Source: Bacilli bacterium
GTDB lineage: Bacteria > Bacillota_I > Bacilli_A > RFN20 > CAG-826
Assembly (NCBI GenBank): GCA_024683495.1
Contig: JAIKYF010000021.1
Span: forward strand, 1 to 41,651
DNA length: 41,651 nucleotides
Reading direction: 5' to 3'
Part shown: in pieces, positions 1 to 41,651 of the stretch
Layout of the letters: each line of letters opens with the position of its first letter
Numbering within the stretch: the stretch's first letter is position 1
Position numbers and translations under genes: made by a program
Notes under the pieces: generated by a model
What the model was told of the DNA's origin: nothing
Databases searched by the model: none
What the model saw: only the letters and a program-made list of their open reading frames with translations

Positions 1-59
1 TCGTAAAACAAATCCTTTCTCAACAGGAGGAAGAACATGAGAAGGCTAAGAAAATATAA
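1..59 (+). CDS. 3' end of an upstream gene, probably the ABC ATP-binding subunit (partial)
   Basis: Frame from nt 3 reads VKQILSQQEEEHEKAKKI* (TAA 57-59) and overlaps the permease start. The product is inferred only from context. Confidence 0.45.
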   Translation, partial: VKQILSQQEEEHEKAKKI

Positions 60-876
60 GCCGTTTGTTCGTGCCTCAGCCATTGATATGATGGCGTATC
101 GTTTTAATATTTTGACATGGGCGATAGTTACTGTTGCGGAAGTTGCTTGTCTAGTTTTCTTATGGCTCGCTGTTTATCAAAGCAGTGAGGGTGGGATTAA
201 TGCTTCTATTAATGGATTTACATATAAGGAAATGATTTCCTATGTTGTCTTAACAACGATATTTGGATTCGTCACTTTTAACGACGATACTATGTGGTAT
301 ATCAATCGAGACATTAGACAAGGAACAATAGGTAATTTCTTAATCAAGCCCATTTCATATCGAGGTAAGTTCATCGCATCAAACATTGGGGCGTTTTCAA
401 TGATGTCGCTTGTGTTTGGTATCCCTCTATATGCAGCTGGTTTAGGAACACTCATCGGAATTGGGTTTTTACCTGTACCATCTGTTTGGGATTTCATTGC
501 CCATTTCGGTTTATTCTTGATCGCTAGTGTTCTCGCTTGTTTATTAAATGGGGCTATTTCTTATTTATTTGGGATATTGTGTTTCTATACCACCGCGGCG
601 TGGGGACTTAATTCATTGAAGACAACAGTGATTTCGTTCTTGTCTGGTACGTTATTGCCTATCGCTTTCTTTCCAAATGTCTTCCGTGAAATTGTCTCTT
701 ATATGCCCTTTGCAGGCATGAGTCAAAACCCAATATTAATATTGATGATGAAATATAGTTATTTGGAATGTGCTAAAGTGCTTCTAATATCTTTCGTTTG
801 GCTAGTTTTATTGGAACTACTTGGCAAACTACTTTTCAATCACGCGATAAAACTCGTCACGGTGCAGGGAGGATAA
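37..876 (+). CDS. ABC-2 family transporter permease (DUF990/ABC2_membrane_6-like)
   Basis: 279 aa multi-TM protein with 'DIRQGTIGNFLIKPISY', 'FLSGTLLPIAFFP' and C-terminal 'VQGG', typical of this family. RBS AGGAGG precedes it. Confidence 0.85.
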   Translation: MRRLRKYKPFVRASAIDMMAYRFNILTWAIVTVAEVACLVFLWLAVYQSSEGGINASINGFTYKEMISYVVLTTIFGFVTFNDDTMWYINRDIRQGTIGNFLIKPISYRGKFIASNIGAFSMMSLVFGIPLYAAGLGTLIGIGFLPVPSVWDFIAHFGLFLIASVLACLLNGAISYLFGILCFYTTAAWGLNSLKTTVISFLSGTLLPIAFFPNVFREIVSYMPFAGMSQNPILILMMKYSYLECAKVLLISFVWLVLLELLGKLLFNHAIKLVTVQGG

Positions 877-877
877 T

Positions 878-1669
878 ATGAGATATATCAAACTTTATTT
901 CACCTGTATCAAACGTAGCGTGATGTCCAGACTGGAATACAAAAGGGACTCGATTATTTCTATTCTTTCCTTCTTGATTTCTAACGCTTGTTCGCTTTGT
1001 TCTATCTACTTTATTTTGCAAGCAATTCCTTCATTAAAAGGCTATACCACTGCAGAAGTCGGCTTTTTTTACGGATTTTCAATGCTTCCTATAGCAATAG
1101 ACCATTTGTTCAGCGATGAATTTTGGTTAGTAGCTTACCGCCGCGTTCAACTAGGAGATATGGACCGTCACTTCTTACGTCCTGTTCCAGTTATTTTCCA
1201 AATGTTTGCGGAAACATTCCAACCAGATGGATTTGGTGAGGTTATTGTTGGCATCACAATGATTGTCATCTGTGGATTGAATTTACAGGTAGCAGTTTCC
1301 TTTGGTGCAATACTCGTTTTAAGTATTGGTGCGATCTTTGGCGCAATAATTATCACTTCATTTAAAATCGCTATTTCATCTTTAGCGTTTATCTTCAAAC
1401 GCAGTGGACCACTACTTCAAATCATTTATAACTTCACTATATATGCAAAATATCCGATTGCTATTTACCCGTATGCAATCCGCTTTATTTTGATTTTTAT
1501 CTTACCGTTTGGATTATTTATTTCCTTACCAGTTGATACATTGCTTTATGGAACTTATAACCCATACTTATTAAGTTTGATCATTGTTGGTGCATCGATC
1601 GCATTCTTTACGCTTGCTACATTTATATGGACATTATGCGCGAGACGATACGAATCAACAGGATCTTAA
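878..1669 (+). CDS. ABC-2 family transporter permease (second subunit)
   Basis: 263 aa multi-TM protein with 'GDMDRHFLRP', 'YPIAIYP' and C-terminal 'RRYESTGS'. Confidence 0.85.
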   Translation: MRYIKLYFTCIKRSVMSRLEYKRDSIISILSFLISNACSLCSIYFILQAIPSLKGYTTAEVGFFYGFSMLPIAIDHLFSDEFWLVAYRRVQLGDMDRHFLRPVPVIFQMFAETFQPDGFGEVIVGITMIVICGLNLQVAVSFGAILVLSIGAIFGAIIITSFKIAISSLAFIFKRSGPLLQIIYNFTIYAKYPIAIYPYAIRFILIFILPFGLFISLPVDTLLYGTYNPYLLSLIIVGASIAFFTLATFIWTLCARRYESTGS

Positions 1670-1677
1670 TTGATATT

Positions 1678-1701
1678 AAAAAAGTCGCCCGGATGGACGA
1701 G
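1678..1701 (-). terminator. Intrinsic terminator in cassette end
   Basis: Minus strand TCGTCC-ATCC-GGGCGA-C-TTTTTT. Confidence 0.6.
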
Positions 1702-1818
1702 TTAATTTACATTGATCTTAGCCTTAATTCAGGCCTTGTCATATGTGTCGACTAATTGTCGTGCTAGGAGAGTGCCTTTTGTCTCATTGAAGAGAATGGG
1801 TTTCGTCCTGCGACAAGA

Positions 1819-2154
1819 TGTGCCAAGACGACGCCAATTCTCCGAAGAAGAACAAACTCCGCTCTCTCCGACAAAGCTCACATTCGACCCGTGGGACACG
1901 GTTTCGACGACGTCTATATTTCGCTCACTTCATCACATATCGTGAGACGTGAACTGACCGGGGGCTAGCCAGAACGCGTTATATCCAGATATATAAAGTA
2001 GCTTCGACGTCGATGGTTTCTGATAGTTCCAGGACGAGGGACGGACGAGCATGAAAAAAACCGCCCACGAGGGACGGTCTAATTCGCTTTTGCTTCGTGC
2101 GTCGGGGAGAACGATCTTCGTATGAATGAGGAGAATTGCTCTCGTCCTGACACA
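1819..2154. mobile_element. Empty mini-element (MITE-like, 336 bp) with TGT...ACA ends, copy 1
   Basis: Starts TGTGCCAAGACGACGCCAATTCTCC and ends GAGAATTGCTCTCGTCCTGACACA (imperfect terminal inverted repeats with 24-bp internal periodicity). ~1952-2154 is nearly identical to ~4972-5172. Confidence 0.85.
2054..2080 (-). terminator. Intrinsic terminator in mini-element end
   Basis: Minus strand GACCGTCC-CTCGT-GGGCGGTT-TTTTT. Confidence 0.7.
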
Positions 2155-2289
2155 TTTGCTGTAATCATCCAAACCCAGTTTTCCTGATTCGTCCAAATTT
2201 CGCTTTCCCCGAAAAGAGCCTCCGCCAGTTGTCTAATTTTGCCACGACTACTTCGACGATATGCAAAAAACACTTGATATAGTTCTACA

Positions 2290-2312
2290 TGCTATAATAA
2301 TGGTTATAGGAG
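2290..2312 (+). promoter_or_regulatory. Extended -10 promoter and RBS of the cassette gene
   Basis: TGcTATAAT at 2290-2298 and AGGAG at 2308-2312, with ATG at 2320. Confidence 0.6.
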
Positions 2313-2319
2313 CATCTAT

Positions 2320-3243
2320 ATGAAGACATATTGTGGAGACTGCAAAAAAGCATTAGATCAAGGCGATCGTTTTTGCCGTTATTGTGGATCTAGCAGGATC
2401 ATAATTGAAAAGGACGAGGAAGCACCTTCTTTTGAAATTAACGGAGATACCTTAGAAACGTACAATAGTGGCTATAGCCATGCATTCAAGGATATACGCT
2501 TATATTTATTTCATTGCCTTGACCATACTTTAGAAAAAAGTGAATTTTTTGATACCATGAAAAAGATAGAAAGGGATGACCTTTCTTCATGGAAACGAGA
2601 GTTATCGGACACTTGGAAACAAATGACTGCATTAGTTATCCCACAATCGGTTAAACGGATTGATATTGAGAGAAAATTTAGCGATTTTTCTATTTTCTAT
2701 AGTATCTCAATCCATCCTGATGTCCATTTTTTTAATTTCTGGCCCTCTCATCAGACTTATATCGGATACATTAATATCCCTCCTAAAACAGAAATAAAGA
2801 AAGTCGGCCAAATCATCGCATACGAATTAAAAATAGATGAGGGGCGTACAGTGTATGATATTGGTAACTACTATGATACTTTGGTTAACAGAATTGTGCT
2901 TCCTAAAACACTTAAACAATTGTTATGCAAAGAACCTCATTATATGCAAATTAATAGTACTTGTGAGATAAACATACCAAGTAGCGTTGATTATATTGAT
3001 ATTGAAATGTTTTCGTGTTGGAGCATTGGAAAAGTGTTCTATGATGGAACGAAGTATAAATTTAAAAGTATATTACATTTTACTGAATTACCGTTTAATT
3101 CGTTTGATTTGCAAGAATTTACTCCAAATGTCGTAATACATTGCACTGATGGTGATTTAAGATTAAGGATTATTAGAAAAGAAGATAAAATGAAAAAAAT
3201 TGAACCACTTAATAAAAGCAATAGTATTGTCGAATTTTATTAA
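2320..3243 (+). CDS. Zinc-ribbon protein with degenerate BspA-type leucine-rich repeats
   Basis: N-terminal CGDC..CRYC. Repeats LVIPQSVKRI, INIPPKTEI, IVLPKTLKQL and INIPSSVDYI, plus a 'FYDGT...IHCTDG' tail, resemble BspA/LRR_5 proteins. Confidence 0.6.
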   Translation: MKTYCGDCKKALDQGDRFCRYCGSSRIIIEKDEEAPSFEINGDTLETYNSGYSHAFKDIRLYLFHCLDHTLEKSEFFDTMKKIERDDLSSWKRELSDTWKQMTALVIPQSVKRIDIERKFSDFSIFYSISIHPDVHFFNFWPSHQTYIGYINIPPKTEIKKVGQIIAYELKIDEGRTVYDIGNYYDTLVNRIVLPKTLKQLLCKEPHYMQINSTCEINIPSSVDYIDIEMFSCWSIGKVFYDGTKYKFKSILHFTELPFNSFDLQEFTPNVVIHCTDGDLRLRIIRKEDKMKKIEPLNKSNSIVEFY

Positions 3244-3259
3244 GTTAGTATCTTGCGGT

Positions 3260-3286
3260 AAAAAAGCCGCCCATTATGGACGACTT
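3260..3286 (-). terminator. Intrinsic terminator in cassette end
   Basis: Minus strand AGTCGTCCA-TAA-TGGGCGGCT-TTTTT. Confidence 0.7.
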
Positions 3287-3403
3287 AATTTACATTGATC
3301 TTAGCCTTAATTCAGGCCTTGTCATATGTGTCGACTAATTGTCGTGCTAGGAGAGTGCCTTTTGTCTCATTGAAGATAATTGCTCTCGTCCTGACACAAC
3401 AGA

Positions 3404-3582
3404 GTTATCTCACGATAGGCTCACATATCCCGCTTGGGGCAAGGATTCGCATCCTCCCTCCGAAGCCGTTCCATCCCCTGCCGCCACGTCATCGGCGCCG
3501 GGTCCGAGGAAATCCTTTGTATAAATACAAAAGACGCCTCTTTCGAGACGCCTGATGTGTTTGCGTTTGCCGTTGCGCCCAG
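3404..3582. mobile_element. Degenerate or truncated element remnant between two cassettes
   Basis: GC-rich stretch with TCTCACGATAGGCTCACAT (cf. TCTCTCCGACAAAGCTCACAT in the 1819 left end) and the same type of minus-strand terminator (3529-3553), but no TGT/ACA termini. Confidence 0.4.
3529..3553 (-). terminator. Intrinsic terminator in remnant
   Basis: Minus strand AGGCGTCTC-GAAA-GAGGCGTCT-TTT. Confidence 0.65.
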
Positions 3583-3828
3583 GTTACTGTGCCAAGACGA
3601 CGCACATTCTCTCCGAAAGGACGAACTTCGCTCTCTCCGTCGAAGCCCATATTCGACCCGTGGGGTGCGATTCGGAGGACGCCTAACATTTGCCAGCCAA
3701 AACTACGATCGTGCGACGTGGGCCAGATTGTTTAACTCTTCTAAATAAATACATACAATTTTAATGTCATTTTTATCTGGACATAAAATTAACTCTCGAA
3801 TTTAGATAGAAAACAAGCCCGAATTCTT

Positions 3829-4629
3829 TTATCTGGATGTGGTTCGAATTCTATTTAATAATTCGCTGTACTTGCTAATTGCATTGTTTGCTATTTCGAT
3901 AACACGAAATAATTCATTAACCAAATCAGGTTCAAAAACAAATTCAATAAATCTTTCTTTAGGTTGTGTATTTTCCACTCTAGCACATAAATCAACAAAC
4001 AATTTATCAATCGTTTCTATGTCTTTTTTTAGTAACGGTACAGCTTCAACAGCAAGATGTCTTAAAGGATAGCAACTTCCATAGTTAGCAATACCACGTA
4101 ACTCGTCAAGATAATATTTTAATTTATCTTTAACCTTACGGTTTTTTTGTCGCAAAATTTGGGGGTCATCAAAACAAAAGAAATGATCCCATAAATAGAA
4201 ATTATAAAATTTGTTTTCGAAAAGATGATAGTAATGCTCTAATCTATGCTCGCACTCTTGTTTAATTTTATAAAGATTTTCTTTATTGTCTAATAGTTTT
4301 TTGATGTACTCACACTCGCGTTCAACTTCATCGATAATTCTTTTAACACCATACTCACCTTCAAAACGACGATATTTAGAAATTAGTAAATTCACTTTTT
4401 CGACAAGCTCTTTTTTTGCTGAATAATAGTCTGATGCAGAATAAGTTCTTTCGTAAAGCTCTTTTTGACGTTCCAATTCTTCTTGCTCTTTTAATTTTTG
4501 ACGTTTCAATTCTTCTTGCTCTTTTAAATATATAGGGTTATCTACTAAAGGAGTGCCACAAAAAGAACAATATAAATGATCTATATCATACTCTTTTTGA
4601 CATTTTGGACACATCTTAGGTTTGCTCAT
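3829..4629 (-). CDS. Zinc-ribbon/coiled-coil hypothetical protein
   Basis: 266 aa with N-terminal CPKC..CSFC, a tandem LKEQEEL(K/E)RQK coiled-coil repeat and a helical remainder. Very AT-rich. Confidence 0.7.
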   Translation of the reverse strand: MSKPKMCPKCQKEYDIDHLYCSFCGTPLVDNPIYLKEQEELKRQKLKEQEELERQKELYERTYSASDYYSAKKELVEKVNLLISKYRRFEGEYGVKRIIDEVERECEYIKKLLDNKENLYKIKQECEHRLEHYYHLFENKFYNFYLWDHFFCFDDPQILRQKNRKVKDKLKYYLDELRGIANYGSCYPLRHLAVEAVPLLKKDIETIDKLFVDLCARVENTQPKERFIEFVFEPDLVNELFRVIEIANNAISKYSELLNRIRTTSR

Positions 4630-4635
4630 AATATC

Positions 4636-4664
4636 ATAATAGTATTAACTATTTTTTTATGCAA
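4636..4664 (-). promoter_or_regulatory. Sigma-A promoter, probably leaderless, for ORF 3829-4629
   Basis: TTGCAT (4664-4659), 17 bp, TATTAT (4641-4636), then 6 nt to ATG with no SD. Confidence 0.55.
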
Positions 4665-4691
4665 TACGCTGACAAAAAGATAACAAAGAAG

Positions 4692-4717
4692 AAAAAAGAC
4701 GCCCATCAAGGACGCCT
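4692..4717 (-). terminator. Intrinsic terminator in cassette end
   Basis: Minus strand AGGCGTCC-TTGAT-GGGCGTCT-TTTTT. Confidence 0.7.
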
Positions 4718-4838
4718 AATTTTACTTCATAGAATATCTGCTAGTTCCTAGCCAACTAGATAATCTTAATTAATGCTCTGTCGAGGGAAGTCGTTTTTGT
4801 CCAACTGAGGGAATCAACGACTGTCCAACAACAATATC

Positions 4839-5172
4839 TGTGCCATGACGACGCCCATTCTCTCCGAAAGGACGAACTTCGCTCTCTCCGTCGAAGCCCA
4901 TATTCGACCCGTGGGACGCGATTCGGAGGACGCCTAGCATTTGCCAGCCAAAACTACGATCGTGCGACGTGGACTGACCGGGGCTAGCCAGAACGCGTTA
5001 TATACAGATATATAAAGTAGCTTCGACGTCGATGGTTTCTGATAGTTCCAGGATGAGGGACGGACGAGCATGAAAAAACCGCCCACGAGGGACGGTCTAA
5101 TTCGCTTTTGCTTCGTGCGTCGGGGAGAACGATCTTCGTCTCGTTGGAGAGAATTGCTCTCGTCCTGACACA
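4839..5172. mobile_element. Empty mini-element (334 bp), copy 2, abutting the rpsR stop codon
   Basis: TGTGCCATGACGACGCCCATTCTCTCC...GAGAATTGCTCTCGTCCTGACACA. The left ~134 bp are nearly identical to 3588-3721 and the rest to copy 1. It ends 7 bp from the rpsR TAA. Confidence 0.85.
5073..5098 (-). terminator. Intrinsic terminator in mini-element; likely terminates rpsF-ssb-rpsR
   Basis: Minus strand GACCGTCC-CTCGT-GGGCGGTT-TTTT, the first such hairpin after the rpsR stop. Confidence 0.75.
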
Positions 5173-5179
5173 CAAGAGT

Positions 5180-5410
5180 TTATCTTTGTCCAGGTTCTGG
5201 GAGAAGAGCCATGAAACGAGCATTTTTGATCGCTCTGGCGAGTTGTCTTTGATACTTCGCAGAGGTTCCAGTGACGGAACGTGGGGTGATCTTCCCATCA
5301 GCATTGATATACTTTTTGAGAAGTTCAACGTCCTTGTAGTCAATATATTTGACTTTGTTCTTAGTGAAGTAGCAGACCTTCTTCCTGGGTCTCATTTTCT
5401 TGAAAGCCAT
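5180..5410 (-). CDS. rpsR: 30S ribosomal protein S18
   Basis: '[46 protein letters not shown]'; follows ssb. Confidence 0.98.
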
Positions 5411-5425
5411 TGTTGATTATCCTTT

Positions 5426-5896
5426 CTATTCAAAGTCTGGAAGATCGTCGTCGAGAGTATCGATGGTGTCCATATTGGACGAAGATTCAGGCTGAACTTG
5501 GCTGGTGACGCCTGGCGCTGGACGATCGGGGCGGAAATCATTTCCACCTTCATTAGCGCGGGGTGTAGTGTCTTTTGGATCGAGGAAATAGAAATTATCG
5601 ATAATCGTTTCGATTGTGGTCATTTCGATGCCGTCGGTCTGACGGATATATTTTCTCTGACTCAAACGTCCTTCAACAGCGACGCGAGTTCCTTTATGGA
5701 GACTGGCTCTAGCAAGTTCTGCTTTTTGTCCAAACGTAACACACCTCATATACAAAGGCGGGTTCGAAGTGCCGTCGGAATTTTTCTTATAATCATTAAC
5801 CGCAATGGTGAAGTTAGTGATTGTGAGCTCAGGTGAAGGTTTTCTGGTCTCTGGCTCACGGGTAAGATTCCCAATAAGGATTACACGGTTCAACAT
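5426..5896 (-). CDS. ssb: Single-stranded DNA-binding protein
   Basis: 'MLNRVILIGNLTREPE', 'VAVEGRL' and an acidic tail DDDLPDFE; lies between rpsF and rpsR. Confidence 0.97.
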   Translation of the reverse strand: MLNRVILIGNLTREPETRKPSPELTITNFTIAVNDYKKNSDGTSNPPLYMRCVTFGQKAELARASLHKGTRVAVEGRLSQRKYIRQTDGIEMTTIETIIDNFYFLDPKDTTPRANEGGNDFRPDRPAPGVTSQVQPESSSNMDTIDTLDDDLPDFE

Positions 5897-5926
5897 AGTT
5901 TAGATCCTCCAATTAATTGTCGTTGC

Positions 5927-6211
5927 TTAGTCTTGATCGACAGTGATCAAGTGACGAAGAACGTTGTTATCAAGTTTCGCTAAACGATCAAATTCGTTGA
6001 GAGCTTCTTCGGCAGTCACTTTGAGAATGACATAGTAGCCTTTGCTCTGCTTTTTGATCGGGTAAGCCAACTCTTTGACGCCCCACTCCTCGGTCTTGGT
6101 GACCTTAGCCTTGTTGTCTTCAAGGATCTTCTGGAGTTTGGCGATTTCATCTTTACGGGCAGCCTCGTCGAGGTTGGCGTTTAAGATGTACATGAGTTCG
6201 TATTTCTTCAT
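5927..6211 (-). CDS. rpsF: 30S ribosomal protein S6
   Basis: 'MKKYELMYIL...WGVKELAYPIKK..GYY...VLRHLI'; RBS AGGAGGTG. Confidence 0.98.
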   Translation of the reverse strand: MKKYELMYILNANLDEAARKDEIAKLQKILEDNKAKVTKTEEWGVKELAYPIKKQSKGYYVILKVTAEEALNEFDRLAKLDNNVLRHLITVDQD

Positions 6212-6217
6212 ATACTT

Positions 6218-6275
6218 ACACCTCCTAATTTGGTCTCAGGATCATATCGAATTGCACGTATGACCATAAGAGTAT
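6218..6275 (-). promoter_or_regulatory. Putative S6:S18 ribosomal protein leader RNA
   Basis: The 5' UTR CTCTTA-TGGTC-ATA...TATGAT-CCT-GA-GACCA-AATTAGGAGGTG forms a TGGTC/GACCA stem with a CC-containing internal loop next to the SD, as in Firmicutes rpsF leaders. Not confirmed by a covariance model. Confidence 0.5.
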
Positions 6276-6304
6276 GTGCTTCTACCTTCACAGAAGCGGT
6301 CATA

Positions 6305-6333
6305 ATTATATTATGAAGCTTGAGTATAATCAA
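6305..6333 (-). promoter_or_regulatory. Sigma-A promoter of the rpsF operon
   Basis: TTGATT (6333-6328), 17 bp, TATAAT (6310-6305). Confidence 0.75.
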
Positions 6334-6455
6334 TGAAGAATCCACTTTTTCATTGTCATCTCCCATCTAAGCCTGGGAGTTCAATGGCTTTATCTGCCCC
6401 CACTATATAAATGGAGGTTTTCCGCAATTTTGTTCAAAAATTCTCAAAATAAATG

Positions 6456-6486
6456 AAAACTGCCCTCGCTTATTGGAGGGCAGTTT
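6456..6486 (-). terminator. Terminator after lysS
   Basis: Inverted repeat AAACTGCCCTC...GAGGGCAGTTT. Confidence 0.75.
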
Positions 6487-6510
6487 AAGAAAATCACTGG
6501 CAAATCCCGC

Positions 6511-7998
6511 TTATTTTTCGTCTTTCATCGTTGGGAAGAGCAAAACTTCGCGGATGTTATCTTGCTCGGTCAAGAGCATGCAAAGACGGTCAATGCCAAC
6601 GCCAATGCCCCCAGCGGGAGGCATGCCATACATCAAGGCATCGATGAAAGAGAAATCGATATCCGCCGCTTCTTCATCGCCACGATTTCTCGCAGCAAGC
6701 TGGGCTTCGAATCTTTCCTTTTGGTCGAATGGATTGTTGAGCTCGCTATAGGCGTTGCCGAATTCGGTTCCGGCAATGAAGAGCTCAAATCTATCGACGA
6801 ATCTTGGATCATCGGTCTTCTTGGTTAATGGGGAGACCTCAATTGGATAGGTATGGATGAAAGTTGGGTTGACTAAGGTTGGCTCGACGAGTTCATCGAA
6901 GAAAGCCTGCATGATGTAGCCGGTGGAATTCCAAGATTGTTGGAGAGGAACATTATGTTCCTTGGCTAACTTCACCGCTTCTTCAAAAGGGATATCCTGA
7001 GTGAAATCAACGCCACAGACATTCTTGATGGCTTCGGCCATTGAGATGTCGGCGAATGGCTTAGAGACATCGATGGTCTTTCCATTCCATTCGAAGACTT
7101 CCTTCTTTACGACGTTCGCGCAAAGATATCTGAATAACCCTTCGAACCATTCTTTCATCGATTGGAGATCGCCATAAGCCTGATATAACTCAATCGTGGT
7201 GAATTCGGGGTTATGCTTGGCATCGATACCTTCGTTTCTGAAGATGCGGCCGATTTCATAGACTCTATCAATCCCGCCGACCATGCACTTCTTCAAGTTC
7301 AATTCGGTCGCGATACGGAGATAGAAATCCTTATCTAAGGCATTATGATGGGTGATGAAAGGACGAGCCGAGGCTCCGCCGGCGATTGGGGAGAGAATCG
7401 AAGTCTCAACTTCGACGAATCCCATGGAGTCGCAGTAATTACGGACGCCTTTGATGATGGCAGGTCTCATTAAGGCCACTTTTCTTGATTCGTCGTTGAC
7501 GATTAAATCGAGATATCTCTTTCTATAACGGTCTTCGATATCGGTTAAGCCATGGAACTTCTCAGGGAGAGGTTTCAAGCACTTGGTGATATGGGTGAAT
7601 TTGGTGGTGCGGATGGTGAGTTCGCCAGTTCTAGTGTACATCAATGTGCCCTGTAACCCGACGATATCGCCTAAATCGGCTAACTTGAAGACTTCATAGT
7701 CATGCTCACCGACGACGTCTCTACCAAGCCAAGCCTGGATGACGCCATGCTCATCTTTGAGGTTGACGAAAGAGGCCTTACCCATTCTTCTGATGGAGAT
7801 AAGACGTCCCGCCACATCGCAGCTAGAGTCGACTTTCTCTAATTCCTCAGGGGAAAGGGAACCGAACTTCTCGCGGAGATCGACGATACGATCTTTCCAG
7901 TCGTAACGTTTGCCAAAAGGATCGACGCCTAATTCGACGTACTTAGGAAGCTTATTTTGACGTGCTTCTTCTTGGTCATTCAGTTTGACTTCTTCCAT
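6511..7998 (-). CDS. lysS: Lysine--tRNA ligase (class II)
   Basis: 'LPEKFHGL.D.E.RYRKRYLDL', 'FRNEGID.KHNPEFT', 'YGMPPAGGIGVGIDRL'. Confidence 0.98.
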   Translation of the reverse strand: MEEVKLNDQEEARQNKLPKYVELGVDPFGKRYDWKDRIVDLREKFGSLSPEELEKVDSSCDVAGRLISIRRMGKASFVNLKDEHGVIQAWLGRDVVGEHDYEVFKLADLGDIVGLQGTLMYTRTGELTIRTTKFTHITKCLKPLPEKFHGLTDIEDRYRKRYLDLIVNDESRKVALMRPAIIKGVRNYCDSMGFVEVETSILSPIAGGASARPFITHHNALDKDFYLRIATELNLKKCMVGGIDRVYEIGRIFRNEGIDAKHNPEFTTIELYQAYGDLQSMKEWFEGLFRYLCANVVKKEVFEWNGKTIDVSKPFADISMAEAIKNVCGVDFTQDIPFEEAVKLAKEHNVPLQQSWNSTGYIMQAFFDELVEPTLVNPTFIHTYPIEVSPLTKKTDDPRFVDRFELFIAGTEFGNAYSELNNPFDQKERFEAQLAARNRGDEEAADIDFSFIDALMYGMPPAGGIGVGIDRLCMLLTEQDNIREVLLFPTMKDEK

Positions 7999-8202
7999 TG
8001 TTTGGACCTCCTGCGTAAAACTCGCCTTGATAGTCTATAACAAGAAAAGGGAAATAGATAGTTAAATCAATAATGATTTATTTTTCCTCTAGATTATCTA
8101 GTGAAAACAAATGTTTTCAAAAAGCAAATAAAATCAGCGTTGTTTTTCCGTTTCAAAATGTATGGCAAAAACGAAAAATATATCGTTTTTGCACGGAAAA
8201 AC

Positions 8203-8230
8203 AAAAAATCCCAGATCACTCTGGGATTTG
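8203..8230 (-). terminator. Terminator after the ABC exporter operon
   Basis: Hairpin AAATCCCAGA-TCAC-TCTGGGATTT with a T-run on the minus strand. Confidence 0.75.
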
Positions 8231-8234
8231 GATT

Positions 8235-10190
8235 TTATTTGATGGAGTTGCCAGTGTAGAGTTGATAGTATTTGCCTTTTTTGGCAATCAACTCATCGTG
8301 ATTACCCCTTTCGATAATCTCACCATCGTCGATGACCATGATGACATCGGAGTCTTTGACGGTCGATAGACGGTGGGCGATGACGAAGACCGTGCGGCCT
8401 TTCATAATCGCATCCATGCCTTCTTGGACCAACTTCTCCGTACGGCTATCGATTGAGGAGGTCGCTTCATCAAGAATCATCGCGGGAGGATTGGCGATGG
8501 CCGCTCTAGCGATAGATAGAAGCTGACGCTGACCTTGAGAGAGATTCATGCCCGCTTTGTCTAAGACGGTGTCATAGCCATTGGGCAATTGCCTGATGAA
8601 GGAGTCAGCGTTAGCGAGTTTCGCAGCGGCTTCCACTTCTTCATCCGTGGCATCTAATCGGCCATAACGGATGTTCTCTTTGACGGTTCCGGTGAATAAG
8701 ACGGTATCCTGCAAGACCATGCCGAGAGATCTTCTTAGATCCTTCTTCTTGATCTTGTTAATGTTGATTCCATCATATCTGATCTTTCCATCCTCGATAT
8801 CATAGAAACGATTGATGAGGTTGGTGATGGTGGTTTTTCCCGCCCCAGTAGGACCGACGAAGGCTACCTTCTGACCTGGCTTAGCATATAGGCTGATATT
8901 CTTGAGGATCGGCTTACCTGGGACATAGGAGAAGTCGACATCGGTGAAAGTGATATCGCCTTTTAGCCAAGTATAGGTGATGGTTCCATCTCCATGAGGA
9001 TGCTTCCAAGCCCACTTGCCAGTGGTCTCTTGGCATTCGATGGGTTCCCCATCCTTGCCTTCGATGGCATTGCAGAGCTCGACATAGCCTTCGTCTTTTT
9101 CGGCAGGGGTGTCGATAAGAGCGAAGATACGGGCAGAGCCGGCCATCGCCATGAAGACGGAGGAGGCTTGCTGGGCTAAGTTGCCGATTGGCTGAGTGAA
9201 TTGCTTGGATAAGGATAAGAAGGTGACGATGGTCCCAACGGTGATGTTGGTCCAGCTAGCACCTCCGGAGACGATGATACCGGCTCCGATGATGGCGATG
9301 ATGACGTATTGGAGATTGCCTAACTGATTGACGATTGGCATTAGTAAGCTAGCGTATCTACTGGCTTTTGTCGCGTGGTAGCAAAGCTCATCATTGACTT
9401 TGTCAAACCCGGCTTTGGCCCGCTTCTCATAGTTGAAGACCTTGATGACTTTCTGGCCGTTGATCATCTCTTCGACATACCCATTGGTTTTGGCCATCGC
9501 GGCTTGGCGGGAGATGAAGTATTTTCCAGATTTTCCCGAAACAGTCTTAGAGATTAAGACGGTGGGGATAACCAAGACAATTACGGCGATCGCAAGGGCC
9601 CAAGATCTAATGAACATCGAGACAAGGACGACGATCATCGTGAAGGAGGACTGGACTAACATCGGCAAGGATCTCGAGATGGCTTCACGGAGAGTGTCGA
9701 CATCGTTAGTGTAGATTGACATCAAGTCTCCACGCGTCCTCGTATCGAAATACGATAAGGGGAGATCTTGCATGTGATTGAAGAGGTCATCTCTGATTTT
9801 CTTCATGGTCCCCTGCCCTAATTTGGACATGAGGATCTGATAGAAATAGTTGCAGGTAAGACCGACTAAGATAATCCCGACAACGATGAGGATCTCGATT
9901 CCAATATAGGCGAGGGCCTCATTCATGGTGTTGGTCGCGGCGATTTGGTTACCTGCTTTGATATATTCATTCATGGTTTTCAAAGCGGTATCCAACTGGT
10001 CGACGATTTGACCAGTCAATAAAGCGGGGATAACACCGGTGATGGTGGAGACCAAAATGCAGGTGATACCCATCCAGAACTCGAATTTGTAATATTTGAA
10101 AATATAAGAGAATAGACGTTTGAGAGTGCCTTTGCTTTCTTTGGCGCTCAAAGGTTTACGTGCCATTGCTTTTCCTCTACTCGGCGGCAT
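8235..10190 (-). CDS. ABC multidrug-type exporter, TMD+NBD subunit B
   Basis: Walker A GPTGAGKT, signature LSQGQ, Walker B ILDEATS. Start placed at ATG 10190 behind GGAGGTG (ORF track begins at 10199). Confidence 0.93.
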   Translation of the reverse strand: MPPSRGKAMARKPLSAKESKGTLKRLFSYIFKYYKFEFWMGITCILVSTITGVIPALLTGQIVDQLDTALKTMNEYIKAGNQIAATNTMNEALAYIGIEILIVVGIILVGLTCNYFYQILMSKLGQGTMKKIRDDLFNHMQDLPLSYFDTRTRGDLMSIYTNDVDTLREAISRSLPMLVQSSFTMIVVLVSMFIRSWALAIAVIVLVIPTVLISKTVSGKSGKYFISRQAAMAKTNGYVEEMINGQKVIKVFNYEKRAKAGFDKVNDELCYHATKASRYASLLMPIVNQLGNLQYVIIAIIGAGIIVSGGASWTNITVGTIVTFLSLSKQFTQPIGNLAQQASSVFMAMAGSARIFALIDTPAEKDEGYVELCNAIEGKDGEPIECQETTGKWAWKHPHGDGTITYTWLKGDITFTDVDFSYVPGKPILKNISLYAKPGQKVAFVGPTGAGKTTITNLINRFYDIEDGKIRYDGININKIKKKDLRRSLGMVLQDTVLFTGTVKENIRYGRLDATDEEVEAAAKLANADSFIRQLPNGYDTVLDKAGMNLSQGQRQLLSIARAAIANPPAMILDEATSSIDSRTEKLVQEGMDAIMKGRTVFVIAHRLSTVKDSDVIMVIDDGEIIERGNHDELIAKKGKYYQLYTGNSIK

Positions 10191-12003
10191 CGAAATCACC
10201 TCCTCCGATCTGCGAGATATAAAGATCTCTATAGACCTCTGATTTTTCCATCAATTCCTCATTATTTCCCATCTCGGTGATGATGCCTTTGTCCATGACA
10301 AGGATCAAATCGCAATCTTTGACGGAGAGGATTCTCTGGGCGACGATGAAGGTCGTCGTGCCAGGGATGACTTCCTTGATGCCCTGACGGATTAAACTAT
10401 CCGTGTGGGTGTCGACCGCTGAGGTCGAGTCATCAAGAATGAGGATTTTAGGTTTCTTCAATAAAGCACGGGCGATGCAGATACGTTGTTTTTGCCCACC
10501 CGAAACATTGGTGCCGCCTTCATCGATCATGGTCTGATAACCGTCTTTGAAGGAGGAGATGAAACCGTCGGCCTGAGCGATTTGACAGGCTTGCTTGATT
10601 TCATCCATCGAGGCATTTTCATCGCCCCATCTTAAGTTCCATTCAATCGTTCCGGTGAAGAGGGTGTTCTTCTGAAGGACCATCGAGACGGCTTCGCGGA
10701 GAGATTCGATGTCATATTCTCTGACATCAACCCCACCGACTTTGACGGTGCCTTCATTGACGTCATAAAGCCTTGGGATCAAGGACATCAAGGTCGTCTT
10801 GCTTGAACCAGTCGAGCCGATGATGCCGACCGTCTGGCCGGATTTGATGTGAAGGTTGATATTTTGAAGGACTTTACCTCCATTGCCATAGGCAAAGGAG
10901 ACATTCTCAAAGTCGATCGAGCCATCTTTGACTTCCTTAAGAGCATTCTCAGGCTGATTGATTTCCGGAGTTTCCTTCAAGAGTTCGACGATACGTTCGG
11001 CCGAATTTCTGGAGATGATGGTCATGACGTAGATCATCGAGATGAACATGCAGGCCATCATGACTTGCATGACATAAGAGAATAAGGTGGTAAGGCCAGA
11101 GGTATTCATCTCCGCCGAATTGGATTTAAGGATGATATTCGAGCCAAACCAGGCAATCGCGATGATTGAGCCATAGATAAGCAAGGAGAATCCAGGGCTT
11201 TGGAAGGCCATGATTTTCTCAGTCTTCAAGAAGTTCTTATATAAGAAGTCGGAAACCGCGTTGAATTTCTCTTTCTCCTCTTCTTGACGTCCGAAGGCTT
11301 TGACGACGCGGATGCCGGTGATATTTTCCTGAACCGCTTCATTTAAGTCATCGTATTTACGGAAGATTCTCTCAAAGATTGGGTGAACAACCGTGGCTAA
11401 GAGGATAAGTAAGACGATAAGGACTGGGACAACTGCGACGAAGACAAAGGCTAACTTCCAAGAAGTGATGAAGCTCATGATGATCGCAAAAATGAGGGTG
11501 AAGGGGGCGCGGATGACGCCTCTAATGGCCATCTGGAAAGCGAATTGGACATTTTGGACATCGGTGGTAGTTCTAGTAACGATCGATGAAGTTGAGAATT
11601 TATCGATGTTATTGAAGGAGAATCTTTGGACTTGATAATACATATCGTGGCGAAGATTCTTCCCTAAACCCGCCGAAGCGCTGGAAGACCAATAACCGGC
11701 CGCGATACCACACATCGCCGCTAAAGCCGCCATGACGGCCATAATTCCGCCATAGATAAATGGTGAGGCAACGCCAGTTTGGTTGATGGCATCAACGAAC
11801 CATTGGACCAATGGTCCGAAGGTTCTAAGCGAACTGGCGTCCGCCACGCCAGAAACGATCTGGATGGACTGGACTAAAAATTGCATCAAGAATGGAACGA
11901 GAATTTCGCAGAAAGTCTCAAGTAACACGAATAACCATGTCAAAGCGACATCTTTTTTGTATTCACGCAGACTCTTTAGCAAATATTTGAACGTTGCAAT
12001 CAT
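10177..12003 (-). CDS. ABC multidrug-type exporter, TMD+NBD subunit A (degenerate site)
   Basis: GSTGSSKT, VSGGQ, ILDDSTS and VAQR: the non-canonical D/Q typical of heterodimeric exporters. Confidence 0.93.
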   Translation of the reverse strand: MIATFKYLLKSLREYKKDVALTWLFVLLETFCEILVPFLMQFLVQSIQIVSGVADASSLRTFGPLVQWFVDAINQTGVASPFIYGGIMAVMAALAAMCGIAAGYWSSSASAGLGKNLRHDMYYQVQRFSFNNIDKFSTSSIVTRTTTDVQNVQFAFQMAIRGVIRAPFTLIFAIIMSFITSWKLAFVFVAVVPVLIVLLILLATVVHPIFERIFRKYDDLNEAVQENITGIRVVKAFGRQEEEKEKFNAVSDFLYKNFLKTEKIMAFQSPGFSLLIYGSIIAIAWFGSNIILKSNSAEMNTSGLTTLFSYVMQVMMACMFISMIYVMTIISRNSAERIVELLKETPEINQPENALKEVKDGSIDFENVSFAYGNGGKVLQNINLHIKSGQTVGIIGSTGSSKTTLMSLIPRLYDVNEGTVKVGGVDVREYDIESLREAVSMVLQKNTLFTGTIEWNLRWGDENASMDEIKQACQIAQADGFISSFKDGYQTMIDEGGTNVSGGQKQRICIARALLKKPKILILDDSTSAVDTHTDSLIRQGIKEVIPGTTTFIVAQRILSVKDCDLILVMDKGIITEMGNNEELMEKSEVYRDLYISQIGGGDFDAAE

Positions 12004-12455
12004 GACTCTTCCTCCTTTCTTGAAATATTCTTTTGGATTTTTTCTAGCATCTCCCGAAGAAGATTTTCTTCTTCTTCAGTGATGCCTTGGGAAATGACTT
12101 TTCTAATGTCTTGGAAGACATAGCGGCATTCAGCCTGGGCCTCTCTTCCTCTTTCGGTCAGCTGAATGATTTTCACTCGCTTATCCTCTTCTGAGGGCCC
12201 CATTGTTATGAAGCCCTTCTTCTCTAACCCGGTTAAGGATTGGGAAGTCGTGGATTTTGAGGCTTTCGAGGATTTCATGACATCTCTAGCGGTCACGATC
12301 CCCTTATCTTCTAGTCGGAAGATGTAGCTAAGGATCATTCCTTCAATGCCTGTTAAGCCAAAATCTAAGCGTTCGGAAAGAATCTGATCAATATAGCATT
12401 TGATCATGTTGGAAGTCGTTCTGATTTCTACTCCAATAGGTTTTTTGTCGCTCAT
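12000..12455 (-). CDS. MarR family transcriptional regulator
   Basis: 'SKSTTSQSLTGLEKKGFI...DKRVKIIQLTERG'. Start chosen at ATG 12455, downstream of the promoter. Confidence 0.9.
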   Translation of the reverse strand: MSDKKPIGVEIRTTSNMIKCYIDQILSERLDFGLTGIEGMILSYIFRLEDKGIVTARDVMKSSKASKSTTSQSLTGLEKKGFITMGPSEEDKRVKIIQLTERGREAQAECRYVFQDIRKVISQGITEEEENLLREMLEKIQKNISRKEEES

Positions 12456-12467
12456 GAGATTAAAAAC

Positions 12468-12520
12468 TATGCGAAATCGTTCGCATACGAACATTTTAAT
12501 CTTTTGGCTTATTTTGTCAA
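12468..12520 (-). promoter_or_regulatory. Promoter with overlapping palindromic MarR-type operators
   Basis: TTGACA (12520-12515), 16 bp, TAAAAT (12498-12493). Palindromes GTTCG-CATA-CGAAC (12479-12492) and TATGCGAA-ATCG-TTCGCATA (12468-12487). Confidence 0.7.
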
Positions 12521-12563
12521 TTGCTTTAGATAGATTGCAACAAAAAGAATGATGTTGTCTAAT

Positions 12564-13544
12564 TTAGAGTTTTTGGCGGTTTCTGATTCCAGCAAAAATC
12601 TTGCGCAAATCCTCAACGGTTTTGATTTCCATGCTGATTTCCGCTCTTATTTTCTTATAGCCAGGGAAGCCAGAGAAGAAATGGGGAATCAGGCCTCTAA
12701 GCTGCATAACCGCGGTTCTCTCCCCAACATAATCGATGAGCATATTGGAGAATTCCTCAGCCCAAGTGACTTGATCTAATAAGGTAGGCTCTGGCTCAAG
12801 AGGTTCTCCCCTATCGAGATGGACGATATTGGAAACTAGACGGGGATTACCTAATCCACCGCGGGCTACCATGATGTAAGAAGCGCCGGTTATCTCTTTG
12901 GCCTTCATGGCCTCTTCAGCCTCAAAGATGTCGCCTGAGATACATAAAGGAATGGAAATTTCTCTTCCAAACCCCCTTAGAATTTCATAATCGGCCTTTC
13001 CGCTATAAAGTTGGGCGGTCGTGCGCGCGTGTATAGATAATAAGGATATACCAGCGTCCTCAAGCATCTTGCTGACTTCTCTATAATTAATCATCTTCTC
13101 ATTCCAGCCAAGACGGATTTTCGCCGAGACTGGCTTATGGGAAGCGAGAACGATGCTATGGACATAATCATAGAATTCATCCATCGGACGTTTAAGCCAA
13201 GCGCTTCCGGCTCCGGTTTTGGTGACTTTCTGAACGGGGCAGCCGAAATTCAAATCGAGGATATCGTATTCGGCATTGTTCTCAAGAATCTCCACTGCTT
13301 TGAGTGAATTATTCTTATCGAAGCCGAATAACTGCAGCCCGACCGGATGATCGATTTTGGAGGTCTTGTAATAATTCATGGTCATTTTATTGCCATAGAA
13401 TAAACCACAGTCGGAGATCATTTCAGAAAAGGAAAGACCGACCCCAAAGGGCTTCATGAAGTCGCGATATGCTAAAGTCGTGACTCCAGCCATCGGGCCG
13501 AGAACAACCGGGGTGGAGATTTCGATATCCTTAATAAAACTCAT
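12564..13544 (-). CDS. dusB: tRNA-dihydrouridine synthase
   Basis: 'LGPMAGVT', 'QLFG', 'DLNFGCP..KV.K.GAGS', 'KIRLGW', 'HART'. Start at ATG 13544 after TTGAAT-17-TAAACT. Confidence 0.92.
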   Translation of the reverse strand: MSFIKDIEISTPVVLGPMAGVTTLAYRDFMKPFGVGLSFSEMISDCGLFYGNKMTMNYYKTSKIDHPVGLQLFGFDKNNSLKAVEILENNAEYDILDLNFGCPVQKVTKTGAGSAWLKRPMDEFYDYVHSIVLASHKPVSAKIRLGWNEKMINYREVSKMLEDAGISLLSIHARTTAQLYSGKADYEILRGFGREISIPLCISGDIFEAEEAMKAKEITGASYIMVARGGLGNPRLVSNIVHLDRGEPLEPEPTLLDQVTWAEEFSNMLIDYVGERTAVMQLRGLIPHFFSGFPGYKKIRAEISMEIKTVEDLRKIFAGIRNRQKL

Positions 13545-13627
13545 ACGCGTTAGTTTACTGTCATTATCTTCTTTATTCAATTTAAAAGCGATGGAAAAGA
13601 AATCCATCGGGGTTTTGCCCGCAAAAA

Positions 13628-13658
13628 TAAATGGATGCAGGGTTAACTGCATCCATTT
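13628..13658 (-). terminator. Terminator after ftsH
   Basis: Inverted repeat AAATGGATGCAG-GGTTAA-CTGCATCCATTT. Confidence 0.75.
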
Positions 13659-13663
13659 GGTGA

Positions 13664-15883
13664 TTATTTATCGCCTTCGTCAGAATCGCCTTCAGGCTTT
13701 TCTTCCTTTGGCTCCTCTACTGGGGCTTCTTCCACGGGCTTTTCAACCTTCTTCTTTCTTGGAGCGGCCTTTTTCTTTGGGGCTTCTTCAGAAGCGGGTT
13801 TTTCTTCCGCGGGTTTTTCCTCAGCGGGCTTATCCTCTTTTAAGACATCGGTCTCTTGGACGGTTTGGACTTCCTTAGCGGGAAGGGCGCCGCTCTTGAT
13901 AAGAGCGTCGATCTCTTCAGCGGTGATGGTTTCTTGCTTCAAGAGGGTCTCAGCGATGAGTTGGACATCCTTCTTATGCTCAAGGAGGATTTCCCTAGCT
14001 TGGATATGGGCCGCCTCGATGATATCGCGGATGGCCTTATCAATCTCGTAAGCGACTTCTGAGGAGAAGTTCCTTTGAGTGTTCGCATAATCTCTTCCAA
14101 GGAAGACGGAACCGGTCGCCGATTCATATTGGATAGGCCCAAGCTCGGACATACCGAGTTCGGTAACCATCATACGGGCGATTCTCGTCGCTTGTTGGAT
14201 ATCGTTTTGGGCGCCGGTGGAGACATCATCAAAGAAGATTTCTTCGGAGGTTCTACCACCAAGTAAGCCAGTGATTTGGGCTAGGAGCTCTTTCTTAGTG
14301 AGCAAGAAGCGATCATCTTCAGGGGTCATAAGGACATGACCACCGGTCTGACCACGAGGAATAATCGTGATTTTCTGGACTTTTTCAGCGTGTGGGAGAA
14401 CAAGTCCGATGACGGCATGGCCACTTTCATGGAAAGCGACTTGGCGTCTTTCACGCTCATTGAGTCCCTTGTTGGATTTAGCAGGTCCGGCGATTCTTCT
14501 ATCGATGGCTTCATCGATTTCCGCCATCGAGATGTCATCCTTATGGAATCTGACGGCTAGGATGGCCGCTTCATTGAGGATGTTCTCAATATCCGCGCCA
14601 GAGAATCCGACGGTTCTTTGGGCTAAAGCCTTGAAGTCGACATCGGCACCGATTTTCTTATTTCTTGCATGGACTTTGAAGATGGCTTCTCTGCCTGCGG
14701 CATTTGGTAGGGAGACGGTGATGATTCTGTCGAAACGACCAGGTCTAAGCAAGGCTGGGTCGAGGACATCGTCACGGTTGGTAGCGGCCATGACGAGAAT
14801 ACCGGCATTATGCTCAAAGCCATCCATCTCAACGAGAAGTTGGTTAAGAGTCTGTTCTCTTTCGTCGTTGCCTCCGCCTAAGCCAGCGCCTCTTTGACGA
14901 CCGACGGCATCGATTTCATCGATGAAGACGATACATGGTGCGCTTTGCTTGGCTTTTAAGAATAAGTCACGGACACGTCCGGCACCGACACCGACGAACA
15001 TTTCGACGAAGTCTGAGCCAGAGATGCTGTAGAATGGGACCCCAGCTTCACCGGCCACGGCCTTAGCAAGGAGGGTCTTACCAGTACCTGGGTTACCGAT
15101 CAACAAGACACCCTTAGGCAAACGGGCGCCATATTTAGAATATTTCTTCGGTTCTTTGAGATATTCGACCATTTCGACCATCTCGGCCTTTTCTTCGTCA
15201 CAACCCGCCACATCGGCGAATTTGACTTTGGAGGTCTCTCTTCTGGCGGTTGACTTATTAAAGTCCATCGCCTGACGATTGGCTCCACCGACTGAACGGT
15301 TGAGGAAGAAGGAGAAGAAGACGGCCACGCCAATCAACAAGATGAATTGGATGATGGTCGGTCCCCAGGTATCCCAGAAGGAAACCTGATAGGGATTATC
15401 GATATTTTCCAAGGCTCTTTCATTCACTGGGGCTTTGCTGGTGGCATAAAGTTCATTCCACTCAGCGATGGCGCCTTTGAATAAGGAAGAATAAGAAGGA
15501 TGCTTTTCGATGGTGACAACGCCATTGCTATCAATGCGGGAGACTTCGAAAGTCTCATTCCATTGGGTATTCAAAACGTTAACTGTGTAAGAGATGCGGC
15601 TAGAATTGGATTTTCTAGTGTAGGCTGTGCCCGAAACGATGGTGGTCGTTGGGTTTTGCGAAACATAAACTGACTGAATATAGACCGGTTCGACCTTATC
15701 AGCCGGTTGAGTCGTGCTAGTTTGGTTGTAATTAAGAAGCGCGTCGAGTTGGCTCACATTCCACGTGGTTGTGGGATTGATGAGGCTTCTGATGCTGAAG
15801 AAGACAATCAAACCGACGCCTACTAAAACTAGCAAGTAGACGAGGTAACTGCCTAAGCCACGGCGTGGCCTTTTTTCGTTCAT
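13664..15883 (-). CDS. ftsH: ATP-dependent zinc metalloprotease FtsH
   Basis: Two TM segments, [17 protein letters not shown], 'LLRPGRFDR', HESGH zinc motif. Confidence 0.98.
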
Positions 15884-15999
15884 GGGTGTTTCCTCCTATA
15901 TGAATTTAGTTGAGTGTGTGGTTTTGTTTGGCTAACAAGGTGCCATAGAATGCAAGTTACACCATAAATGGTGAAACTTCAAGAATTATGCGCTTTTGG

Positions 16000-17250
16000 C
16001 TAGTCTAAATGGATATGTAGGCTCGAAGTGTGATATTCCACGAACCCTTTCTTGAATCTTGGGACGTAGATGATCTTGCCATCTTTATTGAGGAAGACGG
16101 GCCAAATCGAGAGATATTTGGGATCGATTCCGTTTTCAAGGAGCATTCTCTTAATCGGCTCAAGGTAGCCGCCATAATTGAAGACGTCCTGAGGAAGAAC
16201 GCTTCTGACGGTCAAAGGATAGTCGTCTTCATGGATATTTCTATCTTCTGCCCCATTGGAGAAATCGAAATCAAAGGCATCGCACTCGAATTTGCAGGGT
16301 TTTTCGATGACGTAGGTATAAGGCATATCGTTTCCGGTCGGATTGACATAGATGACGTCATAGGCCTTGACGAGATAGACGTCTCCCTTTAAATGAAGCG
16401 AGGCATTGGGGACTTTATTGAGGCAAAGCTCTCTAATGTCTTTCAGCATCTTTTCATTCACCCTGATGTGAACTGGGGATTTATCGTTAAGGAAGGAGAC
16501 GATGGTTTCGGCGAATTCATCGGAGGATAAGGCGATGATTGAGCGGATATTAAGCTCGTTGAGCTTTTTGGCGTTATCGTCAATCGCCTCAATCAAGCCT
16601 TCTTTTTCGGCGTTTTCTTTCTTCATTTCCACCAAAAGGGCATCTCTTTCGATTTCGTTCATGCCCTCAATTTCGCGGCGGATCTCGCTTTTTTCTTTAT
16701 TGAAAGTCGATTCGGAGAGGTCATCGCTAAATGGGACATTATTCTCCAAGCAATATTCGCGGAGGTCTTCTTTAGAGTAGGAAAGCAATGGCCTAACAAT
16801 CATGATGCCATGGCGAGTGGAGATTTTGTTATAGCCATATTTGGCATTTTTGATGCCGCTCCGCTTAGTGACCAAATAAGTCTCTAAGACATCGTCTTGG
16901 GTATGGGCGATGAAAGTGGCCGCAAGGTCGTATTTCTCCGAGATTTCTTTGAAGAAGTCGTAACGGATTTTTCTCGCCCACTTCTCATAATCGGTGGTTT
17001 TCCCAGCCTGAGGGAGGAACTGCGTGTCGCAGACTTCAAGGCATAGCTGATGCTCAGCGCAGTATTCACGGATGTTGGATTCAATGTTATTGGTGTTATC
17101 CATGTGATAGTTGATATAGCAAACAATCGGGTGGATGCCCTTCTTCAAAAGCATATCCATCAGAGCCATCGAGCTCGATGAATAGGTGGCGGCGATCATA
17201 TAGACGCCGTCTTTGTCAAATTTGAAATTCAGTGTGTCTTCACTCCACAT
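16000..17250 (-). CDS. tilS: tRNA(Ile)-lysidine synthase homolog with degenerate PP-loop
   Basis: 'E.WARKIRYDFF', 'AHTQDDVLET', 'IVRPLL', and position upstream of ftsH. SGGxDS is replaced by TYSSSS. Confidence 0.8.
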   Translation of the reverse strand: MWSEDTLNFKFDKDGVYMIAATYSSSSMALMDMLLKKGIHPIVCYINYHMDNTNNIESNIREYCAEHQLCLEVCDTQFLPQAGKTTDYEKWARKIRYDFFKEISEKYDLAATFIAHTQDDVLETYLVTKRSGIKNAKYGYNKISTRHGIMIVRPLLSYSKEDLREYCLENNVPFSDDLSESTFNKEKSEIRREIEGMNEIERDALLVEMKKENAEKEGLIEAIDDNAKKLNELNIRSIIALSSDEFAETIVSFLNDKSPVHIRVNEKMLKDIRELCLNKVPNASLHLKGDVYLVKAYDVIYVNPTGNDMPYTYVIEKPCKFECDAFDFDFSNGAEDRNIHEDDYPLTVRSVLPQDVFNYGGYLEPIKRMLLENGIDPKYLSIWPVFLNKDGKIIYVPRFKKGFVEYHTSSLHIHLD

Positions 17251-17261
17251 ACGTATCTCCT

Positions 17262-17522
17262 TTACGCATCGCTAGTTTGGTCATCGATAATCTCATACAT
17301 GGCTTTGGCCTGATCTTTGGTCGCGAATTCCTTGACTTGAAGAATCTTCGCGGTAATCGTGTTTTTACCGATTTGGAGGACGAGGATATCCCCTTCTTTT
17401 ACCTCACTCATCGGCTTAGCGATTTTGCCATTGATCGAGATATCGCCATCATCGCAGAGGTTCTTGGCAGTCTCCCTCCGTTTGATGATTCTGCTCACTT
17501 TCAGAAATTTATCGATTCTCAT
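17262..17522 (-). CDS. yabO: S4-domain RNA-binding protein (YabO/RqcP family)
   Basis: 'MRIDKFLKVSRIIKRRETAK.LCD.G.I.ING..AKP..EVK.GD'. Confidence 0.92.
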   Translation of the reverse strand: MRIDKFLKVSRIIKRRETAKNLCDDGDISINGKIAKPMSEVKEGDILVLQIGKNTITAKILQVKEFATKDQAKAMYEIIDDQTSDA

Positions 17523-17542
17523 GCTAATAATCGTATCACAAA

Positions 17543-20500
17543 TTAGCCTTCAAGGTGCTTTAAATAAAGCACATGTATCAAATTTGTGATTTCTTCGAGG
17601 TGGTCAAGCCACTTCTCTTGCTTGTAATAACGGATTCTTAATCTCTTTTCGACGAAAGAAACGCGGATGAATTTTAGATATGGGGTCATCCTCTCAAATA
17701 GAGAAACCCCAATCCCGTTTATCCTCGAGAAAGTGTCCGATAAGTTGATGTCGACATAGGTATCGTAGTCTTCGACCGAAGTGAATTCCTCGCTTTCGGT
17801 AAAGATATCGATGCTCTTTTTCTTAATCAAAAGCTTAACCTCTTCTGGCATTTTCCCATACATATCCCGCATATGTTTGCTGAAAGCGCGCAATTCTTTC
17901 TCATCTTTGACCGCGTCTAATTCCTGATATAAACCAACCTTATCGGAGTTAATCGCATAGCCTTGAGGGATATAGGCATCGATCTTGAAAAGCTTCTTCG
18001 GCTTAGGAGGCTCCTTAGGCTTCCCAGCCTTTTTCTCCTCAATCGCATCATTAAGGAGCTTCATATATAGATCTAAGCCAATCGTATCGATGAAGCCTGC
18101 TTGCTCAGAACCCAAAATATCTCCCGCGCCTCTAATCATCAAGTCGCGTTGGGCAATCTTGTAGCCAGAGCCTAATTCGGTGAATTCCTGAATGGCTTTT
18201 AGTCTCTTCTGGGCCTCATCATTAAGGTCTTTATAGGGCTTATACATCAAATAGGCATAGGCGATTTTATCACCTCGGCCGACTCTGCCCTTAATCTGAT
18301 AGAGTTGGGCTAAACCAAATCGGTCGGCATCTTCCACGATAATCATATTCGCGTTAGGGATGTCGATTCCATTTTCGACGATGGAAGTGCAGACCAAAAC
18401 GTTAATTTCCTTATCATAGAATTTCGCCATGACGTCTTCGATTTCTTCCTTTTCCATCTGGCCATGGACCACCCCCACTTTCGCGGATGGGACATTTCTA
18501 GCGATATAAGACGAACGGGAATAAATGCTGGCGATTTTGTTATGGACATAGAATACCTGCCCATCTCTTGCCAATTCTCGAGAGATAAGCTCATAAGCCA
18601 CATCTTCTGAATAAGGGGTGACATAAGTTTGGATCGGCATTCTGGCTTCCGGGGCCGTATTGATCTGCGATAAAGGTCTAATGCCGACCAAAGACATCTG
18701 CATGGTTCTAGGTATTGGGGTGGCCGATAAAGTCAAAACATCGACGGAGGATTTCAATTCTTTGATCTTCTCTTTTTGCTCGACTCCGAATCTTTGTTCT
18801 TCATCCACGATCAATAGGCCTAGATCCTTAAAGTGGATTTCTTTCGATAATAGGCGATGGGTCCCGATAACTAGATGAATCTTTCCTTCATCGATTTCCT
18901 TAATCGCCACCTTCTGAACGGCAGTCGGGACTAATCGAGATAACTGGGCGATATGGACTCCGAAATTCGCGAATCTTTGAAGGGCCACTTCATAATGTTG
19001 CCTTGCTAATAAGGTCGTCGGGCAGAGCAAGGCCACTTGCTTGCCCGCTGAAATCGCTTTGAAGGCCGCTCTAAAAGCGATTTCAGTTTTGCCAAAACCC
19101 ACGTCTCCGCATAATAGACGGTCCATGATTTCCGGCTTTTCCATATCCTCTTTGATTTCATCGAGGGATTTTTGCTGGTCTAGCGTTAATTGATAAGGGA
19201 ATTCTTGCTCAAATCTTTCTTGGAATTCATCGTCGGGTGGGAAGGCAAATCCTTCGATTTTCGTCCTCTCCCCATATAAAGAAATCAAACGGTCGGCAAG
19301 ATCAGACATCTTCTCTTTGATCTGCTGCTTCTTCTTTTTCCATCCGTTGCCGAATAAAGAGGATAATTTTGGGGCATAGCCTTCTCGGCCTGAATATTTC
19401 CTGATGAGATGGAGCTGCTCTAAAGGGACGTAAAGGACTTGGTTATTCGCATAGATGATCTTGATATAGTCGCGATGAAGGCCGTCGACTTCCATCGTCA
19501 TGATCTCGGCGAATTGACCGATGCCTTTATATTCGTGGACGACATAATCGCCAGGCTGAAGATCTTCGTAGGTTTTAAGGATCGTGGCTTCTTTGAACCT
19601 AGAGGAGAAACGGGAGTTCGCGACTTTTTGGCCAAAGATCTCGCTTGAAGAGATATAGGCAACCTTGATGTCGGGAATCTCAAATCCGGAGTTTAAGGGG
19701 GTGGTCGCAAGACCGAGTTTTCCTTCTGGAAGAGTAAATCCATCCACGATTTGATAGGGAATTTGAGAATTTTCCAAGAAACTCTTAACCGTCTCTAATT
19801 GACGATTATCATTAAGGGAAATCACCAATTTATCGGTGCTGGCCAAGTAGTTATTGACCGTCGGAACCAAGGAAGCGATGCCAGTTCCGGCCGAGATGAT
19901 CTTTCGGACATTGAAGAAAGAATCGTCAGGGCCTTTCACATATCTTTGCCCAAAGAAGACCTTGCTCATCTTCGCTAAGGCTTTATCGATGCCCATATAG
20001 ACTTCTAAATGAGAGGGAATCAATTGATTTTGATGGAGTTCATTGAGGAAGGCTCTTGATTCCTGATCTAAAAGTTGGGTGGAGGCCGTGAAAGCTTCTT
20101 TAGAAGAGACGAAACAGAGTTTGTAATCAAAATAACTGGTGATGGAATAAGGCTCTCCGACCGCGAAGCCCATATATTTATAAAGTCCTGGGCGGTAGTT
20201 TCTTCCGACGATATTCTCAAGGTCCACCATCGTGTGCTGCTTGAGGATCTCCCGTTGGCTGTCATTAAGGAAGGATAGATCGACGTCTAATTGATCATTT
20301 ATTCTCATGACAAAGGAATTGATTTCATCATCGTCGAGGAATAAATCGGTAGCAGGCAAAATATCGATTTCTTCGATTTCTTCAACCGAGGATTGAGTGG
20401 CGATATCGAAGAATCTAATCGATTCGATGTCCGTATCGAAGAATTCGATTCGGATGGGTTTTAGATAATTGACCGAATAGATGTCGAGGATATCTCCCCT

Positions 20501-20989
20501 AGAAGCGAATTCGAGAGATTGGTCGATCTTATTGACCTTCTTATAGCCCATCTCTAAAAGAGAGGACTTTAGATCTTCGAGCTTATAATTCCCATTTTTC
20601 TTCAGATGAATGGTGTGGGATTTAAATTTCTTGGGGTTGGGGAGATAACGGAGAAGGGCCGCAGGATGGGTGACGAGGATTTTCTTTTTCTCGTTTTGCA
20701 ATTGCCCCATGGCATAGAGCCTTTGCGACATCAATTCATTAGAGGAAGAGAGGGATTCTGCCCGCAATAATTCATCGGCTGGAAAGAAAACCACTTCCTC
20801 CTCTTTTAGGAAATTAAGCAAAAACTCATAGGTCTTCTGAGCCCCATAAAGGTTATTGGAGACGATGACGTAATTATCGGGTTGTTCCTTATATAAAGCT
20901 GCGAAAAGTAGACCCGTTCCAATCGTTTCATCCACGACCAAATTCCCCTTCTTCTTCAAGAGGGGGGAGGTTGAAATTAAGTTTTGCAA
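17543..20989 (-). CDS. mfd: Transcription-repair coupling factor
   Basis: 'GDYVVH..GIG', 'GDVGFGKTE', 'VDEEQRFG', 'SATPIPRT', 'QIKGRVGR'. Start codon uncertain. Confidence 0.97.
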   Translation of the reverse strand: MQNLISTSPLLKKKGNLVVDETIGTGLLFAALYKEQPDNYVIVSNNLYGAQKTYEFLLNFLKEEEVVFFPADELLRAESLSSSNELMSQRLYAMGQLQNEKKKILVTHPAALLRYLPNPKKFKSHTIHLKKNGNYKLEDLKSSLLEMGYKKVNKIDQSLEFASRGDILDIYSVNYLKPIRIEFFDTDIESIRFFDIATQSSVEEIEEIDILPATDLFLDDDEINSFVMRINDQLDVDLSFLNDSQREILKQHTMVDLENIVGRNYRPGLYKYMGFAVGEPYSITSYFDYKLCFVSSKEAFTASTQLLDQESRAFLNELHQNQLIPSHLEVYMGIDKALAKMSKVFFGQRYVKGPDDSFFNVRKIISAGTGIASLVPTVNNYLASTDKLVISLNDNRQLETVKSFLENSQIPYQIVDGFTLPEGKLGLATTPLNSGFEIPDIKVAYISSSEIFGQKVANSRFSSRFKEATILKTYEDLQPGDYVVHEYKGIGQFAEIMTMEVDGLHRDYIKIIYANNQVLYVPLEQLHLIRKYSGREGYAPKLSSLFGNGWKKKKQQIKEKMSDLADRLISLYGERTKIEGFAFPPDDEFQERFEQEFPYQLTLDQQKSLDEIKEDMEKPEIMDRLLCGDVGFGKTEIAFRAAFKAISAGKQVALLCPTTLLARQHYEVALQRFANFGVHIAQLSRLVPTAVQKVAIKEIDEGKIHLVIGTHRLLSKEIHFKDLGLLIVDEEQRFGVEQKEKIKELKSSVDVLTLSATPIPRTMQMSLVGIRPLSQINTAPEARMPIQTYVTPYSEDVAYELISRELARDGQVFYVHNKIASIYSRSSYIARNVPSAKVGVVHGQMEKEEIEDVMAKFYDKEINVLVCTSIVENGIDIPNANMIIVEDADRFGLAQLYQIKGRVGRGDKIAYAYLMYKPYKDLNDEAQKRLKAIQEFTELGSGYKIAQRDLMIRGAGDILGSEQAGFIDTIGLDLYMKLLNDAIEEKKAGKPKEPPKPKKLFKIDAYIPQGYAINSDKVGLYQELDAVKDEKELRAFSKHMRDMYGKMPEEVKLLIKKKSIDIFTESEEFTSVEDYDTYVDINLSDTFSRINGIGVSLFERMTPYLKFIRVSFVEKRLRIRYYKQEKWLDHLEEITNLIHVLYLKHLEG

Positions 20990-21020
20990 CGACTCGAATA
21001 AATCTATAAAAGGACCTCAA

Positions 21021-21587
21021 CTACTTTTGGTTGTACTTATTCATGGCTTTGGTGAATCCATGGATGGCGATTTCTTTTAAGGCTTCGGCGGCCTTGGTTG
21101 TGGCATCATCGATCTTAGTCAAAGATTCGCCCGTTGGCTTAGATAAAACATAGTCGATGGCATTGTGGAACTCAGGCTCTCCAATCCCGACCCGGATGCG
21201 CTTAATTTCATCTTTTCCGAGCAAATCGATGATATTTTGCATTCCTTTTTGACCGCCGCTGGAGCCAGATAAGCGGAGACGGATGGTCCCTTCTGGTAAG
21301 GCCATATCGTCATAGATTATGACAATATCCTCGATATCGATCTTAAAATAAGCGGCCAAGGGTTGGACGAAAGTGCCAGAGAGATTCATATAGGTCATCG
21401 GCTTAGCGATGATGATCGGCTCAGGGAAAACGGGGTTCTTGATGATGGTATAGACCCCTTTGAATTCGTTGCGGTCGAAATCCACCCCCGCCATATCCGC
21501 GAATTTATCGATAGTGATAAAACCCATGTTATGACGGGTGTTTTCGTATTCTTTGCCGTAGTTGCCTAATCCGACGAATAGTTTCAT
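21021..21587 (-). CDS. pth: Peptidyl-tRNA hydrolase
   Basis: 'VGLGNYG.EY..TRHNMGF', 'KPMTYMNLSG', 'RIRVGIG'. Confidence 0.97.
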   Translation of the reverse strand: MKLFVGLGNYGKEYENTRHNMGFITIDKFADMAGVDFDRNEFKGVYTIIKNPVFPEPIIIAKPMTYMNLSGTFVQPLAAYFKIDIEDIVIIYDDMALPEGTIRLRLSGSSGGQKGMQNIIDLLGKDEIKRIRVGIGEPEFHNAIDYVLSKPTGESLTKIDDATTKAAEALKEIAIHGFTKAMNKYNQK

Positions 21588-21595
21588 GAGTAAAG

Positions 21596-22144
21596 TTATT
21601 TATCTCCATCAGGAGTGACGTCGACAACTGCTAAAGCGCGGACGACGGAACAAATCTTGTCGACACCTTCGTGGTCATAGTATTCGACTGGGTGATCAAG
21701 GATTTGCAAAATGGCTGATCCCGCGGGGTTATCGGGAGAGTCAACGCTGGAATTCAAGCCTCTCTTTAATAACATCTTCTCGATGGGGTTGAGTTTGGAG
21801 AAATCGAAGGAGCCTCTAAGCTGATAGTAACGGATATGATACATATCAAGGAGGTTCTGAGAGATTAAGTCTCTTCTGCCTTCGCGGCTTGGGATGGCCA
21901 TGCCGACGGAATAGACGATGACATTTTTATCTTCGATTGCCGACCAGGATTGGAGGAAATCATCAATACCCATGATGACGCCTGCTCTGATCCAGCCACC
22001 GAAAATAATGGTGTCGTAATCTGCCAATTTCTTTTTGCGGAATTTCTTTAACGCGCAGCATTCCGCGCCAACGTTCTTGGCGATTTCTTCGGCATAGGCC
22101 TGAGCGCAGCCGGTTTTTGAGGTATAAAGGACAATGGTTTTCAT
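21596..22144 (-). CDS. Flavodoxin-domain protein (HemG-like/Flavodoxin_5)
   Basis: 'IVLYTSKTGCAQAYAEEIA', 'YDTIIFGGWIRAG', 'LRGSFDFSKL'. Confidence 0.8.
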   Translation of the reverse strand: MKTIVLYTSKTGCAQAYAEEIAKNVGAECCALKKFRKKKLADYDTIIFGGWIRAGVIMGIDDFLQSWSAIEDKNVIVYSVGMAIPSREGRRDLISQNLLDMYHIRYYQLRGSFDFSKLNPIEKMLLKRGLNSSVDSPDNPAGSAILQILDHPVEYYDHEGVDKICSVVRALAVVDVTPDGDK

Positions 22145-22307
22145 AGTGGGTTTATTCTATCATTCTTTTCAAGAAAAGAAGAGCAAAAGAAACTCTGTGA
22201 AATAAGAAAAGACGAAAGTTTTCTTTTTGTTATGGAATTGTAATGGCTACAATTGAAGATATTCTGGAAAATATCTAAAATACTTCTATAAGGAATTTAA
22301 AACGAAT

Positions 22308-23039
22308 ATGGATGTAGAATTTGAGCCGATTAGCAGGAAAGTTTTACCTGTCATTTACGTCATCGATACCTCAGGTTCGATGAGAGGGAAAAAGATCAAG
22401 CAAGTCAATGAGGCCATGTCTCAAGTTGGCGAATTGATGAAAGACGTCGCTGATAATAACGCCGATGCAGACATCAAAATCGGGGCGATGACTTTCTCTA
22501 ATGAGCCAACCTGGATTACCGAAAATGGATTGGTCGACTGCGAAGATTTCGTGTGGCCGAATGTCGAAGCGAAACTAGGGACCGGATTAGGAAGGGCCAT
22601 CGAAGAACTCGACAAGAAATTATCTAGAAGCGAATTTCTTAAATCAGATACCGGCTTTGCCGTCCCTATCATAATTTTCATGTCTGATGGCCGCCCGAAT
22701 AACGGATGGAAGAAAAAAGCCGAAAAAGCCCATGAGAACAATTGGTACGACATGGCAAGAAGAATCGCCATTGCCATCGGCGATGAAGCCGACCGCGAGG
22801 TCCTCGCGGAAATCACTGGCAATGATGAGCTTGTCATCGGCCTTTCCGATAAGGATATCGACGTCTTGAAAAAACTAATCGTCGCCGTGACTGTCTCCGC
22901 CACCAAAATCGGAACTAGAACGCACTCATCGGAAGAAAAAGATCCCTCAGTTCAGATTGTCGCCCAGACCATTAGAGAGATCGATCCTGATAGAAAGCAG
23001 ATCCAATCCACCATCGATACAATCGATGAAGATTGGTGA
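22308..23039 (+). CDS. vWA domain protein, TerY-like
   Basis: 'LPVIYVIDTSGSMRG.KI..VN' MIDAS motif and 'PIIIFMSDGRP'. Confidence 0.85.
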   Translation: MDVEFEPISRKVLPVIYVIDTSGSMRGKKIKQVNEAMSQVGELMKDVADNNADADIKIGAMTFSNEPTWITENGLVDCEDFVWPNVEAKLGTGLGRAIEELDKKLSRSEFLKSDTGFAVPIIIFMSDGRPNNGWKKKAEKAHENNWYDMARRIAIAIGDEADREVLAEITGNDELVIGLSDKDIDVLKKLIVAVTVSATKIGTRTHSSEEKDPSVQIVAQTIREIDPDRKQIQSTIDTIDEDW

Positions 23040-23155
23040 CAATATTTGCCATTCTGTCTAATATTTGAAAAATTTCCCGTGCAAAACGCGCCTAAAATTG
23101 CACGGGACTTTTTTATGGGTAGAAACAAAATTAAATGACTACTACAATAATTTCC

Positions 23156-24124
23156 ATGAAATTCAAAACCTTTGTAAAAGACACATTCCTCGGCGCCACA
23201 ATGGGGCTAGGTATGGTTCCTGGCGTCTCTGCCGGCACCATGGGGGTTATTTCTGGCATCTACGATAAACTCATCGATAACGTAAATACCCTGAGGAAAG
23301 ATTTCAAAAGATCGTTTTTGACCCTCTTGCCGATAGGCATCGGTTTCGTTCTTTCTTCGATCTTCTTCCTTTTGCTTACCCATAAGCTTTATGGTTATGC
23401 GCCGATCGCTATCTCTTGCGCTTGCGCTGGCATCATCATCGGCTCTCTCCCCACTATCACAAAGGAAGTCAAAGGAGAGAAAATCGATTGGAAATTCATC
23501 TTGCTCTTCTTAGCGGGATTTATTGTCTCTGCTGGACTAGGAATCTTGAGCGCTTTGGCTGAATTATATTGGCATTTCGATTTAAGCGCTCCATTCGCCA
23601 ATCCGACTTGGTGGGTATATCTTCTCTGCGTTTTAGCAGGTTTTATCGCCGCCGTCGCCATGGTTATCCCTGGCATCTCCGGCTCGATGATTCTCTTCCT
23701 ATGCGGAATGTATCTCCCTATCGTCAACTATTTCTCCCTCTCCTATCCTGGAAGCATGTTCAACGACAGCAGCAAAATCGTTCCGGGGATTCTTATCATC
23801 ATCTCCATTGTTATCGGCGTTTTAATCGGAGTCCTGACGGTCGCTAAAGCGATGAAAGTGTTGCTAGTGAGACAACGTGCCAACACTTTCAAAGTCGTCT
23901 TGGGCTTTGTTATCGGCTCCATCATCTCGATGTTCATCTCAAACAACATGATTATCGATGCCACCAGCACCACTCCGGCGACCTGGGTTTACGCCAAGAC
24001 CCCACTTTGGGAATGGGTAGTTTCACCCATCCTCTTAATCGCCATGACCGCCTTATTCTTCTATCTCACTTACCTTCGTCCTAAGGCTAAGGCCAAGAAG
24101 ATGGAAACGAATATAGAGAATTAA
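23156..24124 (+). CDS. DUF368 family membrane protein
   Basis: Two 'PG(V/I)S(A/G)G/S' motifs (VPGVSAGT, IPGISGS) in a multi-TM protein. Start at ATG 23156 (track gives 23135). Confidence 0.88.
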   Translation: MKFKTFVKDTFLGATMGLGMVPGVSAGTMGVISGIYDKLIDNVNTLRKDFKRSFLTLLPIGIGFVLSSIFFLLLTHKLYGYAPIAISCACAGIIIGSLPTITKEVKGEKIDWKFILLFLAGFIVSAGLGILSALAELYWHFDLSAPFANPTWWVYLLCVLAGFIAAVAMVIPGISGSMILFLCGMYLPIVNYFSLSYPGSMFNDSSKIVPGILIIISIVIGVLIGVLTVAKAMKVLLVRQRANTFKVVLGFVIGSIISMFISNNMIIDATSTTPATWVYAKTPLWEWVVSPILLIAMTALFFYLTYLRPKAKAKKMETNIEN

Positions 24125-24167
24125 AATCCCTAGCAAAACCATAATATTTTTAGACGAAAGGAGTTTT

Positions 24168-24767
24168 ATGCCGCGGACAAAAGAACAAAATGAACAAATC
24201 AAAGAGAAGCGCAAGACAGAGATTCTTGACGCTGTCTTGGACTTATATTTGACCCATGGGTTTGATGAGGTGAACGTCACTGACGCCACTAGAGAGGCCA
24301 AGTGTTCAAGAAGCCTCTTCTACTTCTATATCAAAGATATGGATGAGGCTCCGAAAATCATCGCCGAAGCCTATAAAGACTCCTTGGAGAAATTGAACTT
24401 CTTCGCCATCTTAGAAAAAGCCAAAGCCCTTGGGGGAAGAGATGGAATCGAATTAATCATCGATCACTTCGTTTCCACCTTGAATAGGGCCGCCAAAAAT
24501 CCGAAAGAAGACTTCCGCTTTGCCCGCTTAGTCCTCTTATCTCTTTTCTCGAAAAGCGAGAATGCCGCTCCATTAAGAAAATTATCAGCCAAAGAGCCAT
24601 TGATGGAATTAATCAAGCAGGCTCAAGCCGAAGGCAAGGTCAGAATGAATGACCCAGAAGATGTCGCGAATGATATCTTGATAATCCTTCTTTGCGCACA
24701 TCAAAACATTGCCATCGGGCATCGGGATAATATTCCTACTAGAAATAGCTTCTTGCTTCTACTCTAA
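24168..24767 (+). CDS. TetR/AcrR family regulator
   Basis: 'ILDAVLDLYLTHGFDEVNVTDATREAKCSRSLFYFY' helix-turn-helix. Confidence 0.85.
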   Translation: MPRTKEQNEQIKEKRKTEILDAVLDLYLTHGFDEVNVTDATREAKCSRSLFYFYIKDMDEAPKIIAEAYKDSLEKLNFFAILEKAKALGGRDGIELIIDHFVSTLNRAAKNPKEDFRFARLVLLSLFSKSENAAPLRKLSAKEPLMELIKQAQAEGKVRMNDPEDVANDILIILLCAHQNIAIGHRDNIPTRNSFLLLL

Positions 24768-24770
24768 TCG

Positions 24771-26474
24771 TTATTTCGATTTATTAGGCTTCTTCACGGG
24801 AGCCTTTTCTTTTTTGTCTTTAGGCTGTTTGTCTTTCTTTGGGGCCGGTTTCTTTTGCTTTTTGGATTTAGTTTCGAGGATTTTAGCGGCTCTTTCTTTG
24901 ATAAGCTCTGCCAAAGGTTTTCTTTCTCTGGTGTTGAAATCGTTGATGTCTTTATAGATCCTTCCAAGACGGGGATACATCTTTAGATAAGCGTTCTTAT
25001 AGAGATATTCATAGATTTCGGCGTCTTTCTTTCTTGGGGTAAAGGTGTCCTTTAGGTGGACCATCGCCTCAATCGCTTCTTCGGGGGTGGAGAATCTCTT
25101 GATGGCTAAGAACCCGGCGATCGCGGCGCCTAAAGAAGAGGTCTCTGAGGTCTGGACTCTAGTAACTGGACGGTTAAAGATATCCGCGGTGATTTGGCAA
25201 GCGGCATCGCTTTGGGATCCGCCACCCGAAACACGGAGCTCATTGATCTTATGATGAATTCTCTTTTCGAAATTCTTCTCTAAGCCTTCTCTAAGGGCAT
25301 AGCCGATGCCTTCGATGATGGCCCGGTAAAAATGGAGTTGGGTGATGGAATCGGAGAAGCCGATGATCGCCCCTTTGGCGAAGGGTCTAGATAGACCTGG
25401 GCCCCAATAAGGTTGTAAGACTAGTCCATCGCAACCAGGAGGAACTGAATCGATGACCCCATCTAATTCAGCCGCGGAGATGTCGGTGATCATGTCATCG
25501 ATTTTCTTTCCGCCGAATTCTTTTAAGAACCAGTTAATCATCCAATATCCACGATAGATTTGGATATCCATGTTGTAATAGCCAGGGATGCAAGACGGAT
25601 ATGGAGGGATGAATTTCTCGGAGACGGTGTATTTCTTTCTCGTGGTTTCGATACTTGAGGCGGTTCCGTAGGAAATCGCGGCGATTGAATCGTCGATAAC
25701 GCCTAAGCCAAGGGTTTCGCAGGATTTATCGGAGCCACAGGCATAGACCTTTAATCCAGCGGGCAAGCCGGTGATTTTGGAGGCTTCTTCGGTGATGCCT
25801 CCGATGCACGAGCCTTCAGGAACGATTTCACATAGATAATCGCGGGTGACGCCGAAAATCTGGCCCGTCATGTTCTTTTCTGGACGCTTATACCAATCGC
25901 GATGTTTGGCATCGTTTGGATAGTGACCAGCCTGCGAAGAGGCAGAATCTTTCATCTCGCCCGTTAATCTAAAAATGAAATAGGTTGAGACATTGAGATA
26001 TTTTTTGACCTTCGCCCAATTCTCTGGCTCATTTTCCTTGACCCAGTTGGCGACGGTTTTCTTCTGATTGACGATCAAAGCGTTTCTCATTCCGACTAAA
26101 TCGAGGACGAGACGATGAGCAAGAGGGAGTTTCTTGGGGTGTTCCGCCATCCTTTGGTCAAGCCAAAGAATCATCGGGCGGACGACTTTGTTATCTTTAT
26201 CTAGAAGAACGGCTGAATCTCTGAAGCAGGAGATAGTGGCTCCGGCGACCTTACTTAATAAATCTGGGGTATTCCCTGCTAATTTATTCGTGCATCTAGC
26301 CATGCATTCGAAATAATAGTCCGGGTCTTGCTCGGCGTAGTTGGGCAACTCCGAAAAATAAGCGGGCGAATATTTTTCTTTCTCCGAGGCGATGATCTCG
26401 CCTTTGTCATTGAAGATCGCGACTTTGACACTTTGGGTGCCGAAGTCAATCGTTAGAATATACTGTTCTTCCAT
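24771..26474 (-). CDS. FGGY-family carbohydrate kinase
   Basis: 'IDFGTQSVK', 'ILWLDQR', 'SYGT', 'RAIIEGI', 'SGGGSQS'; Lys-rich tail. Confidence 0.9.
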   Translation of the reverse strand: MEEQYILTIDFGTQSVKVAIFNDKGEIIASEKEKYSPAYFSELPNYAEQDPDYYFECMARCTNKLAGNTPDLLSKVAGATISCFRDSAVLLDKDNKVVRPMILWLDQRMAEHPKKLPLAHRLVLDLVGMRNALIVNQKKTVANWVKENEPENWAKVKKYLNVSTYFIFRLTGEMKDSASSQAGHYPNDAKHRDWYKRPEKNMTGQIFGVTRDYLCEIVPEGSCIGGITEEASKITGLPAGLKVYACGSDKSCETLGLGVIDDSIAAISYGTASSIETTRKKYTVSEKFIPPYPSCIPGYYNMDIQIYRGYWMINWFLKEFGGKKIDDMITDISAAELDGVIDSVPPGCDGLVLQPYWGPGLSRPFAKGAIIGFSDSITQLHFYRAIIEGIGYALREGLEKNFEKRIHHKINELRVSGGGSQSDAACQITADIFNRPVTRVQTSETSSLGAAIAGFLAIKRFSTPEEAIEAMVHLKDTFTPRKKDAEIYEYLYKNAYLKMYPRLGRIYKDINDFNTRERKPLAELIKERAAKILETKSKKQKKPAPKKDKQPKDKKEKAPVKKPNKSK

Positions 26475-26656
26475 TCTTATACTCCCGATAAGATATCATT
26501 CGTAATAGACCCCTAAATCTTATCTAATTATTGCCGAGAAATCAAAACAGAGGCACTCCATAAACATTAGTTACACTAAAATCTAGCGAAATATTAACAA
26601 TTTTAGCCGTTTTTGTTGTTTCATTCTTGTTATATAATGGGCACAGGTAAAAACAT

Positions 26657-27637
26657 ATGATCATTTCTCGTGCACCATTCAGAGTCAGCTTCTGCGGCGG
26701 CGGAAGCGACATTCCTTCGTTCTATGAAAAGTATGGCGGCTGCGTCCTTTCGACGAGCATCCGCAAATACTGCTATCTAGCCTTGAACCCCGCCTTCAAC
26801 AAGGATGATATCACCCTTAAATATTCCAAGACCGAATCCGTCAAAGATCCTTCTTTAATCGAGCATAGGATCTTTAAGCAAGTCTTGACCGATTTTAACG
26901 TCAAAGGAATCGAAATCACCTCTATGGCCGATATCCCTTCCGGGACTGGCTTAGGATCATCTAGCTCTTTCACCGTCGCCTTATTGAAGTTGATGTATAC
27001 CTACATTGAAAAGGCCGCCTCCTCTTATAAAATCGCCAAAGAAGCCTGCGAAGTGGAAATCGAAGAGCTCCATAATCCGATTGGTAAACAAGACCAATTC
27101 GCCGCGGCTTTCGGTGGCCTCCGTTATTATGAATTCTGCCCCGATGGATTCGTGAAAATCGAACCTGTCATCATGAAGCACGAATCCTATGTCAAACTTC
27201 AGAATAACCTTTTGATGTTCTACACCGGGGAAGTTAGGGACGCCAATAACATCTTAGGAGTCGAAACCAAGAATCTTGCAACCGACTTAGATAAGATTGA
27301 ATCCACCAAAAAACTCTGCCTCATGACTAAGGAACTAAAGGCCCATTTAGAAGAGAATGATGTCGATTTCCTTGGCAAAACCCTTATGGATGGCTGGATG
27401 ATCAAAAAGAGCCTAGCCCATGGCATCTCCAATCCCTTGATCGACGAAGCCTTCGAAAAAGGAATCGTCGGCGGAGCAACGGGCGGCAAACTCTTGGGTG
27501 CCGGCGGAGGCGGATTCCTCCTCTTCTATGTCCCAACTGAAGAAGCCAAAGCCGAAGTCAGAAGGAATTTATCTTATTTGACCGAGATGAAGTTTGAATT
27601 GGATCAAGCCGGATGCTCGATCATCTTCACCGAATAA
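26657..27637 (+). CDS. hddA: D-glycero-alpha-D-manno-heptose-7-phosphate kinase (GHMP)
   Basis: 'SRAPFRVSFCGGGSD', 'PSGTGLGSSS', 'GKQDQ', 'GGKLLGAGGGGF'; adjacent to gmhA/gmhB homologs. Confidence 0.85.
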   Translation: MIISRAPFRVSFCGGGSDIPSFYEKYGGCVLSTSIRKYCYLALNPAFNKDDITLKYSKTESVKDPSLIEHRIFKQVLTDFNVKGIEITSMADIPSGTGLGSSSSFTVALLKLMYTYIEKAASSYKIAKEACEVEIEELHNPIGKQDQFAAAFGGLRYYEFCPDGFVKIEPVIMKHESYVKLQNNLLMFYTGEVRDANNILGVETKNLATDLDKIESTKKLCLMTKELKAHLEENDVDFLGKTLMDGWMIKKSLAHGISNPLIDEAFEKGIVGGATGGKLLGAGGGGFLLFYVPTEEAKAEVRRNLSYLTEMKFELDQAGCSIIFTE

Positions 27638-27639
27638 CC

Positions 27640-28947
27640 ATGAAAGCCTTAATTCAAGCCGGAGGAGCCGGGACTAGACTTCGTTCCATCACCGGGGATA
27701 ACCTTCCAAAGCCGATGGTCCCAATCAACGGGAAACCCATCCTCCAATATCAAATCGAAAACTTATTAGAAAATGGTGTCGCTGAGATCACCATCGTCAT
27801 TTCCAAAAACGGCCAACCAATCGTCGATTATTTTGGCGATGGCTCAAAATTCCGTGCAAAAATTGACTATATTGAAGAAAATGAGCCATTAGGAACCGCC
27901 GGGGCGCTTGGCTATTTTGCTAAAAAATGCCACGAGGATTTCTTGCTTCTTTTCGGCGACTTGATGGTTGATATCGATTGGCATAGGTTCATAAATTACC
28001 ATAACGAAAAGAAATCTGGATTGACCGCCTTCGTTCATCCAAACGCCCACCCCTTCGATTCTGATTTGCTCGTTGCTGATCCAACTGGCAAAATCCTCAA
28101 AATCGATTCGAAAAATAACGTTCGTGACTATTTCTATAAGAATGTCACCAATGCTGGCCTCTATGTCGTCGGCGAAGAAGTCCTCGATTATATCGGAGAA
28201 CCTCATAAGTCCGATTTCGAAAAAGAGGTTCTTAAGCACTTTATCGAAATCGGAAAGGCATACGCCTATTCTTCTTCTGAATACGTCAAAGACTGCGGCA
28301 CCCCCGATCGTTATGAATCGGTCGGGAAAGATGAAAGAGAAGGAACCGTCAAAGCCAAGAATCTCTCTCACAAACAAAAAGCCATCTTCTTAGATAGAGA
28401 TGGGACGATCAATGTTTTCAATGAATTCGTCAATAACCCCGATAAATTCGTTCTTCAAGAAGATGCCGCCGAGGCGATAAAACTGATTAACGCCTCCAGT
28501 TATCTTGCTATCTGCGTCACCAATCAGCCCGTTATCGCTAGAGGTGAGGCATCTTTTGAGACAGTCGGGGAAATTCACGATAAAATGGAGACTCTCCTTG
28601 GAAAAGGAGGGAGCTATCTAAATGGCATCTACTTCTGCCCTCATCATCCGGACAAAGGTTTCCCTGGCGAAAGACCAGAACTGAAGTTCGACTGCGATTG
28701 CAGAAAGCCCAAGATTGGCATGTTGCTTCAAGCCGCTAGAGAACACAATATCGATTTATCATCCTCTTGGATGGTCGGAGACACCAAAATGGATGTCCAA
28801 ACCGGCATCAACGCTGGATGCAAGACGATTCTTCTCACCTGTGGGGATCATCGTCCTCTCCCTAAATACGATAATGCTCAGCCGACTTTGACTTGCTCAA
28901 GCCTCTTAGAAGCCATCAAAACGATTCTCGAAATAGAAAGGAAATAG
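27640..28947 (+). CDS. Fused nucleotidyltransferase (HddC-like) and heptose-bisphosphate phosphatase (GmhB, HAD-IIIA)
   Basis: N-terminal 'AGGAGTRL...PKPMV' and 'EPLGTAG'. C-terminal 'FLDRDGTIN', 'TNQ', 'CPHHP..CDCRKP', 'MVGD'. Confidence 0.9.
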   Translation: MKALIQAGGAGTRLRSITGDNLPKPMVPINGKPILQYQIENLLENGVAEITIVISKNGQPIVDYFGDGSKFRAKIDYIEENEPLGTAGALGYFAKKCHEDFLLLFGDLMVDIDWHRFINYHNEKKSGLTAFVHPNAHPFDSDLLVADPTGKILKIDSKNNVRDYFYKNVTNAGLYVVGEEVLDYIGEPHKSDFEKEVLKHFIEIGKAYAYSSSEYVKDCGTPDRYESVGKDEREGTVKAKNLSHKQKAIFLDRDGTINVFNEFVNNPDKFVLQEDAAEAIKLINASSYLAICVTNQPVIARGEASFETVGEIHDKMETLLGKGGSYLNGIYFCPHHPDKGFPGERPELKFDCDCRKPKIGMLLQAAREHNIDLSSSWMVGDTKMDVQTGINAGCKTILLTCGDHRPLPKYDNAQPTLTCSSLLEAIKTILEIERK

Positions 28948-28950
28948 CCT

Positions 28951-29565
28951 ATGGAAGAAATTGATTTCGTCAAATCCATCGAGGAATATTACGAAAAAGA
29001 GATGGAAGTTGTCCGCTCTTTGAATAAAGAGGAACTCAACGCCGCGATGAATTGCATTATGCGTCATTATGAAGCCGGCACCAATATCTATGTCCTCGGA
29101 AATGGAGGCTCCTCCGCCACCGCTAGCCATATGGTTTGCGATTTTAATAAAGGTATATGCGGAGAATTGGAAAAGAAATTCCGCGTCATCTGCCTTAATG
29201 ACAACATCCCGATGCTCATGGCGGTCGGAAATGATATCTCCTTCGAAAACGTTTTCTATGAGCAGATGGTTGGAAGAATCAATAAAGATGAATTGGTCAT
29301 TGCCATCTCCGGTTCTGGAAATTCCCATAACGTCATCAAGGCCGTCAACTATGCAAAAGAAGTCGGCTGCGAGATCATCGGAATGACTGGCTATGCCGGA
29401 GGAAAGCTCATGGGTTTATCCGACTATAAGATGCATGTCCCCGTCGATGATATGCAAATCGTCGAAGATATCCATATGAGTTTCGACCATATGATTATGA
29501 AAATCTTCTGGCGTTACCTGATGGCCAAGGAGGGTAAGGAAGCCATCTATAAAATCAATCAATAA
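28951..29565 (+). CDS. gmhA: Phosphoheptose isomerase (SIS domain)
   Basis: 'GNGGSSATASH', 'ND', 'ISGSGNS.NV', 'EDIH'. Confidence 0.88.
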   Translation: MEEIDFVKSIEEYYEKEMEVVRSLNKEELNAAMNCIMRHYEAGTNIYVLGNGGSSATASHMVCDFNKGICGELEKKFRVICLNDNIPMLMAVGNDISFENVFYEQMVGRINKDELVIAISGSGNSHNVIKAVNYAKEVGCEIIGMTGYAGGKLMGLSDYKMHVPVDDMQIVEDIHMSFDHMIMKIFWRYLMAKEGKEAIYKINQ

Positions 29566-29574
29566 GCCTCAAAC

Positions 29575-29610
29575 AAAAAATGCCTCGAGTCAGTGATTCG
29601 AGGCATTTTC
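29575..29610. terminator. Bidirectional terminator between convergent genes
   Basis: AAAATGCCTCGAGTC-AGT-GATTCGAGGCATTTT. Confidence 0.8.
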
Positions 29611-29625
29611 TATTGCAAAACCGCA

Positions 29626-30522
29626 CTATTTTAAATCTTTGAGCCAGATTTTCAATCCTTCTAAAGCGTATTTTGACCAACTGTCTTCATGATGAGGAAG
29701 GGCAGTATCTATATCGAAGTGAATCAAGTCTTTATAGCCAATCTTACACATGTGGTTATAAAGCCAGATATTACCTTTGGTGAAACTCTTCTCAAAATCC
29801 TTTCCGCCGACGAACATCGCCATTTTCCTTTTCTCATCAGGAGAGGCGCCCCACTCCTTGATGAGTTTCTTCCACTTCCACTTATGATAGAAGAAGGTGG
29901 GTATCGAATAGGCTAGAGAGAATCCAAAATAAGAGTCGTAGGCATTGTAGGCATAAAAGGCCATGATGCCACCCATCGATGAACCGCCGATGCCAGTATG
30001 CTCGCGGTCTGGATTCGTATTAAAAGTCTTATCTATCTCAGGTTTTAATGTCTTGACAATATAATCGATGAACCTATCCCCATGGGGTTTGTCGATGAAC
30101 TTCTTGAATCTCCATCTCACTTTATATGGAGGATTTAGCTCATTGGAACGTTCCTTATCATCATCTTTTGGGCATGGAATACCCACTAAAATAACAGGAG
30201 GGTATCCTTCTTCCATCAATTGATGGATGACGCGATCTAAATGCCAATCGCCATATTTGGTGAATCTCTTATCGACGAGATTCTGACCATCGGACATATA
30301 GATAACGGGGTATCTTTTGGTTTTATCTCTTTGATTGTAAGTGGGAGGAAGCCAAACCCGGATATCTCTTTTTTCATTAGAAAAAGGAAGCGAAGCTCTC
30401 TTATGAAGATGATGACCATACTTCATCGTTGATTTTGGATCAGGGTAGTGTTCTTTGAATTCTCCAATTTTGAGCAAAGATACCTTATCTTGGGTTTTGG
30501 TTTTTCCTTTGTTTTTCTTCAT
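29626..30522 (-). CDS. Alpha/beta hydrolase, putative esterase
   Basis: 'VWLPPTY', 'YPVIYMSDGQN', nucleophile GSSMGG, 'HHEDSW'. Start could be 30558. Confidence 0.88.
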   Translation of the reverse strand: MKKNKGKTKTQDKVSLLKIGEFKEHYPDPKSTMKYGHHLHKRASLPFSNEKRDIRVWLPPTYNQRDKTKRYPVIYMSDGQNLVDKRFTKYGDWHLDRVIHQLMEEGYPPVILVGIPCPKDDDKERSNELNPPYKVRWRFKKFIDKPHGDRFIDYIVKTLKPEIDKTFNTNPDREHTGIGGSSMGGIMAFYAYNAYDSYFGFSLAYSIPTFFYHKWKWKKLIKEWGASPDEKRKMAMFVGGKDFEKSFTKGNIWLYNHMCKIGYKDLIHFDIDTALPHHEDSWSKYALEGLKIWLKDLK

Positions 30523-30716
30523 ATCCCTAATTGTAAACTCTAGAGCCTCCTCTCGCATTTAAAAAATGGCAATTTTTGAAAAACCCTAGCAAACCCCCAT
30601 TATTTTGTTTTAAATCGATTTTTAAGTTATGTTTCTTCTTTTAAGAAGAATGAGTACGTGATATATTTACTCCGTCAGGGCATAATGCCCCTAAGTTTGT
30701 CATTAAGGAGGACAAC

Positions 30717-33371
30717 ATGGCAGAAAAACAATACGTTTTCTCCTTCAAGGAAGCCCATGAAATGAAATTGGGCAAGGACATCCTTGGTGGAAAAGGCGCA
30801 GGTCTCGCTGAGATGACCGCCGCTGGAATCAGAATTCCTTACGGCTTCACCATCTCCACCGAAGCTTGCACACTCTACTACGAATCCGGAAAGCAAATCC
30901 CAGATTTCGTGTGGAACCAAATCGTCGACCATCTTCATGAGGTCGAAAAATTAAACGACAAAGAATTTGGCGGTACCGAAAAGACCCCATTACTCGTCTC
31001 CGTCCGTTCCGGCGCTCGTCAATCCATGCCAGGTATGATGGATACCATCCTCAACCTTGGTTTGAATGATGAAACCGTTGAAACCCTCGCCAGAGTCAGC
31101 GGCAAAGAAAGATTCGCTTATGACTCCTATCGTCGTTTCATCTTGATGTTCACCAACATCGCCAAAGGCCATCCAAGAACTGAGATGGACCGTATGCTCG
31201 ACGAACTCAAGGAATCGAGAGGCTACAAGCTCGATACCGAAGTCACCACCGAAGAACTTAAAGTTCTCGTTGGCAAGTACAAGGACTACTACAAGAAAGT
31301 GTTCGGCGAAGAATTCCCAGCCGATCCATATGTCCAGTTAAAAGAAGCGGTCGCTGCCGTCTTCCGTAGCTGGGACAACCCACGTGCGAACGTTTATCGT
31401 CAGATGAACGGCATCCCATATGAATGGGGAACCGCCGTCAACGTTCAATCCATGGTCTTCGGTAACCTCAACTCCAACTCTGGTACTGGTGTTGCCTTCT
31501 CCCGTAACCCATCCACCGGTGAAAAAGGCATCTACGCCGAATTCCTTCAAGAAGCTCAGGGTGAAGACGTCGTTGCTGGCGTTCGTACCCCAATGCACAT
31601 CGATGAGTTGAAGAAACTCATGCCTGAAGTCTATGAAGAATTCACCAAGACCATTAAGAACATGGAACACTACTTCCGTGATATGCAGGATATGGAATAC
31701 ACCGTCGAAAACGGCGAACTCTACTTCCTCCAGACCCGTAATGGTAAGAGAACCGCTCGTGCGGCCCTCAAGATCGCTTGCGATTTAGTCGACGAAGGAC
31801 TCATCGACGAAGAAGAAGCTACTTTGAGAGTTGAGCCAAAGCAATTAAATGACTTGCTCCACCCAACCTTCGATCCAGCCGAACTTAAGAAACACACTCC
31901 AGTTCTCACTGGCCTCCCCGCTTCACCAGGCGCTGGCACCGGACATCTCGTCTTCACCGCCGAAGAAGCCAAAGAACAACATGATAAGGGAATCAAAGTC
32001 GTCCTTTGCCGTGCTGAAACCTCCCCAGAAGATATCATCGGTATGGTCAATGCCGAAGCTATCATCACTGCCCGTGGTGGCATGACCTCCCACGCTGCTG
32101 TCGTTGCCCGTTCCATGGGTAAGTGCTGCACCGCCGGTTGTACCGCTGCCATCATCAATGAAGAAGCCAAGACCATGACCATTGGTGATAAAGTTTATAA
32201 AGAAGGCGATGTCGTCTCCGTCGACGGCAACACCGGTAACGTCTATGATGGCGCCATCAAGATGATCGAAGCCGACCTCGGTGGTGACTTCGGCAGAATG
32301 ATGGAGTGGGCCGATAAGTATCGTACCCTCAAGATCCGCGCCAACTGCAACACCCCACTCGATGCTGAAAATGCTCGTAAGTTCGGTGCCGAAGGCATCG
32401 GTCTCTGCCGTACCGAACGTATGTTCTTCGCTGACGATCGTATCTTGAATATGCGTTCCATGATTCTCTCTGACACCCCAGAACAAAGAGAAGCTGCTTT
32501 AGAGAAGATCCGTCCATTCTTGGCCGGTGACTTCTACGCCATGTATATGGCCAACCCAGATTCCTTGGTTAACATCCGTTTACTCGATCCACCTCTCCAT
32601 GAGTTCTTACCAGAAATTCACGAAGACGAAAAGATCGCTGGTATTGCCAAGAACCTCGGTATCTCCGAACAAAAAGTTCGTGACAGAATTGACCAACTCC
32701 ACCAGGCCAACCCAATGATGGGCTTCCGTGGCGTCCGTCTCTGCGTCGCTTACCCAGAAATCTATGCCACCCTCGCTCGTGCCATCATCGAAGCTGCCGT
32801 CAAGGCTAGCAAAGAACTCGGCCACGATGTCGAACCAGAAATCATGATTCCTCTCGCTGGCGAAGTCAAAGAGCTCAAGTGGGCCAAGAACGTCGTCATC
32901 AAAGCGGTTGAAGATGAAATGGCCAAGGAAGGCAAGAAACTCCACTACCACGTCGGTACCATGATTGAAATCCCGAGAGGCGCTCTCCGTGCTGGGGACC
33001 TCGCCAAAGAAGCTGAATTCTTCTCCTTCGGTACTAACGACCTCACCCAGCTCACCATGGGCTTCTCCCGTGATGACTCTGGCCAATTCTTGCCATACTA
33101 CTACGACAAGAAGATCTACGAATTCGATCCATTCCAAACCATCGATAAAGAAGGTGTTGGCGAACTCGTCAAGATCGCGGTTGAACGTGGACGTGCCGTC
33201 CGCCCAGAACTCCTCATTGGTGTTTGCGGCGAAACCGGTGGCGACCCAGCCTCCATTGAATTCTACAATGAAGTTGGCCTCGACTACGTCTCCTGCTCTC
33301 CATTCCGTGTCCCTCTCGCTAGATTAGCTGCTGCTCAAGCCGCCATCAAAGCCAAGAGAGCCAAGAAATAA
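30717..33371 (+). CDS. ppdK: Pyruvate, phosphate dikinase
   Basis: 'LGGKGAGLAEM', 'SVRSGA..SMPGMMDT', 'GGMTSHAAVVAR', 'FSFGTNDLTQ', 'GVCGE'. Confidence 0.98.
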   Translation: MAEKQYVFSFKEAHEMKLGKDILGGKGAGLAEMTAAGIRIPYGFTISTEACTLYYESGKQIPDFVWNQIVDHLHEVEKLNDKEFGGTEKTPLLVSVRSGARQSMPGMMDTILNLGLNDETVETLARVSGKERFAYDSYRRFILMFTNIAKGHPRTEMDRMLDELKESRGYKLDTEVTTEELKVLVGKYKDYYKKVFGEEFPADPYVQLKEAVAAVFRSWDNPRANVYRQMNGIPYEWGTAVNVQSMVFGNLNSNSGTGVAFSRNPSTGEKGIYAEFLQEAQGEDVVAGVRTPMHIDELKKLMPEVYEEFTKTIKNMEHYFRDMQDMEYTVENGELYFLQTRNGKRTARAALKIACDLVDEGLIDEEEATLRVEPKQLNDLLHPTFDPAELKKHTPVLTGLPASPGAGTGHLVFTAEEAKEQHDKGIKVVLCRAETSPEDIIGMVNAEAIITARGGMTSHAAVVARSMGKCCTAGCTAAIINEEAKTMTIGDKVYKEGDVVSVDGNTGNVYDGAIKMIEADLGGDFGRMMEWADKYRTLKIRANCNTPLDAENARKFGAEGIGLCRTERMFFADDRILNMRSMILSDTPEQREAALEKIRPFLAGDFYAMYMANPDSLVNIRLLDPPLHEFLPEIHEDEKIAGIAKNLGISEQKVRDRIDQLHQANPMMGFRGVRLCVAYPEIYATLARAIIEAAVKASKELGHDVEPEIMIPLAGEVKELKWAKNVVIKAVEDEMAKEGKKLHYHVGTMIEIPRGALRAGDLAKEAEFFSFGTNDLTQLTMGFSRDDSGQFLPYYYDKKIYEFDPFQTIDKEGVGELVKIAVERGRAVRPELLIGVCGETGGDPASIEFYNEVGLDYVSCSPFRVPLARLAAAQAAIKAKRAKK

Positions 33372-33391
33372 ATAACTTAATTTAAGTTATT

Positions 33392-33418
33392 GAGGCATCC
33401 TTAGGGGTGCCTCTTTTC
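33392..33418 (+). terminator. Terminator after ppdK
   Basis: GAGGCATCC-TTAG-GGGTGCCTC-TTTT. Confidence 0.8.
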
Positions 33419-33523
33419 TATTTCTTTGGCATAATATAAAGGTGCGTTTCAAAGGGTAACCTCTTTACAAGCAAATAGATATTGGTCTTTACTTATATCT
33501 AACGAAAGGAACAGGCGAAGGAA

Positions 33524-36500
33524 ATGGGGATTAAGATTTTCTATGATGTCGACACCTATTTTTCTTTCGTGAATTTTTTCCTCGGGGCGAAATTCCTTTC
33601 CTTATCTCAGAATAAGAAAATCAATCCCTTCGCCTTCATCAATTCCTTATCAATTGAGAATGATTCGGATGATGAAATAATCGATGTTCAGATAAGGGTG
33701 GATTTCGATGAGCCATCCATCCAAATCAGCCCAATAAAAGTACCTTATTTCGCCCCTCACGATATCATCTCCCCTACCCTTGAAATGAATGTCGATTATG
33801 CTGAATTTTCAAAAATCACACGCAATTCTCAATCGAAATTAGCGGTCTCCGTGGTTGATGGAGATGGGAACATCCTTGGAAAGGAAGATATTAGTTTCAC
33901 CTTGTGTTCCGTCGAAGGAAGCTTCGATAGAATTATCGATAAAACCATCTTAGCTTCATTCTCGATTCCATCTGACGAAGACGTTAAGGCCTATTTGGCT
34001 GGGGCGGCTGGCATGCTATATGAAGTTATCGGTGAGGAAGAAGATGAATTAGGTGGCTATCTTTATAACGACAAAGAAAGAGTGAAAGAAGAAGTGAAAG
34101 CTATCTATCTTTTACTAAAGAATCATCGAATTTCCCGTCAAATCCCACCTGATTTATTATCTAGAGTCCGTTTGCCTCACTCGATATCAATGGAAGGAGA
34201 GGCTTCCTCTATAGATATTGCCCTTCTATTCTCATCAATTATTGAAGCGGACGACTTACATCCATTGCTGATCATTCTTGAAGATAAGACTCCTTTAGTG
34301 GGGGTTTGGCTGAATGCGAGTGGTGCCACATCCCAAATCGAAGACCTAAGCGATTTATTAGACGTCGAAATCCAAAAGGATGGGAACATTTTTATATTCG
34401 ATCCAAGCGGAGTTTTTCCGGAATCATCCGTCTCTTTTGAAGATGCAAACGAATTAGCCAAAAAGAAACTGAAGGATGTGGGTTTAGATTACTTCCTTGA
34501 TATTAACATCTGTCACCAAGAAGGAATCGCCTCCCTTGATATTGATTCAATCAAGAAGGCCGATAAGGCTGTAAACAATAATCTTCCCGACCTAGAAAAT
34601 GGGCCAAAGGAGAAAGATAAGTTCTCCCTATGGGAAGAAAAACTCTTGGATTTGGATATGAGGAATAACCTCATAAATTACCGTTTAGGCGGGAATTGCC
34701 TGCAATTTTTGTTTAAAGACAGTTCTTCATTCCATTATGGGATATCAAGCGGAACAAATTTTTCCATCGAGACTCTTCAATCTCAAGTCATTCATGGAGG
34801 AGACTTCTTGGCTAATCGCGACTATTCCTCTTTGATCGGCGATTCCGAAAAGCGTCTAGCAAGCCGGACCCTCACAGCGATCAGCGCCAACGGGAAAAGC
34901 GAAGACAACATCATCAATCTTGCTAGAAAGATCAACACCGAAATAGAAGAAAGCGGCGTTAACCCCTGCTTCTTGACTATTGGTTTAATCAAATGGTTTC
35001 CGAACGAGAAAGCCGCCAAGAAGAAAAGAGGAGCGTGTTATGCCCCAATCATCCTCATGCCTGTATCAATTCCCCGTCATAAACAAGGGAACAAATATAA
35101 AATCGAAATCGATGCAGACCAAATTCAGTTCAACACAACATTCATCGAATATCTAAATCAAGAATTCCATCTCGATATCTCTAAATACGCCAATCCAGAT
35201 TTAATCAGCGCCTTAGGTATCAAGGGTGTTTTTGCGATGTACCGCAAGGAGATATCTATTTTTGAAAATTGGGAAATCATTGATAATTTCTCTTCTTTGG
35301 GCCATTTCTCCTTTGCCCACTATGTTATGTGGTCGGATATGAAGAATAATCATGATTTGTTCCTTAAAAACCCCATCATTTCCGCGTTGGTTAATAAAGA
35401 AACGTTCGTAACTGATGATTCTATTAACGTGGATTTGAGCGAGACCAAACTAGAAGATGTCGCAATTCCTCTTGATATCGATTCATCGCAGCTTAAGGCA
35501 GTAATCGCTTCCGAGAAAGGGGAATCTTTCGTTCTCGACGGCCCTCCAGGCACGGGAAAGAGCCAAACTATCGCTAACATGATCGTCAATTTCCTCTATC
35601 ACAAAAAGAAAGTCCTTTTCGTTGCCCAAAAGGAAGTTGCTTTAGATATCGTCAAAAGCAAACTTGAAGAGATTGGCTTAGGAGTCTTCTGCTTACAGGT
35701 GGCTTCAGCCAAAGCCAATAAAGGCGATGTCCTTCGCCAAGTCGGCAGAGCAAAAGAGTTCGGGACCGTCAAAGAATACTCCAAACTAAAAGATCTATCT
35801 AAGAATGTTTCCGATAAAACCTCGAATATTAATAAGAATCTCGAGATACTTCATAAAGAGAACTATTGTTTTTCCCTCTATGCCGCCATCTATAAATATT
35901 TGAGCACTGAGTCATATCATTCCTCCCTATCATTCGAAAAGAAATATATCAACACCTTAACCAAAGAAAAATATGAGCAGGCTATTCTATATTTAGAACG
36001 GTTAATTCCGGCCTATACAAATGCCGGCGGCTATAAAGATAACATCTTTGCCCCATTCACCTATGATTCATATGGCTTTGGGATTAAGGATGAGATGTTT
36101 GCCCAAATCGACTCCTTAAGAAGATCTCTGAAAGAACTAAGAAATCAAATAAACCAAATAAACAAATTTACCAATCTGCCAATTGATTTTGGGAAGGAAG
36201 GGTTGGTCAGTTTGGATAGGATTGCTTTAAAAATACCTGACAAATCCCGCTTAGATTATGATTTTCTTAGAAATGAGGAAGCCTTCAAAAACTATAATAT
36301 ATTGATGACCTTCCTTGAAAAATCCATCAAGATTGCGGAATTTAGGGAATCGACATTTTCAAGAATAAGCATCGATTGCTTGGATGATTATGAAATCGAT
36401 ACCATCACCCATCGTTGCACTTTGGCAGATGGTAAAATAGACAATATTTTCGTAAGGCTCAAAACGAGGGCCCTAGCCAAAAAATTCATTAAACGATATA

Positions 36501-39202
36501 GCCTAGGAAAACCAATCAAAGATGAGATCAAGATGCTCTCTCAAATTGGGGTTTATCGTTGTAATGTCGCTGATAATAAATTCCCTGGATATGACAATAT
36601 ATGTTTGAAAGAGTCATCATATATTAAGGGTTTATCAGAAAGAATTGAGTATTCTTATGCTTTCTTCAAGAAAGTGCTTTCGAAATACGGGTTAAAAATA
36701 AATGATTTAACAAGCGTCATTAGCCAATTTATTTCTTCTTACGAGAATGATGTTCATTTAGATGATATATTTGCTTCATTCCATGAGAAATATCTCGAAA
36801 CGAAAGGTTTATTTGAAAACCTAAATAAAAATTACGGCTTCGTATATCCAGAGTTAAATGACGAAAACCAATACGATAGAGTAGTAGACTCATTAGAAGA
36901 AATCCTTAACAACAAGAACGATTTAGACAAATATACTTTACTCTCAAGGGTTTTAAATGAAGGCGAAAAATTCGTCCCCAAATCACTAATCCATGCTGTA
37001 AAAGACGGGGATTTTGCTATTTCTGATATTGTTAATATCTATGTTAATGCCGTTGCCTATAAATTAATAACCGTCATAGCAAACGAAGAAGGATTAAATA
37101 ATTTCGATAAATACTCTTTCGATCAATTGATTGAAGAATATCGAAAGAAAATTGACGAAGGTAAGAAAGCTTCTATAACCCAAACTGCCGCAATAGTCAG
37201 TGCCAATTTCCCCAATGTGAATGCCCATTACTCCAAAAACACGAAGATCGCTTCCTTATTTAAATATATAAGCAGCACTCCTAGGAATAAGACCCTCAGA
37301 AAAATCTTCGAAGAATGTGGGGAGATGATTGCCAATTATTGCCCATGCTTCTTGATGTCGCCTTTGTCTTTGGCCCAATACATCGCTCCTGGGACCATGG
37401 AATTTGACGTTGTCATTTTCGATGAGGCTTCTCAGATTCCGACTCGTGAAGCAATCGGGGCTATCGCTAGAGGAAAATCTGTTATCATCGCCGGCGACCA
37501 AAAACAGATGCCACCAACCAATTTCTTCAGCAAGCAATTCGATATTGATGATAATGCCTCTTACTACAATGTCGCAGACGATTTGGAGAGCTTATTGGAT
37601 GACGCAATCGCCTTAAACCTCCCCCGCCGTCAATTGCTTTTCCACTACCGTTCTAATCATGAATCTTTAATCGCATTCTCAAATAAGAACTTCTATAACA
37701 ATCATCTTCTGACCTTCCCGTCGATCGATAATTCAGTTTCGCGTCTTAAATATGTCTATGTTGATGGCTTATATGAAAGAAAGAAGGCAATCAATAGAGC
37801 TGAAGCCGACGCGATAGTAAATGAAACAATTAGGAGATTGTCAGATCCTGAACTATCCAAGAAATCGATTGGGATTATCACTTTCAATGAATCTCAGCAG
37901 AATCTCATAGACGATATGCTCTCCACTGCCGCTTCCTTCCATCCTGATATCGCCCCCTTATTAGAAAACGTGTTCGTCAAAAACCTCGAAAATGTTCAGG
38001 GCGATGAAAGAGACGTCATTCTCTTCTCTATTTGCTATGGACGCGACCCCAAATCAGGAAAAGTCTCATTAAACTTCGGCCCTTTATCCAAATTCAACGG
38101 AGAGAGACGTCTAAATGTTGCGATCACGAGAGCAAGAGATGAACTTATCGTCTATGCTTCGATATTACCTGAAGAAATCAGAGCTTCTGAAGCGTTGAAT
38201 CAGGGCGCTACCTATTTAAAGAACTTCCTTTCGTATGCTCAGAACTATAACTTGTTTGATTGGCATCACTCAATACATACCCCATCTATTGCCGATTTCG
38301 TCGCCAATGACATAAAGGCCAGAGGTTTTGAAGTAGAGCAAAGCATTGGAGTATCAACTTTCAGAGTGGATTTAGCCATTAAGAGAAAGGGTGCTTCTAA
38401 CTATATTCTTGGGGTGATGATAGATAAAGATCCCGAACAGAGAACTTGCCGAGATAGAAACGTCATCGAACCTAAGATGCTGAAACGTCTTGGTTGGAGA
38501 TTGTATTATCTTAATAGTCTTGACTATCTATACCGAAAAGTAGATGTCATCGATGAAATATGCGCCGAGATTGAAAAAGAGGAAAACAATAACATCGAAC
38601 AAGACGCACCGGTTACGGCTGAATTCGAGAAAAAAGAGATAACTTTGTGGGATACCTATCCGCACGCTCAAATGATGCGTAAACACAAGAGGGTTCCTAA
38701 GGAAAAATTAGAGGACACCATTCGATTAATTATCGAAAAAGAGGGCCCCATTTCGGAGAATGCGTTATTCGAACGATATGCTGAAGAAATCGAAATGGAT
38801 AAATTGACCTCTAAACTCAAGAATGCCATTCTAAAATTTATAAATTACGACAGTAATGTTTTAATCTCCGAGCATGTTTGCGGGAAAACATTCTACTGGA
38901 GAAAGAATAAGCCATTTATTACATGCGACTTCTTTAGATTTAACGTTCCATCTCAGAAGATCGTTAGAAAACTAACTAATCTCCACCCACGTGAGATTGG
39001 TTGTTTAATCTATGATATTTTGAATGTTGAGGGGCGTTTGCTCGACACTCAATTATATGAATCAATAAGAGCTGTTTTTAACCTCGACGCCATACGTAAA
39101 CCAGATAAAGAATATATTGATGAAGTCTACACATATTTAATGTCGATAGGCTTTATGGGATTAAATAAAGTCGGCACCGTATTTATGATTGGAGAACCCT
39201 AA
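33524..39202 (+). CDS. Large DUF4011 / split SF1 (Upf1-like) helicase / Vsr-like nuclease protein (Hhe-like)
   Basis: 'WEEKLLDLDMRNNLIN' (DUF4011), 'DSSQ..A', GPPGTGKS, 'MSPLS', 'FDEASQI', 'GDQKQMPP', 'HYRS', 'ENVQGDERD', 'RRLNVAITRAR', 'RVDLAI...RDR...LGW'. Confidence 0.88.
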   Translation: MGIKIFYDVDTYFSFVNFFLGAKFLSLSQNKKINPFAFINSLSIENDSDDEIIDVQIRVDFDEPSIQISPIKVPYFAPHDIISPTLEMNVDYAEFSKITRNSQSKLAVSVVDGDGNILGKEDISFTLCSVEGSFDRIIDKTILASFSIPSDEDVKAYLAGAAGMLYEVIGEEEDELGGYLYNDKERVKEEVKAIYLLLKNHRISRQIPPDLLSRVRLPHSISMEGEASSIDIALLFSSIIEADDLHPLLIILEDKTPLVGVWLNASGATSQIEDLSDLLDVEIQKDGNIFIFDPSGVFPESSVSFEDANELAKKKLKDVGLDYFLDINICHQEGIASLDIDSIKKADKAVNNNLPDLENGPKEKDKFSLWEEKLLDLDMRNNLINYRLGGNCLQFLFKDSSSFHYGISSGTNFSIETLQSQVIHGGDFLANRDYSSLIGDSEKRLASRTLTAISANGKSEDNIINLARKINTEIEESGVNPCFLTIGLIKWFPNEKAAKKKRGACYAPIILMPVSIPRHKQGNKYKIEIDADQIQFNTTFIEYLNQEFHLDISKYANPDLISALGIKGVFAMYRKEISIFENWEIIDNFSSLGHFSFAHYVMWSDMKNNHDLFLKNPIISALVNKETFVTDDSINVDLSETKLEDVAIPLDIDSSQLKAVIASEKGESFVLDGPPGTGKSQTIANMIVNFLYHKKKVLFVAQKEVALDIVKSKLEEIGLGVFCLQVASAKANKGDVLRQVGRAKEFGTVKEYSKLKDLSKNVSDKTSNINKNLEILHKENYCFSLYAAIYKYLSTESYHSSLSFEKKYINTLTKEKYEQAILYLERLIPAYTNAGGYKDNIFAPFTYDSYGFGIKDEMFAQIDSLRRSLKELRNQINQINKFTNLPIDFGKEGLVSLDRIALKIPDKSRLDYDFLRNEEAFKNYNILMTFLEKSIKIAEFRESTFSRISIDCLDDYEIDTITHRCTLADGKIDNIFVRLKTRALAKKFIKRYSLGKPIKDEIKMLSQIGVYRCNVADNKFPGYDNICLKESSYIKGLSERIEYSYAFFKKVLSKYGLKINDLTSVISQFISSYENDVHLDDIFASFHEKYLETKGLFENLNKNYGFVYPELNDENQYDRVVDSLEEILNNKNDLDKYTLLSRVLNEGEKFVPKSLIHAVKDGDFAISDIVNIYVNAVAYKLITVIANEEGLNNFDKYSFDQLIEEYRKKIDEGKKASITQTAAIVSANFPNVNAHYSKNTKIASLFKYISSTPRNKTLRKIFEECGEMIANYCPCFLMSPLSLAQYIAPGTMEFDVVIFDEASQIPTREAIGAIARGKSVIIAGDQKQMPPTNFFSKQFDIDDNASYYNVADDLESLLDDAIALNLPRRQLLFHYRSNHESLIAFSNKNFYNNHLLTFPSIDNSVSRLKYVYVDGLYERKKAINRAEADAIVNETIRRLSDPELSKKSIGIITFNESQQNLIDDMLSTAASFHPDIAPLLENVFVKNLENVQGDERDVILFSICYGRDPKSGKVSLNFGPLSKFNGERRLNVAITRARDELIVYASILPEEIRASEALNQGATYLKNFLSYAQNYNLFDWHHSIHTPSIADFVANDIKARGFEVEQSIGVSTFRVDLAIKRKGASNYILGVMIDKDPEQRTCRDRNVIEPKMLKRLGWRLYYLNSLDYLYRKVDVIDEICAEIEKEENNNIEQDAPVTAEFEKKEITLWDTYPHAQMMRKHKRVPKEKLEDTIRLIIEKEGPISENALFERYAEEIEMDKLTSKLKNAILKFINYDSNVLISEHVCGKTFYWRKNKPFITCDFFRFNVPSQKIVRKLTNLHPREIGCLIYDILNVEGRLLDTQLYESIRAVFNLDAIRKPDKEYIDEVYTYLMSIGFMGLNKVGTVFMIGEP

Positions 39203-39975
39203 TCTTGGAGCTTTTCCTCATAAAGAGGATAATCTTCATCCGAAGGAGCGAAAACAACTGCGGGAGCGTTGTCGTGAGTAGCTAGGTAAAAGTCCACTTC
39301 TCTTATCGCTATTTCAACCGCGCTCTTTCTTGGAAACCTTTCTTCTCCTGTCGAGATTGAAGGAAACACAATCGCTTTCATTCCTAGAGATGTGGCTCTA
39401 TCCAAAGCATTTATATAACACTGTTCCAATTTCTTCTCATACAAGAAAGTTATATTGTCATGAATTGGTCTAGGGCCAACTATGTGAATCACATATTTAG
39501 AAGGTAGATTGTATCCATTTGTAACTAGAGCCTCGCTTACTTCGAGGTTCTTTTTTCTTTTCTTAATTACTTGGTGACATTCGTAGCGTAATCTAAGCCC
39601 CGCATACGAATGAATTAAATTGTCGAGGCTCTTATTAAGGGGCGCTAAGTCACCAGTCAATTCAGGATTAGTTGGATTAACGACTGCGTCAGCTTGGATA
39701 AGATACGGAGGAACCTTGGTAAGAGCAATTTTAGGATATGAGGTAGAAGGCAGTGTAAAAGCTGAAACTACACCTTCAGAATAAAGTTTGTCGTTCAAAT
39801 AAGAGGCTTCTAATCGAATAAATTCGTCAGTTAAAGGGGTTTCTAAATTATCGTGAAGGTTCTCTAAAGCCCGAAATCTATTTTTTAAGGAATGCTCCTT
39901 TTCTAATATCCATTTATGATCCGGACAATAACTAAGAAGGATCTGAACAAGCCGTTTTAATTCAATGTCGCTCAT
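39199..39975 (-). CDS. Macro domain protein (protein-ADP-ribose hydrolase-like)
   Basis: 'DAVVNPTN', 'DNLIHSYAGLRLRYEC', 'TNGYNLPSKYVIHIVGP', 'FPSISTG'. Confidence 0.88.
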   Translation of the reverse strand: MSDIELKRLVQILLSYCPDHKWILEKEHSLKNRFRALENLHDNLETPLTDEFIRLEASYLNDKLYSEGVVSAFTLPSTSYPKIALTKVPPYLIQADAVVNPTNPELTGDLAPLNKSLDNLIHSYAGLRLRYECHQVIKKRKKNLEVSEALVTNGYNLPSKYVIHIVGPRPIHDNITFLYEKKLEQCYINALDRATSLGMKAIVFPSISTGEERFPRKSAVEIAIREVDFYLATHDNAPAVVFAPSDEDYPLYEEKLQD

Positions 39976-39977
39976 AT

Positions 39978-40250
39978 TTATAAATTATCGATAGCATCTT
40001 TGAGGGATTTAAGATCAGAGAGTTCATCTGCGTGATTGTCAAAAGGTTCGTCTAATTTCAATTTGAGGCCTTTTGATTCTTTCTTAGTTGGTTTAACGAC
40101 AACAGGGAAAGGGAGCCCTTTTTCACGAACTAATGCTTTTAAAAAGAGAGTTATTGCCGTAGACATAGGTAAACCTAATTCCTTTGCTACTTTTTCAGCA
40201 TCATTTTTTAGTTTGCTATCAATTCTCAAATTCAAAGTAGTTTTCGGCAT
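39978..40250 (-). CDS. RelB/DinJ family antitoxin-like ribbon-helix-helix protein
   Basis: 'TTLNLRIDSKLKNDAEKVAKELGLPMSTAITLFLKALVREKGLPF'. Confidence 0.88.
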   Translation of the reverse strand: MPKTTLNLRIDSKLKNDAEKVAKELGLPMSTAITLFLKALVREKGLPFPVVVKPTKKESKGLKLKLDEPFDNHADELSDLKSLKDAIDNL

Positions 40251-40583
40251 AATATGAAATAATCTCCTTGTAATTTTGTAACGTAAAAGTAACGCAAATT
40301 ACTTTACATAAATTAATATAAGGCTTTTTAATAGAGAAAACAACGAAATCATTCGATAACATCTAAAATTTATGAACTTTACGTTGTTAATATGTGCAAA
40401 ATGCACAAATATATCTAGAAATAGTTATATTGCTTAAGCATCTCATGTAGTAATTGGACAAGAGAATAATTTGCATTGATCGATATACCTATCAAATTCG
40501 GCTAAACAGGGGGTGGAACGCACAAAACCTTAAAGGGACCAAAAAAGGCCCGAAATGGGCCGATTAGAGGGGAATTTAGGGTT

Positions 40584-40862
40584 TTATTTGAATAACTCCG
40601 AGAAGGCTTTATCGACAGATTGATTCGTGGATTTTTTAGTCGTTTTCTTAATAGGTTTATTCTTTTTCGATTCTTTCGATTCGGGTGTGGAGCCACTTCC
40701 TCCATTAAGATCAACAGCAAAAGGGATTCCGTTCCTTAAAACGACCTGTTCAAGGTAAATGGAAATTGCGGAGGAGAATGAAATTCCCAATTTTTTGAAA
40801 ATTGCCTGAGCTTCATCTTTGGTTCTTTTGTTGACTCTTATATTGACGGTTTGACTTGTCAT
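40584..40862 (-). CDS. RelB/DinJ family antitoxin-like protein
   Basis: 'TVNIRVNKRTKDEAQAIFKKLGISFSSAISIYLEQVVLRNGIPF'; ATG 40862 behind AGGAGG. Confidence 0.88.
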   Translation of the reverse strand: MTSQTVNIRVNKRTKDEAQAIFKKLGISFSSAISIYLEQVVLRNGIPFAVDLNGGSGSTPESKESKKNKPIKKTTKKSTNQSVDKAFSELFK

Positions 40863-41157
40863 AATTTTTCCTCCTAAAAACATTATATACCATTGTGTAT
40901 TGTTTGTGTATTATTATAATACATATTGAAAATTTCTAAACAAAATTATAATTGATTTTTTATTGAAATTTAGAACACGATTTTTAAAATGTAAAAATCG
41001 TATCACTTATTGATTATTATGATATTTCGATATATTCATTTTATTATATTCAGGTATATGACAATCAATAATTGACACATTACGTTGTGATAATCGTTCA
41101 ATAACAAGACATTTAAAAATTACTTAGGCTCAGTCACTTGGTTTTCTTAATATATAA

Positions 41158-41210
41158 AAAACCATCTTATGCACTCATCTCACTAAAATGAGAGATACTT
41201 AAGATGGTTT
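41158..41210 (-). terminator. Long inverted repeat after sbcC (possible terminator)
   Basis: AAAACCATCTTA...TAAGATGGTTTT. Confidence 0.5.
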
Positions 41211-41227
41211 TATTCGTAAAAGACGAT

Positions 41228-41651
41228 CTAGAATTCGATTTTGAGTTTAGACCCTTTGTCTGTTTTTTCGATAGTGATCTGAGAATCGATTCTTTCTTTT
41301 ATGGTTTCGACATGAGAAATAATGCCAGTCAATCTATGACTTTGGGTTGATAGATCGGACAGTATCTTAACTGCCTGGCTCAAGGAATCAGAATCTAGCG
41401 TGCCGAAGCCCTCATCAATAAACATACTATCAAGCTCGACACCACCGTTTTTCGCTGTGACGACTTCCGATAATGATAAAGCCAAGGCAAGGGATGCCAT
41501 AAACGATTCGCCACCAGATAGAGTATTGGCGGATCTCTCTTTACCAGTGTGATAATCGGTTACGTCAATCTCCAAACCAGCTTTTGCGTTCCCTTTGAAT
41601 CCATCCTTTTTCCTGCTTAAGGTATATCTTCCAGAACTCATGCCATTGAAT
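41228..41651 (-). CDS. sbcC: SbcC/Rad50-like exonuclease subunit, C-terminal part (truncated by the window)
   Basis: 'TLSGGESFMASLALALSL', 'MFIDEGFGTLD', 'GIISHV'. Confidence 0.9.
   Translation of the reverse strand, partial: FNGMSSGRYTLSRKKDGFKGNAKAGLEIDVTDYHTGKERSANTLSGGESFMASLALALSLSEVVTAKNGGVELDSMFIDEGFGTLDSDSLSQAVKILSDLSTQSHRLTGIISHVETIKERIDSQITIEKTDKGSKLKIEF

Follow-up and report, generated by a model that had tools for sequence, protein, structure and literature searches.

Tn7 inserts at glmS and Tn6022 at comM, through attachment sites to which these elements are directed by TnsD/TniQ proteins. Elements of the Tn7-like kind have already been described, as have the attachment sites they use and cases of more than one insertion at a single site, and target immunity of the Tn7 type should oppose stacking (PMC11014353, PMC11406308). 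For the comM island of Acinetobacter baumannii, multiple and nested Tn6022 insertions are documented, involving large autonomous elements of 9-89 kb (PMC11014353). The preliminary description of the locus analysed here did not recognise it as a described system. This is too strong, as Tn7-like elements and same-site insertions are known; however, the literature searches returned no paper naming rpsR as an attachment site of Tn7-like elements or linking such elements or TniQ with rpsR, and none describing stacks of natural Tn7-like mini-transposons (minis).

The results presented here make it very probable that five non-autonomous Tn7-like minis stand in tandem behind rpsR, occupying region 1-5172 of the window (the whole 41,651-base stretch analysed) and the end of contig C129 of the same assembly. 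The five units (A to E) share one orientation, with their right ends facing rpsR, and the stack lies directly downstream of that gene. The source assembly is a metagenome-assembled genome (MAG) of 172 short contigs, estimated to be 85% complete.

Layout of the array and its ends

All nine transposon ends of the preliminary description were reproduced at their coordinates, five of them ending in ACA (1815, 2154, 3398, 4833 and 5172) and four starting with TGT (1819, 2160, 3588 and 4839). The left end of unit A, which brings the number to ten, was located at position 33212 of the neighbouring contig C129. Alignment of the ten ends revealed a common TGT terminus and sites spaced by 24 bp, with distinct left and right types. 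As in Tn7-like elements, TGT...ACA termini are thus combined with repeated sites arranged differently on the left and on the right, and these sites are predicted from their sequence to be bound by TnsB.

A strict pattern (TGT-N5-GACRA-N20-ACRA) fits seven of the nine window ends. These seven are its only matches in the window, all within 1779-5172, and it was matched in none of 100 shuffled sequences, a control that speaks to clustering and not to independent discovery, since the pattern was derived from the same ends. Allowing up to two mismatches, a whole-genome scan yielded eight matches, all at the rpsR locus, and a reversed control pattern yielded none across 78 genomes. The right end at 4833 deviates in presenting GACAG followed by GACAA, and the same right-end subtype was seen again in metagenome contig L168. 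The left end at 2160 presents CCAAA-type sites with the 24-bp period maintained; no close copy of this left end was found elsewhere. The scan for ends beyond the window that had been proposed earlier located them on C129 and on 24 metagenome contigs. The end consensus encompasses 28 right and 22 left ends from these sources and the window, one of the 22 (in L161) being probably a chance match.

Unit A occupies positions 1-1815 on the plus strand of the window, with a right end (approximately 1678-1815) that fits the motif read inward. Two ABC-2 permease genes precede this end (37-876 and 878-1669; both PF06182). The ABC-operon unit of the preliminary description is therefore present but incomplete in the window, as a further part of it, comprising the left end and two more genes, sits on C129 (33212-34877). 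This left end is 86% similar to that of unit B. C129 terminates in the start of an ABC ATPase gene that apparently continues into the permease genes of the window, suggesting that both contigs join, and given that join a 381-aa ORF on C129 constitutes additional cargo of unit A.

Units B and E are empty minis, of 336 bp (1819-2154, plus strand) and 334 bp (4839-5172, plus strand) respectively. Unit B has a conserved middle between its left and right ends and a minus-strand terminator at 2080-2058; every right end in the array carries a terminator. Complementarity between the arms of the empty units amounts to 71-73% over 55 nt. Units B and E are 86-89% alike, and unit B is 81-89% similar to eight other empty units. 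Both conform to miniature inverted-repeat transposable elements (MITEs), in being short, non-coding, multicopy and bounded by terminal inverted repeats, and seven more copies were identified in metagenome contigs.

Units C and D (2160-3398 and 3588-4833, both plus strand) carry one gene each. In unit C, a divergent left end (2160 to approximately 2259) is combined with a right end (approximately 3260-3398) that is 93-94% similar to right end A, and contigs from public sequencing runs diverge into other sequences at 2259 and at 3260/3261. Given this combination of ends, a single TnsB may not move unit C. Unit D has a left end 96% similar to left end E, a right end of the GACAG subtype and a right-end terminator at 4717-4697. 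The cargo of both units encodes zinc-ribbon proteins, of 307 aa in unit C (2320-3243, plus strand) and 266 aa in unit D (3829-4629, minus strand). As previously claimed, both genes are AT-rich (32% and 30% GC, versus 51-54% for units B and E), and a promoter-like sequence was detected upstream of each (2274-2301 and 4675-4648).

The units, which range from 0.33 to 3.5 kb, are separated by the spacers AGA (1816-1818; A/B), TTTGC (2155-2159; B/C) and ATATC (4834-4838; D/E), and by a 189-bp remnant between C and D (3399-3587), reported earlier as about 190 bp. An A/B-type junction in metagenome contig L164 has a 5-bp spacer. The remnant contains a minus-strand terminator (3553-3532); its side adjoining right end C is similar to the stop codon of an rpsR gene followed by the spacer, and part of it is 71% similar to the stretch beyond the left end in two metagenome contigs (L155 and L147). 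The differing spacers and the remnant may originate in the history of insertion and recombination at the locus. Copies within the array differ by 4-14%, and hence show no sign of very recent movement.

The rpsR attachment site and related autonomous elements

The attachment site maps to the minus strand (5173-5410) and comprises a 7-nt spacer (5173-5179) and rpsR itself (5180-5410; PF01084). Counted from the Leu-Leu-Pro codons of rpsR, the right end of unit E begins after 25 nt. Script-based measurement of 21 cases placed the first T of the right end 24-26 nt from these codons in all but one, the exception being L160 (22 nt); an additional case, L168, was read by eye at 25 nt. In contrast to this fixed offset, the distance between the rpsR stop codon and the right end varies from 6 to 16 nt. 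In every case measured, the end adjoining rpsR was the right end. The locus thus shows a characteristic trait of Tn7-like elements, site-specific insertion in one orientation and at a constant distance from a conserved gene, and the 3' end of rpsR is a landing pad at which Tn7-like minis accumulate, bringing single genes with them. Their stacking results from repeated insertion directed to this one attachment site.

The 5-bp duplications invoked as a hallmark in the preliminary description were not found around any single unit of the window, where one spacer is just 3 bp long; only units A and B taken together are flanked by a related pair (CTTGC/TTTGC). Perfect 5-bp duplications were nonetheless identified in metagenome contigs, with TTATA surrounding a 338-bp empty unit in L170 and GATGT surrounding a cargo unit in L168 that directly abuts another right end.

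The units had been proposed to be non-autonomous, and no TnsB, AAA+ or TniQ protein is encoded in the window. Searches of the 85%-complete genome with tblastn detected no TnsA, TnsB, TnsC or TniQ (TnsA/B/C/Q), and profile searches returned no match to PF06527 or PF09299. A match to PF05621 was discarded as a TniB candidate, given that this profile is unspecific and, in a control, matched in 14 of 14 genomes. IS3 and IS30 transposases are present elsewhere in the genome. TnsA/B/C/Q were likewise found on none of the 24 metagenome contigs bearing ends. Lacking the TnsB, TnsC/TniB and TniQ/TnsD genes that define complete Tn7-like members, the window units are derivatives of such elements.

An autonomous relative was identified at the same site in a congeneric MAG (G055, contig C9), in which the rpsR stop codon is followed, after 7 nt, by a right end whose GACGA sites are spaced by 24 nt, a terminator and four ORFs. 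These encode a TnsA-like protein (117 aa; weak match to PF08722), TnsB (596 aa; PF09299 above cut-off, weak rve match), TniB (405 aa; PF05621 and PF13401) and TniQ (423 aa; PF06527). The TnsA-like proteins of this family are short (115-134 aa). Two further TnsB operons, 51-52% identical, were found 9-10 nt after rpsR in Clostridia MAGs. The G055 operon behind a matching right end supports the earlier assignment of the ends to the Tn7/TnsB type. The search for an autonomous element with the same ends yielded a related one at the same site but not the exact cognate transposase: the right end in G055 is related but not identical to those of the window, and a reading of 12.3 kb of the element revealed no left end. 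The transposase moving the window minis is probably supplied in trans by a related element. Decayed ends were also observed behind rpsR in two relatives (G055:C5 and L053).

Variation among relatives and alternative readings

In the metagenomes, rpsR lies beside a right end on 15 of the 24 contigs presenting the end pattern. Head-to-tail stacks of the same kind occur in independent contigs (L151, L155, L160, L164, L167 and L168), four of which (L151, L160, L164 and L167) display head-to-tail junctions with 5-6-bp spacers. In the public runs, the right end of the A/C type reaches a depth of about 50x, against 3-7x nearby, and abuts at least three different sequences at 3260/3261. The locus hence accumulates units and differs between relatives, as had been anticipated.

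The empty units are preserved as a 335-bp architecture with the same internal boundaries in nine copies from different hosts, at both first and inner array positions. Hosts with 99-99.5% identical rpsR harbour minis that are 89-90% alike, and hosts with only 70-77% identical rpsR harbour minis that are 78-86% alike. This absence of co-divergence with rpsR, as read from sequence comparison, argues that the 335-bp units move as minis, which may still be mobile. It weighs against a reading of the units as immobile relics, left by successive full-length Tn7-like insertions whose transposition genes were deleted in place, with no mobilisation in trans. Immobile relics would be consistent with a genome devoid of the transposase, with window units devoid of duplications of their own, with the divergence between copies and with the decayed ends seen in relatives, and the duplication around the mini in L170 would equally outlast an internal deletion. 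They would not be expected, however, to share one architecture and identical boundaries across hosts, to differ by about 10% next to near-identical rpsR genes while exceeding distant rpsR genes in similarity, or to appear twice within one array and at both first and inner positions, and we consider this reading improbable.

The identity of the parent family and the integrity of the assembly must also be weighed. TGT...ACA termini and repeated binding sites also occur outside Tn7, and the ends could in principle derive from another DDE family (IS21, IS481 or Mu-like), with the units being ordinary MITEs clustered by chance in a genome that carries IS3 and IS30 transposases. The only autonomous elements found with such a right end at rpsR, however, encode TnsB, TniB and TniQ, a fixed offset and orientation with respect to a conserved gene is typical of a target selector, and all eight genomic copies lie at one locus, unlike dispersed MITEs, which renders this the least likely of the alternatives. 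That the array is in part an assembly artefact, chaining similar ends of co-existing strains so that the number and order of units are not real, is also very unlikely. The MAG comprises 172 contigs, the ends share 86-96% similarity over 130-335 bp, and many rpsR contigs of relatives break at the 3' end of the gene; moreover, one public-run contig joins 3604 to 4856, omitting unit D, and an alternative join links 1932 to 4959. Against this, the A|B, B|C, C|remnant and remnant|D junctions are bridged by public-run contigs with 0-2 differences, in runs that may be the MAG's own source and thus not independent, and similar stacks recur in the six independent metagenome contigs. No bridging of the D|E and E|rpsR junctions was seen among the public-run pieces listed.

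Putative mechanism and comparison with known systems

An array of Tn7-like minis could arise if a TniQ/TnsD-type selector from a related autonomous element bound the conserved 3' coding part of rpsR and recruited the AAA+ protein (TniB/TnsC) and the DDE transposase (TnsB). TnsB would occupy the 24-bp-spaced sites of both ends and insert the element at a fixed offset, generating a 5-bp duplication. The minis would retain the ends and a terminator standing in for the displaced terminator of the rpsR operon, some adding one self-promoted gene or a small operon, and would need the transposition proteins in trans. Repeated same-site insertion, possibly composite moves of several units, and recombination between similar ends would build and reshuffle the stack.

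These observations add rpsR to the conserved genes serving Tn7-like transposons as safe landing sites, and indicate that Tn7-like elements in nature can decay into, or spawn, minis that outnumber their parents and seemingly still spread. Related ends stacked at one site also pose the problem of how target immunity is circumvented. With its well-defined ends, offset and target, the system is compact and could be reconstituted experimentally to achieve site-specific insertion in hosts of the Firmicutes type. For annotation purposes, the accumulation of Tn7-like minis behind rpsR accounts for the hypervariable gap between rpsR and gdpP and for the frequent breaks of MAG contigs in this region.

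A broader interpretation, which we put forward tentatively and consider rather less than probable, is a two-tier system in which rare autonomous elements supply the machinery and abundant minimal shells serve as exchangeable cassettes behind rpsR in small-genome gut Bacilli. The shells, made up of ends and a terminator with or without one self-promoted gene, may move singly or as composites and may swap cargo between fixed end modules. The common empty 335-bp unit beside rpsR may itself be under selection, for example if it acts as a placeholder with a terminator and with TnsB sites, the latter making the site immune to full-size elements.

Like Tn7-like elements, the array presents TGT/ACA termini with several sites asymmetric between left and right ends, variable cargo, and a fixed offset and orientation downstream of a conserved essential gene that is left intact; its relatives retain 5-bp duplications, and the G055 element encodes TnsB, an AAA+ protein and TniQ. 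It departs from them in its rpsR site, in units without any transposition genes, in a family whose TnsA-like protein measures just 115-134 aa and in the stacking of related ends at one site despite strong target immunity. With Tn6022 at comM it shares the presence of more than one related Tn7-like element at or beside one site, the use of duplications to read insertion history, the capture of flanking DNA in the manner of a composite transposon and exchange by recombination among the elements; the array units differ in their size, in lacking a transposase and in their 3-5-bp spacers. As in MITEs of bacterial IS families, units B and E hold only the parent's ends, would rely on a transposase in trans and outnumber the parent within the data searched, but the parent is Tn7-like, there is one attachment site and some units carry a gene.

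The integron-like platform proposed in the preliminary description does not hold as worded. No IntI was found between the ABC genes and rpsR, where the only two cargo ORFs encode the zinc-ribbon proteins, and neither attC-like sites nor a shared promoter were found in the array. The array therefore lacks the IntI, attI and Pc elements and the attC-bounded, one-orientation cassettes of integrons; its joints are transposon ends with short spacers, and its cargo lies on either strand with promoter-like sites of its own. The term is valid only as an analogy, in that single genes of foreign composition, with or without a promoter, accumulate at one chromosomal point. Should the two-tier interpretation be correct, the rpsR locus would represent a transposon-built counterpart of the integron.

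Organisation and content of the array

The source assembly is a metagenome-assembled genome (MAG; 1.59 Mb, 172 contigs, 85% complete, 45% GC), and the window is the whole of its contig C80. The genes rpsF (5927-6211), ssb (5426-5896) and rpsR (5180-5410) lie on the minus strand, and the plus strand carries five units, here designated A to E, between the contig start and 5172. Reading inward from every unit boundary, the first bases are TGT, after which GACGA-like and TTCTCC-like half-sites recur with a 24-bp period, and each right end contains a terminator hairpin reading in the direction of rpsR. The end coordinates assigned in the preliminary description (ACA at 1815, 2154, 3398, 4833 and 5172; TGT at 1819, 2160, 3588 and 4839) proved exact, and the spacers AGA, TTTGC and ATATC and the 189-bp remnant between units C and D (3399-3587) were present as described there. 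Seven of the nine ends fit the strict pattern TGT-N5-GACRA-N20-ACRA; right end D and left end C do not. This pattern returned seven matches in the 41.6-kb window, all within the array, and none in 100 shuffles, a result that shows clustering and not independent discovery, since the pattern was built from the array's own ends. Right end D represents a subtype seen again in a metagenome contig (L168). Left end C retains the 24-bp period with a different site sequence, and no close copy of it was found elsewhere.

Two units are empty, B (336 bp) and E (334 bp), and these are 86-89% alike. Units C and D encompass one ORF each, in agreement with the reported presence of a single AT-rich gene in two units, and these ORFs present 32% and 30% GC, respectively, against 51-54% in the empty units. 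A tenth end, corresponding to the left end of unit A, was located at position 33212 of another contig of the same assembly (C129). Past this end, C129 encodes a 381-aa ORF and, at its very end, the first part of a gene for an ABC ATPase, which is matched by two ABC-2 permease genes at the start of the window. We infer that the two contigs join within unit A.

The 381-aa ORF of unit A matched part of the Tocopherol_cycl domain (35.2 bits, cut-off 26.6; E 9.9e-9). For the ORFs of units C and D, an N-terminal zinc ribbon was detected through Pfam matches that all fall below threshold. Atlas provided an LRR_5 lead for ORF C (score 0.91) and no match for ORF D, and PADLOC returned no credible match for the cargo. 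An in-frame 33-nt tandem duplication, with two copies 97% alike, was observed in a coiled-coil-like part of ORF D (4462-4527). The Rfam scan yielded SprD alone, at chance level (E 0.35), and structured RNA beyond the terminator hairpin was not supported in the empty units (covariation term of +0.3 in a consensus fold of nine units).

Insertion behind rpsR and an autonomous relative

Scanning metagenomes with the end pattern identified 24 contigs, 15 of which present rpsR directly beside a right end; TnsA, B, C and Q genes were absent from all 24. The offset between rpsR and the right end was analysed in these rpsR-adjacent contigs together with the array itself, the congeneric genomes G055 and G051 and two Clostridia loci. 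In all but one of the 21 script-measured cases, the first T of the right end lay 24-26 nt beyond the end of the conserved Leu-Leu-Pro codons; the exception was metagenome contig L160 (22 nt). A further case, L168, gave 25 nt when read by eye. The distance from the rpsR stop codon was variable (6-16 nt), and the right end always faced rpsR. The fixed offset and orientation match the behaviour of TnsD/TniQ-directed insertion, in which a target selector recognises the coding sequence and the element is inserted at a set distance from it and always the same way round. The insertion is compared here with that of Tn7 at glmS, as presented in passages of two papers (PMC11014353, PMC11406308).

Perfect 5-bp duplications were found to flank a 338-bp empty unit in metagenome contig L170 (TTATA) and a transporter-gene unit in L168 (GATGT). 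The latter unit directly abuts a second unit's right end, precisely the arrangement that a new element would produce by inserting between rpsR and an element already resident. L151, L160, L164 and L167 also contain head-to-tail junctions, with spacers of 5-6 bp. The same cation/proton antiporter-like cargo unit occupies the first position after rpsR in L168 and in the congeneric genome G004 (L006, G004:C42); in G004, a duplicate of the rpsR terminator sequence stands on either side, and a TGT right end is not visible.

The preliminary description had noted the absence of a transposase from the window, and across the 85% complete genome profile searches and tblastn found no cognate enzyme. There was no match to PF09299 (Mu-transposase C) or PF06527 (TniQ), and tblastn searches with the G055 transposition proteins did not return any match. 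The rve matches in this genome were rejected as candidates, being only of IS3 and IS30 type, and a PF05621 (TniB) match was discarded as unspecific. The preliminary description had suggested looking for an autonomous element with the same ends. A related autonomous element, with a TnsB/TniB/TniQ operon, lies behind rpsR in the congeneric MAG G055. On its contig C9, the 3' part of rpsR is followed, 7 nt after the stop codon and 25 nt after the Leu-Leu-Pro codons, by a TGT right end with two GACGA sites 24 nt apart, a terminator and a four-ORF operon. The first ORF (117 aa) shows a weak TnsA N-terminal match, the second (596 aa) matches Mu-transposase C above the cut-off and rve weakly, the third (405 aa) matches TniB and AAA_22, and the fourth (423 aa) TniQ. 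A serine resolvase gene lies farther on. The right end of the G055 element is related to the window's right ends but differs from them in sequence, and no left end was detected within the 12.3 kb examined, all beyond C9:2999.

Homologues of the G055 TnsB protein number over 2,300 (E <= 1e-10), and a scan of species genomes identified 80 loci in the Bacilli, Clostridia and Negativicutes, among which an operon encoding a small TnsA-like protein, TnsB, TniB and TniQ recurs. Three of these loci, in G055 and in two Clostridia MAGs (TnsB 51-52% identical), present rpsR just upstream. Furthermore, elements of this family in Oscillospiraceae and Anaerotruncus (L083 and L086, ~2570-6000) lie directly behind an 876-aa ORF with an N-terminus resembling, on visual inspection, that of pyruvate phosphate dikinase, suggesting another putative attachment site for a sister branch. 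The operon, and its location next to rpsR and to other genes, indicate that the family is Tn7-like, with one branch using rpsR. An order-wide draw of 401 genomes, which did not contain G055, yielded a single genome with a match to the G055 TnsB, and the Mu-transposase C domain was found in one of 78 genus genomes, namely G055.

Distribution, probable exchange and irregular junctions

The end subtype of the window (<=2 mismatches) was detected in three of the 78 genus genomes, with eight matches in the genome under study, all at the array locus, and one each in the congeneric genomes G056 and G004; a reversed control pattern gave no match in the same 78 genomes. DNA searches with unit E in 41 relatives returned just two short, weak matches, since divergence of the ends is too rapid for plain BLAST to follow. 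In 20 stretches downstream of rpsR in congeners, only three matches, likely due to chance, were obtained with a simple regular expression of the ends, and no match to the end pattern was obtained in viral contigs. Visual inspection of the first 100 nt after rpsR in congeners (L043-L045, L047, L050-L053 and L060) revealed other TGT starts 1-10 nt past the rpsR stop codon, with internal 20-25-bp repeats. These starts probably represent additional subtypes of ends, or ends in decay, within the same superfamily. A repeat search of L051-L053 identified a second right-end copy in L053 and no clear left ends.

The cross-strain comparison behind rpsR that had been proposed revealed a gap to gdpP that differs greatly among 19 congeners, spanning 84-88 bp in four and 1.3-11.5 kb in eight, and remaining unclosed within the sequence examined in seven. 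In the genome under study, ~22 kb of genes with ordinary GC content (C129:11121-33211) separate gdpP from left end A. Many rpsR contigs of relatives end at the 3' end of the gene, as expected of a strain-variable, repeat-rich site.

Two ends and a duplication would equally be left by the internal deletion of a full-length element. However, nine empty units taken from different contigs could be aligned from end to end and share the same internal layout. Between contigs with rpsR 99-99.5% identical, these units are only 89-90% alike, and with rpsR DNA 70-77% identical they are 78-86% alike; the empty units hence do not co-diverge with the neighbouring rpsR. Additional evidence stems from Logan contigs of four public runs from one study (X1-X4), possibly the source of the MAG; runs X5-X20 covered only small shares of the window and fall outside this comparison, and portions of the window lacking cover in X1-X4 count as evidence in neither direction. 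In X1-X4, the A/C-type right end shows ~50x summed depth against 3-7x in its surroundings and, at the inner boundary (3260/3261), is joined to three or more different sequences. One public-run contig joins 3604 to 4856, that is, without unit D. Overall, layout, divergence and public-run joins favour exchangeable units over fixed relics, without amounting to proof of transposition in trans.

Several features do not fit this overall picture. No matching 5-bp flanks were found around any single unit in the window, and only units A and B taken jointly are flanked, by CTTGC/TTTGC. If one genome had received serial insertions at a single fixed point, mutually different spacers would not be expected. 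They could stem from composite moves, from recombination between ends that are 86-96% similar, or from import of a foreign array via flanking conserved genes. Unit C combines unlike ends, and the remnant tail adjoining its right end resembles the rpsR stop codon and spacer; alignment of the remnant (3399-3587) to rpsR revealed no recognisable fragment beyond its last ~13 nt. In G051 and L160 as well, partial copies of the rpsR 3' end stand in front of inner right ends. The G051 locus (L061, G051:C46) presents two such copies (reverse-complement positions ~3450-3560 and ~5510-5740), with a TGT right end 7-8 nt behind each; the two right ends differ in subtype, and this pairing indicates that attachment-site tails are duplicated inside arrays. 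A stack of related ends is in conflict with strong target immunity, an issue likewise raised for Tn6022 in a passage of PMC11014353. As separate observations, the remnant holds a minus-strand terminator, and public-run contigs continue past 3587 with an apparent inverted copy of part of the remnant in place of left end D.

Relation to integrons and Tn7-like transposons

Within the library searched, no paper was identified that pairs Tn7-like elements with rpsR, and none that joins rpsR, transposon and TniQ; supplementary tables (PMC8649781, PMC10293859) might include rpsR among attachment sites. Among the matches listed for Tn7-like and miniature inverted-repeat elements, titles and opening abstract lines pointed to reviews on other matters, none about Tn7-derived MITEs. 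The designation of the array as integron-like holds only as an analogy, and the units are not integron cassettes: integrons have an integrase, attC sites and a common promoter, whereas the array lacks all three and carries cargo on both strands. Tn7-like transposons, in turn, carry transposition genes, which the window units do not, and the units are thus not complete members of this group. They work like mini-Tn7 elements, derived from a Tn7-like family.

Follow-up and report, generated by a model that had tools for sequence, protein, structure and literature searches.

The 3′ end of rpsR as an orientation-specific attachment site for stacked, cargo-only transposons of gut and rumen bacteria

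Among transposons that use a fixed site beside a conserved gene, Tn7 offers the closest described parallel to the locus considered here. In Tn7, whose machinery comprises TnsABC and TnsD and whose site is attTn7, the element is bounded by TGT…ACA termini with several subterminal repeats, and insertion produces a 5-bp duplication. The right end lies toward glmS, which is left intact, and TnsD sets the point of insertion by its distance from conserved coding DNA. The DDE transposases of rve type that serve Tn7, Mu, and Tn5053 are marked by three traits together: termini of TGT/ACA, binding sites in tandem, and a duplication of 5 bp. Surveys of Tn7 elements start from the TnsB, TnsC, or TniQ genes, so that units consisting of cargo only are missed by them. 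In the available portions of two papers (Correa et al. 2024, PMC11014353; Benler 2021, PMC8649781), the Tn7-like families are each tied to one conserved gene and carry defense, toxin-antitoxin, and transport cargo, and the available portion of the first describes strong target immunity for Tn6022, a Tn7-like element found in comM.

The 3′ end of rpsR, the gene for ribosomal protein S18, has been described as a target in another setting. In staphylococci, the SaPI4-family phage-inducible islands integrate there, and the available part of their description (PMC8407400) reports a tyrosine integrase, 15-bp direct-repeat core sites, and truncation of rpsR. For elements of the Tn7 kind, a search of literature text found no paper combining “Tn7-like,” “attachment site,” and “rpsR,” and a search for Tn7 together with “ribosomal protein S18” and “insertion” found only two papers, both unrelated. 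Nor does rpsR or S18 appear as a target gene in the available portions of the supplements of Faure 2023 (PMC10293859) and Benler 2021 (PMC8649781); in those of the latter, “S18” is the name of a strain, and no 7-mer of the unit ends described below is present.

Here, a stretch of 41,651 nucleotides (the window) illustrates how small mobile units have accumulated behind rpsR in a bacterium known from a 1.59-Mb MAG of 172 contigs that is 85% complete (G000). In this window, lysS lies upstream of rpsF, ssb, and rpsR, the members of one operon (Table 1). The rpsR gene ends with a TAA stop codon at 5182-5180, is full length in comparison with 40 relatives, and is 74-84% identical to the gene in genus relatives and 66-84% identical to the rpsR of the other loci discussed here. 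The closest element end stops at 5172, reading …CCTGACACA on the plus strand and TGTGTCAGG… from the side of rpsR, and 7 bp (5173-5179) separate it from the stop codon; the block beyond opens with TGTGTCAGGACGAGAGC... on the rpsR strand. Five units, T1 to T5, follow one another in a single orientation, each bounded by TGT...ACA ends. A preliminary description of this DNA had reported the 7-bp gap, the intact gene, and five units that present the same terminator-bearing end toward rpsR, and on all of these points it proved accurate.

Table 1. Positions of the rpsR operon genes, the proposed attachment site, and the units of the array in the window
Feature	Position	Strand	Description
rpsF	5927-6211	minus	member of the rpsF-ssb-rpsR operon
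ssb	5426-5896	minus	member of the rpsF-ssb-rpsR operon
rpsR (ribosomal protein S18)	5180-5410	minus	76-aa ORF, intact, terminal gene of rpsF-ssb-rpsR
Proposed attachment site	5173-5240	minus	conserved S18 codons plus 25 nt down to the insertion point
5-bp target copy	5173-5177, again 1814-1818		caaga on the plus strand, tcttg on the rpsR strand; flanks T1-T4
T1	4839-5172	minus	334 bp, gene-less, MITE-like, right end toward rpsR
Right end of T1	5066-5172	minus	terminus TGTGTCAG, two tandem 24-bp repeats, then terminator hairpin
T2	3588-4833	minus	carries gene for a 266-aa zinc-ribbon protein (3829-4629, minus)
X module	3399-3587	minus	189-bp non-coding block between T2 and T3, own terminator
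T3	2160-3398	minus	carries gene for a 307-aa zinc-ribbon protein (2320-3243, plus)
T4	1819-2154	minus	second gene-less unit, 86% identical to T1
T5, right part	1-1815	minus	right end 1676-1815; two ABC-2 permease genes (37-876, 878-1669)

The individual units vary both in their ends and in what lies between them. The ends of T1 form 55-nt imperfect terminal inverted repeats that are 73% complementary, as located by repeat finding, starting with TGTG and ending with CACA, and its right end has a 93% identical copy at 2050-2154. The right end of T2 (TGTTGTTGGACAG…) and the left end of T3 (TGTAATCATCC…) are of divergent types. Spacers of 5 bp occur at the T1/T2 and T3/T4 junctions and one of 3 bp at T4/T5. 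The last unit runs off the contig of the window and resumes on contig C129, where it carries an ABC ATPase gene, whose start falls at the contig end, and a gene for a 381-aa protein before its left end at C129:33212. The cargo genes of T2 and T3 both open with a zinc-ribbon motif, have a G+C content of ~30%, and match no Pfam family beyond the ribbon; a 33-bp tandem repeat is found at 4462-4527, within the former. Elsewhere in the window, at 33524-39202 on the plus strand, there is an ORF of 1892 aa.

Two features recur in the ends. On the rpsR strand, the rpsR-proximal (“right”) ends of all five units fold into a hairpin followed by a T-run, and these folds are better than those of shuffled sequences (z of -2.5 to -4.3), with a terminator scan flagging three of the five (T2, T4, and T5). 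As each right end carries a terminator, cargo is not expected to be expressed from the rpsR promoter. Moreover, every end contains a tandem pair of direct repeats that recur at a 24-bp period (AGGACGAGAGCAATTCTCTCC then GAGACGAAGATCGTTCTCCCC is one such pair) and score 8.6-32 bits as against 0.055 matches per shuffled unit. Among distinct ends, this layout is kept in 79 right and 56 left ones. Across the three main types of right end, repeat 2 co-varies with repeat 1 as a direct repeat, which favors protein binding sites over a hairpin. The possibility that the right end acts as a conserved RNA or single-stranded DNA hairpin was set aside, since the three types keep direct-repeat similarity and not complementarity. 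No known RNA family was matched in the window at Rfam gathering scores.

The distribution of these ends was followed with the motif TGT-N2-CA-N-GACGA-N5-ATT-N-TC-N20-TCTC, which fits eight of the ten ends of the window. In the genome from which the window comes, it is matched at eight places in the window, at the end on C129, and nowhere else, and a reversed control motif gave no match. A scan of one genome per prokaryote species returned 37 loci, five of which were set aside as unrelated by sequence and taxon; the 32 judged to belong to the family lie on 24 contigs of 22 MAGs classified as Bacilli, Mollicutes, Erysipelotrichaceae, or Candidatus Enteromonas, from gut or rumen. Metagenome contigs from JGI and ENA contributed a further 53 loci, 49 of the family and four judged unrelated, giving 81 family loci altogether, in RF39-like gut and rumen MAGs. 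In the genus of the window, a short motif is matched in 5 of 78 genomes, two of these matches being apparently unrelated to the family.

When the ends are classed by sequence (GACGAG or GACGAA for right, GACGACG for left), the ends immediately behind rpsR comprise 29 distinct right ends, which read away from it, and not one left end. Unit-to-unit junctions hold 20 right and 18 left ends, and one right end is at a contig edge. A remainder of 27 right and 42 left ends was classed as “other,” many of which, on inspection by eye, are junctions with end types that the motif misses, or else follow the X module or a piece of the rpsR 3′ end. A random scatter of ends with no fixed polarity at rpsR, the outcome that the preliminary description had named as telling against its proposal, is not what this tabulation of orientation reveals. 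The attachment site at the 3′ end of rpsR is real and specific for orientation, and it has been used over and over in many species.

How the position of insertion is set becomes apparent from a comparison of the rpsR-proximal junctions. In the window, the Pro codon of a conserved Leu-Leu-Pro (LLP) stretch of S18 ends at 5198, which is 25 nt from the element end. Among the 31 contexts that could be parsed (of 33 distinct contexts, two being not parsable), the distance from this codon to the TGT terminus is 25 nt in 20, 24 in six, 23 in four, and 26 in one. The gap between the stop codon and TGT, in contrast, ranges from 5 to 14 bp among species because the C terminus of S18 itself differs (…EPGQR, …EVK, …YVAD, and others). 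The fixed distance at rpsR is the one measured from the LLP codons, to within 23-26 nt, and not the one to the stop codon. The 5 bp at the insertion point have no consensus (tcttg, acaaa, ggggc, cttgt, agttg, attgt, gatgt, and ttata are all found), and this, together with the near-constant spacing to the LLP codons, indicates that the position of insertion is measured from conserved coding DNA rather than from the local sequence.

Empty sites, which the preliminary description had proposed to look for in related genomes, were seen. At 29 rpsR loci of the genus whose flanks were read by eye, at least 16 are empty, with a native terminator hairpin directly after the stop codon; ~10 have TGT-type ends of other kinds 1-7 bp after the stop codon, and the remainder are ambiguous. 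These other end types mean that several divergent families of ends make use of the rpsR site.

Evidence for insertion as a discrete event comes from target duplications, for which the 5 bp outside each right end were compared with the 5 bp outside each downstream left end of the same locus. Perfect duplications were found for 9 of 64 right/left pairs, as against 0.06 expected. They flank single units in five cases (L028, L056, and L125, all three of 335-338 bp; L121; and L122, the exchanger unit) and blocks of two or three units in four, namely L027, L053, and L082, along with the T1-T4 block of the window. In one genome (G004), the sequence flanking the left end corresponds, from 3 nt after the stop codon, to that of the empty site in a relative (G067). 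A further comparison involves G103 and G106, whose rpsR genes are identical; in G106 an additional unit has come to lie on the rpsR side of the resident one. It is flanked by gct(tg), which as a 5-bp duplication is one TG short, and in the window the T4/T5 junction lacks a TG in the same way. Spacers of 5 bp account for 14 of the 22 distinct ones at junctions. The unit nearest rpsR in the window, T1, has no duplication of its own, and the spacers of this array differ from each other (gatat, gcaaa, and tct); both would fit the movement of blocks by their outermost ends, with older spacers carried along inside. The TGT/ACA termini, the two tandem repeats per end that resemble binding sites, and the 5-bp duplication support an insertion chemistry that matches that of Tn7.

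The units range in size from 0.33 to 4 kb, and most carry cargo genes, which may be in either orientation. The commonest cargo is a 396-aa Na+/H+ exchanger, present in 20 loci, and Pfam matches identify ABC-2 transporters, HipA, and HepT-like proteins fused to GNAT or ASCH domains, as well as ORF6N and RhuM proteins, TIR-domain proteins, Fic, and LysR regulators. Arrays differ in the order of their units. The exchanger DNA of G106 is 99.0-99.3% identical to that of genomes whose rpsR is 70-79% identical to that of G106, and in G103, with an rpsR identical to that of G106, the exchanger is only 90.5% identical to the G106 copy. Cargo-only units have thus spread recently between species.

Some cargo units also contain genes for Nif11-like leader peptides (…LSEEQIEKIK…EEGVELTDD…), recognized by eye, and one such gene adjoins a gene for a 525-aa protein without a Pfam match; together they may form a small peptide natural-product set. 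The positions concerned are L067 (G104:C52; 529-828, 927-2504, and 2700-2984) and L064 (3822-4118).

The units are DDE-type transposons, non-autonomous ones, whose mode of targeting resembles that of Tn7. It is probable, if well short of certain, that the 3′ end of rpsR serves as a dedicated polar site for small cargo-only transposons that are moved by a DDE-type enzyme acting in trans and placed by a Tn7-like selector. A cut-and-paste transposase of this type, supplied in trans, would act on units bearing TGT…ACA termini and two tandem transposase-binding-type repeats of ~24 bp per end. A selector would bind the conserved coding DNA 25-60 bp upstream and position the transposase, as TnsD does at glmS, and a unit would then enter ~25 nt beyond the conserved stretch of Leu-Leu-Pro codons in S18, duplicating 5 bp of the target. 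Because the right end that faces rpsR brings a terminator with it, the rpsF-ssb-rpsR operon stays intact and terminated, and the stack would grow as new units, or blocks that use their outermost ends, are inserted on the rpsR side of the unit already there.

The likeness to Tn7 extends to the termini, the repeats, the 5-bp duplication, the right end facing an intact, conserved, essential gene, and an insertion point set by distance from conserved coding DNA and not by local sequence. As in the Tn7-like families, the units are tied to one conserved gene and carry cargo of the same kinds. They differ from Tn7 in that the target is rpsR, no tnsA, tnsB, or tnsD was found in the elements or the host genomes searched and no tnsC among the array ORFs scanned, the units are small and contain only cargo, the right end includes a terminator, and up to five or more units are stacked at one site. 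Stacks of two to five or more are found in the window and in G102-G106, which does not fit the strong immunity described for Tn6022 and would imply that target immunity is missing.

Resemblances to other systems are each partial. With the SaPI4-family islands the units have in common that mobile DNA collects at the end of the same gene, but no integrase has been found in the units, their ends are inverted, they make a 5-bp duplication, and rpsR remains whole. MITEs and other non-autonomous DDE elements similarly have terminal inverted repeats, a target duplication, and no transposase gene; T1 and T4 (334-336 bp), which have no gene and consist of two ends only, come closest to these, and all of the units need an enzyme in trans. 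Unlike MITEs, however, the rpsR units are strictly specific in site and orientation, mostly carry cargo, and have no known parent element. Integron cassette arrays provide yet another parallel, in that small, mostly single-gene units are arranged head-to-tail in one orientation on one platform and are shuffled and shared between hosts. The rpsR units depart from integrons in the absence of IntI and of an attC-type site, in their two inverted ends and target duplication, in cargo genes that face either way, and in the terminator at the start of each unit. A more far-reaching suggestion, which we regard as unlikely, is that the rpsR stacks represent an undescribed gene-capture platform that combines transposon-type ends with integron-like behavior and depends on an enzyme or selector outside the recognized Tn7 families; the mimics of the rpsR 3′ end that some units have where a left end would be would then create a new landing pad behind those units.

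A confounding issue for all of these readings is the missing machinery. In a Pfam scan of the array ORFs (49 + 6 + 21), no transposase or recombinase fitting the ends was found, nor any AAA+ regulator of the TnsC/TniB kind. The exceptions among these ORFs are an unrelated gene of the IS3 type beside one array (L093), encoding 508 aa and having unrelated inverted repeats of its own, and an ISLre2/UPF0236 gene inside one cargo, which was likewise set aside. For the rve domain (PF00665), the genome of the window gave four matches, all of IS type, with a longest open frame of 453 aa. Among 20 other array-bearing genomes, eight have no match and none has an rve-matching open frame of more than 510 aa, and in the 78 genomes of the genus the longest such frame is 479 aa.

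Individual candidates fared no better. Genes of the IS3 and IS30 types in G000 were set aside, an rve match 3.8 kb from rpsR in G033 is IS3-like and lies beside remnants of IS256, and thirteen further rve loci of middle size consist of one IS21 pair and otherwise single-gene insertion sequences. The ORFs on short contigs of G000 encode housekeeping genes only. Also in this genome, at G000:C116 ~15900-17700 (L015), is an insertion sequence that is GC-rich and unrelated to the rpsR units. It has inverted repeats of ~28 bp, encodes a transposase of 445 aa (a weak rve match), and is inserted beside what appear by eye to be tRNA genes. As the genomes are incomplete MAGs, from whose bins repeats and plasmids are often lost, absence of the enzyme is not proven by these searches, and it may simply be unsampled.

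The proposal made at the outset, that a target selector recognizes the C-terminal coding sequence of S18, accords with the near-constant spacing to the S18 codons. The preliminary description had also suggested looking for TniQ or TnsD. TniQ (PF06527) has no match in the genome of the window or in five array genomes, and none of 401 genomes of the order exceeds the cut-off. Given that the searches yielded no gene for TnsD/TniQ or TnsB in the arrays and host genomes covered, and none for TnsC among the array ORFs, the Tn7-type protein selector is, like the kind of enzyme, something that we infer, and membership of the Tn7 family, for which the defining proteins were sought and not found, cannot be stated.

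A related explanation keeps the chemistry and changes its source. Here the same reaction would fall to an rve transposase that is not Tn7-like but akin to those of Tn552/Tn5053, Mu, or IS21 and that works with an ATPase and an unrelated DNA-binding adaptor, all of it supplied from an unbinned plasmid, phage, or other element. Duplications of 5 bp and TG/CA termini are common to Mu and Tn5053, so that the duplication size and termini observed here would suit these systems as well. A search of the 401 genomes of the order for Mu-transpos_C (PF09299) gave three over the cut-off. One, a Mu-type transposase in G244, was set aside, and the other two belong to compact Tn552/Tn5053-like modules from this same bacterial order, on short contigs (L159/L162 at G382:C2 and L158 at G136:C167), which consist of an ORF of ~126 aa with a zinc ribbon, a transposase of 420 aa matching rve and Mu-transpos_C, and an AAA_22 ATPase of 267 aa, with TGT termini and repeated CAAATAAT motifs. 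Modules with these genes, such termini, and repeated subterminal motifs are of the sort that this explanation calls for. Their ends, however, are AT-rich and unrelated to the GACGA-N5-ATTCTC ends of the rpsR family, for which reason they were rejected as its source; they are present in just 2 of the 401 genomes; and as to a plasmid or phage origin, the end motif has no match in IMG/VR viral contigs and the T1 sequence (4839-5172) none in PLSDB plasmids. We consider a non-Tn7 enzyme of this kind quite unlikely.

Equally doubtful is the idea that the stacks are now kept and exchanged mainly by recombination, whether Campbell-type or homologous, that runs through the end of rpsR, the ends common to the units, and the conserved flanks, for instance after DNA uptake, with the duplications surviving as relics of older transposition. 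Besides the lack of a transposase and the heterogeneity of the spacers, it draws on several anomalies within the arrays. In G102 (L064, G102:C64, 4340-4412), the array contains a second, near-identical copy of ~75 bp of the genome's own rpsR 3′ end, which keeps the same 12 nt after the stop codon and is located behind a Nif11-like peptide gene and before the next right end; this copy looks like the product of recombination rather than transposition. Degenerate rpsR 3′ fragments precede internal right ends at L032 (235-280), at L063 (~1955-2000) and L102, and at L076 (2575-2613), with the right end 23-25 nt after their LLP-like codons, and in three genomes the fragment follows a Nif11-like peptide gene at the place where a left end would be expected. 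Such fragments may be products of recombination through the end of rpsR or, alternatively, mimics of the target borne by the units themselves.

A variant form of the locus bears on the same question. In one gut metagenome run (X4), a single low-depth contig joins 3604 to 4856 and so lacks T2, exactly between two left ends that are 96% identical. Such a form could predate the insertion of T2 or could have arisen by deletion across those ends, and it suggests that the T2 cassette is present in part of the cell population and absent in the rest. Against a principal role for recombination, in at least nine lineages the duplicated bases are post-stop sequence peculiar to the host, and G103 and G106, with identical rpsR genes, differ by one precisely placed unit. 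In addition, hosts with flanks no more than 70-79% identical, and so with little homology through which to exchange DNA, share cargo that is 99% identical.

Two further observations complicate the picture. The X module of the window is GC-rich and has no Rfam match, and its last ~45 nt recur before element ends in L050, L062, L111, L037, L061, L075, and L081. An rpsR fragment within it was considered and rejected, as neither alignment nor three-frame translation found S18 coding sequence, and resemblance to the post-stop flank is confined to its last ~12 nt. On two independent contigs (L084, 1195-1340, and L035, ~260-423), a lone right end with its terminator is found ~52 bp after the stop codon of ftsZ, with no left end nearby, and may be a relic or mark a second site.

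Very unlikely, finally, is a new cassette system in which a host- or community-encoded recombinase of no recognized transposase family captures units at rpsR in the manner of an integron platform: the uniform orientation of mostly single-gene units beside a highly expressed operon, the failure to find a known enzyme in more than 100 genomes, and the rpsR 3′ mimic that replaces the left end of some units would suit it, but DDE transposition is what terminal inverted repeats, tandem repeats of binding type, and duplications of 5 bp are characteristic of, the empty sites have neither a recombination core nor a hairpin site, the end repeats do not form a conserved attC-type hairpin, no array ORF matches Phage_integrase, and the right-end terminators block expression of cargo from the rpsR promoter.

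On the favored reading, that of cargo-only DDE-type transposons with Tn7-like targeting, the ends, the 25-nt spacing rule, and a candidate target of ~75 bp are now defined, so that a candidate transposase and selector should be recognizable once found. If this machinery turns out to be compact or unusual, genome engineers would have reason to take an interest in a system that places its insertions at one set position after a universal ribosomal gene. With these units, rpsR becomes one of the few conserved genes that give site-specific transposons a safe place to land, in this case from an uncultured, genome-reduced lineage of gut and rumen bacteria whose mobile elements are little known. Surveys that begin with the transposase overlook a layer of cargo-only units by which genes for transport, toxin-antitoxin, defense-like, and peptide functions spread between species.
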